A stretch of 64,000 nt of DNA from Plasmodiophora brassicae (taxonomy: Eukaryota). The translations under genes and the position numbers were made by a program. Under the pieces are notes generated by a model. The model did no database searches, was not told the DNA's origin, and saw only the letters and a program-made list of their open reading frames with translations. Positions 1-64,000 of this stretch are shown piece after piece; the first letter of the stretch is position 1; the number at the start of each line of letters is the position of its first letter. The stretch covers positions 1,240,001 to 1,304,000 of the forward strand of contig CP145410.1 in NCBI GenBank assembly GCA_036867785.1, written 5' to 3'.

Positions 1-2228
1 AAAACATGGTCGCGATGTGGCACGCGGACGGCTCTTTGCGTTTCGTCCTATCGTTCTGCGAAGAGCAACTTGTTCCTTTAATGGCACTGGTAATGTGAAG
101 CGTACCGAAAGCGAAAGTGGAATGACTATGGACGTTTAGAGGCCATCCTGGGCAACCTTGGAATTCTACGATTCTGCTTTCGCATTCCTGGTGTCGACCA
201 TGAACAGAGTTCCGCTAGAGACGGCACAGCTACTCGACAATTTAAAGATCGCAGGAATATTCGATATCGTGAACGAGCTCGTCGAGTTTGAAACGGTTCA
301 AACTGGCTTGCAGGTCCGGTGAGTGGTATTCAAGGTTTGTACGCGCAACTAACGTTTGCTGCTTTGCAGGAATTCGTAATATGGTCGCTCTGTTCATCGC
401 CACCATTCAAGGACGATGATACCGCTCCGGATTCTTGGAAGTCACGATTCCCTACTCTGGCCTCTCGTACGGCTCATCTCCATGTGCCCGCCCCGACTGT
501 CTGATCTAAGGCCAGAACCGTCGCATAGTTGGCATTTCGAGGATTTGCGGCGTTCTGCCAACGTGTTCGTCTCTGCCTGATGTTGTGCCATATTGCACCA
601 TGCTAGTTCATCGGATGCGATCATTGACCGCAATGCCGGCTTCCACTCTTCAGACAGCCATTGCTGCGATATCGTCCATACTGGCGCGAATCGACAGGCT
701 ACTTCAGCGTGAACAGCCCGTTACTTCTTATGATGTCGCCCTCAACGTTGCTGTACGCTGTGTTCTCGGTGTTGCCCATCTTCAACGTGTCGCGGGAGAT
801 GACATCGTCTTCGCTACATCGAGCAGCGGTGGTCTGGTACTGCATTCACTAGGTAGGAGTAGGGCCTTTGCGTTTCAAACAACTGGCACGATTGCATCAT
901 GATTCTAGAGTGCATCGTTTTATATCTTATCAAGGCGGTCCCGTGCTTCGAGGAGCTGTCGATGTGTACGATGGTGTGGTCCTGGTTGTGGTCTTCAAGC
1001 GTCCAGATGCGGCAATCGTTAATCGAGCTTACTGCCAACTGCCCTAGTGTAGAGTGCGATCGCCTGCTGTCTCTTGTCGTCGTCTCCGTTTCGCCTATGC
1101 TGTCTGTGGTTGAATGCCTGGCTTGCTTCAGGAGCCATCCGTGCCTGCACTATCTTCTGCAACAAATCGTCTCACGAACCTGTGAGGTTACCCGCACCGA
1201 CCACCTGATGTCACTGTTTGGTACGACCCTCGTCGTATGCGATTTCCTTTGCCTGATCATTCGGCGCAGGCGCTGACCTTACGACGCACGACGTTGAAAC
1301 GCTCCTGGTTCTGCAACGGCTTGGAGTTGTCAACAAGGCCTTCTTCGAGGATCACGTAATTGATTTAATTTCATTTCCGCGTGTGGGCGACCTCCAGTTC
1401 AGCAGCACCTGCGCCCTAGTTTGTTCGCTCGTTCCCGGGTCCCGCGGCATCGTCGATGATCGGCTTCAATCTCTCGTATGGGATTTGTTCCCAGCAACCC
1501 TTGCGGCCGACGACGCGGACAGTTTCTCCAATCTGCTGTACGTGAAGGCCGATCTGATTCGAATTGGATCAGGACAAGGCGATGCAGATTCTGAAACTGC
1601 ACAGCTGCGAGAATGGGCAAGTGCATACCCACCTCTGCAGCCTGCCACGTTCGCCATTACAGCTGCCCGAATAAGCCATGGTTCTGTTGGAGTTCGCTCG
1701 CCGGCTGTTCAGCGGATGCTGCACGCCGCCGTTTCCAATGTCCTCGGGCCGCACGGCTGTCTCGATGCAGTGCTGCTCGTGGGTGCCGCTATTGTCAGGC
1801 TTGGTATGGTGCCTGGCAGTATTCAACCTTGGGTAGAGACCGCATCGCAACATATGATGCTGTCGACGCTCGCTGGCCCCGGTCGCACAATGGTACCTCT
1901 TCCCCAGCTTGCCCTTCTGGCACTGTTCTGGCACTTTGAGATGCCACCCCCGCTCAGATCCGTCGTTCGCGACACGCTTCGGTCTGTCGAACCCGTCGCC
2001 GGTTCTTGTCCTCTACGGAAAGCGTTGACCGAGCGCATGTTGTCTTCTTCAACGGCCCCGGCTGAAGGTGGACATTCTTGCCCGGAATGCAATTCTAGCA
2101 ATCGGAGCGCATATGCACTAATCACTCGGATTTTCGCCGATCTGCCAGAGACACACGGTCCTGGCGCATGTATCCCATCATCGCTAGACGCACCGCTCTC
2201 ATTGGCGGCCGGCAAGATTGGCGCTTGA
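1..2228 (+). CDS. 3' part of a multi-exon gene for an unknown Leu-rich, probably alpha-solenoid protein (5' end outside window)
   Basis: Series of + ORFs separated by GT..AG introns (e.g. 90-139 GTAATG..TTTAG; 319-370 GTGAGT..TGCAG). Last exon ends TGA 2226-2228. No family motif recognised. Confidence 0.6.
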
Positions 2229-2315
2229 TCCCTCGGTGCTGTCGTCCCATTCGCAATACAGGTAGAAGAGCGTTCGAAAGCAATTATTTATGGCATCGGG
2301 AAGAGATCACTTCCG

Positions 2316-3122
2316 TCAAGGCGAAGCAGTGGCGGGAGCCGTCACGGTGGCAACGTCAGCGCTTCGATTATCAACGACGAATATCGGCTTGCGGCGCGGG
2401 CAACCAACGATGATGTAGTTGAAGTCGAGACCGCCGAACCAGCCCGACTGTTTCGCTTCCGCGTAGACGTTGCCCTCTGAGCGTGGACCGCTAACATGGT
2501 ATTGCACCTGACAAGCAAGCCGGTAAGTGACAGCACCTACAGCAGCACCAGCAAACGCCCTGCCTTGATATGCTTGACGCCATCGACCACTTCCTCTGTG
2601 TGGGCCAGCTGCGTGCGGCGACGGGCACCCTCGCCGAATGCGCGAAGTGGCTCGCCGAACACACGAATAATCTGCAGAGACGATAAGGACCCGCAATGCA
2701 GGTGTCGACTGAAGACGGCTTGCCTCTTTATCCGACCGCACCCGATCGAAGCTCTTGTCCCGAACTTTGTACGGGCTAGACGGGGCAAACAGAGCGTGTC
2801 CGATGGAGTATAGGATGGCACCGGTAAGAACAAGCGACCCGCCCACGAATACAAAGTTGACAGAGGTCTTCGCCGCTGTCCACGTTGTCAGGCACGCTCA
2901 CATGTGCCAGCGGGGCAAGTGCCGAGCCAGACCTTCTTTGACGACCTGGATCTGATGCTGTCGCTGCTGCGCTTTTGTGAGCCCGGTGGACGGCTTCTCA
3001 GGCGCTGTTGCAACGTGCCGCCCGACGATACGGTACGGCACCGGCAGCATGGATGGCACGCGAAGTGCTAGCCGATGCCGAAGCATCCCACGCATGCCAG
3101 TCGCCTGCAGGAGAGCTGCCAT
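2316..3122 (-). CDS. TIM21: Mitochondrial import inner membrane translocase subunit Tim21 (4 exons)
   Basis: Arg-rich presequence MAALLQATGMRGMLRHRL, one TM helix (FVFVGGSLVLTGAILYSIG), then LFAPSSPY..FDRV, IIRVFGEPLRAFGE, VQYHVSGPRSEGNVYAE and FNYIIV..PIFVVDNR, as in Tim21. Confidence 0.85.
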
Positions 3123-3807
3123 ATTCGCGGACTGCGCGATTCGGCGCGGCACCCGAAAGCGCGCCTGCGAAGCCAGCCTGCTGCCAGCCAGCGACGATTG
3201 CAGCGAACAGTTTCGTTCTGGTCACCGACGACCCTGCTCCAGCCCATCGCAACGATGTTCGCGTGTGTTCTCCCGCTTCCGTGTACCCTTCAAATTCGAC
3301 CCCAACGATGAAAGTGGTGCGGCCGCGCGTTCGTGCAGGTGGGCACCGAGGCGTGGATGGCATCACTTCGTTCGACGTGCTCCAATCCATAGCCACGTCG
3401 TTGCCACCGAGTCGTCTTCCACGACCACATCTGCTGTGGTGCTTCTCTGGCGTTCTCGGGTCTCTTTCGGGGAGTCCGACCCCCTCGTTCGTTCGCGCAC
3501 CACCAAGTCATCACCTCCATGGCGTGGACAAGCACAAGTTCCTCGACACGGACGCTCGATTGGTCGACGTAGTGCGACGCCAATCGGATCGGACCAGGTC
3601 AGTGTGGGCATGATCGGTTACCTCGGAAGAATGCGGCTATCGTTGTCCTGTTCAAGAAGGGGTCTCGTACAAGCTGCGACAATTACTGACGCATTTCTCT
3701 TCACGCTGGCGATAGCATCTCGACATACCGGCTGCGTCACGTTGACAAGACGAGCGCGCAGCGACTCGTCGAAACATTGTCCGATTGGAAAGCACAATAA
3801 CATTAGG

Positions 3808-6476
3808 TCAACTTGCCCTGAGGTTGATATTTGCCATTCGCTGGTCGATACTTTGGATGAGAGCGTGCGTGGAGGTGTACACCCCGGATCGTAGCAGCTC
3901 TTCCTTTTCAGCCCTCAACCGTTCGTATTCTTCGGACCTTACTGGGCTCTGTCTCAGAGGCGACGTGGCCGACGGTGGCGATGGTGACCGGTATTGCTTG
4001 TCATCAGCGAGCATGCGTCGGATATCGCACCTGATCGACTGCAGTTGCTGTCGCTCGGCTTCCATGTCGCGCTCCTGCTGCCTCGCCATCATCTGAACCT
4101 TCATCCGTTGAAGTTCAAGTCTCTCCTTCTCGAGCCGTTCCTGTTGGACAAATCAGTGCGGGAGTCCACCGAAACCCGTGCAAATTTACATTCTCGACGA
4201 GCTCCCCCGACTGCCGTAGACGGGCGAGTTCCTTCAGACAGGCAATCAGCTGGGACTGCTGTCGCTTTTCCTTCATCTTCAGTTGAGCAATTTCTTCCCG
4301 GGCCGCCTGGAGTTCCCGGCTAACGTCGTTCAGCTCGGTTTGCAATTTCCCAAGCGAAGACGTGGTCATCTTGCGCTTGATCGCCAGTAAATGTTCGGTC
4401 TGCTCCGTATAAAGAGCATCGATTTCAGCCAAACGATCTTGAAGGCTGCGCTTTTCCTTCTCCCGCAGAGCAATCTCTTGTTCCTATACAGCACATGTCA
4501 CCTTAACCAAACGGCTATCGTAACAGACACAGACATGCTGTCGTCGGATGCTGCGGATGAGTGCAGCGTCCTCCCTTGTTTGCAGATCATGCTCACGAGC
4601 AAGCGCCTCCTTTTGTTTCGCAAGGTCATCCTCCTGTTGGCGCAGCAAGCGCTCCTGGCAGCGCACATCGTACAGAGCCTGCATTCATCTAAGATTAGAT
4701 GGAACCCTTTCGACAGAGACAGTGTTACTTGTTCAAGACGTTTCTCAAGATGTGCCACTTCTCTATGGCGCTGGGAGAGTGCAGTCTAGCAAGGTAGATC
4801 AGATAAATGCCCCACAATGTCAACCACGCAGGCAGACCTCTTTCTTCGTCACGTATTCGGTCCATTGCGTTTCCAGCTGCGACTTGCGTTCCGCTTCCAT
4901 CAACGCGAGCTTCGCCTTGAAAGCTTCTTGCTCCCTCCGTTTCCAAGCCTCAAGCTCCCACGCCACATGGTACGCCTGACTTCCCCGATCCATTTCCGGA
5001 TCGACGTCCATTTGCTGCTGCTCAACGGGAGCTATACAGGCTGGTCCAGGATCGGGGCCGAGATCTTCCAGGAAGACGATGAACCGAAGAGCCCCGACAA
5101 GCCGGATATCGTTTTCGGCGTCGCCCGAGAATATCGGAACGTAGCGATCCACTGCTCGGACGCTGCCTGGTCCCACGCGCTGTAGGTCTGCCGTCAGAAG
5201 CTGTGACATTTCGAAGGTTGCCAAGCCCAGAACCCTAGAAAACAGATTAACCATACATGCGCCGAAGCAGCAAGACTGGCGGCGAACATACGCATCAGGG
5301 CCGCCTGCCGAAGGGTGCCCGACGATTTCAACGACAAATGGATCATCAGTTAACGTGCGTTCCAAAGCTTGTGCAAGCATGGAAAATTCGAACGCGCAGA
5401 ATGAGTTTGGCAGCGGCGCCTCTCTGCCTGATTCCACCTGCATGGGCACCAATGCATATCAGTACCAAGTGTTCGTATACCGAGGCAATCACGACGACCT
5501 GAATAGGCGGATGAGTGGCAACCGGGGCGCTGCACCCGAATAATGGGTAGACGTAGCGTGCATAAACGTTGCCGGTCGTCTCCATGTCCTTGACTGAGCG
5601 AAGGTCAACACTGATCCGGAACTGGGTTGGTGCTGGGGCCGGTTTCGGAGCGACTACGGCCGGTGGTGGTGCAGACGCCTCAAGCGGTAACGCGTTCACT
5701 TGGGCGGATAGAGATTTCGTCAACTCAACTGGATGAGAATCGACGACAGCAGTCAGTGGCTCTTGTTCCTTCGTGGTGTCGTGCTGCTCCACGTTACACG
5801 TCGTGTCTTTGTCGTCGCTTTCGCTTTCGATTCGGTGACTCGTTTCGTGGACGGCATCCTCAACGCTTTCCTTCTCGAACTCTTCGTCGTCGTAAGATCC
5901 GTCGGGTTTCTCGGCCTCGATGGGCTTCGTTGGTTGAACCGCGTTCGGCTGCTGTTCGGTCGATGTCCACGTTAGCCTGCATGCGACGTTGATTTCAGGG
6001 GTCGCTCCTTGGCACTTTGCGTTCTGCAACTTGAACCTGTCATACATCAAGCACTTAGATGCGGGCAGCAGGGTTAGATTGGCGACGACGAACCATTGCC
6101 TGACTGTATCACGTCCAACGCTGCCGACAATCGTGCGCCCGTCGACAACGACGAACCCAACAGCAGCGCCAATGGCTGCGTTCCGGGTCTGGGCAGCGAG
6201 CAACATCAATTTCATCGGGCTACGCGACGCTTTGAAAGCGGCGAATTGGTCGGCAGACAGGGTCGCTTCGAGGACGCCAAAGTCCAGCTCGACCCGGGGA
6301 GCGCGCGAGGCCGGCGCCGGCAACCATCCCGTCGACGTATTGATCGGCCCAAGCGCGACCTGCACCTGGAACACGCATGGGCGCTTCACAATGACATCGC
6401 CCAGGGTCCGCGCCCGGATCCCGATTCGAACACGAACACAGTTGCCTTCGACGCTGCCTCGCCCCGAGGATGACAT
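3808..6476 (-). CDS. CEP120: Centriolar protein CEP120 (C2 domains + coiled coil), multi-exon
   Basis: FRISVDLRSVK..ARYVYPLFGCSAPVATHPPIQV/ESGREAPLPNSFCAFEF (C2C), AWELEAWKRREQEAF, and C-terminal RLRAEKEELLRSGVYTSTHALIQSIDQRM match CEP120 signatures. Confidence 0.88.
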
Positions 6477-6678
6477 TGCAAAAGACACCCCCCGCCGCTG
6501 TACCTATTTATAGCTGTCGGCCCACTATGTACCCATCAGGTGCGGCAGCGCGCGGCGCCGCGCCGCGCAACCATGCGGTGTCCGAGAGGCGGCGGCCACT
6601 CGACGCGCAGATTTGACGGATCGCCGCGCCACTCCAACACCCGCGTCATCGTGGCATCGAGAGCATAGCGGCGACGAC

Positions 6679-7670
6679 ATGTGCTTCGGGCCGTTGCAGT
6701 CGTTCGGGTTCGCTGCCGGCGGGTTAGGCATCTCGGCGTGGTTGTACTCCAAGCGGCAAAAGGAACTGGCCTATGGGTGGGTGCGCCCGCCGCCGCCGGT
6801 GTGTCAATACCCACCCGTCTGATTTAATCGTGCCTGGCCAGAGTGTTCTTCTTCTTCTTGATGGAACTGCTGCAGTCGGTTCAGTACCTGTTCATTGACC
6901 AATGCGACAACATGGTCAACAAGGTCCTCACGATTGCCGGGTTCGCCCACATTTGCCTGCAACCGTACTTCACCCAGGTCCTGAACGCGGCCGTCATGCG
7001 GAATCCAACGTTTGTTGCCGGCGCATGCTACAATGCCCTACTCTGTTAACACGCGTCTTGATCAGGCGTCGATCCCAGTTCGTAGTCATCAAGCGCCTCT
7101 GTTTGCTTGGCGGGTTTCTGCTCTTCTGCCGGTTCCCGATGAGTCCATGGGCGCACGACACGGGCATCTTCGACGAGACCTGCAAAGGTGGCGGGACGTT
7201 CGAATGGCTTCGCGCTTCACCCTCGCAGGGCGTCTGCACCTATTCCGGAAAGTACCACCTCGGTATGATTCAATTCGCAGTCGTCTCTATCACCGCTAAT
7301 GGCTGTGCTGTTTTCCAGCGTGGTCGGTTCCGATGTACGAGCCAACGTACTTGTCGCAGGGCACCGGAATTCACTCATTCCTGATGTTCGCCCCGTTCTT
7401 CGTGACTAAACCGTTCAACATGTTCGTCCGCCTTGGTCATCGCTAGTCACCTACATAACTCGTTCGTGGTGTAGGATCCATGGTCTGTTTCTTTTCATTA
7501 CCGGCCCGCTCCTGTCCTTCTACATCACGTCGAATTTGCAGGAGCAGGCGTCCATCTGGTGCTTCATGTCGATTGCACAGATTATCTTCATGCTGGTCTT
7601 GATTGGCCCAGCGGCGCTGGCCAAGGGACCTGTCGAGCACGGGAAACGTACGGCGATTAAGGAAGCCTGA
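6679..7670 (+). CDS. Multi-pass membrane protein, DUF5765-like, multi-exon
   Basis: MCFGPLQSFGFA start, FFFFLMELLQSVQY..DQC, AHICLQPYF, GKYHL/WSVP, QASIWCF; stop TGA 7668-7670. Family name recalled, not searched. Confidence 0.65.
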
Positions 7671-7720
7671 TCTACTGTTCGTTCGGCACTTTCGTCGTAA
7701 ATCCCTTATTGTTTTACTGC

Positions 7721-9227
7721 TTATGACGGTGATTGTGCCGCGTTTACGCCAACGCTGTTCCACTTTCCTGATACGGGATCGAACCACATATTACAGCGAG
7801 ACGTTAGCTTCCCGTCGATAAGATCGACACCGGCATATTCCAGGTAGTCTTCCAACCGGCGAACAGTGCCCATGCCCAGTTCGTCCATCTCGGCACGACT
7901 GTACTTGGCGTAGTCGCCCTCTTTATCCATCTCGAGCGGATTTCGAAGCAATGCTCGCGCTCTTGCCTCGGATGCATGCGCGTGAACGAACCAGGTTGGC
8001 ACCTGCGTTAACACGATCAGCGTCCCATGTCGCTACCCGCGTCCGTACAGCACCCACTTGGACAAACACGTTCTTCGGGCGTCCCCCATACGCGTGGGAC
8101 ACCAGGTTCGCACTCGGCGTGTACAATTCCCAGCCGGATGTCCACAGCCGTGCAGCGATCAGCAGTTCCTCGCCTGCACCGACATCAGACACCGCACGAC
8201 GTGCGTTCCACACCCTGTTGTCGAACCGTGGAACAGGAACTTCAGGTATGGGTCAAACGGGGCGTCGTGCAGCAACGTGCTTCGTCCCGCGAAGAACCCG
8301 GCGCCCAGGAACCTGGACACTGTCAGCGCTTTCGTCATGCAGCCAGCTGCTGCCGTACGGTGTGAAGCACGTCGTCTTCTGCCCTCGGTCGTCCAGTGCA
8401 ATGCCTGGCGACATGTTGTCGTCGTTGCACGTCTCGGGGAGCTGTATGATGAGGCCAGGGGGTGCGTTGTCGTGCGTGGACCTACAGATCCAGGGACGAG
8501 GCGCATCGCCCAGGACCGTATCGCTACCCACCGGGTAATGCGTTACAATGGAACGCTCCGGGTCCGGCAATCGCTTGATCATGGCGACCAGGTGGTCGTC
8601 CCAGCCCTTGAGGAACTTCGTGTGCGAATCGATCTGCATGAACCAGGTTTCGCCTGCCCACAGCTTCGACGCAATGTACCGGGCGTGTGTGGGTCCCGCG
8701 CCCCGGTCGGCAGGGACCTGGACGACCCGAATCTGGGGCCGGAACCGCTCATCGACCATATCAAGACACGGGCGATCGTCGGGGTCGCTCACGACCAGCT
8801 GGTCGCAGATGCCGACGAATACGCGCTCGGGGCGGTTGGCATTGGCGAACAGCGCGGCGACCGTCTCGCGGCACAGGTTGTCGCGGAACGATGCAATGGA
8901 CACGAAGATGGAGTCGTCGGCGGGATGCCGCGCCGACCATTCCAGGAACCGCTGCCGAAACGCCGACGTCGACTCGTCGAAGAACGGCGCGGTCGTGTCG
9001 TTGTAGATGTGTACGCCGCTGTGGCGAATGGCGGCCGACAGGTGAATGGACTCGGGCACCAGCGCGGGCGATCCGTACGCGGATAGGTCGATGAAGGAGA
9101 CGAAGACGATGAGAAGGATGGTGATCAGAGACGCCTGGCTAATGCGTATGAGGAAGCTCGGCCCGGCCAGAGCCTTGCCGAGCCTGGATTTGGCCTCGGT
9201 CCCGATGCGTCTCCTTGGCGGCAGCAT
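7721..9227 (-). CDS. GT60-family (Gnt1/Gnt2-like) alpha-GlcNAc transferase with N-terminal membrane anchor
   Basis: IFVSIASFRD, GAGPTHARY, WFMQIDSHTKFLKGWD (DSH motif), PFLGAGFF after a 46-bp intron, PFDPYLKFLFHG, GEELLIAARLWTSGWELYTP. TM segment LITILLIVFVSFI. Confidence 0.88.
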
Positions 9228-10787
9228 CGCGGGCGCGTCTGCCTGGCAACAACAGGTCACAGTGGCGCAGGTCCGGCGTGGACCGACTCGGAGCACTTCG
9301 CATCGGAGGCCCGACGGGCAGGCTTCGTTGACTTCACGGCTGCTGTACGCATGTTGATCCGTCTCACGATCGACAATCAGGTCACGGGTATTCGCCAGTG
9401 ACCCCGGCCTGTTAAAGGAGCACACCCTATCCAATACCACATCACACCGAGCAATAGCGCACGGGTTCAGTGAGGTTGCACGCTTCGAGCAGAAAAATGA
9501 TCGCGATCCGGGCAATGCCACGACCAGGTGGTGCGTGCGGCAATGGGCCAATGACGTCTGGTCACGTAGAAAATGACAGTATTGTACTCCTGCCCAGATA
9601 TGGCCGTACACGTTGAACGCTGGTACTTCCTCCGTTCAATTATTCCTGCAAGCTGGACGCTTCTCGGCACGCCGGACTAGCCTGATGAACCACGCCCGCG
9701 TAACGTCGCCTGTTACCTTTGGAACCTTCACGATGCGCTGCCTACAGCTGCTCTTCGGACGCGAACATAGCGTCGCCCAGGTATGCGTTGTCGCTGCGGA
9801 TGGTCGAGGCTTCACGGCGAGCGACTGCAGTAATGCCAGCTTACTCGCCGTGGTCGACGTTGTAGGGTCCAGCATTGTCGTTTGCCGACCCTGTCTTGAG
9901 GGTATTATTGACGGTGACCCTGCAGTGATCAGCACCGGCCATGCGCAGTTGTGCACAGGTGAAGTTGCCGGCGTCGACAGTCCATCAGAGGGCTCTGCGT
10001 CGTGAAGGTTCCCTACGAAGACCGCACTCCGAAAAAGGGAACCTGAAGCCAAAATCAGCATGCCTGGCTCACCAAGTCCTACAAGCACTTGCTGAACCGC
10101 TAGTTGAAAGGTTCCCATTTCTGCTCGCCCACCGCCAGCGTGCTGTGGACGCCGCTCTATCCAAGGACGCTAACAACAATGGCGTCTCTGGCTTAAAGAG
10201 ACCAACACGCATGCGAGCAGCTCGCAAAGGAAGGCCGAGGGTTTCGAACCCTCGTGCGCGTTCTCCTGCCCATCGAAGCTGAGGCTGCCAATTAAACAAC
10301 TAAATTTGGTCTTGCTGAGTCGGAGTTGCGTCGACCCACCCAACTGTAAGAGCTACCTTCCTGGCAGCGCCGCTGCCGCTGTAGCCACGATCGCGCGCTG
10401 TTATTTCTGAGATGACGGCAGTCGCTTCCACAAGAGACGCGTTCAAGAGATGGGTTCCCCTCATCAGAGCCGGCATGCCGCTTCAGACGACCGTCAAGTG
10501 CTTTCAGAATTGAAATATGTGCACGACACTCGTGGAAGGCGCCCGATGGGGCGTGCCCGGTGACATCCGCTGCCGGCACGTCAGGGAAACGGCATGCGTG
10601 CCTAGATCTGTTTGCCGGTCGGGAAGAAAACCGTTGGTCGTGTTCGCTACGCGTAACGAACGAAAGCCATTTAAAGGGTAACACCTGAACGCCATCTCAA
10701 ACGTTCGGGGTCTCCAATAATACCAAGGCACACAAGAGTTCAGTAAGGAAGAACGTAGGCACTTTGGAAAGCATGCTGGCTGTGACT

Positions 10788-11000
10788 AGGTAACTGGAAG
10801 CTCGGCGACTTGGTGATCCAAATGATCCTTGTTCATGTGCGGCAAATCATACATGTTACCATACTCGACCTCCATATGGGCACCATGGGTGCCTGGGGAG
10901 TCAGAACACTAGCAGTTACCCCACCGGGCTCTGCGTTTGCGCAGCTCTACAATCGTGTCATGAACGTACTGCTCGTAGCCGTATGCCACGTGGCTGATGG
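10788..11000 (-). mobile_element. Degenerate C-terminal fragment of a mariner-like (DD39D) transposase
   Basis: Minus-strand frames give VLTPQAPMVPI then, after a frameshift, MEVEYGNMYDLPHMNKDHLDHQVAELPVT. This resembles the FLTLQxxM..GNxYxLPHMxKxxL..LP tail of plant/oomycete mariner transposases. Confidence 0.6.
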
Positions 11001-11385
11001 TCGCCACAGCAGACAGCCCACGACGACCGAGGCACCGTTGCTTCACAACGTCACACATCCAGCGGGCGGACTCGTGAAACGATGGTCGGGTAAGCAAGCA
11101 AACCCATGCCTGCCCCTATCCAAACCAACCATTCAACGGGGCACGTACGTTCTGCCATTCGTGGCCACGACATGGTTGGCGAACCGTAAGAGTATTGGAA
11201 ACAAGTTGTCGGGAACTTTGCGACAGGTGAAACATCGACACAGAGTAATTAGACACGACGTAGCTGCAACCGGCAGGTCAGTGATATTTATAGACTCGTC
11301 TAAATTGGAGTCACGCGCCGAACGGCAAGCGTTCCACCCGAAAACGGCTGGTGCCGTCGTCGCAAGGTCGCGATCGAGTTCGACA

Positions 11386-13593
11386 ATGGACGTCCGATTT
11401 ACGGTACGCTTCCTGCTTGCCAATGGCGAGCAGTCCGTGCAATTGTGCCGAGGGTCGGCCACGATCGTCTCCCTGAAACGCCTCCTGATCCGAAAGAAAC
11501 CTCATTGCTTCCCGGAGAACACCGTCGAGCAAGACATCGCTATGCGTCTCGCCAATGCAAGGCTGGTCCGTTGCCGAGTCGTTCCGTCTGCATGGTGAAC
11601 CGTTGACATGGATTCAGTTCGTTCTGAGCGACGATGACTCGTTGCTGTCGGTGTTATCCCGCTGGCCGTTGTTCAGAGAGTCGGACGATGCGGACGTGAC
11701 CCCCGACATTGTCGTATTCCCCACGGCCGATGTCAATGACCAGCTCAAGGTTCAGGTTCGTACCGGGCTCCGCTCGCATCTTGAAACAGAAATCGGGCTA
11801 ACCATAGGAACGAACAGGAACGCAAGCTGAGTGCCGGCGACCCTATCGTTGTCGCGGGGCCGCTTCAGAGACGGCGTAAGAATTCAACCAAGTTCAAGAA
11901 GCAGTACTGCGTTATCCAAAGGTCGCTTACGGTGTCGTTTCTTCTAAAGGATAACACCCAGGACTGATTCGGTGTGCCTGCCAGTTTTACGTTGTTCTCG
12001 TTCGCCTCCGAGTCTGACTACAGACATCACCGCCCAGCTGTTCAGGCGTACCCGCTCGGGTCGTGTCAGTTCGCTGATGTCCCTGGGATTCCGTTTGCGT
12101 TCCAGATTGTCGTCGAGATGTTGTGCCCTGGAAAGAGTCTCGTGCTCAAGGCCGACGACTCCGCCGAATACCGAATGTGGATGAACGCACTGGAGCTGAT
12201 CACGTACAGGTACGCCAAGTGCACGCTGTCGCGCCTAACCGACCAGCTCGAGAGCGAGTTCGGGCTGGAAACCGAGGGCATCTTCCGGATTGCCAGCTCA
12301 GCGCCCGCAACTCGAGTGCTTCGTCTTGGATGCGAACGAGGTGTATCTCCTACGGATGCCCATGTCGATGAGGTTAGGACAGTGCTCTTACCTCTTCGTC
12401 CGTCCCCCTAAATGCTGCTGTGCCTCGTGTAGCATGCCATTTGCGGTCTGATCAAGTCAGTCCTGAGGCAGTTGAACCCGCCGTTGTTCACGTTCAAGTT
12501 CTACGAAGACTTCACTCGCATCGCGACGCAGACGTCGATGGGTCCGACCCAGATGTGCGAACGCTTGAGCCTTCTGTTCGGCGAATTGCCGCTGCACGTC
12601 ATCGGCCTGTGCGAGTTCCTGATTGCGTTCCTCGGCCGTGTCAGCGGCCACTCGATGCGGAACAAGATGACGCCGTACAACCTGGGCGTCGTCTTCGGCC
12701 CGAACCTGTTGCGCCCTCGCAGCGACAACGCCAGCGAATCCTTGCGTGGATCCAGCATCCCTGACCTGGTTGCCTTCATCATCGAGCATCGCGATAGGAT
12801 CTTCCCGTCGCGTTCGTTCGCCGACTTCCTTGTCCACAAAGTCAACGATGTGGTCGTACCAGTACTACCACCTCCAAAGGCCCCATGCGACCCGGCACCG
12901 CCATGCCGACCTACGCCACCAGCTCAAGTCGACGATTCCGTGCCTGGCGGGGCAAGCCCTGGGGCGCTGGAAGTCCCACCGCAGGCGCCAGAGGAACGCA
13001 CCGAAGATGAAGAGCAACTGCCTCCTCCGTTGCCTACCGACGACGAGGCCGAGTCGGTATCGGATGTGGTCCCTCTTCGCAGACCGACGATCTGTGTGTC
13101 TGATGGCGCCGAGACGACTGAGTTTGACACCGACGTCGAGGAGACGGCTGAGGAAGAGTGCCTGGACGCAGTGGAGACCGGATCCGTATCATCTCTGTCA
13201 CCGTCCCCGGATATGCCTTCTCCGATGCACAATCACGCCTCGGAGGCGCAGCCGCCTGTTGACGACAACGAACTGGGAGACATGTTCTCCATGGAACGAT
13301 TGTGCAAGGAAATGCAAGGCATCAGTGCGGACTGGGATGAGGTATGCTACATGGCGTTTCCATTGGTTCGTTAACGGCTGACGATGGCTTTGCTGCAGCA
13401 CCTTGCCGAGCTCGCCAAGTCGGTAGCAGAGACGATGGCGCGCGTGCAAACGACCGGGCCGGTCGATCCGATGGTGCTGGCCCACCTGACCCGGTGCATC
13501 GAAGTCGAGCGCGAATGGCGGGCGAAGGCCGAACAGAACGGCGCTCTCATGCTGCGCCTACTGGCACGTGTCGAACAGGACGAGAACATCTAA
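11386..13593 (+). CDS. RhoGAP with N-terminal ubiquitin-like and PH domains and an acidic Pro-rich tail
   Basis: UBL-like MDVRFTVRFLLANGE..TIVSLKRLLI; PH domain AGPLQRRRKNSTKFKKQYCVI..LVLKADDSAEYRMWMNALE; RhoGAP GLETEGIFRI (arginine finger) and NKMTPYNLGVVFGPNLLRP. The last exon (about 13399-13593) is inferred. Confidence 0.82.
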
Positions 13594-13689
13594 ATGAATC
13601 ATCCGCAATGTGCAATGCGTGTCTCAGTACGTACTCGTCGTGCACTGTGACGGTCCCGATACGGTTAGCGGGTCAGACCACGACCGGCC

Positions 13690-16600
13690 ATGGCGGATAG
13701 CCCGCTGCTGTTGGACGACGCTGACGGCGACGCATCGTACTGGGCGAATGTCGAACTTACAGAGCGGGTGGCGAACGCTGACGAGCACAGCGCCGACCGT
13801 GCGTTATCCGACCAGAGCATCATCAGAAGGCATGAGCGACCCGGGGGCATACTCTCCCTGTACCGGCCACTCAAAGAAATCGCTGCGATGCGCGACAAGA
13901 TGAAAGTCAAAGATGACATCGAACGCGCCGAGCTTGACCTACTCCAGCAGCAGAGCGCACTCGCTGACCTGAACAAACGCATCGTTGCTGATAGAGACGA
14001 CGTTCGACGGCGACAGGGTCGGGTCGACGAACTCGAGGACGAGCTTGCCGGCGTCGACACCATCGCCGATTTGATTCAGCGCCAGACGAAACGCTACGAT
14101 CTCCAGAAGAGGCTGCAGACCGAGCAAGGTTACCTAAACATCAAAGCCAGTCAGCTGGCCCGCGAGGAAGCCGAACTGAACCGGCTGGAAACCGAGTACA
14201 CCGTCAAGAGCGTGGCGCACAGCCGATTGAACGACGCCAAGGGAGACCTCTTGCACGATCAGGCGGAGCTCGCCCATGAGCGGAGCCTCGTCTCTGCAAA
14301 GATGGTTGCAAAGCAACGCGACAAGGCACTGGCGGCCGCATCCGCACTACTCAACTCGGCTTCATCCGACCAGCCGAAGCTGATACAACCGACGGACGCA
14401 TCTTCACCCAAGGGCCCACTGTCTGGCCGGAAAGTCGTCGGCAAGGCCATCATCGCTGAAGCTCGCCAGGTCATCGATCGAGAACGTCGCGCCCGTGAAG
14501 AAGCGTTTGCGTTGAAGGTGCTTGCGCTAAAAGACACGCTGGAACAATCGGGCAAGAAGATACGCGTCGTGGCAGCCGCGAAAGCGAAACGCCTCGATCG
14601 CGAGCGCCAGGCGATCGCCAAGACGGGTGCGGATCCCGATGCCGTCCTTCGCCTGCGCATGCAACGCCAGGCGACCGAGAAGCGCCGTGCCAACCACGAC
14701 GCCGACATGAAGCGCCGCGAGATGGAGATCATCGCGCGCGTCACCCGCGAACATCGACAGGACATGAAGGCGGAGGCGGAACGCCACGCACGCCAGGTCA
14801 GGACGATACCGACTGGACAGATTAGGGCGGCGCTCATATATGCGGACTGATGTCTAGGTGGCAGCTCGGGCGGCACGAGCCATCACCGACCCGCAGGTTG
14901 CCGATGAGCGCCAGCGCCGGTACCTGCGGAAGATCACAGGAGGGGCGGCGCTGGACCCAACCGGTGCTGCCACCGAGTTGTACCCGTCGACGGTCGCGTT
15001 GGTGAAACCTCCCAGCTTCGGGACCGGTCGGGCTCCACAACACATCGTCGACACGGTCGCCGCTCGGCATCCTGACGTGGCCGGCACGACACCCGGCGAC
15101 AACAGGACGCGGGCGACGTTGCCGCGCCCATCAGCGAAAGAGATCGCACAGATCGAAGGGGCGGTTCGGCGGCGGTCAGAAGCGATCGCTCGAGGTGAAG
15201 ACCGTCCCGTCTGCGGGAAGCGCTATCCGGGCCAGAAGTACTTTCTGTCGCAGCCCGCCGTCGTCACGTTCAAGGATTTCGCTGTGGGCGACGACATCGA
15301 TCCTGTCCACGTGGCCATCACGAACGTATCGTTCCGGGACAATTCGTTCCGCCTCGTCGGCATCGCCGATGAGCCCTTGGCGGATCTGTTCGCCATCACC
15401 TACGAGCGCCCTGGGCGAATGGCCGCTGGCATAACTGTCAACGTGACAGTGGCGTTCACGCCGACGTCCAACGTCGACATTGACACGTCGATTGAGTTCC
15501 TGGCCGAGTCGGGCCCGTTCTCGGTGCCGTTACGCGCGCTGACGAAGAAGACGGTCATCGAATGCGATACGGCCCCAATTGGTTTCGGGTTCGTCACCAG
15601 CGGCCAGACCGCCGAACGCGCGCTGCGTATCGTGAACCATGGTGCACTTCCGGGCACGTTCAACTGCAACCTGTCGCCAGGAACGCCATTCAGCATGGCC
15701 GAAAGCAAGGGCGTGGTTGGCGCGTACGCCGAGACGGCCGTTACGATACGGTACGGCCCTGTCGATGTCGTTGACGCCCAGGGCATGATCCAGATGGAGT
15801 TTGATAACGCGGGTGGGTGCTGGGGATCTTCGAAATCGTTTTCGGTGACGTTGCTGGGGCAATGCACACCGGAGCCGGTCTATGTCGACACCGACCGAAT
15901 CGATATGCAGTGCTGCATATCGGGACGTGCGTACAGGCAGGTCCTGCCCGTGCACAACCGGTCGTCAGCGATGGTGAAGGTGATGTGCCGTGTTCCCGCT
16001 TGTTCCCGGCCCATGCTTCAGGTGCGTCCCACCACGTTGTTCCTGGATGGGCAAGCCACCCTGTCTGTACAAGTGGAGTGCGTTGTCGAGCAGGGGACCG
16101 GCGGCGAATTCACGCTCGGGTTCGACCTTGTCACCGAGCAGCAGGGTCCGATCCCGATAAGTGTCATCGGGCGCGTGACGACTTCGGGTCTGTCGTTTTC
16201 GACCAAGACGATCCAGTTTGGCGACAGGTTCTTGCATCAGACCACGTCGTTACCGTTGACGATTTCGAATCCGTCACGGCTCCCGCAACGGGTTGGCATC
16301 CGTACGACTCCACGATCCGAGTCGGAGGAGGTCTTCGTGGTGGACCCACCACTGCTCCACATCCTTCCCGGGCGGAGCGCGGTCGTTCAGGCCTTGTTTA
16401 CTCCTAACGATACCGACTCGTTCGCAGGATCGTTGCAAATCCACACGAACCTCGGCCGGCATTTCGCGATTCGCCTGGAGGGGGTCGGCGTTGAAGCGCC
16501 CGTTCGTTTGTCTCGTTCAGTGGTCGAGATGGCCGCGTATCCGAACGTGCCCTGTGTCCAGCGCATCGTTGTCGAGAGTGCATCCCATCGCCCTTGCCGG

Positions 16601-18030
16601 TACGAATTCGTTATGCCTGATGCTGTGAACGCCCTGGCAATATCTCCTGTCGTCGGCGAGCTCGCGCCAGGGCAGGCCATGTCTGTGGACCTGGAGTTCA
16701 CACCGGCCGATGGTGAAGGTGGCCTGCCACGCCGGTACCTGGTCCCGCTCTGGGTCAAACAGGCCTGCCTCGGTGCGCCTCCATCTCCTGTTGTCCTTCA
16801 TCTGGAGGTAAGCACATTTGACACATGTTTGCCTGTAACATCGTCAACGCCCATTGGTTCACACAGATCCGAACAAGGACCGTTCGCCCGCAGCTGTCAT
16901 GCGACCATCTGCTCCTCGATTTCGGCCAGGTGGCCGTTGGTGCCACCAAAGTGCTCCATGCCGTGCTGAGGTACGAAGTGGTGCCATCCACCCGATGCTG
17001 GGCATGACGCCAATTAACGAACGCGTCCACGTCCAGGAATATCGCCGAACCTGGAGCCCCTGTCGATATCAAGGTGGCCGAGCGGCCGCTATCGAGCCCG
17101 TTCTCCCTCACGGGGATTGTTCCCGATCAAGTGGGCATCGGTCAGACGCTTAGTCTTGCAATTCAGTTCCGACCCGGCAGTCAGAGGTCATACGACGACG
17201 TCGTCAGGATCAGCGACCAACTCGAGATCCGGATGAAAGGCCATGGTGCCCGGTTGTCTTTAAGCGTGGCTCCCGACACAGACATGATCGACCTTGGCGA
17301 CGTCGTTGCCGGAGACTCGAGATCGACCCCGATGCATCTCGTCAACGAGTCACCGTTCCCGCTACAGTTCACCATGGATGTCATTGACGAAATCGAGCGC
17401 AACGACGATGGGTCGGCGTCCCTGGTCGTTGAGTACGGCCCTCGGGATCTGTCACCAGAGCAGGCATTGGACGTGAACTGCTGCTTCCGAGCTGATCACG
17501 AATCGCGAGCCTATCGTAGTCGCGTGCGCCTCAAGGTCCTGAACCAGCCTGACGAGCGTCCTCCGATCACGTTCAGGGCGCGAAGCTGGACCCGCCAGCT
17601 GTTCGTCCTTGTTCATGGTGCAGAACCACAACCCGTCGCTTTAGCGGAAAGGATTTCACCCGCCGCGTCTCAGGCAACGCTGTCAGTATCGATGAAGACA
17701 AGCGCGCGTGTAATTGTCGGATCGTGCCCGATCAGCTTATCGACCATCAAACCCGCGCCTGGCACATTCGAATTCATCCTGTCTGAAACGACCCGCAAAC
17801 GGTCCTGCCTGCGAGTGACGCCACCGTCCGGCAAGCTGTCGGCGACCGGCGAGCTCATCAACGTCGATATCGCGTTCGACCTCGACAAGTGGCACCTGCT
17901 GGACACGATCGGCATGATCACCGAGCTCGAGGAAACCCTGTCCTGCAAGCTCAGCGGCGGATACGTCCCCGACGGCCAACCACCCGCCACCGAAATCAAA
18001 ATCGTCTGCAGAATACACCTCCAGGACTGA
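13690..18030 (+). CDS. CFAP74: Cilia- and flagella-associated protein 74 (coiled coil + ASH/Ig-like repeats)
   Basis: Long N-terminal coiled coil, then FLSQPAVVTFKDFAVG..ITNVSF..PGRMAAG..VAFTP..IEFLAESGPFSVPLRALTKK typical of CFAP74, and repeated ASH motifs (IQFGD..LTISNPS). C-terminus CKLSGG. Confidence 0.85.
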
Positions 18031-18371
18031 ACGTTCCGTTCCTACAACTCGAAATGACTGGCAAGGGTGGACGTGGACGCCAGTGGGCCGCACGTTCTCG
18101 ACACCGACAATTCACACCGTCGCATCGATAGGGTACGTTGCTGGGGAGGGTTTCTGTGATACCGATCACCCTCGCCTGACGAGCCATTCGCTCATTGGCC
18201 ATTGCCCATTGCTGCCTATGTACCTGGACTGTGTAAAGACGCCGACAGCCGTCGCGAAATAGGTACGCAAAATTGCCGCCGCTTCCCGTCGTGTTTGACG
18301 TTCGGCACGACGATCGGGGTCCGCGACTGCATCCGGTATTGCCGCGATGTGCGTCAGGGACACGTTCTAGA

Positions 18372-19264
18372 ATGTCGTCAATGGCTTTTCGCCGGCTGGC
18401 CGCGATGTCGTGGGCGTCGCGATGGGTCGACATGGCGCGTCGAACGGCCCAGAAGGCGGTGCAGTCGCCGGTGGCGACGCGGGCCGTGACGTTGTACGGG
18501 GACGTGAGCGGGACGGCGAGGGCGTCGGCGGCGAAGGCGCTGATCGAGCAGTCAAGGAGCGAGCTGATCGCTGCGCGCCGTACAGTGGAGAATGCGGAGG
18601 CAGAGACGGAGTCTGTGCGACAACAGCTAGCTGCCGTTCGTGAAACCCTGGAGGGTGTGGCGCGGACCGACAGCATGTACCCGAAACTTGTCCAACAAGA
18701 ACACGTGCTTCTGCGTCAAGAACAGCAGTGCTTGTCTAACGTGTATACGGCTCAGACGAGGGAAAGGTCAGTTGTCGCCGTGCCTTTCGTAACGTTGGTC
18801 GATGATCGCAAAGCTGACGTGGCTGTCGGTCGCAGGGAGCAGTTTGAGAAAATGTGCTCATCTCTGGAGCACGCCTCTACAATCGATGCTGATCGGAGCA
18901 AGGTCAGTATGCTGTCCTTTTCTTGACGGACAGGTCTGACGTTGCACTGCAGTGGTTCAGCATTGTGGCAACGATCATTGGGACGTTGCTGGGAGCGGCC
19001 GGTTCGTCCATAGCGGCATCTTCTAGGCAAGCCGCCATTCACGCTCGCCTTGAAGCAATCGAACGTGCTGTCAGGGACGTCGCTGTCGTGACTTCAGACG
19101 ATCCTGTTACGGCACTGCAGACGGCAATCGCCGTCGACGAGAAGGAAGCACATGCGGATCGGGGCGAAGACGATACCACCCAACGATTGCTGGCGTTCAC
19201 AGCCATTGCTGCAGCCGCATCACTCAGCACACTCGTTGTCGCCCTGTTCAGAGGATCATCCTAG
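18372..19264 (+). CDS. CCDC51: CCDC51/MITOK (She9/Mdm33-like) mitochondrial inner-membrane coiled-coil protein
   Basis: Presequence, YGDVSG, LEGVARTDSMYPKLVQQEHVLLRQE, then RSK|WFSIVATIIGTLLGAAGSSI TM and a second C-terminal TM. Two short introns. Confidence 0.72.
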
Positions 19265-19545
19265 ATAGCAGCACTGAAGTTGAAACTGGAGCCTATTATA
19301 CACCAACAATGTACCCGAGCGCGACGCCCAGCAGCATCAGGTTTCTGGATCGCGCCTCACGCTGCAAGCGTTTAACCAACCGGACCGCAGGTCAGCGTCC
19401 TGAATCACGTCCCGTCTTCACTACAAGGCGCAGAACAGGCGTGAAGACTAGGTAGTAGCCGGACCATTCGCGTTCCGTTCTGTGTATTCAGGTCAACAAA
19501 CGCGATCAGCTCGTATATGTAGGTACTGTGTATTACGTGCAAAGC

Positions 19546-22500
19546 TTAAAACAGTTCGAGAACAGCTTCCTCGTCGGCGTCTTCTCGCTCGTCTATCGTA
19601 TCCAGCGGCAGCTCCTTCTCGGCGTCCCGGATGGATTCCTGAAGCGGAGCGAGGAAGGGGACGCGCCATTTAGCCGAATCATCGAGAACGCCTTCGAATA
19701 CATCGGGCAGACGGACAGATTCAGTGGCAAGCCGCCCCAGGTACGCGTCGAACTCGGACTGGATCGCTCGCGCTTCCTCATATCGCTGGAACGTGAGCAA
19801 CGCTTGAAGCAGAGCAGCAACCTGGCCATAACGCGGAGCGAGCAATCGCAACTGTTTCACCAGGAACGCTGGTTCCCGCGGATCGCCTTCCTTCATCTTC
19901 CTTGCCTTGCGACGCTGCTTGGCTGCTGGAGCAGAACCCTGCTTCAGACGCCGCGTGACACTCGAGATGTTGGACCACGGCTTGCTCGCCCAGCTGTCCA
20001 CCGACGAGCACTGCGACGTCAACGTGAACGCAGACAGGTTTGACATTTCGCTCTGTGGCCGCTCATCGAACGCTTCATCGTCGTCGTCTTCGACCCGGTC
20101 CACAGCGGTCTCACGGATGGCGACGAGCCGATTGGCACAGTACTTCAGGCGTTGCGTGTTGCTGGCAAGCTCAGCATGCAGATCGCGAGCGCATCGATCC
20201 ACAGCAGGGCCAACAACTCGTCCGACCAGATCAGCGCGGTTGCGACCTCGTGCGATCAGGATGGCATCCGCCCACAATTCAGCTCGAACGAGAACGGAAA
20301 CGGCGTTGCCCACATCTTGGCAGTACTCAGCGTAGAGATGGCAAGCATTACGAGCAGCAACTTCATCCACGGGTCCAGTCGTCATAGTCACCGCCAGGTC
20401 ACGTGCGAGTCGCGACGTGTCCACGCCAACTCGAAATGCAACTGTCATTGCTTCGCGCCACTGGCCAGCTTCACGATAGGCTTCCATGGCACGATTGTCG
20501 TCACCCGCCGCCTCCCAGGCGGCACCACTTCGGGAGTACTCGGCGTAGGCTGTCAGGAGTGCTGGGTGTTGTGAAGGGAACAGACGGAACGCAACAGGGA
20601 ACAACTCTTCCGGATGGGATTTGATGAGCTCAATGCACAGGTCAACCGATATTGGAGACGCTGTCGCAAGGTGTTCCAGTGCTCTCGCGTGCCGGCCAAG
20701 GCGTAGATCAATGTTATAACGCTGCATATGGGTTGGCATGGCACGAAGGTCGTCGAGAAGGGCGCCATACTCACGAGGGTCTCGTTGGGAAGCGCGACCA
20801 ACCATTTCAACCAGCGCGAAGTCGTAGGTCCCTAAGGCCGCGCTGAAGAGATCCTCGGCACTGGAGATTGTGATAGCGAAACGCATGGCAGTCATCTGGG
20901 CCATTGTACCCAGTGACCCAACCAGACGTAGAGCTTCCTCAAGACGCGGCGGCTGCTGCCGAATCAGGGCACACATATGTGGCTGGACAAGGCGGACGGC
21001 ATCGGGCCGCTTGGCGATAGCTTTGGCAATCAGGTCGCATATGAAGTTGACCTTGCCCGCGCTTCGAGGCGCAGCGACGGATTGCTCGGGAGCGTTGGGA
21101 GTGCCCTGGCCAGGGACCTCCACAGCCAGACTTGCAAGGCCAGCGTGATCGACATCATCGTCGTCAACCACTTGACAAGCCTTAAAGCTCGTGTACACTG
21201 TATCCCGGGTGTTGGTGTCGGACACGCTTCCCAAGAATTCGGTAATGTACAACGGCTCGTTAACGTCGTTGACGAACGCCTCCGGATCGAACGCAACTGG
21301 GTCGGCGTCATAAATGAGATTTAGATCGACACGATGTCGCCTCATTTTCAGCAGGGCCGATCGCCAATCACGCTTGCCGAGCAATTTCCCGACGGTTTGC
21401 ATCAAAAGCGGGATCGGGTGAATGACCTCCAGATTGCCTCGCGGCATCTGCAGGACGACCTTATCGTCGGGCACGTCAGCCACCAGCAAAGCACCGCGCT
21501 CGATAGGACGTTGGGAGACTTCTATGCAAGGACTCGCCAAAAGATCCACAATGTGAAGCACGTTCTGGAGGCCTGATGTTGTAAACAGAAGCCTGGAGCC
21601 GTCATCGGTGACGACCGTCGAGGTGCACTGTTGGGAGATAAGCTCGCCGCTGACAAACAGACGTGACCGACGTGGATCGAATCCTATCAGAAGACGGCGC
21701 CCGCTAATGGAAAATGTTTGGCATGCGGTCGGGAACGCCCCGATGCGTTCATCAGACAGCAGTCGGAAGACGGACCCATCGCTGGATTGGATGGCACCGT
21801 CACGAACGCAAACCACTGGAGACGACGGGACAGAGCAACCGGAAACGTTCCCACATGGGTCCACTATGAGAAGGCCATCATCACCGTCCTCGATAGCTTC
21901 GACGGCAACAAGTCGTCCATCAGCCATCCACGATAAATGTCGCAATCGACGTGGTCCTCCAAGATCGACAGTTCGCGATGGCGACAGCGTGCTGCCCATC
22001 TCGAGTTGGTCGATTGCATCGAAAACAGAAAGGGTCGATCCATCGCACAGAACGCATGCCAATGACGACTCGGACAAAGCAATCGCGCTGATCACGTCCT
22101 GGCACTGTGCACGTGCATATGCCAGAGGCGGTGGCATGGTGCACTTTTGTAACGGATACAGGAGCACGTGGCTGCCATCGATAACGCCGGCAACAGAGCC
22201 GGCGACTGTGACGTCGTTATGAAACGTGACAGTAGTCAAGCCGGATGAGGTGACAAAGACTAGGCGCATGGCATCCTCGGGATCCCATTGGGCGCCGACA
22301 ATAGGCGTTGCCGTCGACAGACGTATCTTGCAGTACCAGTGATAGTTGGACCGGCGCATGACGTCGATGTACGAGCTCGTCACAATAGCAAACAGCGAAG
22401 AATCGACGTTCCAGTCCAGCGACACGAGCGTGCACCCTTCTGGGATGTCGATATCGAACTGACCATGTCGAAGAGCATTCGCTCCTTCAAATAGGCACAT

Positions 22501-23181
22501 CATAGTCTTTGCGCCTGATGAACCTGCATCGTGGAGAACAGGGGCGATGGCAAAATCGCCATTTGGTCGGAAAGAAATTGGCCCAAGTAGCGCATCATGC
22601 GCTTCTCTGTCGCTTCTGGCAATTGCATGACCGTTTCGGTCGTACAGGACAACAAGATTGTGCTTTGTGTCAACAGCAATGAAGGATGTACCGTCTGATC
22701 GCCAGCTCAGGTCGCTCATGACATCGTCTACCGCGATCTCGTGGAGCACATCCCATTGTTGCGTCAGTATCAGCATGGAGGACACCGATCGTCCGCAAAT
22801 GGTTAAGAGCTCATGTCCAGGTGACCAGCGTGCGACTGAAACCCCGCCTGCGATCTGGCCAACGACCTCGACAGCACCTTGATCGCCACCATGAACGTTC
22901 ACAGTAACAATGTCACCGTTATCGGCAACAATGCAGATGGATTCCAGATCTGGAATATAATCCATCGCAACGATGTCCGCCACACCTGCACCGAACGTGC
23001 CCTCCGGGATCGGAAAGCGTCCATATTCACAAACGCCATCGACCAGCGGATATCGCACAAGTGCCGAAACGTCTCGCAATAGCAGAAACGCAGACGACGA
23101 CGGCGAGTCGATGGAGAACACGCCGAAACACTGCTCGCGTAATGAGCGTACGCGCTCAGTCGTCACCTGCACGTTCCGCAT
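19546..23181 (-). CDS. ELP1: Elongator complex subunit 1 (intronless)
   Basis: MRNV start, WSPGHELL, WRSDG, SNYHWYCK, RPIERGALLV, VLQMPRGNLEVIHP, MRRHRVDLNLIYD, ALGTYDF..SQRDPREY, basic RRKARK tail. Confidence 0.95.
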   Translation of the reverse strand: MRNVQVTTERVRSLREQCFGVFSIDSPSSSAFLLLRDVSALVRYPLVDGVCEYGRFPIPEGTFGAGVADIVAMDYIPDLESICIVADNGDIVTVNVHGGDQGAVEVVGQIAGGVSVARWSPGHELLTICGRSVSSMLILTQQWDVLHEIAVDDVMSDLSWRSDGTSFIAVDTKHNLVVLYDRNGHAIARSDREAHDALLGPISFRPNGDFAIAPVLHDAGSSGAKTMMCLFEGANALRHGQFDIDIPEGCTLVSLDWNVDSSLFAIVTSSYIDVMRRSNYHWYCKIRLSTATPIVGAQWDPEDAMRLVFVTSSGLTTVTFHNDVTVAGSVAGVIDGSHVLLYPLQKCTMPPPLAYARAQCQDVISAIALSESSLACVLCDGSTLSVFDAIDQLEMGSTLSPSRTVDLGGPRRLRHLSWMADGRLVAVEAIEDGDDGLLIVDPCGNVSGCSVPSSPVVCVRDGAIQSSDGSVFRLLSDERIGAFPTACQTFSISGRRLLIGFDPRRSRLFVSGELISQQCTSTVVTDDGSRLLFTTSGLQNVLHIVDLLASPCIEVSQRPIERGALLVADVPDDKVVLQMPRGNLEVIHPIPLLMQTVGKLLGKRDWRSALLKMRRHRVDLNLIYDADPVAFDPEAFVNDVNEPLYITEFLGSVSDTNTRDTVYTSFKACQVVDDDDVDHAGLASLAVEVPGQGTPNAPEQSVAAPRSAGKVNFICDLIAKAIAKRPDAVRLVQPHMCALIRQQPPRLEEALRLVGSLGTMAQMTAMRFAITISSAEDLFSAALGTYDFALVEMVGRASQRDPREYGALLDDLRAMPTHMQRYNIDLRLGRHARALEHLATASPISVDLCIELIKSHPEELFPVAFRLFPSQHPALLTAYAEYSRSGAAWEAAGDDNRAMEAYREAGQWREAMTVAFRVGVDTSRLARDLAVTMTTGPVDEVAARNACHLYAEYCQDVGNAVSVLVRAELWADAILIARGRNRADLVGRVVGPAVDRCARDLHAELASNTQRLKYCANRLVAIRETAVDRVEDDDDEAFDERPQSEMSNLSAFTLTSQCSSVDSWASKPWSNISSVTRRLKQGSAPAAKQRRKARKMKEGDPREPAFLVKQLRLLAPRYGQVAALLQALLTFQRYEEARAIQSEFDAYLGRLATESVRLPDVFEGVLDDSAKWRVPFLAPLQESIRDAEKELPLDTIDEREDADEEAVLELF

Positions 23182-23573
23182 TGCACCAGCAGCAGTGCCA
23201 CGGAGTCCGTCGCGGAGTTCACAGACAGCACGTACTGCAATGTCTGCGTCTTTGACTAGTGCCTGAAGTTCCATTATGTTCTATACACACTAATTATTAT
23301 GTGTGAGAATAAATAGTGTGTATCACAGTATTCATGCCAGCACCTATATAGTGTTAATTCGCATTTAGTGTTATACACACTACCGGTTGGGCCTCTAAAA
23401 CCGCTAACACCTAATTAGTTTGAAACAGACTAATCAGACTAATTGCGGTAATCTAGGCCACGAGATCTCGTGGCGTAGTTGGGCGGTCCGGTCTACACTA
23501 TAGAGGGCAGACACGACTATGAGCTGTCCTACTCTGTTTATACGCAGTCATGTCATGAGGAAACGCAACACAG

Positions 23574-24374
23574 CTACGACATCAGAAAATCCATCAGAGC
23601 GGCCCGACGAGAACTAAGGTCACCGGCGCCTACATACTCGACATTAGGTGCTGGATAATCCAAAGTCAGAAAACAATGGTTACCGAAATTGATGTTGAAA
23701 AACCACTCTAAACGCGCGAGATGCGCGCCTTGCATGGTATTCAGTGCCGACGAATTCAGGCCAGCTTGCGGGAAGAACGGCACATCAGGAAGTGGCGCCC
23801 CGACAGGGAATTCGGCAGCGCCGGCAGGGATTGCATCAGAGAATGCTGCGGGTACTTGACCGGCCGGATGGCCAGGCCTCTCCTTGAGCACTGGAAGCAG
23901 CGACATGTTCAGTCCCGCCAGGCTTGCGTTGCGGGCCCTGATTCGCGTGTTGTGAACCATGGCGGAGATGCTGTCCAGCCTGGCGGAGATGCCGTCCAGC
24001 CTGGCGGTGACGGGCGCCAGCGATGCCGCCATGGCAGGCGCAAACCAGGCAGGAGCGTCAGCAGCTGGATAGACTTCCGCGGAAGGTTGACTCAGGATCG
24101 CATGCTCCCGAACCTGGCCACCGGCGACCTCGTCGGCGGTGATCAGGCCGGGGTGTGCCAGTCGAAGGCGCTTGCGCGCATCCACTTCCGCCGCCGCGTC
24201 TAGGACGTCCTGGGCGGCCATGGGAGCGCCCGCGGCGACTCCAGCGGCAGACGAGCCGGCAACGACCGCCTGTCCTGCCGCCTGCGACAGCCGGGACGGC
24301 AACCGAGTATCATCACGCCAAAAGGGGGTCCCTACGGTCCGCCGCAGCGCTGCGGTCGTCAGTCTGATCGCCAT
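23574..24374 (-). CDS. Mug135/DUF1773-like protein with heptad repeats; N-terminus rearranged
   Basis: APAWFAPAMAASLAP, heptads ARLDGIS-ARLDSIS, ARN..LLPVLKE, FFP..LARLEWFFNINF. Likely 54-bp intron 23630-23683 gives FGAGDLSSRRAALMDFL. Family recalled. Confidence 0.6.
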   Translation of the reverse strand: MAIRLTTAALRRTVGTPFWRDDTRLPSRLSQAAGQAVVAGSSAAGVAAGAPMAAQDVLDAAAEVDARKRLRLAHPGLITADEVAGGQVREHAILSQPSAEVYPAADAPAWFAPAMAASLAPVTARLDGISARLDSISAMVHNTRIRARNASLAGLNMSLLPVLKERPGHPAGQVPAAFSDAIPAGAAEFPVGAPLPDVPFFPQAGLNSSALNTMQGAHLARLEWFFNINFGNHCFLTLDYPAPNVEYVGAGDLSSRRAALMDFLMS

Positions 24375-24718
24375 GAACTACTCGGTTGCCGTCCCGGCTG
24401 TCGCACCGCTGTCGCAGGCGGCAGGACAGGCGGTCGTTGCCGGCTCGTCTGCCGCTGGAGTCGCCGCGGGCGCTCCCATGGCCGCCCAGGACGTCCTAGA
24501 CGCGGCGGCGGAAGTGGATGCGCGCAAGCGCCTTCGACTGGCACACCCCGGCCTGATCACCGCCGACGAGGTCGCCGGTGGCCAGGTTCGGGAGCATGCG
24601 ATCCTGAGTCAACATTCCGCGGAAGTCTATCCAGCTGCTGACGCTCCTGCCTGGTTTGCGCCTGCCATGGCGGCATCGCTGGCGCCCGTCACCGCCAGGC
24701 TGGACGGCATCTCCGCCA
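23981..24718. repeat. Inverted repeat: arms 23981-24309 and 24379-24718, 69-bp spacer
   Basis: Arms are reverse complements. Differences seen by eye are one substitution (24614) and an 11-bp insertion (CCGCTGTCGCA) in the right arm. Confidence 0.95.
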
Positions 24719-24750
24719 CCCCCTTTTGGCGTGATAAACCTTGCTGGTAA
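24373..24750 (+). pseudogene. Truncated inverted copy of the Mug135-like gene (125 aa ORF)
   Basis: MNYSVAVPAVAPLSQAAGQ...ARLDGISA matches the minus-strand gene from LSQAAGQ onward (one P/H change), then TPFWRDKPCW*. The C-terminal domain is missing. Confidence 0.7.
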
Positions 24751-25804
24751 CAACGGGACGACCTCGACGTCAGCAGTTTCGGATGTCCGGTGTTTAGTGG
24801 AATGAATCAATGTGTCGTGCTGGGGTGTCAGGTGATGGGGCGCTGGAATGTTCTGCAGTCGCGCGGTCTGGGCAACCAGACCCTGAGAGCTATGAGTGCC
24901 GGAATGTTCCGTGGTGCTGCTGATGGAATGTTCTGCGGTGTTGGCTGCTGGGTCGTAACGTCATCATCAGCGACAAAATTCCAACTGCTGTCGGCCCGCC
25001 CGGCATCTCGACGGGCGCTTGCTGATGACCGCCATCGTGTCGGCAGAGTGCTAGCTAGTGGCCTGCCATGGGCAGGATGCTGCCGCCCGTGCATTACGGT
25101 TCGTGGGGTGGGCGACGCTCATCAGGTTCACTTGATTTACAAGAGGCGCCAGAACACGTGGACAGATAGGGAGACCCTGCGGGTCGATCGCCATTCAACG
25201 AGTGAGTATGTCCGGCGTCTTGCGCGTCCTGACTCACTTCTTGATGACGTTCAGCTGGCTCGTCTTGAAGCAATCGGATTGACTGATCAGCCCCGCGTTC
25301 ACGACTGAACCTCCATCGACTGCTGCTGAACAGGGCTAATGCCCAGAGCTGCCAACAGATCGGAGCCGATGAGAGTGACTGTGACTGTGTCCGTGATCCA
25401 AGTGTTTCTTCCGAGTGATGCAAATATTTGTTTCCACCGTAAGTACCATGAATACCCATTTCGATACTTCTTCACTGTGGTGATGGTCACCGCCCGGACG
25501 GAGAAGCATCCTCCGTATTCAGTTTCGCTTCCAATAGGCAAACAGATATCAGTTGTATGACCACCGATACGTCCTAAGGAATGTGAGCCGCACACTTGGC
25601 AGAGCTCAGTTTACTGCTAATGCTTTTCGCTATCGGAATTCATATATGCATGGCAACCATGGTTCATACATTCGCTTGAGCGTGAAGGAGAGTCGCTACG
25701 TTCCGCGTTGCGGAATGGGGAATGTGGCCCTTGCGAGTTGCGGTACGCACGCGGACTTCCTGCGGCTGGCATTGGCAGCCTGAGGCGCCTACGAGGAGTC
25801 GACA

Positions 25805-28800
25805 ATGGCCGGGGCGGATGGCGACCGCTCCCGATTGCGACCACTGTCGTCGGACGATGAGGACGTCGAGTCGGCGCGCGTGACGCCGGATTCTTGCGTG
25901 GACCTGCTCGTGGAATGGATTCACAAGGTGGGCGCTGGACGGGTTCAGCTCGAACGCCTGTCCGAATTCTTTGCCGAACAGCCGGACAGTGTTCGGACCC
26001 TCGTCCGTCCGACCGTCAAGCGGTTCCTGCAGCGTCACGCTGATGGCGCCGTACGGTTAGAGGTCGAGCCCGGTCCACCTCGCTGCCAATACCTTGTCGC
26101 TGTCGAGGAAACCGACGACATCTGTGTCTTCGCACCTATGCTTGGCGACCTCGTTCGTGGACAAAAGGACCGCCTTCCTGTCAAGTACGTGCCCAAAGTT
26201 CTCGTCGAGCGTATCACCAAGCACGCCCCCTCCATTGAGGAATTCGTTGACAGGCACGGGCTCTTTTTCGATTTGACGATGGGTGATGACGAAGACGGTC
26301 GCGTCGTATGCAATATCGCCAAGAGCGACACCGCTGTTGTGCAACATGATGACGTAATTCCAGAAGTTGTCACAACTCTCGCTCGTGCGGAATCTCTCGT
26401 CCAGGTCGAGCTCGTCGACCTGAAGTGCGTTGCGCTTGCAATCCGTCCCGGCCTTCTGTGTATGGCTGCCCCACCTTCCACTGTCCTGCTCTTCGACACG
26501 CAGACCTGTCCCGCTCTTGTTCACGATTCTGGACTGTCCAAGCTTCTGTCCAGTTCGGCGGTCACGACCATTGTTCACGACTCGGCTTCGTTAGCGTCGA
26601 TATTCGGTACAGACATTCCCCGGGTGTTTGACGTTCAGGTCGCTCATCAGCTTCTGACGTCGACGACGGATCCGGCGCCACTTGAGCTCGTGCTGAAAAC
26701 CTACTCATCCTTCGTGGTTTCCTCAGGCTGTGATTCATTGTCTGCTGAAACCTGGGACGAACGTCCCGTTGCCAGCGCGGTCATCCAGCATGCCCAACAG
26801 CGAGTGGAATATCTGATCGACTCGTTTGCAGAACTTTCGGATCGTCTGGATCCATCCGTAATTGAGGCTGTGTACAGTCGAGCGTCGGCGACCGGTCGTC
26901 AGGTTCCTACAGAAACCCCACCTGCAGAGGAACCGCCAGCCCAGCCAAACACCGAGCCCCAAGCGCCTCTGCCAAGCGAGTTGCCCTCTGCGGCACCATT
27001 ACCGTCAAACCTTGATGACGCTCTTCGGCAGTTTGGGGACGCCTTTGAATCGGACAAGCATGGGATCTCAGTCAGCGGTTCGATCGCGCCGCTGCAAGCG
27101 CCAGTGCTTACTGGTGTGACCTGCTCTGTCAACTTGACGATCACTGGCTCTAGCGAGTTCTCGATGGTGACCTGCACACTTCTTCAGTCGTCCTGGCAGG
27201 ACCCTCCTCCGTTTTCCGTGACCCCTGCGCTGAAACGCGATTCGCATCAGGCCCCTGTTGGGCCGTCAGTAGACGTCGTGGTCTCGTTTCGTTCGTCACT
27301 TCCGGGCTGCTACCGTGCGGCGTTGCTGATGGAGTTTCAATCCGTATCGGAAGGTGACGGGGAATCTGAACACAGCCCTGGCCGTATCGTGATTGGGCGC
27401 ATGTTTGACAACGTCAACTGTGTCGAGCCGCACCGCGCTTCATCGATTGCAGAACTGGGGCCTCAGAAGCCGTTCCAACCGCGAAAGCGGTTTACCCGAT
27501 TCGGCCGCGTCGAGCGGGACACGTTCGATCGGGACGCGATTGGAAGCCCGCCACCCATGAAGACCGCATCGTCGCTGGCCCCATACAACGTCCCTGCCAA
27601 GTTCAAGCTGCCGGACGACTTCGCCGCCGTCCCCTCCATCGAAGGATACGCTGAGCGGTTCCATCAACTGCTGTTTGCAGAAGAAGTCAAAGTTCGCGCC
27701 GACCAACGCAACTACGACCTGTCGGACGCCCCGCTTATGCCCATTGATGGGTCGAAGGGGCGGTACCGCGTCGCTGTCGCTGGGCTGGCTGAGAAGCGCC
27801 CGTCTGTTCTAGTCCTCGACGATGTGTTCCTTCTGTTCTGCGACCAGACCTATCGTGCGCGAGTGATGGCCGTTGAACAGGATCACATCCAAATTGTAAC
27901 CGGAGAGACGTTCCGGGCCCGGTGCGGGTCGTCTCCTCGCGCCGACATCCGATTCGTTCACAATCGGAAGTCGTTCAAGCTGTCCCATCAAGGCGTCGAC
28001 GCGTTCGATCCTGCGATCCATGGAGATCTCGTGTTCCCGAGTGGTGATGCTCGCATCGACGATAGCAAGTCATCCTCGGATCGTCAAGTGGACGTCGACC
28101 CCAAACTCAACGACGAACAGCGTTCCGCCGTTCAGAATTTAGTCGAATTCGACCAGCGAAGCCGCGTGCCTTACGTCATCTTCGGCCCACCCGGTACGGG
28201 CAAGACCGCTACGCTGGTCGAAGCGCTCCGACACATCGTTCGCGTCCACAGCGACATCCACGTGCTCGTGTGCTGCCCAACGAATGCTGCCGCCGACCTG
28301 CTCGTCGAACGTCTCGCTCCTGTGATGCCACCTTCTTCAATGTTCCGCGTCATGGCTCGTAATCGCAAGCAGGTCGAAACGCCATCTGCTGTGCTGCCGT
28401 TCGCCGGCATCTGCGAAGATGGCGACGGATTCGCCAGCCACTCAATGGAGGACATCACGGCTGACAATGTTCGTGTTGTCGTTGCCACGCTGTCCACCGC
28501 GGGCACCTTCGTTAACCTGGGAGTCCCTCGAGGGTTCTTTAAACTCATTGCTGTTGATGAAGCGGGCCAGGCTACTGAGCCCGAACTGATGAGCGTCGTC
28601 GGCCCGCTTGCAGACAAGCAGACCCGGCTCGTCCTGTCTGGCGATCCTGAACAGCTCGGCCCAATCGTCATGTCGAAGGACGCTGCTGCCAAGGGTCTGG
28701 GCGTGTCGCTTCTGGAACGTCTTGTCCGGCTGCCGGTTTATGGCCCGGGCAGTGCATTCATTCAGCGCCTTGTTCGGAACTACCGCTCCCACCCCGCCCT

Positions 28801-29509
28801 GCTCACCGTGCCGAGCGACTTGTTCTACAATTCGAGTTTGGTGGCCTGCGCCAACAAGGCGGTTTCGTATTCGTTCGCCGACTGGATTCATTTGCCGTCG
28901 CCGGGCACTCCCGTCGTGTTCCATGGAGTGGAAGGCGCCGACATGCGTGAAGGCACGTCGCCGTCCTGGTTCAACCCGCACGAAGTCAACGTCGTCCTCG
29001 ACTACGTCGAGCTCATCCAGTGCTCAATCCCGCTGTCCGAGATCGGAATCATCACGCCATACCTGAAGCAGAAAGCCAAGATTAGTCGTGCTCTGGAGGC
29101 AATGGGCCTACGTGGCGTTCGTGTCGGGTCCGTTGAACAGTTCCAGGGAGCAGAGCTCCGCGCCGTTATCATCTCGACGGTGCGAAGCTCGTCCAAACTT
29201 GTCGGTAACGACCTGAAGTTCAATCTCGGGTTCGTCGCCAATCCCAAGCGGTTCAATGTGGCCATTACACGCGCGCAGGCGCTGCTGGTCGTCATCGGCA
29301 ACCCTCGCGTACTCCAGTCGGACAAGAACTGGGATGCTCTCCTCCAGCATTGCCTTCGGAGCGGCGCGTGCAAAGGCGTCGCTCCGAAACGTCCTGCCAC
29401 CGACGTTGGTGAATCGGATGACTCGGGCAATGACTCCAGCTTGAAACCTGCTGCTGACAAGCTGGAGGGCGAGAACGAAAGGAACCCCTCCGAGGTGCCC
29501 ATTGTCTGA
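25805..29509 (+). CDS. MOV10: MOV10/SDE3/Armitage-like SF1 RNA helicase with N-terminal Egalitarian/EXD1-like module (intronless, 1234 aa)
   Basis: GLAEKRPSV, FGPPGTGKT, VDEAGQ, LSGDPEQLGP, NYRSH, REGTSPSWFN, VGSVEQFQG, RFNVAITRA. N-terminal exonuclease-fold motifs VLLFD, IVHD, VFDVQVA, WDERP. Confidence 0.92.
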   Translation: MAGADGDRSRLRPLSSDDEDVESARVTPDSCVDLLVEWIHKVGAGRVQLERLSEFFAEQPDSVRTLVRPTVKRFLQRHADGAVRLEVEPGPPRCQYLVAVEETDDICVFAPMLGDLVRGQKDRLPVKYVPKVLVERITKHAPSIEEFVDRHGLFFDLTMGDDEDGRVVCNIAKSDTAVVQHDDVIPEVVTTLARAESLVQVELVDLKCVALAIRPGLLCMAAPPSTVLLFDTQTCPALVHDSGLSKLLSSSAVTTIVHDSASLASIFGTDIPRVFDVQVAHQLLTSTTDPAPLELVLKTYSSFVVSSGCDSLSAETWDERPVASAVIQHAQQRVEYLIDSFAELSDRLDPSVIEAVYSRASATGRQVPTETPPAEEPPAQPNTEPQAPLPSELPSAAPLPSNLDDALRQFGDAFESDKHGISVSGSIAPLQAPVLTGVTCSVNLTITGSSEFSMVTCTLLQSSWQDPPPFSVTPALKRDSHQAPVGPSVDVVVSFRSSLPGCYRAALLMEFQSVSEGDGESEHSPGRIVIGRMFDNVNCVEPHRASSIAELGPQKPFQPRKRFTRFGRVERDTFDRDAIGSPPPMKTASSLAPYNVPAKFKLPDDFAAVPSIEGYAERFHQLLFAEEVKVRADQRNYDLSDAPLMPIDGSKGRYRVAVAGLAEKRPSVLVLDDVFLLFCDQTYRARVMAVEQDHIQIVTGETFRARCGSSPRADIRFVHNRKSFKLSHQGVDAFDPAIHGDLVFPSGDARIDDSKSSSDRQVDVDPKLNDEQRSAVQNLVEFDQRSRVPYVIFGPPGTGKTATLVEALRHIVRVHSDIHVLVCCPTNAAADLLVERLAPVMPPSSMFRVMARNRKQVETPSAVLPFAGICEDGDGFASHSMEDITADNVRVVVATLSTAGTFVNLGVPRGFFKLIAVDEAGQATEPELMSVVGPLADKQTRLVLSGDPEQLGPIVMSKDAAAKGLGVSLLERLVRLPVYGPGSAFIQRLVRNYRSHPALLTVPSDLFYNSSLVACANKAVSYSFADWIHLPSPGTPVVFHGVEGADMREGTSPSWFNPHEVNVVLDYVELIQCSIPLSEIGIITPYLKQKAKISRALEAMGLRGVRVGSVEQFQGAELRAVIISTVRSSSKLVGNDLKFNLGFVANPKRFNVAITRAQALLVVIGNPRVLQSDKNWDALLQHCLRSGACKGVAPKRPATDVGESDDSGNDSSLKPAADKLEGENERNPSEVPIV

Positions 29510-29787
29510 TGGTCGCGGCATTCAGTCTCGGCCCGGCCCTCCTTGCCGTCATCGCGGCTGACAAATTTACTAGGTAGGCAGAATACATTTTCTTGTTTAG
29601 CGACGAGCAAGTAAAAGTAGCATCGTCGATGGAATACGTTTCGAATCTCAAAGGTTGGTTAACGGAGACTGAACCGGTGGCACACTCGTGCTCAGGGGGA
29701 ACGTATGACGCGTACGCCTCCCCAAGCAGAGCAACCCCTCCCGTTACAGGAATCATCTCGGCGCCAGGGTGCGGGCGAGGTGCTTGT

Positions 29788-32700
29788 ATGCCGGATGGTA
29801 CTCGGCAGGACGCTCTCGACGGAGCACTGCAACTTCTCATCGACGACGTTACGGCCAAGTACGCTGATCTGCTTCGGCACAAACCGGGGCAACGCGATGT
29901 CGAGGAAGACGTACTGAAATTGTTGCCGACACGAGATTTCGAGTTCCAGGTTTGCTTGGGTGACTCCCTCCATGACATACCGCTGACGGTCGACGATGCA
30001 GAGGAACGAGCTCGTTCGCGGCTGGACTAGACGACTGAAGAACCGAATTGGCCCACTGTTGGAATCTCACCTGAGGGACGATGCGCGCGACACGAGCGCC
30101 AACATCGCCCTATCTCTGAAGGTCAGCACCGGTCGCAAGCCTGGTCGAATTATATCGATGGACTTTGGTGTGGTGCAGAACAGTGCCGAGTATGCCTTGT
30201 TATGCGAAGAAATCGACGCCGAAGTTCAAACGGCAGTGGAACGTCTACAAGGGAAGTCGTGGTTATGGACACCTGGCCATTCGGGTGCATCGTTGGACGA
30301 ATCAAGGCCGCTGGCGTCCGTGCCTGATGGGCACGCATCCTCCTCTTCAAGCGACGACGAGTCGTCGCACAGTCGTGCGGCGAACGCGAATGCCATAAGC
30401 AGTCCTATGGAATGGATGGACACGTCAACGGTATGCTCACAGTCATGTGTCACGACCGTATCGTTTTCCTCGCTGCCATCGCTCGACCGCGTCCCTCCGC
30501 TTCTGGATCAGGTCGTCAACGGCAACGCCGACGAAGCGACCCGTGTCGCGTCGTTGGAGGGCCTGAGAGTCTTCACAGCAACGGAAGTCGTCGCCAACTC
30601 ACAATGGAGTCGAATTCTGGGCGTTCTTCAGGAGGACCGTCATCCCAACCTGCAACAGAGCCTGGTCGCCTACCTGGCCTCGTTATTTGACTCGGCGGTC
30701 CCCGACGTCCAGGCGGCCGATATCCTATTAGCCTGTGGGTTGCGCTAATCCCCAGCTCATTAGCATGTTTGACGATTCCGCCCAGACATGCAGCATTTAC
30801 AGACGATCGAGGCGGCTCCTGCTGGGCGACACATGCGCCTACTGCTGTACATGTTGCACAGGATCCCGCAGGTCTGGCCGTCGATATCCGAATCAGTAGC
30901 GGACCACCTTGTCGAAACGACATTATCGCTGGCCTCAAAGGCCGATGCCTTGCTGGCGTTTGCCAAGCTAGACCCGCCCGCATCCTGGCTAGAAAGGTCA
31001 CTAGGCGTCCGAGTCATCAGGCGCCGGGCCCACCCCCTGACTAACGCCTCGTTGCTACCCAGATGGATGCTCGTCGGATGCACACGCTGGGCGCTGCTTC
31101 GCAGTGCCAGGCTGAAACAGTTCATCGAGACGGTCTATGCGACAGCTGGACCGGACGTTCCTCTGTACAACATCTGCCTGATATGTCACCTGGGACGGTT
31201 CAAGATGGCACGACGGCTGATGCCAAGCACTGCTCTAGGGCGGCTGATGAACCTAGTGGCAGACATATGGGCAGAGGACGCACGCGCGACGAAGAACGCG
31301 CTGTACCCGTTCATTGTTCGCGTCCTGACAGCACCGGTTGTACCTGGCACTACCACCGACATCCACAAAGCTGCCCGAATGCTTCGGGAACATGCTCTCG
31401 ACGGTCGACGCTGTGCAACGGGCGTCCTGGCGCTGAAGGTGATGGATGCACTGTCGAACAACTCACACACCGCCCATCTGGTCACTGAAGGCGATTTCGT
31501 TTGCTGCCTGATCGAAAGGATCCACCATTCGGCCCATTCAATCCCGTTCACAGCTGCTGCTGTAGATTTGCTCTTCGCGCTGTGCCAGAGACGACGCGTG
31601 GTCAACAGCTGGCGACAATCGCCAATCGCCAGTGCGATAGCACGAAGTCTTGACACCGAGGCTCTTCGACCTGTTGCAGAGAGCGCCCTTCTGGCATTGG
31701 CGTCTTCCAGCGCTGGATGCTCGATTATCATCGATCACAGCGAGCTGTTCGCCGAACCGTTTCGACGGCTGCTGTCAGGTGCCTCGACGTCGCGTCTGCA
31801 TCGTCCGGAGCTCTGTAAGCTCACATTGTGGTCTGCTGAGTACGGTTACCTAAATGGTGGGCGCGAGCCTCTCCAGGCAATCCCCCACAAGCTATGCTAT
31901 CGTCGCCGAGAGGTTTCCGGATGCTCGGGGAGTGTGGGCTTATAGAGCACCATATCAGAGGGCTTCGACAGTGCATCGAACATCATCATCGTGGAATGCG
32001 TCCCATTTCGAAGGCGACCGCCTGTCGTCGACGACTAGTTGACGCGATCATGTCGGCCGGAGTGCATTTCCAGCACGTTCAGCCGCTGGTCGCCGTACTT
32101 CTCCAGGAAACTGGCGTGCTGAACACGGCCCAGTTCGTCGACATGGAGGTCGAACGTTTCGGATTGGAAGTACTGCATGAGGTCGTGCACGACTATCGGT
32201 GCTGTGAACGCCTGTTAACCGCGACCCCTGACATGGCGGGCACGCTTCTCGACAAGACCGAGCTGACGCAATGCGACCTAACGGTGGATGACAACTTCAA
32301 TGTCGTTGACGTACGAACAAGAGGCGCAACGTTTTCACCCATGGACGACTTGAACGCTCTTCGCGAGAGCATACACAGGCGTCTATCGGGGTACATACGT
32401 CCTCGCAGCCCGAAGCAACCGCTATCTGACAAGGCAGTTCAGTTCGACCCTGCATGTAAGCAACGGCGGTATCGCAGACGATACCGCGAAATGAATGATG
32501 CCCAGCCTGTCGTTCAGGCCGTTCCGAGCTCGAGTTGGCGTTCGCGAATATTGTTGCTGGCGTTGGCACTGAAACGTTTACACCTGCGTTGCGGGCGTTC
32601 CTACAAGGTCACAGTCCTCTGGGAACCCTAAGCCCTCCTCTAACGATCCCGAGCAGTGCTGGATAATGAAGAAGGGGAGCCCGCGACTGGTGCACCTGGC

Positions 32701-33531
32701 ACACAGGATTTGGACCCGGCGTATTGCGGACGAGTCACGAATAGGTTATCCGACCTGGCGGGAGCCCTGTTACAATCATCATCATCCAACGATCTGCCCC
32801 GATTCGTCGCATCCTACCTGGCGTTCCCGCATCTGGCATCTGGAACCGTTGAGGTCATATGCGTGCGCTGGTGTGCGCTCCCGTCCTACTTGTGATCGTA
32901 CCTGTGCCATAGGTCAACACAGTTGATGAACGACCCCTGGAACTCGACGACTTTGCGGTCAACTGCCTCTGGGTCTGTCTGCAGTCGGGGATGACCCTTG
33001 ACGAGTGTAAGGCTAAGTCTGTAGCGCTCACCACGAAATCAAGCCGCGGGTGTGTTCGGCGAATCGTGGCCTGATTCGTCGGGAATTAACCGCTGGCGTT
33101 TAGGCCGGACCCAGATGTCGTTGGCCAAGCGTTTGAGACGGCGCTGCAATTGCTCGCACCGGATATCATGTACTCGCTGCAGATGATGAGCATTGGGCTG
33201 CCGCAGGTATACTCTCAGTGGGCCGTGTCAACAGGCTGCCTGTTTGCTAATGGATCTGCTGCTAAAGCTCCTGGACGCATGGATTTCACGCGGCCATCAT
33301 ACCGATGGGCATTGGTGCGCCGTCGTCCATTTCGCCATACGGTTATCCATGGGGTCTTGGGGCCTGGCCGCTGATTTCCTATCGCGGCTGAAACGCTCCC
33401 GAAGCGCGCTTCGCGATCGATCGTCATCCGGCTTCGCCACCATCGACTGGATCCTGGAGGTCGTCGCCAGGCTTCCTTGCGATCCGAACGACCTGCTTGC
33501 CCTAACGGCGTACCTAGCCAAAGAGCAGTAA
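29788..33531 (+). CDS. TBC1D32: Broad-minded (BROMI/TBC1D32) ciliary regulator, multi-exon
   Basis: EDVLKLLPTRDFEFQ|RNELVR..KNRIGPLLE matches the BROMI N-terminus; also TRVASLEGLRVFTATEVVANSQW and FETALQLLAPDIMYSLQMMSIGLPQVYSQW (TBC-like C-terminus). Confidence 0.72.
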
Positions 33532-33716
33532 ACTATGATTATGTATTCAGATGTGTGGGGGGCACCACTCTGTTGCATGCGAGGCAGTATGACGGGCTCG
33601 ATAGGTCACTGCGGGGTATTACGTACTGTCGGCCCGCATGTCCGGAATGTTCCACAGCGGTCCGAGAATTTGCGTGACGCGGGCCCGGCGCGTAGGTCAT
33701 TGTTCGTGTTGACGCG

Positions 33717-35581
33717 ATGTCGGCAGCCGAAGCGCAGCAGTTGAAGCAGGCGGGCAACGCCGCATTTTCAGCGGGAAACAACGAGGAAGCCGTCAAGTGC
33801 TTCACGCGGGCCATTGAGATCGACAGGTCCGACCATGTCTTCTTCAGCAACCGGTCGGCGGCGTATGCCTGCCTGGGGAAGTACGAGGACGCGCGGTCCG
33901 ATGCGGAGGAATGCGTTCGTTTGGCCCCCACCTGGGCGAAGGGATACTCGCGCCTGGGCCTTGCTCTGTTCAACTTGAGGGAATACGAGAAGGCTCGTGA
34001 GGCATACGCACGCGGCCTTGAAATCGAGCCGGAAAATGCGAGCCTGAAGGAAGGCATGGAGGAGGTGAAGAACGCGACGGAGCGTCCGTCGCCATTCGGG
34101 CAGATGTTTGGCCCAGACGTCATCGCGAAGATCCGCCTGAATCCCCGCATCTCACACTTCCTGGATGACCCCAGCTATGTGGCCAAGATCCAAATGTTGC
34201 AGAAGAATCCGGACACGTTGTCGATGTTCATGAAGGACCAGCAGATCATGGTGACGATGATGGCCTTGATGGGTATCAGTGGTGAAATGGGCGACCTTGG
34301 TGGTGAGGAACCATCTGCAATGGAGCGTGATGAAGAGCCTCCGCGATACGAAGAGGCTGCTGCTCAACCGTCGGCAGCGCCTAACGCATCGCCGGAGCCT
34401 CCAAAGGTGAGCAGAGGCACGCGCGCGTCAATGGTAAGGGAGTACTGACAACGTTTGTGTCTAGCCCGAATTGTCGGAAGAGGAGCAGAAGGCCATCTCT
34501 GAGAAAGAGGCAGGCAATGCAGCGTACAAGAAGCGAGATTTCGATACCGCTCTGGCATGCTACGGGCGCGCATTGGAGTTGACGCCGTCTAACCCTGTCC
34601 TGCTGCTGAACATTGCTGCCGTGCACCTGGAAGCTGGCAGGACGGAGCAGTGTATTGAAAGCTGTCAGAAGTGTGTCGAAATGTGCCGTGATCAGGGCGG
34701 GCAGCTTGCGACCGTCGCCAAGGCTTTCTCTCGAATGGGGAATGCCTACCAGAAGGTCGACAGATTATCGGATGCGATCAAGTCCTACGAAAGCTCTCTT
34801 GTTGAGCACTACGATCGAACGGTTGAGAAGAAGCTGAAAGAGATCAAGGCGCTGAAAGAGAAGACTGACCGGGAGGCGTACCTCGATGTAAGCTGACATG
34901 GAATTGTCGTTTGTCTGGCCCTTGTATTAACGCTACGTGTATTGCGCAGGAAGCGAAGGGCCTAGAGCACAAGGAGGCAGGCAATAAGTTGTTCCAGGAG
35001 GGCAACTGGACAAGCGCTATCGCCGAGTATAGCGAGTCCATTCGGCGAAACCCTAATGACCATCGTACCTACAGCAACCGTGCAGCGGTATGTGATCGAA
35101 GCGTTTGATTCACAGTTGGAATGAGCGGTTGACCAAATTTCCGCAGTGCTACACCAAGCTGATGGAATGGAACAACGCGTTGGATGACGTCAATAAGGCC
35201 ATCGAGCTTGACCCGACCTTCGTCAAGGCATACATTCGGAAGGGCCAGATCGAAATGTTCCTCAAGCAATACCACAAGGCGCGAGAGACCTACCAGGCTG
35301 GTCTGAAGCTGGACCCGCAATGCCAGGAGCTCCACGATGGTCTGATGAAGGTGGAGGCGGCCGTCTACAACGAGAACGCCTCCGGCGAGATCGATCCGGA
35401 GAGGCAGGCCCGTGCAATGGCTGACCCAGAGGTGCAACGCATTGTTCAGGATCCCCATATGCAAAACGTGCTGGCCCAGATACAGAGCGATCCGTCGATG
35501 GCTCAGAAGGCGTTCTTGGACCCCGAGATCCGCAAGAAGCTGGACGTGCTAATCAGCGCGGGAATCCTTCGCGTGAAGTGA
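33717..35581 (+). CDS. STI1: Hsp70-Hsp90 organising protein STI1/HOP
   Basis: TPR1 (KQAGNAAF..FSNRSAAY..WAKGYSRLG), DP1, TPR2A (EKEAGNAAYKKRDF), TPR2B, DP2 (AMADPEVQRIVQDP..LISAGILR). Confidence 0.95.
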
Positions 35582-35648
35582 CTTGGAGGCGCGTCGAATG
35601 TCCCGCCCACGGATACATGATTGCATAAATGTGTATCAGTGGAGGCGC

Positions 35649-36756
35649 TTAAGTGGGTGTAGATGACTGGACCTTCTTGCCGAGGTAGACTTTGGAGTAT
35701 TCAGTCATGCCCTGGCCGCTTCCGACAACGCCCACACGCCCGTCGACAGTGTCAGGGCTGCGGAACATGCTCTCCTTCTTAAGAGCGCCCTTTTGGATTG
35801 CGTTCGACTGAAACGCTTGCCACGAGCTCTTCTTGGTCTGCGTCTGATCGTCCATTTTCTTGAAACGATGCGTGCTCTTGATCGCCTTAATGCGCGCCCG
35901 CTTGGCCTTCTTCTGCACCTCACTATCACCAGGAAGTATTTTCAGGGCATCGGGAATAACGGGTTTCTCTGGCACCGGTTCTGATGCTCCACGAGTCATT
36001 TCACTCGCCGCTCGCTTTCTGGAGGCAGCGCTCAACTTGACGTGGTCGACGGTAACCTGCACATTAGCAACCTGAGTATTTGACCAGCGACGAGCCAATT
36101 TCGCCTTCTGCGAACCTGGCCTGGGTGGTTGTAATCTGTGAAGAACACTGTGATGGTCCCATCATCTTCAATCGATTGAACTTCGGCGTTGTAGAACAGG
36201 CCGTCCTGCTCATAGATTGCAGACAGCTTCATCCCGACCTCCAGATCAGTGAGTGCGACCTGTGGCGTCACGTTAATGAGCAAAGCAACGACGACGTCAA
36301 CCTGGGTTCATCGGCTACCTCTCTTTCCGGCCGGAGCGCCTTGGCTGACAGCCCCGCCTCTGTATTTCCATAATCGAGGAATATAACGTCGTATTTGTCA
36401 TCGACAATACTTGTAATCCTGGCACTGTACCATTGATTATCTTCACTCCATCGGGCGAGACACCGGTCCCCAACCGCCCAATTTCTTAACACCTATGCAG
36501 CGCGTCATTGTCTGCAAACATCAGGCATGTAGACGAAGAGGCTTACTCTAGGCGCCGTCGGCGTGCCACCTTGTTCGTGCTTCGTCCGAACGTTCAGCAG
36601 GTTTTGTGTAAGATCGATGACAGTTAGCAGATCGTTGCGCAGTGCAATAAGAGTGTCATCACCAGCCTTCGTCAAGAGAAGCTGCTCGACAGACTGCAGA
36701 TTACGCCGGTGCTCAGCGAGCTTCGCCGACAGCTCCTCGACGGATTGCTGCGCCAT
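35649..36756 (-). CDS. SMNDC1: Splicing factor SPF30/SMNDC1-like with two Tudor domains
   Basis: N-terminal helical hairpin LQSVEQLL..LRNDLLTVIDLT; Tudor WAVGDRCLARWSEDNQWY..FLDYGN; C-terminal KKSSWQAF..SMFRSPDTVDGRVGVVGSGQGMT. Confidence 0.9.
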
Positions 36757-37593
36757 GTTCACCGAGCGCGCCTCTGGACAACGACGTTTGCAACGAGGCA
36801 ACGACCGTCACCGCGGACTTCCGCACGTCCAAAAATATTAACGGTGACTGCCAGCTCTTCGGCACCACCCTCTTTGTTGTGACTTGTCCGCCGTTCCGCG
36901 GCTGGGCACGACCTCAGGCTCAAGGGCACGACCCAAGTCTAACCGTACGACGCGATCGCTCCAGATCAGCAATAACAGTGCCCCAAGCAACGTACAAATT
37001 CCTTAGAAACGACCGACGTGGTGTCACGTTCGTGGGGCGCCTGCGAACTGGGAGAAAGGGACCAAGTCTATGTATCTGCTACTGCAGTATCAAAAGCGTT
37101 GAAGGCTTTTGCTACCATTCATCCCGTTGGCAAACATTGAACTTGCCGTCGTAACATCTCACAACAACGCCGGTTGCATGCGACGCAAACAACCGAACAC
37201 AACAACCGACGGATACGCCGCAACCGGTCCGACCTCAAGGGAACCCTGCCAAGACGCCAGCACCTAGGCCTCAGAGGGCAGATCTTAGTGACGGGAATGG
37301 ATACGGCGCACCCGATCCGGCCGCAAGGGAATCCAACGCCAGTCGCCGACCTACACATAGAGCCCAACCACCGAGGCAAGCAGACCACGCTCGGCGGAGG
37401 TGCCACTTGTCCCGGTGCTGTGAAAAACTTGACCCTTCGTCCCTTCCATTACTATAGCCTATCACCCCATTGGATACAGCGACGGTTGCTCTCTCCGGTG
37501 CGCTCCTGTTCAGCGTTCCGCCCTGTGGCGCTGCGGAATTTCGAGCCCCCCGGCGCTGCCCGCACCGCGCGTTCCAGGTGCGGTGGTGCACGA

Positions 37594-40500
37594 ATGGCCG
37601 GAGATGGCGCGGTCGGATCGACGCGTCTGGATCGTCTTTTCTCGCTTCTCGAGGGTGCCGTCGGACGCAGGTGCCAGCACAAGTCTCGTCTGACGCGTGG
37701 CCGTTTGGTGTAGTCGGGTCGAACACGTTGACGAAGAGGACGGCAGCGCAACAGATCGGTGATGTCCAGAAGTACCACCCGCACGAACTCCAGAACCTGT
37801 TGTTCCGGGTAGGCTGGCCGTTGTTTTACCACAGGACGTCAACGGATGATTGTTTACATGCTTCGTAGTTGCGGCCCTATCTACTGCATAAGAACTGGGA
37901 GACGAGGACCGCAGCTGGAGTGGCTATCGACGCCATTATCGCTAATGTCGAGCAGTTCAACCCAGACTGGTCTGCAGCCGGTACGGCTACAGAAGCGGAC
38001 GGGGCCGCATTCAAGACCGCCCTTCGCTTCTCGGATTTCAACCTTCTCGAGATCATGCAGAAGGGGCAACCTCTCCTGGCGTCTGGCGGAACGGTGGAGG
38101 CGCCACCTGTAACCTAAGACGTCAAGGACTAACGTCCTAGTGTAGGAATTTGACGACGGCGATGACATGAAAAGTCTCGACCCCAAAGCACGCATCGAAA
38201 TTCAGAAGAAACGTTTACTGAAGCGGATCGGGTTCATCGAGAAGGTTGACGAGGACCTGGAGAATATATTCAAGGACGAAGACTTCGAAGTGGTACAGCC
38301 GTCGGCATCTGCCGCTGACACGTCGGTTACGGCTCTTCGTTAAGATCCCGAGTACCGCTGACGATGGTTCCGCACAGTTCCAGATCGTCTGCCGTGACGG
38401 TCATGTCGTCAATGGAGAACATAAGTTCGCGGGAGCGAAATCGTCTCAAGCGACTTGAGAAGAAGCAGGCGAAACAACGCGGTGCTCCTAAACCGGCCGC
38501 ATCTAGCACGCTGAAGGAACACACACCGCAGACTGGTCAGATAGATTCTACTGTATTTCGGCTTGCTTGATGAAACCAACTGATTGGTGATTCTGTTTAG
38601 TTGTCGGTGACGCTGTCACCGATCCAACTGCGGCTGTGAATTACCGTGTCGAATGGCCGTTCACAGCATTCTGCGAACAGTTGCTTCATGACGTGTTTGA
38701 CCGCGTTTGGGAGGTTCGGCATGGCGCTGGGATCGGGATCCGGACAATTCTGCAATCGTTCGTTATGCCTAATGTTACGGAGGGTTCTTTTCTGAAGCTC
38801 GCTTCTCGCTAGACACGGAAGATGCAGTGGTATGTCGGTCTTATACGCGTCGTCTGACGATGACCTAGCGGTTCAGCATCAGGAGTGGGTCAACGATTGC
38901 GCCATCCGATTGCTTTGCGTCCAGGCTCTCGACAAGTTCTCCGACTACTCATCTGGACAGGTATTCGCCCGAGCGTCTGGAATGAAGTGAACTGAGTAAT
39001 TCTCCCAAGGCCGTTTGCCCTGTCCGTGAGACGTGCTCGCAAGCCCTGGGTGTCTTGATGCAACACGCCTCAGACGGCACTGTTCGAGCAGTTCGAGAAT
39101 GTCTTCTGCAGCTTATCGTACGACGACCTTTCTTCTGGCGGCCTACCTTCGCTAACGTGTGTGTAGATGCGCGAAGAGTGGGAGCCGAGACACAGCGGTT
39201 ATCTTGGATTGAAGTACGTTCTTGCAGTCCGGCAGGATCTTGTCCTCGAATATCTTGACACTGTACTTCCCGCTATGATTCGTGGGTTAAGCGACGAGTA
39301 TGTTTTCCTACGCGAATAAGTGCTTGAGCTGACGGTAGCCGTAGATCGGATGACGTTCGTGCTATTGTTTCTGAATCACTGCTTCCGATCCACAAAGAGA
39401 TTGTTGTTAATGCACCTGCCCGTCTTCCTGATCTCCTCAGCGCGCTCTGGGGCGGGCTGTTATTTTTCGATGAACTGAGCTCGTCAACAGCCAGTCTCCT
39501 GAAAGTCATTTCTGCCTTGTATTCCCACAGCGAAGTCTTCCAGTGCGAGATGCAATGTGGGCTCGACGCCTATATTCCTCGAATATTTCCTTCACTGGTT
39601 CACAGCAGTGTCAGCGTCAGAACCACAGCGGTTGAGGCTTTGCAAAGGATCGCAACGGCTGCCTCTAACCATCCTCACTCCTGGCTTCAGCTTGACCTGC
39701 TTTGCACATGGCTGAGGGTCCAGTTCCAAGTACTTCTTGTCGAGGAAAACGATATTGTCGTCGAGCGCTGCTTCACCCTCTGGAGGACTCTCCTTGATAT
39801 CGCTTCTAAGGTTTTTGTAAGCATACTGGACAGCGGATTCATTGAACCGTTGTGCCGATTAGCAAGCGCTGGTCCCCACGAAAACCTCTCTCCGAATTTG
39901 CTGATCGACTTGTCGCTGTATACCCAATCCGATGGGGAACGCCCTGCCAAGCGCCCAAAGACCGGCAGTGGCGATGGACCCCAGATTAAGGGTTCAACGT
40001 CAATGGTGCTGCGAGGAGCACGTGGGATTGCCATTCTCTTGCCGTTTCTCGCTAACGATGAAGCCCGGAACGCGGTTGTTGCTCTGTTGCAAGAACTTCG
40101 AGCATACAGCCGAATTTGTGGGACGGCGGTATTCACCGACGTCGCCTTCAAGCCATCGCTGCCACTTCTGATTGCAAACCTGGGTATACGCGCTGCCCAA
40201 GTCCACCTATTGATAGTCTACGATACCTTATTTGGTGATATTACAGGGTCTCTTGACGATGCACCTGCGAACTTTGCTGAGTTTTCTTACCATCGCTCGC
40301 GCCTGGAGGCATTAGTATGTATATAGTGTAGCTCGTAATTGGCCACAGTGTCTGACTGGTCTACAACAGGCCCGGGACCTTGCCCAGAGCACGGGACTGG
40401 TGGTCAATCTGGATACGATCGCCCCTGAGGTTGCTCTGCAGATCGCGACCTCTGCCCCTGTCGGGAATAACCAAAGAGCGTCTCAGCTTCAGCAGGCCGT

Positions 40501-43500
40501 GCTGGCGTCGAAAGGTAGAAACGTAGTTTCACAGTGTCCCCATCATGTACTCATGGATCGGCAGGACGTCTTGATACGGAATCCAGGGCGCTGGTGAACA
40601 CCATCCGAGCTCTTGCTGCAGCCGCCCTAATCACTGCTGACTACTTTCCAGAGAAGCTAAGCCCTCTGATTAACCCTCTACTACGAGGTGTGGAGAAGCA
40701 GCGTCAGGAACAGCTTCAAAAACGATCTGCGACCGCTTTAGGTTTGGGAGGACACGATATAGCGCAAACGGTGTCTCACGTCATGTCAAGGTATCCTGGT
40801 TCACAAATGCTGCTCGCGAGGGGTCATGATTCAAAAGCTTTTGGCGAAACTTATTCCAATGGCGACGATTGGGCGTACTGAAGTTACCCTGGTACGGTGA
40901 CATGGTCAGTCTGCGTTTTTATGTTGCTAAATGCATAATGTCGAAAGACTGAAGAGCGTGACATCGAACTTCGCGGAGCACAAGCCGTTCTTGAGGCGCT
41001 ATGTGCGTCAGCCGGAGATGATCTGTTTGAATCGCTTCCAGTCATCTGGCAGCGTGCGCAGACAGTTCTTGAGGCCTTCAAGCAAGCGCTCTCGGCGCAT
41101 GTCCAGACAGCCCCGTCATGGTTAGATGATGCAACACAGGTTATTGCCTTGATCCAAGGAATGAGATGTGTTTCGTATCTCAACCTTAAGCAGGATTCTA
41201 TCTTCCGCGAGTTGATGATTATTAAGCACCTGCTTACTTTTGTAAAAGCTGAGAACCCGAGAAGCCGTGTGCTGTCGTTGCTCCCGCTCGTCTGCTGCTG
41301 CCTCGAGTATCCGTCCGAATCTATTCGAAACCAAGCTGCATCGTGCATTACCGACTTCTGCCACGCGGACGTTGTTCTTACTCTGGAATACGGTATGGCT
41401 GATCTGTCTTCGAATGCGGCGTCATTTATGCATTGTTGCAGTGATCGACAACGTGCTGCCTAATTTCAACCGTTCCGATGCCGATCAGCTAAGGTTTGCA
41501 TCGATGCTCGCCCTGCATTCCATCTTGACAGAGATCGGCGTTCACGCGACCCCATACTTGGCCTTTCTGGTTCGGCCAGTGTTGGCGCGTACAACAGATC
41601 CTTGCCCAGGTATCGCCTTCAACTCGTCTTTACGGTCTGAACTTACCCAGTGTGCAGAGGTTCGCGATCTCGCGAGCATGACGTTTGCAGCTGCTGTTCG
41701 CCTGATCCCTCTGGAATCAGGTGTTCCGAACCCGCCTGGCATGAGTGCTGAAGTACGTGTCGGGGTTGTGGTTTGGGGCGTGATCTAACGCCGCGCGAAC
41801 CTCACAGTTGGCACATAAGCGCATTGAGGAAAGGGCATTTATTTCTCAAATTGTTGATGGATCGAAAATTCCCGACTATGTCGTCCGCGTTCCGATCAAG
41901 GCCACTCTGCGAAGATACCAACAGGAGGGTGTGAATTGGTTGGCGTTCATGCAACAGTTCAATCTGCACGGGTTTGTTGCTTTCATCTCGTATTCCATTG
42001 CGGTTCCTGACGGTCGGGTCTGCTACTAGGATTCTATGTGACGATATGGGCCTGGGTAAAACTCTCCAAACTGTGTGCATTCTTGCGTCGAGCGTGCGGG
42101 CCAATCGAGATTCAGGGCTGGAAAGTCTCCCCTCTCTCGGTATAACGAGCCAACAGTATGTTATGCAAGATCACTAACGAGCGCTCTGGAACAGTTATCT
42201 GTCCTTCAACACTCGTGCGGCACTGGCCTGCCGAAATTGAGAAGTTTTGTGATCCTGGCGACCTTTCTGGTTTCTGCTACGATGGAACGGCTTCCGAACG
42301 TGCCGAAGTTCGCCGTGGGTTAATGGACACCGTCAAGGACAATGTGCTTGTAATGTCATATAACGTAAGCTCGACGTGTCAGACAGAGCGAAGACAAATC
42401 TGACTGGTGCCTCTTCAGACGTGGCGGAGTGACATGGCTCACTTTGAACATGTCAACTGGAACTACTGTGTCTTGGATGAGGGTCATATTATCAAGAACC
42501 CCAAATCTAAGATAACGGAATCGGTTAAACGCGTCAGAGCCCGCCATCGCCTTGTTCTTTCTGGGACCCCCATTCAGAACAACGTCTTGGATCTGTGGTC
42601 GATTTTCGATTTCCTCATGCCCGGATACCTCGGTCCGATCGGCACTTCAATGTATCTACTCTGCTGTTTGCTGACCTGTATCTGCAGGAACTTACACATA
42701 TTTCAACGCGCACTTCGCCAAGCCTATTTCACTCGGCGCCTCTGCGAAAGCGAGTGACCGCGATCAGGAGGCGTCCATCAAGGCTCTCGAGTCACTTCAC
42801 AAACAAGTTTTGCCATTCCTGCTTCGTCGTGTCAAAGGGCAAGTTCTTGACGATCTCCCTGAGAAAATCATTCAGGACTACTATTGCGATATGTCTCCTC
42901 TGCAGGTCTTGTCTGAGTCATGATACGTGGAGTCGCGGATTGATTTGTATCCCAGGTTGAACTGTATGAATCGTTTTCTCGCAGCACCGCCGTGGAGGAA
43001 GCTCAACAGGATCTTTCCTACGACACGACAAAGCAAAGTGGCGACGCTGGCGCGCAACACGTGTTCCAGGTTCTGCAGTATCTTCGCAAGCTCGTTACTC
43101 ACCCTGCGCTCGTGTTGAACCCATCCCATCCCGATTACGAGAATGTTATGCAGGAACTTGCTGCATCCAAACGATCCTTGAGGGATATTGGTACGTTATC
43201 GCACGCAATTGGGCGCATGTGTGGCCTAACCCTGTCTGTAAGACATTGCCCCGAAATTCCTTGCACTGCAACAGCTGCTGCTGGACTGTGGCATTGGTAC
43301 GACAGCGGACTCGACAACAGGCATGGCAGTCAGCCAGCACCGCGTTCTCCTTTTCGCCCAACTCAAATCCGTTCTGGACCTGGTCCAGAAGGACCTCTTC
43401 GAGAGGCATATGCCGACTGTAACATTCGCAAGGTTGCTGCAACGCCATTCTGCAACGACGTGTTCTGACGTTCCGCAGATTGGATGGAAGCATGTCTTCG

Positions 43501-44206
43501 AAAGACCGGTTCGAGGTTGTCAAGAAGTTCAATGAGGACCCGTCGATCGATGTGCTTCTGCTTACAACGCGCATTGGCGGTCTTGGTCTCAACTTGACCG
43601 GCGCTGACACAGTCATATTCATGGAGCATGACTGGAACCCGTCGAACGACTTGCAGGCTATGGACCGCGCCCATCGTATTGGTCAAACCAAGGTTGTAAG
43701 CGTGCTCGCTCGTATTGGATGGACGCTCACCATCGTTGTAGGTTGTGAACGTCTACCGCTTACTCACCAGAAATACGCTGGAAGAAAAGGTATTTCAGAT
43801 GGTGTTGGATTCCCTGGAAACAGCGCTGTAATATGCTTGTTCAGATCATGCGACTCCAGAAGTGGAAGCAGAGCATCGCCGATACTGTCATCACCGAGGA
43901 TAACACCTCCTTGCGGTTCGTCGACCGTTTCGTCATCCGTTCTGTCTGCCACTCACGCTGCTTAGGTCAATGGACACGGGACAAGTTCTCGATTTGATGA
44001 AGATATCATCGGAGCGAATGGCTCCAGCGACCCGTGCGGCGGCCCCATCGGCAGGCGCAGCAGAACAGCTCGACGCCTTTGGCAACATCCCAAGCGGAAA
44101 GAAGACCGGTTTGAAAGCTATGCTTGACGGTCTTCAGGAACTTTGGGACGAGTCACAGTACGAGGAAGAGTACAGCATCAACCAGTTCCTCAGCAAGCTA
44201 CGATAA
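37594..44206 (+). CDS. BTAF1: TBP-associated Snf2 ATPase Mot1/BTAF1, many introns
   Basis: [96 protein letters not shown]. Confidence 0.95.
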
Positions 44207-44243
44207 ACGTTTCCATCAGCTCATCTTGGCCGCCGCTGCCTTG

Positions 44244-44969
44244 CTATTCTTGTATTCTGTAGTATGAATTTGTCTCCACAACCTGGTCGGTGCGGACGAT
44301 GATGACGTCGCGGTCCGTTCCAGGACTGGATCGGGCTTGCTCCAGATTCCCGACACTCGCCCAGCATCTCGACCGCTGGGACGCGGGGTCCACGAACTCG
44401 ACAGCGGAGGCATCGTCCTTCCGTTTCCCAACGACGATAATGTAGTGTCCAACGAACGATGCGGCTGACGTGTTGGCTCCAGGGGTCCAGCAGTCCTCAC
44501 AGCGCAGGACGTTGCGGTCGACGAGAACGATTGCTACACAGTTCTGCCAGGACGACAGATGCCCGATGGACACATCTGTCGTTGAGATGGGCAACCTCAA
44601 GCTAGACGCCTCCAGGAATGCGGCGCGTACGCGTTGCGATTCGCTGTCGAACGACTCGTCGGCGTAGAACCCCTGTGTCGCATGCTGCGGGTTCACCCCA
44701 GGGCACGTCGTATGCATCGTTGCCGCAATCCCACATCGATGAAGCGCTAGAAGCATGTCAACTGTCCAGATGCAATGCGTCAAGCACTGCAACTTCCAAT
44801 CGGAATATGAGTACGGCAGCCCTAGCAACCTGGTGGCACGCCTAAGATCCCAACCAGGGGGCGAGTGGCGAGCGGCGCACGATCGTTACCTGGACACCAT
44901 GACACAGCACGCCACACCGCAATCCCATGTCTCGCGTTGCGGAAAGTGTTCCACGCTTCGCAAGCGCAT
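44244..44969 (-). CDS. GUCD1: GUCD1 (C39-peptidase-like fold) protein
   Basis: VEHFPQRETWDCGVACCVM, IWTVD, GVNPQH..FY..FD..RV, IVLVD..LRCEDC, FVGHYIIVVG, ARSSPGTDRD. Confidence 0.85.
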
Positions 44970-45056
44970 CCTGTACAGACGAGAATCGTACCCGATCGGC
45001 ATCTGCCCCTGAGTATCTTCTCCCACTGGGGACCGCCACGCCATCGACGCTGCAAT

Positions 45057-45310
45057 CTACACGCGTCCTGATACGGTGACCAACTCAACATCGTCAACCT
45101 TCGCATGAGGTCCAACACTCTCCTGCTGCAGGTGAACTGGTTGGGTCTTTGAAGAGACGGGCCATTTATCCTTGATTGCAGGAAGAACATTCTCGACGAT
45201 CAGCTTGATGTACTCTTCCATGGTCGCATCGGACTGTGGCCGATCGTCAGGAAAGAGCCCAACGAGCTCCAAGAATCGTCCAAGAGGAACATTGGTGACC
45301 ACGCCTCAGC
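45057..45310. mobile_element. Mariner-like (DD39D) transposase remnant with an internal inversion
   Basis: Minus strand EEYIKLIVENVLPAIKDKWP..PVHLQQESVGPH (canonical QQDNARPH). Plus strand 45250-45309 ERAQR/SSKNRPRGTLVTTP. Confidence 0.8.
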
Positions 45311-45405
45311 AGCGACGTCGGCCAGCGTACCCGCGCGTGGTTTTCACTTTGTAAGCAGCCATCGATGGACATCCGGTAGTAGCAGCCAGCCAAGCCGACG
45401 ACCTA

Positions 45406-45469
45406 ACGCAACTGCATGAGGCTCTTCGGCACCCGGTACGCAACTGCATGAGGCTCTTCGGCACCCGGT
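45406..45469. repeat. Perfect 32-bp tandem duplication
   Basis: ACGCAACTGCATGAGGCTCTTCGGCACCCGGT occurs twice in tandem. Confidence 0.95.
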
Positions 45470-45787
45470 AGGTGGAGGTCGTGGCCACGCGAGACGAGGA
45501 TCAGGCCCGATTCCGTGGTCCGAGACGTCCATAGCCCGAGGTGGGTCGCCTTAGGTGGTACGCCAGAGTTGCAGTGCAAGACGAAACCTTCTGGCACTAG
45601 TTCAGCCATGCGCATTTCTACTTCAACATGCGCAATGAGCAGCAAAGGTGCCACCGGCGCCGGTCCCCCACTGATACTGCGGCACCGTAGCTGCATCGAC
45701 CGTACGGATTGCGTGAGCTGCGTGCGGGAGGTCCGCAGTTCAGCAGGAGGTAGTCTCGGGATCTCGGGCACTTGGCGTGGATCGATC

Positions 45788-46155
45788 ATGGGTAGTGACA
45801 TCAACGACGCCCTTGAGCGCATCTCGAAGACCAATGAGGCGCAGATGGTCCAGCAGATGTTCGCCATGATGACCGATAAGTGCTTCCTGAAGTGCATCGA
45901 GAAACCCGGCAGCCAGCTCAGCCGGTCCGACAAGGTGGCTGTCGCGCCTCCGTCGGCAGCGCCACCATTTGGAAACTGAACTTCCTGTTGTAGTCGTGTC
46001 TTGAGAACTGTATGGAACGGTATCTGGACGTCACGAAAATCTGTGGTGAAGCTGTTGCATCAAGATCGCATGTACGGATCGCACCGTGAGCCAACGTGTC
46101 AGGCTCGGAGCTGACGTTTGCAATGTCACAGAGCCACGACTCCTCGGATTGGTAA
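45788..46155 (+). CDS. TIM13: Small Tim chaperone (Tim13-like, twin CX3C)
   Basis: MTDKCFLKCIEKPGSQLSRSDK|SCLENCMERYLD. 3' end ambiguous: stop at 46089, or 46155 if a second intron is used. Confidence 0.8.
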
Positions 46156-46276
46156 TTCGCCCGGGCGAAACGATGTTTGTCGCACAAAGCTACTGACAAT
46201 ACAACCTATCACTGGCGTTAGCAAGCGCGGAAAATGTCACCCTGTGTGTGTGTGTAGTGTTGAATAATTTGTCAAG

Positions 46277-48654
46277 TCATGCTGGTCTCGTAGACGGGGA
46301 TGGTGTGAAAACGGCAGCACCGTCAATGTCTCGCTCGGTAGGTCTCGCGCGATGTCTGTTGCGATAATGCCGGGTATCATTAGGGTCGAAACCCTTCTCG
46401 TCGTTGTTGTAGATCGCCCATGATGGTGTCGGGCACGCGTAGTCAGTCGGGCTAAACGCATCCCCAGACTGGCTCAGCTGGGAAAGACATTGCGTAAGGG
46501 AACGATGCTGAGCACAAAATGGGACTGTTTGTACCTCGTGGAATCGGTCGTAATCAATCCACGTGTGCCACACGCCGTCGACTTTGAACTTGGTATGGCC
46601 GATGACGACGCAGCATGAGTGTTCGTGCTCGCATGCCAAATCGTACTGGTCGTCACCGATTTCCCGGCATAACGCTTCACAGAATGATTTAACCTACAGC
46701 GCCCATTGATGAGCACCATATGTGGTCTCCACGGTCAACGGCCGGCAAACCTCATGGTGAAATGGGACGCTCTTCATCGTCAATTCTGAGGTTTCCCCTG
46801 CCCCGCAGAACGTGACGCCTTTGACCTCAATGAAACAAGGCGCACCCCGGGCCACCAATTGGGCATATCGAGCCACATCGTCCATGTTGTACCCTTTCAG
46901 GAGAGTCAAACGGAACACCGTACGCTGCTTACTCTCGCGAATGGCATCCAGAGATCCCAGGAATCTGTACCAACAGCGTTAGACCGTGTGCGACGTCTGA
47001 AAACAACATTCATACCTATCCCAGTAATCACCAAAGAGAGGGCGGTCGACGGCTTTCAACGTATCCTTGTCAGCTGCATCAATGGACACATAGAGCTGAG
47101 TGACGGGTCTTAGGGTTTGAATCAGATCAGGAAACTGCATTACAAGGTCAGGCATATTGGTCTAGCTCAATGACGCAGGCAGCAAGACCTGGGCATTCGT
47201 CACCAAGAACGTTGAGATTTTTCTCTCATGCATCATTCCAAGAAGGGTGTTGATTTCCTGTTGGAACCAACGGTAAGTTACAAGGATGGCTGCGTGATCG
47301 TATTGGGCGTTCGTCTCACCGGGTACCTGATTCGCACATGGAAATTAAACCGTGCCACATACCAGACGAGTGAGCGTGCTTACATTATTGGCTCTCCGAC
47401 CAACGACAGAGCGCAGTGACGAACGGTATAGGCCTCAGCAAGGCGATCAGGGAGAACACCAGGGACACCTGGGAAAGTCGGTTGTAAGACAATGACGGTA
47501 ACGGGCAACCAGAGCGTGCACCCTTCATTTCATTGATCATCCTGCAATGACGATCAATTGCCCCGTCCAGTATCTCACGGGGATCATCCATTGCCCAGCG
47601 CCATGACGTTCCAACTGGGTTGGTTTGATGCCGCCACTGCCACTCAGAAGGTTAGAAGATCACAGTATAGCACACGAGACAGCACGCAAGCACCAACACA
47701 AAAGACACATTTGTTCGCGCAAGCCAGCGATGGCGTCATTTCCATACATTGGTAGCTGTTGATGCCATAGAATGTGTGCTTGTAGCACCCACCACGACCA
47801 CGCAGCTGTGCCTTGGTCCATCGGCATATCTTGACCCCGGAATGGGACCCTACGCGAAAGCACTCAGACAAACCCCACACATGTGGCAAACAGGAAACGA
47901 CGCCAACCAATAATTTTGTATCCCTGCTTGGCCAGGTTGGAACGCACCCTGCTGGTTACCATTTCAGGGCGTCGACCGCCTGGACCCTCCGCGGGAGTCG
48001 ACATCATCGAACCCATGTCCTCGACATCGACAACATCGTCAGCAGCCTCGTCGGCGGCGGCGGTGCCGTCCGCGGCATCGTCCAGGGCTATGCATACGGC
48101 TTTCACCCAGCGACTGACGTCGCCATCATCGTCAGTTCCGTCCGACAGGAAGGGCGCTGTCAACTGGCGCCCGCGAAGCTTCAGGAACGATTCGTGCAGG
48201 TTAAGCGCGGCCAGGTTGAACCTGAGCGCAGCCGATCAAAACGGACTCTCCAAGCCTGATGACCAAAACCACTCACTGCTCTTCGTACGCGCGATCGCCG
48301 AGGCCAAAGACAGCGAACCGCGTCCCGGACAGGTAGTCGCCAGGCACTCGAACGTCCTCGACGGCATCTCGCAGCCACTGACAGAAGAACCGGGCGTCCG
48401 GCGGCGGCATCCCGCCCGAATCCGTCGACATCACCGCGAGCACGCGCTCATGGGACACCAGGTCTTCGGGATCGAACTGGGAACTGTCACAGATCGCCCC
48501 GGCATCGTCCGGCGGAGGAGCCTACCTTTGCCATGGAGCGCATTGAGGAGATTCTACCCGCGCGGTGCAGTTCGGCCTGAAGCTTCAGCGCGACGCGGCG
48601 CGCGTGCCCGGCACGTGTGCCGTACAGAATCAGGACGGCGTCATCGCCTGTCAT
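46277..48654 (-). CDS. TYW1: tRNA wybutosine-synthesising radical SAM protein TYW1 (flavodoxin + radical SAM)
   Basis: Flavodoxin FAVFGLGDRAY; GSHSGVKICRWTKAQLRGRGGCYKHTFYGI, TPSLACANKCVFCWRH, HCALSLVGEPIMYPEIN, FIEVKGVTFCG, ACEHEHSCC, WHTWIDY, GFDPNDTR. Confidence 0.95.
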
Positions 48655-48996
48655 ACTGTCGGTCGCCAGCTACACCTTCGCCTGCCACGGCTGTTGCTGC
48701 TGCGGCGGCGGCGTCCGTCCGTTTTGCGGCGCAGTCCGGGCCACCTCGGCAATCGAGGGTGATGCAATCATCAGGGACCCTTCAGGTGTCGCAGCGGACG
48801 ATAGTCGACACATCCATCTGCGGCATGCATCTCGGACGGAAGAATGACATTACTATGTAGGTAGTAGCCCGGATACGCAGTTTGCGTTTGGAGCCGGGTG
48901 GAACGGTGGGCATTGGATTGTCCGGTGCTTGATAGAGAGTCTTAGTATAGCGCGTACCTGCTCGACCTCCGGTAAATACGGTTGTCGTCGGACGTC

Positions 48997-50272
48997 ATGG
49001 CGACCGAACAGCGACGACGTCGTCCCGGTTCACGCGTGTTTATCGGGCCCAGCGAGTTCGTGTTCCAACAGTGTGCGCCGTGATCTTCCTTCACTGAGAC
49101 AACTCTGCCCGCAGGCGGAGCATGCCACCCCTACCGCAGAACATCATGTTCGACAGGCGCGTCTGTCGTGGTAGTCCCTACAAGCACCGCGCGCCAATGA
49201 ACAATGATGCTCCTGGGCGGCAAACCATCTCGCGAGCCCGGACGCGATGCTCGGCGCCACGGGCGGAGAAGGACACGCTCAAGGAGCGACGAACACAGAG
49301 CCTGACGCCGGAGCCGGTCCCTGGCCGTCAGCACACGACGGTCCAGACCAAGTCGTTCGTTGACGTACTTGGCGAAGCTGGCCCTGGAAAGGAGATGGCA
49401 GTGCAGACGGAACCGTCAGAAGACTGTCCTGACCCGCGCCTGTTCCCGCCCGTCCATACGGGCGTCAGTGTCGCAACCGAAATCGGCCCTGGCGACCTGT
49501 TCGACTTTGACAGGGAAGTCGCGCCAATCCTCGAAGTACTGGTCGCCAAGACGTGCGATCAGGCTGTCATGGACGTCGTCAGCGAAGAGGAACTGAAGGC
49601 CATTGAACGGTTCGTCGCTGTGTAACGCGCCGGTGACGCTTCGTTGGCTGACTCGGGGTCCATCCACAGGCAACAAGTACGTTTCGAGCAGATGCGCAAT
49701 GTGGAAGTCGCCGAATTGCAGCGACTCGAAGCACGCGAGGCGCGTTTCGCAGCCGAGAAGCACCGCCGCCTGGAGCAGGAGCGTGAACGACGATCTCGTG
49801 AGGTTGACGTCGCGAGGAAGATGGCGGCCAGGACGGTGGCAAAGAACACCCTCGATTGTAGGCTGTCCGAACATGGAAACGCTGTCTGCTAGCGACTGAC
49901 AAGGATCGTGCAGCGATGCAGCAGGTCGTCCTAGGGACAATGGTGGCCCGTTCCGCTTTCGTCGATCCAGTCGTGGACGAGGTCGAGCACAAGTTCATTC
50001 CATGGCTGTCAGACGCGGCCAGCAACGTGCTCGACGAGGCGGCCGTCTCACGCCAAGTCACCGAAGGCGTTGTCCTCGATGCGCTTGCCCATCGCCGCCA
50101 ACAAGACGACGCCATCACTGAGGAGCGACAAGGTCTGCTACAGACTATCGAGGAGGAGCGTCGGCGCATGGCAGAGCTGGCTAGGCAGCAACAAGAAGCA
50201 GCCGCCGCGGCTGCTGCTGCTTCTGCTGCTTCCGCCTCTGCTGCTGCAGAACAAGAGCAGGACAATGCATGA
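48997..50272 (+). CDS. RSP3: Radial spoke protein 3
   Basis: NIMFDRRVCRG, PGRQHTTVQT, DLFDFDREVAPILEVLVAKT..EEELKAI, FEQMRNVEVAELQRLE, FVDPVVDEVEHKFIPWL. Start codon tentative. Confidence 0.9.
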
Positions 50273-50298
50273 GGATGAATCTACATACAGTACATTGG

Positions 50299-51414
50299 TT
50301 AGGATGACCGCAAACGGCGACGACGTGATCCTTCTCCTGAGGCGTGCTCGCCGTTACGCTTCCGGTTGGGCGTCTTGGATGGCTCTACGTTGGCGTCGAG
50401 CAACTTGGGTGCGACGTTGCGCTCGAGAAACGCCTGAAAAGCAGGGAGATCGGCGGCGAACAATATACTGTGTGCCCATCCGGCGTGGTCTCCATATAGC
50501 TTGGCGAACATATCAGCGATTTGGCTGTAAAGGCGGTCGGTGACGGTGGCGCCCTGCTTGGGACGGGGCGATTCGAACCGATGCCGATAATCGCGCAGGG
50601 CGATCTGCAGGACATGGGTGTCGACAGGGACAATGTGCAGCTGGTCCAAGGAGAACAGGGCGACGCAGTCGGCGACCTTTCGCCCCACACCGACGAACTT
50701 GACCAGCTCGGCACGAACATCCTCGGCCGGCCGGGACCGAAGGCCGTCCAGGAACCCAGCGCAACGTTCCTGGGCGAGGATCCTTGCCGTCTCTCGAACG
50801 AACTTGGCTCGATACCCAAACCCAAGCGCTTTCAACTCATCGACGGATACATTGGCCAGTACGTCGACCGTCGGGAACCTGCGGTGCTCGACGCCATCGA
50901 CAATGGCGACTGGATCGCCGTACTGATCACGCAGCCGGTCCAGCATGGTCGTGATCCTGGCGATGTTGTTGTTCGACGAACAGATGAACGAGAACAGGCA
51001 CTCGACTGGATCCTGTCGCAGCAAACGAATGCCAGAGAATCGTGCAGGGAGGCGTTCCAAGCGGGCATCGGCCCCCGACCAGACACGGAACAGCGATCCA
51101 ACGTCGACAGAGGCGCGAAGAAAGTCATGCAGGACACGCCGAGCAGTGGATGTGGACTCTTCACAACATTCGCCTTCTAACAATGCAATGCGGAATCGGG
51201 CGTCGTCGATAACGGCGGCGCTCTGAGCGACCTGGATGACACGACCGTTGAGAACGCCGGTGAAGACGTCATCAGGCGGCGACGCCGACTGGCGCCACCC
51301 GAACGCCTGCCCATTTGTGAACGTGCCCAGACACCAGAACTGGGCCGCCGGAATGCCCACCGGCAACCAGCCCGTCCACTGGGCCGCCGCGACACACGAC
51401 AGCCGTCCCCGCAT
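50299..51414 (-). CDS. OGG1: 8-oxoguanine DNA glycosylase/lyase (intronless)
   Basis: GQAFGW, GIRLLRQDPVECLFSFICSSNNNIARI, LGFGYRAKF, HhH GVGRKVADCVALFSL, VPVDTHV, AGWAHSILF. Confidence 0.95.
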   Translation of the reverse strand: MRGRLSCVAAAQWTGWLPVGIPAAQFWCLGTFTNGQAFGWRQSASPPDDVFTGVLNGRVIQVAQSAAVIDDARFRIALLEGECCEESTSTARRVLHDFLRASVDVGSLFRVWSGADARLERLPARFSGIRLLRQDPVECLFSFICSSNNNIARITTMLDRLRDQYGDPVAIVDGVEHRRFPTVDVLANVSVDELKALGFGYRAKFVRETARILAQERCAGFLDGLRSRPAEDVRAELVKFVGVGRKVADCVALFSLDQLHIVPVDTHVLQIALRDYRHRFESPRPKQGATVTDRLYSQIADMFAKLYGDHAGWAHSILFAADLPAFQAFLERNVAPKLLDANVEPSKTPNRKRNGEHASGEGSRRRRLRSS

Positions 51415-51855
51415 CACCGCCAAAGCCCGATCTGGACGGCGCGTCGGCATCCCGAGCCCCGCGTTTGGCGTTTCTCCAGGTGTATCCAACGTCCCAGCAA
51501 ACAGACGCCATCGGCAAGTCGCAAGTTCCAGCAGACGTTCATGGCGCTCTGGACGCGGTTTCTGAGCCGAATGCGCTTAGGCCTGGATCGCGATGTCTCA
51601 GGAGCGCACGGCTGGCCGGCCGTTGCACTTACCTAGAGGGAGCGTCAACGAAGGAATGTGTGCCCGCTGTTGGACATTGCCGCGGTGGCAGACGGTTACC
51701 AGTGAGAAACGTGTGCGCCCGCCTGGAGCCTATACCAAGGCGGTATCTCCAGGAGGCCGCCTGCGCCAGCCGACAGAATCAAGCCGGGTTGGTCGGGACG
51801 GGACGGATCGTCGGGACGGAACGGATAGTACGGTGTGCGGCAACAGGGAACCATC

Positions 51856-53590
51856 ATGGCTGGCAGCCCGATTTCGATTACGGTGGTGCTCGAGGGGGAA
51901 TCGGGGCTGCTGGCCTGCCTGCAGGTGGAGCAGGCCCACACCGCCCAGGGCGTGAAGGCACTGCTGGAGGCCGACTGGAGCGTTCCTCGCGCCCAGATTG
52001 AATTGCAGTTTGGCCAGCGTGTCCTACGCGATCACGATCGACTCGATGCCGTCGGCATTCGTTCGGATGGTAGGCTTGCCGTCGGCATCAGTCAGCGAGG
52101 CTGCGTGGTTGACGATGCGGCGTCGTAGACCTGCTCCAGGCACGTATTCTGCAGGCAGCTCCCGCGCCCGCGAGCGTGCCTGCGGGAGGGATGACAATGG
52201 AGCAGCAGGCTGATATGTTGCGAAATCAGATCCGCTCAGATCCTACAGCGCTCCAGGATCTGCGACGTGTTAGTCAAGGAGAACCGGTTTGTCAGCCCTC
52301 CTCGGACTAATGATGTGCTTGTAGAGACATCCTGAAGCGGCAGATGCGGTGCAGAATGATGATCCTACAGTTTTCCAGGTAGTGAAACGCGGCTGGCTAT
52401 GGGCCACACGTTGGTCTCACTCTGTATGCAGAACTTCCTTAGAGAGCAACAACGACTGGAGATCGAGCAACGGATGCAGGTCAGTTCCTTGCGCTCAAGG
52501 TCTTCCGGGGAATTGTTCCTCAGAGTATCCTGTCAGGAAGCGCAACGGATCGCGGCGATACACGCCGACCCTTTCAACGAAGAGCACCAGCGTGCCATCG
52601 AAGAGGTGGGCGCCACAATGCCTGGTATGCTGGGTGAATATCAATGCGGGTGCAGGAAATTCGTCGGAACAATGTCCAGAACAATTTCAACGCTGCCCTC
52701 GAACACAACCCGGAAGCATTCGCTCAGGTTTGCGTATCGTCAGAAATATTGTGAACGCTAACGTCGGCCCGTGCAGATCTGTATGCTCTATGTCAACCTG
52801 AAAGTGAACAACAAGCCCGTGGTGGCGTTCGTCGACTCAGGGGCGCAGGCAACCATGTAGGTGTAATTGCGAACTGGGAGCGTTCGCCTCTGAAGCGATC
52901 GTGCCGCCCAGTATGTCGCTTCCCTGTGCCGAGCGCTGCGGTATTGCCCATTTGATTGATACGAGGTATTCTGGAATTGCGAAGGGCGTCGGTACTGCAA
53001 AGATCTGCGGGCGCATCCACTATGTGGAAGTCATGCTAGGTGATTCTTCTGGAATCTGCGGCGGTTTAGCGTTGACGTCCGCGATGCAGGAACACATTAC
53101 ATTGCGGCGACGTTGACGATTCTTGAGAGAAGTGACATTGAGTTTCTCTGGGGTTTGGACATGCTCAGGAAGCATCAGATGTGCATCGACCTAGAGAAGA
53201 ACTGCCTTCGGTTTGGATCAGAGGAGGTCCGCTTTCTCAGCCCGCAGGTACCTGTCATCTTCCTGTGCTGCCATGAGCCCGCTAATGTCGTTACCGTATT
53301 CCATTCAGGAATTGCCTTCCTGGGCGACACCTGAGGCCGTAGAGGAAGCCAAGGCCGCTGAATCGCCAATCGCCTCGTCTAGTTCGGGGCAATCGTCGAC
53401 GCCGTCTCAGTCGACGGCCCCAGTGGCGTCAGTTCCGACTCCCGCTCCAGGTCCGGCTCCTGCCGCCAGTAACGAGGGTGACATCACGACGCTAACGGGT
53501 CTTGGGTTCTCACGACAAGATGCGGTACGTGCACTGGCTGCATGCGGTGGAAATGTCGAACTTGCCGCTGGGCTGTTGTTCAACCAATGA
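51856..53590 (+). CDS. DDI1: DNA damage-inducible protein 1 (UBL - retroviral-like aspartic protease - UBA)
   Basis: UBL; ADPFNEEHQRAIEE; MLYVNLKVNNKPVVAFVDSGAQAT; IDTRYSGIAKGVG; GLDMLRKHQMCIDL; UBA LGFSRQDAVRALAACGGNVELAAGLLF. Confidence 0.95.
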
Positions 53591-53646
53591 AAACGACTTT
53601 ACTCATGTACAATGACATCGAGTATCGTTTGAGCACATCTGTACTG

Positions 53647-54147
53647 TTATGCGTGGGACGACGGCGTCGCAGCAGGGTGAGATGACGATGGCACTGATGC
53701 AGGTCGATTCCTGTTGGCGAACTTGAGAATATCTGCCATGACTGGGCTGTTTCGGATTGGCTCTGGCGGGGAGCTCGCTGGGTTTGTAATCCAGCTGACC
53801 AGGTCGGGGGATTCGTGATCGAGGACGGCTTCGAAGTCGGCAAGGCCGTCCGTGCCCAGCTTTGCGGCATTGGCTGATGCCCACGGCCCGAGTACGAGTT
53901 CCGCTTCCTTGATGCCGCACTGCCACGCTCGCCATATGGCGCGTTTCACGCGCGCGTCATGCGCCAGCGTCGACGCGATTGGCATGATCCGAGGGCAACC
54001 GTGTATGTTTTGGTATACGTTGCATGGGCAACCGCCAACCGGGCAACCGCCAAATCCGGGTGCATGCGGATTCCATGTCGAACCCCGATCCGAAAGACCG
54101 AAACGCATGAACCGCCGGCCGACCGAGTACGGAACACCAGACGACAT
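53647..54147 (-). CDS. SDHAF2: Succinate dehydrogenase assembly factor 2 (Sdh5/SdhE)
   Basis: VKRAIWRAWQCGIKEAELVLGPWA..LADFEAVLDHESPDLVSWIT..PEPIRNSPVM. Start uncertain (54147, 54108 or 53985). Confidence 0.78.
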   Translation of the reverse strand: MSSGVPYSVGRRFMRFGLSDRGSTWNPHAPGFGGCPVGGCPCNVYQNIHGCPRIMPIASTLAHDARVKRAIWRAWQCGIKEAELVLGPWASANAAKLGTDGLADFEAVLDHESPDLVSWITNPASSPPEPIRNSPVMADILKFANRNRPASVPSSSHPAATPSSHA

Positions 54148-54183
54148 CGTAGGAGCGTTCGCGAGAGGTGTGCTCGAGCGGCC

Positions 54184-54409
54184 ATGAACGTGATGGAGAT
54201 GTTAACAACACCCAATGCCAAGTATGGGACCTGATGTGAACCTCGTGTACTCCAGCTGAGTGTGGATGGCGTTCAGGATTGGGCTCTCGGTGGTCGCCCT
54301 CGGCGCATTGGCGTATTTCTATATGGACCACAAGAAGAAGACGGGCAAGAGCGTTCTCGATACTGCCAAGACGCCCGAAACGAAGCACAAGCCTGCGTCT
54401 CTGACCTGA
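54184..54409 (+). CDS. 56-aa single-TM microprotein (2 exons)
   Basis: GCCATG start; intron 54222-54276 GTATGG..TTCAG; product MNVMEMLTTPNAKIGLSVVALGALAYFYMDHKKKTGKSVLDTAKTPETKHKPASLT*. Confidence 0.6.
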
Positions 54410-54624
54410 ACGATACTGGATCCATTCTCGGGAGGCCAGACTTGACGTCTCTAATACAGCGTTCGGCTTTTCAGAAGACACGCCATATGCTCTGCAAGGC
54501 AGGCAGCGCAGAATGTATAACGCCAGTAATAAGGACAATGGCATCCCTATCGGCTGTACCGGTCTACTGCCGGATCAAACTATCGTGTCCTGAGGGGTCC
54601 TGAAAACCGCTGCCATACCGCGAA

Positions 54625-57600
54625 ATGCGTGGCAGCAAGGACGACGACCGGGATGAGGACGTCGAGATGGATGATGTCGACGAGGCCGATGAGGTCGACG
54701 GCGACGGTCTGACAATCATGGCGTTGGTGCGATGGTGGTTTGTGACGGGATGCCTCAGATGGGATCGAGGACCCGAACAGCGAACGGAATCGTCGTATCC
54801 GATCGCAGTACGCGCAGAGCGGCGTGATACGCAGGATCAAGCTGCTCAATTTCATGTGCCACGATGTAAGGGGTGCCTAACACTATTTTGCCGTCTAATT
54901 CTCTGATGACAATTCATTGCAGAATCTGGAGGTCAATCTTTCTCCGCATGTCAATTTTATTCACGGGTATGTTCGCCGATTTCAGGGTTTCGCGCAGCTG
55001 ATCCAGTATCATAGGGAAAATGGATCCGGAAAGAGCGCTATCTTGATTGCAATTTGTGCCTGCCTGGGAGTCAAGGCCAGCGATACGAATCGGGGGTCGT
55101 CCTTGAAGGACTTGATCAAGCACGGGAAGGACTGGAGCCGAATCGAGCTGACGATCATGAACGAGGGCCCCGATGCCTATTTTCCCGATGTCTGTTGCTA
55201 CGTATTCAACCTGTATAGTACGACGTTTACCCGCGTGTTAGGCATATGGCGACTCGATTACCGTTGTTCGGGAATTTACGCGAGCTTCGTCTACCAGCAC
55301 TTACAAAATCGTGAGCTCTTCTGGCGCAATTATGGGTCGAAGTAAGAAAGACTTGCAAGGTGTCTTGGACCACTTCAATATTCAAGTGGAAAACCCATGT
55401 GTCGTCATGAATCAAGATACGAGTCGTGATTTTCTTCAGGTTGCTGGCGGATTTGCCTTTGTAGTTGAGGCCTCAACTGAAACCCTAAAATTCAGTCGAA
55501 TAAGAACGAGGCCAAATACGAGTTCTTTCTCAGAGCGACGCAGCTAAAGCAAATGGGTGAAACCATTGCGGATATCGAAAGAGAAGAAGGTAAACTTCAT
55601 TGAACGACGGCTTCGTTTTCGGCTGACTTTGCGTTTGCAGCGGCGGCGCGGCAGCATTTAAAGTCTGCATCTGAAGTGTTGGAAAGCCTGGAACAAGATT
55701 ACCACGGTGAGGCTGATACAGGCACTGTCGACTCGGTCGCAAATTGATACCCGTCATTAAAATCTAGAAAAGGAGCAGCTGTGGAAAGATCGCACCAGCA
55801 TTCAGACGATCGACCAGATGGTGCGGGAACTTGAAAATGAGGTGCCTAACAATACTCTTACTGTGTGTCGTTTGTTGAATCTGATTTCGCTACGTCTTAG
55901 TGTATGTGGGCTAGATGCCACCACCTTCAGCAAGAACTTTCGACTAAAGAGCAACTGATAAACGAGTTCGAAACGGCGGTTGAAGCAGAGACCGTCAAGC
56001 TTCAGGACTTACTTGAGAGAAAGACTGCGGCTGTAGAAAAGCAACGTAAAGCCAAAGCCTTCTTGGATGAAGAAAAGGCCAAGGCGATAGCGGATACGCA
56101 GAGGCGGAACCAGTAACTACGCGTGAAGAACTGTTCGTATGACCATCAGTAACGGAAGCGCAACAGGTTGCAGGCGGACCTACAAGCAGCGAAAAAACTC
56201 GTAATGAAGTACCAGCAGCAACTGGACCAGTGCCGCAAGAATAAGGCTGCTGCGCTGAAGAGGAAAGCTCAGTTCCAGAAGTCCTTGCAAAAGCTCATTT
56301 CGGAGGTTGATCGTCAGCTGCGGCGTTCTCTCTCTTGCTTTCGAGTGACAAAAGTCATTCCAAATTAGGAAAATACGGATCGTGAACATGAAGAGTCTCT
56401 CAAAGCCAAGAAGCTAGAACGAGTTCAGAGTGAACAAGGTCTTCGGAATGCATATTTTTGACATCAACCTCTAATTCATCGTTCAGATGATGTCCGCACC
56501 CGCATGGCCGATGTTAAACAGCGTTTATCGGAGGCGTCTCGCAATGCGGACGCTTTGCAGGATGCTTACAAGGGAGCTGAGGTCCGTTCTGCTGCTTTGC
56601 GAATCGATGTTGTGATCTTAGAGCCTGCATCGATTTAGGCTAGGTCAAAAGACTGTAGAAGACGCGTGCAAGATCTCGAGAGTCAAAAGCGCTCTATGGA
56701 AAGAGCAGCTGCTAACCATCTTAACGCCTTTGGGCAACGGTTCGGCCTTCAGCCTGGTTTTCCGCTCGTCTCTGTTTTACACCTTTTTCAGCATGACTGA
56801 GCTCGTTGCTGTGATCGACAAACATGCTTCGAGATTCCGTGCGCCTGTTATTGGCCCGATCGGCGCGCACGTAACGGTCTTGAATGAACGTCACGTTGTT
56901 GCGGTTCAGTCCGCGATGACAACGAAACTTCTCTGTACGACGCTGCTGCCTGCTCTGTGCACCAAGAACTGAGTTGTTGTCAGGTGGATTTCTCGTCGAT
57001 TCTGATACAGACCAACAACAACTAATGGCCATATTCAAAAACTTTTTCGGACGCCAACGCTTTCCCTTCATCGTTGTTATGAAGAGATCCACCCAGAAGT
57101 ATGTATGTCTGGCGGTTCGCCATATTCTGGTTCAGTGACGCTATTTTGTAGGTATGATATTCCTCGCGAGTCACCATACGGAAATGTGCCGACTGTACTT
57201 GAGTCTGTTGAAATTGACGACCCATGGGTGTTTAACGCTCTTGTCGATCGTGCTCGCATTGAAAACTCCCTGCTTCTGGACTCTGTACGTTCGTTACTTC
57301 TAGTTGACTATCCCATTCCCACTCCTGTCAGGCGGATGCGGCGATGTCCAAGTTGAGGAATTTGGAAAGAAGCCAGCGACGCGGTGCTCTGCCCCGGATA
57401 TACCTACCGTACGTTCAATCATTCTGACTTGTGACCTCGTCGAGCAAAGTAACGCTTGTTCATCTCAGTGACGGCGATGTGGTGATTGGCAACAATGGCG
57501 CCATCACGGTATCGCCGGGTCCTCCGCGAGTACAAAAGATGCTCGGACGGACGACTAGCCAGGATATTGGTCAGAGACTGGTGAAATCACCCCTCTCAAT

Positions 57601-59200
57601 AATAGCTAACACTCGTATTGCACTGTAGAGGCGGTCTCACGCGAGCTTAATGACGCACAATCTGAAGCTGAATCACTAGCTGCGATCGCAGACCGTGCCA
57701 GATCGTCTTCCAACACGGCCGTGGACGAAAGTCGGCAGCTTCGTATGCAAGAACAGGTCTGTGGTTAAGCCTCCTCCGGTATGTTCTCTTTGTCTGACGA
57801 AACAAGATCAGACCCTTCAAAGTCGCCTCGATCAACTCAAAACGGAGATTTCTGATCTTCTGCGACCTTCTCAAGCTTATGATGGGCAGGACAACGACGC
57901 ATTAACGGAGCTGCAATCCCGAATTGATCAGTGCGACCAGGCGGTGGCAGATTGCGATGCCGATGAGGTAGAGTTTTATGCTAGATGATGTGGCTTGCAT
58001 TGGCAAACTTGTTCTCCAGGGCGTTAAGCAACAATTACTGGATAGCGCTCTTGAAGATCGGGAGGACAAAGTAAGCAGTGTTTGATCACCGTCGCCATAC
58101 CCGAGCTGCGCTCACTTTCGTCAGATCGCCGCTGTGACGAAGTACAACTCCGAAGCGTGTGATGCGGGTGCTCAACTTGAACAGGCGGCCGCTGACCTGA
58201 AGACTGCGCTTGATGATATTGCTGAACTCCAAATTAAGGTCTGTTGGTTCTAAGGTCTGTTTGTCTGATCTGATGTTGCTGCAATACTTCCAGGTTGACA
58301 AGGTCCAGCTCATCTTGAACAAACAGAAGGAAAAGGTGGCCGACGTCGAGAACACTGCATCATCGATGCGCTCCCGTTTGCAGGAGTGGCGAGCACGTGC
58401 AGAAGCAGAAGGTCCCGAAATCCAGACCGATCGACACTACGAAGATATCGCGAAAGAAATTGCGCAGTTACAGAAAAAGCAAAGGGATCAGGAAGCCCGT
58501 TTCGACTGCACCTTGGAAGAGGTACCAAACTGCACTGGCAACACTGGACCTGCTGGATAACTTATTGTCTATAGACTGTGCGACGATATACTGTTGCGAA
58601 ACAGAAGTACATGGATGCTCAGGTGCGCATCGAGGAAGGGCAATCAAATGTTCGGCGAATATATAGGAAGCGGGTGTCCAGCGTGAAGGACTGGACGACT
58701 TTCAAAAAGCGCATCGCCGGGCAGACAAATGCCAACTTCCTTTTCAATATGTCGCAGAAAGGGCACACAGGCGTGATTAAGTTTGACCATGGTATTCGCA
58801 TATTCGCTGCACTTTCAATGGCTATACGAAGCTAACGCGGCTGCGTGTTCCAGATAAGAACACATTGCATATGCACGTAAAGATGGCGAACAATCAAGGC
58901 GAGGCTGAAATGACAACCGATACGAAAGCGCTGTCCGGTGGAGAAAGGTCCTTCACAACATTGGCCTTTGTCGTTGCCATCGGCGAATCGATCCGAACTC
59001 CGTTTCGCGCTCTCGACGAATTCGACATCTTCATGGACAACATCAACCGCAAAATTGCAATCAATCTGTTGCTGGAGCTTTCCAAGAAGTACAAGAACAG
59101 GCAGCTTATCCTTATCACTCCGCAGGACGTTTCGATGGTGAAGGCCACGCGCACGACGTATGTTCTGCACTTAAGGCCGCCCGCTCGTGAACACCATTGA
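54625..59200 (+). CDS. SMC6: Structural maintenance of chromosomes protein 6, many introns
   Basis: GVIRRIKLLNFMCH, VNFIHG|ENGSGKSAIL..KASDTNRGSSLKDLIK, hinge PVIGPIGAHV, ALSGGERSFTT..PFRALDEFDIFMD..LILITPQ. Confidence 0.93.
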
Positions 59201-59328
59201 GACAATTGGCGCGACATGCTTCGCTCTTTGTATCAAAGTAAAATTGTCATAATCTACGAAACGAAGTCGCAGCTATAGGACGGAGCAAGCATGAATATCG
59301 GCAATTCGATTCGACTTGTATAACGCGT

Positions 59329-60633
59329 CTATTGCAATTCGGTTTCCGAGCCGCTGTAATCGGAAATTGCCTGCCATGATACGTATGAGGTGTCAAAGCA
59401 TAGCCATGCTGCTAGTGGACACGCGTACCGATGGCGTAACGATCCCGAGGTCCGTCATGAGAAGCGTAATGAGATGCGGGGGAGTATAGTCTTCCACAGG
59501 GAACTCGGCATTGAGCAGCGGCGAGTTTGACGACGCCCGTCGACTCGAAGTCTTCCATTGCAATGAAAGATCGGCCTGTGATAAGGGGAAATCACGAGTG
59601 AACTTGTAGGACTCGACGGCAACGTAAAACTGAACGCAGTCTGGTCAGCGCAGATGCGTGTTCGAAGGATACCGACTTACAGGACGATTGAGCGCTTTGG
59701 CAATGAGTGCGACGTTCAGCGTGCCGATGATGTTGATGATCCCACCATTCTCGACAACGCCGCTGGCACCGGTCATTACGAAATCGACCCGGCCCATGAC
59801 GAAGGCGACAGCGCGATCAGGAACAACGGTCACCGAAACGGAGAGCTCCAGAAGTCGTCGAATCATGCGATCCTGCGATTCATTGCCTTGATCGTCGGGC
59901 TGAGTCAGAATAACCGAAAACTGTTTGCCAAGCTGGACCGCAGTCTTGCAGTCGTCAGTTAGCTTCAACATTGATACTAATTGCATTTTGATTATTACCT
60001 CGAGGATAACAGTGACGACCATAGAGATGCCATGGACAAGGATGACACTATAGAACGTGATCAGAGAAAACGCAGGTCGCAAATGTTGAGCAGCCTGACG
60101 AGTTTTCCTGGATGAACTTGACGCCGAAATCGCAGATCTTCCGTCGACTCGACTGCGTGTGTTCAGCGAACCGTAGACCTCGGTCGACAAGTCGTGCTTT
60201 GCATTTCGCGAAATCCTGACGAAATCGTTCACCAGTTTACCGTGCTGCAAACGGTGCCGAGCGACCGCATACCAGGACTTCCAGGGACGTTCTCGTGACA
60301 TATCGCAGGAAGAGATCGCATGCGGCTCTCAAACTCGTGCGCTTCTCTTCGCCAACGAGCATCTGGACTGCGACAACGGACTCATTCAGTTCGTCCATGA
60401 CACCCATCATCGTCGTCGCTGCGACGGTTATCAGATTCGCATGCGGCCCGAAACTGCAACGACGCTGTACCGTTGGACAGGTCAATGATCTGCGCCAACG
60501 TATGGACGGCAGCGACGCCGACGGCCGCATCGGTGTTACGTTCAGAGAACTCCTTGAACACGCGGCACGCTGTGCAACCATCACGGTCATTGAGCAGGCA
60601 ACAGGACTGCGTGCTGGCCGCGCCTACCATCAT
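59329..60633 (-). CDS. EIF2B1: Translation initiation factor eIF2B subunit alpha
   Basis: AVGVAAVHTL, SLRAACDLFLRYVT, ILVHGISMVV, AVAFVMGRVDFVMTGASGVVENGGIIN, FYVAVESYKFTR, DYTPPHLITLLMTDLGIVTPS. Confidence 0.92.
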
Positions 60634-60816
60634 GAACTCCCATTGTGCCGCTTGTCTCTGGGCTGGCTCAGTCTCACGGACGCCGCTGCTGCTGCTGCAG
60701 ATTGCAGAGTCAGCCTGGAAGCGCTGCGCAGGAATTGGTAACGACTAACGACGCTAACAGGCACGCAAAGCAAACCCTTCAATTATACCGTTTATTAATG
60801 CTTCTAAAGCGTTATA

Positions 60817-62445
60817 TCAGGAAGCGAGGCTACTGTCAGCAATGAGTGGTTCGCCCAAGTCGTCGACTTCTTCCCATTCTTCGGGAATGGGGCTGGACAT
60901 CAGAATGTATATGCACAGGGCAAGGGCGACAAGCAATATCATGCAGGCGTAGACTCCCGTTCCTATTTGGAATCCGAAGCGTTGCATGAGCAGCCCGCCG
61001 ATGGTTGGGCCCAGGATCTCGCCCAATGAGAACGAAGCAGTGATAACACCCGACACGACGTCCATAGCCTGGCGGCCCAAATGGATAACGGCGTATGTCA
61101 TTGATGGGACAACAGGCACCAGGACCAGACTGCATCCTGCACTGATAAGTACAAGTGACACGACTTGGTAGCCGAATCCCGCGACGGGTAGCAGCCCGGA
61201 TAATAGGCATAAAGAGAACGCAATTAACAGGAGCCCAAAGACAATGAAGGGACGGGTGTTCCTAGGTGTCGTCAAGTAACCGACGAGAGGTGAACATATG
61301 GCGTAGACCGCAGAACTCAGCGTAAACAGAAGGCCGAGTTCGCTCGACGTAACATTCTGCCCAATGAAATGTGGCTGCAGAGCCAGTTCGAGGAATGCGA
61401 AAACAGACATGCCCAAGACAGCGGCCAGAACAATAAGTGCCACCCCAGGAGCACTCAGTATTCGCATTACAGAGATTTCGCTGATCTTGTGGTAATGCGT
61501 GGCGCGCTGAGGAACTAACCAGATAAGGGGGATCATGACGAGTAGTGTGGCCGCTGCAGCACATCGCTTCAGTAACACGAACAGCTTGAGAAAGGAACGG
61601 TTTACCTCCAATAACAAGGAAGGGCGTTTGGAATCCTCCGCGTTGATAGAGAAGACCGCCGATTGGAGGGCCAATCATGAACCCGATACTCTCTGCTACC
61701 TGGAAACGCGCGTTACGGCGTTGTTGCAGGCTGGAACAAAACCATTTCTTACGTCCATCAGGCCAGTTATCGTCCCGATCGATTCGGGGAACCGACCAGC
61801 AAGCATGGCCGTCGCACCCGTTTCTGTAGCTGCGCATCCGATACCTTGCAGGAGGCGGATACCGATGCCGAAGACGATAAATTGCATGCCATCGAAATTG
61901 TCGATCAAAGAAAAGCCGGCAACACATATGCTTGTCAGCAATCCGCCACCAATAATTAGGGCTTTCGGGCCCAGCATCGGGACAGAGAGGCCCCATAACG
62001 GTGCCGACAGGCAAACTGACAGGGGAAAGGCGCTTAGGATTAGGCCGACGGCTGTCAGAGGCACGCCGCGGTCGAGGGCTTCGTTCGGCTATAAGCATAC
62101 ATGGTCACAAGGGTTCTAAAATATGAGGAGCGCTCCTATGCTTACAAAGAAGGGACCGATTAGAGATCTGAACATTCACGTCAGATAAGAGCAGCCTCAA
62201 CAACGAGTGGGTAGCGTAGCTACTGACATAGGAATGTTCATGAATAGAGATAGAACCAATAACGCCGCGAAAGCGCGGTTGATAGTACCGCCGGAGATGA
62301 GGTTCAGTTCGCTGGGATTGTCGTCTTCGTCGTCTTCGTCTCCTTCCTCGATGTCCATTTTTGGCGCAGTGTCGTTGTCGCGTTTCGCGGGCGACGACGC
62401 GCTCGGCACGCCCAGGAGCCGTTCGCCCCGTACGACCGCATGCAT
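60817..62445 (-). CDS. MFS transporter, SLC18B1-like
   Basis: Many TM segments; IRLLQGIGCAATETG, AESIGFMIGPPIGGLLYQRGGFQTPF, SLGEILGPTIGGLL; dileucine-like termini (GERLL, GEPLI). Confidence 0.85.
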
Positions 62446-62976
62446 CCGACGGCGCCTCCAGCCCCGATGGTCGACGCTGACGCCAGGCGTCACAGGTCCG
62501 ATCTCGCGGGAGCGTACCTACTCCTATAGGCCGAATCAACGGAACGCAAAATGAAAAATCTGCCCGACGACGCCCTACAACAACAACAGCCGCAGGGCAC
62601 AGACAACCCACGCTCCCCTGCCCTACTTTTTGCGACGAATGACAACATCTCCGTAGTCGGAACTTGAAGTATGGCGCGCTATGTAGGTCTGGCATAAAAT
62701 ATAAGCTTGTGCTCCCCAATTATGGCTGCCGGCCGTGCGTCATGTCCCTCGTGCATGAAGGAAGCATGTCGACTTCCCCATCACGCTAAAAGCGTGGCAA
62801 AAACGCACCAGCATACGGTATATTTGCGAAGCAGCGCCGCGTGCGCTACGTTTCGTGAAACGATGAGCGTCGTCGCCGTCGCCGGGGTTCGAATTTAAAT
62901 CGGGGGCCTACGAAGGCGCCGTGTGCGGAACTGCGGAGAGCGTCGCGGACCCCGCGTCACTTGAAACGTGAACGAC

Positions 62977-64000
62977 ATGGCGGTGCAACACGTTGTCCAG
63001 GGACTGTGGAAGGAGGCCGTCGATGCTGCCGATGGTTCTGCTTGGAGGCCGTCGCCGATGACGCAGGACTGGGCCCTGATGGACACGACGACTGCTGCTG
63101 CCACAGTTGGAGCCTACTTGGTCGGCATCCTGGTCCTGCGGTTGTTCATGGGGTTCCGCGGCAAAGGATACAACGTGAAGTCACTCGTCCTGATTCACAA
63201 CATGGGTATGTTCCTGCTTAGCGCCTACATGTGCGTGGAGACCATCCGTCAGGCATGGCTGGCCAATTACTCCCTCTTCGGTACGCCGACTGTTCATGAC
63301 AATGGATCCGTTCTGATGCGGTTACAGGGAATGCTGTTGACGAGTCTCCAAAGGGCATCGGGATGGCACGGATTCTGCACATTTTCTTCGTGTCGAAGGT
63401 GGCATGTGTGTCCTCTTTGTACATTGAAGCGGCCCTGACAGCCTTCCTAAATGCAGGTGTTTGAATTCATGGACACGATCATTATGTGCCTGCGTTGCCG
63501 CTTCCGCCAGATTACCTTCTTACACGTCTACCACCACGCCAGTATTTTCGCTATCTGGTGGGCGATTGTCAAGTACTATCCAGGGGGAGGTCCGGCTTCG
63601 TGTCGCAGAATTGTGTGCTATGTACTGACGCCACATCACCTCAGAGGCGTACTTCTCCTGCACTCTGAACTCGTTTGTACACGTCGCGATGTATGGCTAC
63701 TACTTCTGGAGCGCCGTTGTCCCTCGCACTGACGAGAAACGGCCGCATTGGACTCATCCGGTAGAGAGACGATTCCTATCCATTGTTTTATATGTTTCGT
63801 TTACTGCCTCTCTTTGTAGGCGTTCTACCGTCGCTACATTACGCGGCTTCAAATGACCCAGTTCACAGTCATGCTCTTCCAGGCGGCATACGACTGCGTC
63901 GTTCCTTCGCCGTATCCGAAGCGAATGGCAATGCTGCTGTTTGTTTGTAAGTTCTTTCCGTTGCCCTGTCGCCTCTTAAAGATTGCTGAACAAGTCGTTT
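62977..64000 (+). CDS. ELO/GNS1-SUR4 fatty acid elongase (runs off window)
   Basis: HNMGMFLLSAYM, SK|VFEFMDT, ITFLHVYHH histidine box, LNSFVHVAMYGYY, YITRLQMTQF. Confidence 0.92.

Follow-up and report, generated by a model that had tools for sequence, protein, structure and literature searches.

The locus described here lies within a 64-kb window, the whole stretch of DNA from the clubroot parasite Plasmodiophora brassicae that was analysed, and is built around two open frames, G1 and G2, arranged head to head so that forward transcription of each leaves the centre. G1 occupies 23574..24374 on the minus strand and constitutes a 266-aa open frame with a 54-nt intron (23630-23683) bounded by canonical GT..AG sites, which happens to be in frame. 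The public gene model of G1 is shorter (23574..24032, minus strand, 134 aa) and starts at Met115, inside the left arm of the inverted repeat described below. Translated from Met115 with the intron spliced out, G1 corresponds letter for letter to P0122, which carries the NCBI name PBTT_01582 (Plasmodiophora brassicae). The closest relative of G1 is P0001 (PBTT_07334, Plasmodiophora brassicae), the one close relative in a set of 5.8 billion proteins, with 73% protein identity. G2, on the plus strand (24373..24750), is a 125-aa open frame identical to P0198, which the database records as a protein of this very DNA; it keeps the N-terminus of the family (MNYSVAVPAVAPL...) and stops 8 codons past the junction at the outer end of the repeat. 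These protein identities assign the window to P. brassicae.

The locus is flanked on the left of G1 by ELP1 (Elongator subunit 1; 19546..23274, minus strand, 1242 aa), assigned by Pfam, and on the right of G2 by an SF1 helicase of the MOV10/SDE3 type (25805..29509, plus strand, 1234 aa). The helicase displays an Upf1-like SF1 core (AAA_12, 2.7e-43; AAA_11, 4.1e-29) and a MOV-10 beta-barrel (PF21634, 25.6 bits against a cut-off of 23.6). Its top match, P0002, is the 99% identical copy of another isolate; the best named relatives are of the MOV10/SDE3 type, and the best matches after P0002 include fish MOV10-type proteins together with oomycete and algal exonuclease-domain proteins. The MOV10-like neighbour reported in a preliminary description of this DNA, made from the sequence alone, is therefore supported by both Pfam and homologues, and its distance of about 1.1 kb agrees with the 1087 bp measured from the right arm of the repeat to the helicase start codon (25805). 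The same description linked the repeat to this gene while allowing for coincidence; nothing beyond position connects the two, and we regard a functional link as very improbable. Four open frames within 24790-26038 yielded no Pfam family. The N-terminal 3'-5' exonuclease match of the helicase is weak (PF01612, 21.1 bits against a cut-off of 23.6); oomycete and some algal homologues also bear this domain, and an exonuclease-helicase fusion may be common to distant protist lineages.

Structure and origin of the inverted copy

The locus contains a near-perfect palindrome of 738 bases, formed by a left arm (23981..24309, 329 nt, encoding approximately residues 22-131 of G1) and a right arm (24379..24718, 340 nt) with 69 nt between them. 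A repeat search resolved the arms into two pairs, 23981-24291/24408-24718 (311 nt) and 24283-24309/24379-24405 (27 nt), with identities of 310/311 and 27/27 in a blastn comparison of one arm with the reverse complement of the other. The sole mismatch is G at 24085 versus A at 24614. The right arm contains 11 extra nucleotides (24406..24416), missing from the left arm and placed between two 9-nt direct repeats (GCTGTCGCA). When a 2-nt indel is allowed, the arms grow by TCAT/ATGA and the asymmetric centre comprises 59 nt (24314..24372), within which lies a 14-nt perfect palindrome (24342-24355). The arms, the single substitution, the 11-bp indel and the 69-nt spacer of the preliminary description are confirmed by these results, as is the inverted gene duplication, which is however partial and involves the 5' end of G1 only. 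Across the whole window, two pairs of inverted repeats reach a length of 40 nt or more at a distance of up to 3 kb, both at the palindrome; no DNA or protein look-alike of the arms was found elsewhere in the 64 kb, and a search of 22500-26500 against Rfam returned no match at E<=0.1.

The arms do not account for the entire copied sequence. An 18-nt block bordering the left arm on its inner side (block B, 24312..24329; ATCACGCCAAAAGGGGGT), which comprises the last 16 nt of the old G1 leader and the 'AT' of the old G1 start codon, is found again in inverted orientation at the outer end of the right arm, as its exact reverse complement (block B', 24718..24735). Read in the sense of G1, the order of elements is upstream sequence, block B (ACCCCCTTTTGGCGTG), ATG, arm and the remaining gene; in the sense of G2 it is a different upstream sequence, ATG, arm, block B and unrelated sequence. 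Block B therefore precedes the arm in G1 and follows it in G2. A junction alignment places the inferred insert at 24373..24735 on the plus strand (363 bp), as an inverted, circularly permuted copy of a single contiguous 349-bp source segment, 23981-24329. The first piece of the insert is the reverse complement of 24313..23981 and the second that of 24328..24312; 'AT' is present at both ends of the insert, and one base is common to the two pieces at the inner junction. Because the copied second piece ends at 24312, where the first begins (24313), the copy, which has the length of the donor plus 2, represents a single contiguous donor in circularly permuted form. Its orientation is inverted, and it lies upstream of the old G1 start codon at a distance of 59 bp. 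We conclude with high confidence that the locus carries a genuine, very young, local inverted partial duplication of the 5' end of G1.

G1 is probably the parent and G2 the copy. With G1 in place, three new junctions suffice, and the opposite polarity would appear to need more; in addition, the relatives start like G2, such that the copy holds the ancestral state. The N-terminus of P0001 and of other relatives reads MNY..(I/V)P..P, and the same is found in G2 (MNYSVAVPAVAPLSQAAGQ), unlike in G1. The 11 nt and 2 nt present in the copy are therefore taken as ancestral and lost in the parent. By this comparison, 2 + 11 bp have disappeared from G1 close to the palindrome's apex, and G2 retains the ancestral start and frame. 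As a result of the 13-nt loss, the old ATG of G1 (24313-24311) is out of frame. The present long frame starts instead at an ATG made by the insertion junction (24374-24372) and traverses the former leader; the remainder of G1 is intact. The insertion junction itself (24372-24375) reads CATG, a start codon on both strands, and the ATG that it provides is in frame with G1 only thanks to the later 13-nt loss. At its outer end (23981), the duplication breaks off within three tandem 21-nt units (23948-24010), which encode heptad-like repeats (ARLDGIS / ARLDSIS) in the long G1 helix.

A single difference separates the arms over 338 aligned bases, and 13 of the 1234 residues of the neighbouring helicase differ from P0002, its counterpart in another isolate. 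The duplication, or the latest homogenisation of the arms, is thus about as young as variation within the species, and the earlier wording of a very recent or homogenised duplication is a fair one. Presence/absence of the copy among isolates would be expected.

For the permutation of the copy, the case for a circle-type origin is evenly balanced. A DNA piece of about 361 bp would have been circularised, or copied over one unit length via template switching, then opened at a different point and re-inserted with 1-2 nt of microhomology. A size of about 361 bp resembles that of 'microDNA'. Two template switches, or a tandem intermediate, could yield a product identical to that of a circle. Permuted duplicates are attributed in PMC7188851 to circularisation, re-opening elsewhere and re-integration. 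The extrachromosomal circular DNA duplications described there resemble the present case in that a contiguous donor is copied in circularly permuted order; they differ in that they measure 20-130 kb and belong to the human genome, whereas the P. brassicae copy has about 361 bp and lies inverted, 59 bp from its donor. Two other mechanisms were considered and rejected. A transposon or MITE is incompatible with arms that are host coding sequence, with nothing similar in the 64 kb, no terminal repeats and no target-site duplication beyond 'AT'. Fold-back priming at the 14-nt palindrome (24342-24355) fails as the sole mechanism, given that the arms do not abut this palindrome and that the 18-nt block is found at the far end of the copy.

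Relation of the G1 family to Mug135_C proteins

No Pfam family was detected in G1 or G2, even at E<=10 in the case of G1. An exhaustive phmmer search retrieved 76 cluster representatives at E<=1e-3, 14 of them at E<=1e-10, and G1 was aligned with 45 relatives (46 rows). PF08593 (Mug135_C) matches 7 of the 46 rows at E<=0.01, the best at 8.3e-22; at least one of these seven, P0128, reaches 17 bits and stays under the gathering cut-off of 23.8. The family contains two C-terminal types, long and short. For profile comparison, the alignment was cut after a conserved N..R..N motif, 8 of the 46 rows having been dropped beforehand as truncated or aberrant. Alignment with hhalign of the 23 long-type C-termini (G1 included) to the 7 PF08593-positive rows gave a probability of 93.4% (E 2.6e-7, 49 columns), and alignment to all 15 short-type rows gave 95.6% (E 1.2e-8). 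In the protein Atlas, the relative P0125 is nearest to clusters of the 'Mug135-like C-terminal domain', with a score of 0.94.

The full-length structural model (pLDDT 85) consists of separate N-terminal helices, a long helix and a C-terminal domain. The first of its 99 PDB matches is 9ja5_A, from the Tdk1-Bdf1 complex, in a weak superposition (E 3.8, probability 0.33, TM 0.43, 156 columns). Tdk1 is not among the 8 PDB matches obtained at E<=10 with a spliced model of the C-terminal domain (pLDDT 95.7), and a profile search of PDB sequences revealed no Tdk1 chain at E<=1 and no meaningful match. On the basis of the relatives and profiles, the family is seen to share its N-terminal region and C-terminal domain with Mug135_C/DUF1773 proteins, in what appears to be a remote link. 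The label 'Mug135-like' of the preliminary description is adequate in this sense of a remote family relation; it does not hold as membership at the level of Pfam, where G1 and G2 have no match.

The founding member of this group, S. pombe mug135, now bears the name tdk1 and is described as a single-gene killer meiotic driver, and DUF1773 proteins are reported mainly from Ascomycota and Basidiomycota (PMC11551393). The G1 family resembles the Tdk1/Mug135 proteins of that account in being joined to PF08593-bearing proteins by sequence profiles, and differs from them in that G1 has no Pfam match and its structural similarity to Tdk1 falls short of significance. Tdk1 is a killer driver; the P. brassicae proteins are not known to drive. 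The family tied to Mug135_C/DUF1773 (P0001, P0122-P0197) is present in a rhizarian, and the Atlas neighbours of a G1-family relative are fungal clusters. An ancient origin or a transfer between eukaryotes is possible for its occurrence in this lineage.

A candidate hairpin RNA and its alternatives

When folded as RNA, the segment 23940-24760 forms one long stem with a minimum free energy of -859.7 kcal/mol, compared with -391.6 +/- 9.4 kcal/mol for 20 shuffles of the same segment (z = -50). The stem amounts to about 338 bp of double-stranded RNA, with pairing at 337 of the 338 aligned positions, a bulge of 11 nt and a loop of 59-69 nt. This bears out the earlier proposal that a transcript crossing both arms would fold into dsRNA. 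Because the two copies stand head to head, a hairpin RNA requires a transcript that enters from outside. Overlapping UTRs have been reported in the compact P. brassicae genome (PMC4815078), which makes border-crossing transcripts or read-through plausible.

The small-RNA system of this organism was described in a 2026 study (PMC13547706). According to that account, 90.3% of the P. brassicae small RNAs are 21 nt long and phased, the species has two AGOs, no Dicer and no RdRP, and a Drosha-like RNase III, PbDRL, cuts long dsRNA; the source of the dsRNA/siRNA precursors is stated by its authors as unknown. A palindromic region yielding small RNAs is presented in its Fig. 2G, and its Tables S6 and S8 contain hairpin precursors spanning up to about 990 nt. 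Many PHAS loci in these tables form adjacent pairs tens of nt apart, and some of the pairs fall within a single precursor, for example PHAS21-131/132 in Pb-miR196 and PHAS21-245/246 in Pb-miR038. Dozens of PHAS21 loci in Table S6 occur as neighbour pairs of similar length, about 10-200 nt apart, such as two loci of 385 nt each separated by 131 nt and two of 259 nt each separated by 154 nt. The neighbouring pairs in this table may represent the two arms of long hairpins or inverted duplications.

At the palindrome, leftward transcripts would originate within 1.07 kb of sequence that the locus shares with the MOV10-like gene, at the displaced promoter of G1. Such transcripts would carry the antisense right arm followed by the sense left arm and fold into the stem of about 338 bp, which the Drosha-like RNase III would cut into phased 21-nt siRNAs. 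These would load into the two Argonautes, and the net effect would be self-silencing of G1, a gene already losing its 5' end. Production of siRNAs from the palindrome is plausible, at a probability that we put slightly below even. The public protein models on both arms (P0122 and P0198) count against a hairpin, in that they are compatible with separate ordinary transcripts. Comparison by eye of every row of Table S8 of PMC13547706 revealed none of the listed mature sequences in the arms. The precursor of Pb-miR058 spans 738 nt, the length of the palindrome, but its mature sequence is absent from the window even when 3 mismatches are allowed; the agreement in length is coincidental, and this miRNA was rejected as a candidate.

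A separate small-RNA-like site is located outside the palindrome, about 75 nt past the G1 stop codon. The 21 nt at 23479-23499 (plus strand) match Pb-miR074a with 2 mismatches and, on the other strand, Pb-miR052a with 3 mismatches, where 0 are expected by chance; the site also matches Pb-miR203 with 2 mismatches (by eye). It is apparently one member of a family of dispersed elements that give rise to small RNAs at several loci. The site has no strong local hairpin (z = -1.6). It adjoins an 18-nt perfect palindrome (GCCACGAGATCTCGTGGC, 23457-23474) in the 300-bp gap between the stop codon of G1 and the start codon of ELP1.

The certain target of siRNAs derived from the arms would be G1 itself, together with any G2 transcript. 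Other members of the family could be affected only where they share 21-nt identity; between P0001 and G1, the longest identical run in the arm-encoded part is 12 residues. The silencing of Mug135-like paralogues in trans that had been proposed is unsupported, with no paralogue in the window and the closest known one, P0001, at 73% protein identity, and we judge it improbable.

The palindrome shares a number of properties with known hairpin loci. In the same organism, the long-hairpin loci of PMC13547706 have precursors of hundreds of nucleotides, give phased 21-nt RNAs, and depend on Drosha-like processing with no need for an RdRP; the published tables use the coordinates of another assembly, and the palindrome is only a candidate member of this class. 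The features of an hpRNA locus found here are a long near-perfect inverted repeat, a short loop, and arms from a protein-coding gene that is the prospective target. Young plant MIRNA genes, as Allen et al. are said to have described in 2004, are likewise born by inverted duplication of the target gene. As in the Drosophila hpRNA loci described in PMC10317233, the arms arise from inverted copying of a protein-coding gene, small RNAs from them would match the gene without a mismatch, and near-identity marks a very young locus. Unlike those hpRNA loci and the young plant MIRNA genes, the P. brassicae copy is positioned head to head with its own parent, directly upstream of it; the hpRNA and MIRNA genes are separate loci with promoters of their own.

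The best overall explanation is a young permuted inverted duplication that constitutes a candidate hairpin siRNA locus, a combined reading that we consider to have an even chance of being correct. The most serious alternative, appreciably probable though short of an even chance, is that the duplication is real and amounts to a silent scar: no transcript crosses both arms, the leader and start of G1 have been disrupted, and G1 drifts to a pseudogene or to a shortened protein initiated at an internal Met. The loss of the family N-terminus of G1 by a 13-nt net deletion, the public G1 model beginning at Met115, the head-to-head copies and the lack of any listed miRNA in the arms, as compared by eye, are all consistent with such a scar. 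It is less easily reconciled with the intact remainder of G1 and its canonical intron, with a compact genome in which overlapping UTRs are reported (PMC4815078), or with the phased 21-nt RNAs that long hairpins of P. brassicae do give in the loci described in PMC13547706.

A gene fission that created a new small protein is unlikely; in this reading G2 (125 aa) would be the N-terminal half and the G1 model (134 aa) the C-terminal half, with expression of both proteins from the shared centre. Both halves are public predicted proteins, G2 has kept its start codon and frame, and the fold model separates the N-terminal helices, the long helix and the C-terminal domain; but two promoters would scarcely fit into the 59 nt between the start codons, the last 8 codons of G2 derive from the junction, and the public models are predictions rather than expression data. 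An assembly or sequencing artefact of the fold-back chimera kind is more unlikely still: chimeric long reads or amplification can create small near-perfect palindromes, and the 11-nt indel between the arms could in principle be an assembly error, but unique genes continue on either side of the palindrome, which is internal, one substitution and two indels distinguish the arms, the copy is permuted, unlike a simple fold-back, and the state seen in relatives is in the copy, not in the parent. In addition, the proteins encoded by the two arms are recorded on contigs of unequal length (1,933,843 and 1,943,040 bases), a hint that more than one assembly may contain the locus.

Implications for small RNAs in P. 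brassicae

The permuted junction preserves an unusually clean footprint of the making of a sub-kilobase duplication. The kinship of the family to a fission-yeast killer meiotic driver provides a concrete, if remote, reason why silencing might be selected; the harmfulness of the pathogen is not touched by any of these points. In the boldest form of this idea, which we hold to be very unlikely, the palindrome would be a newborn suppressor that directs hairpin siRNAs against a Tdk1/Mug135-like selfish family in an RdRP-less rhizarian parasite, and that still bears the footprint of a circle. If true, the case would be comparable to those of Drosophila simulans and teosinte, in which meiotic drivers are silenced by hairpin loci.

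Inverted duplication is a well-known route to hairpin small-RNA loci, and such loci are now described also in P. brassicae (PMC13547706). Inverted duplications provide dsRNA without any RdRP, and P. brassicae is abundant in 21-nt siRNAs yet RdRP-free; structures of this kind are the most likely RdRP-free source of dsRNA in this organism. A copy as young as the one described here, with 1 substitution in 338 nt, would show the start of a small-RNA locus.
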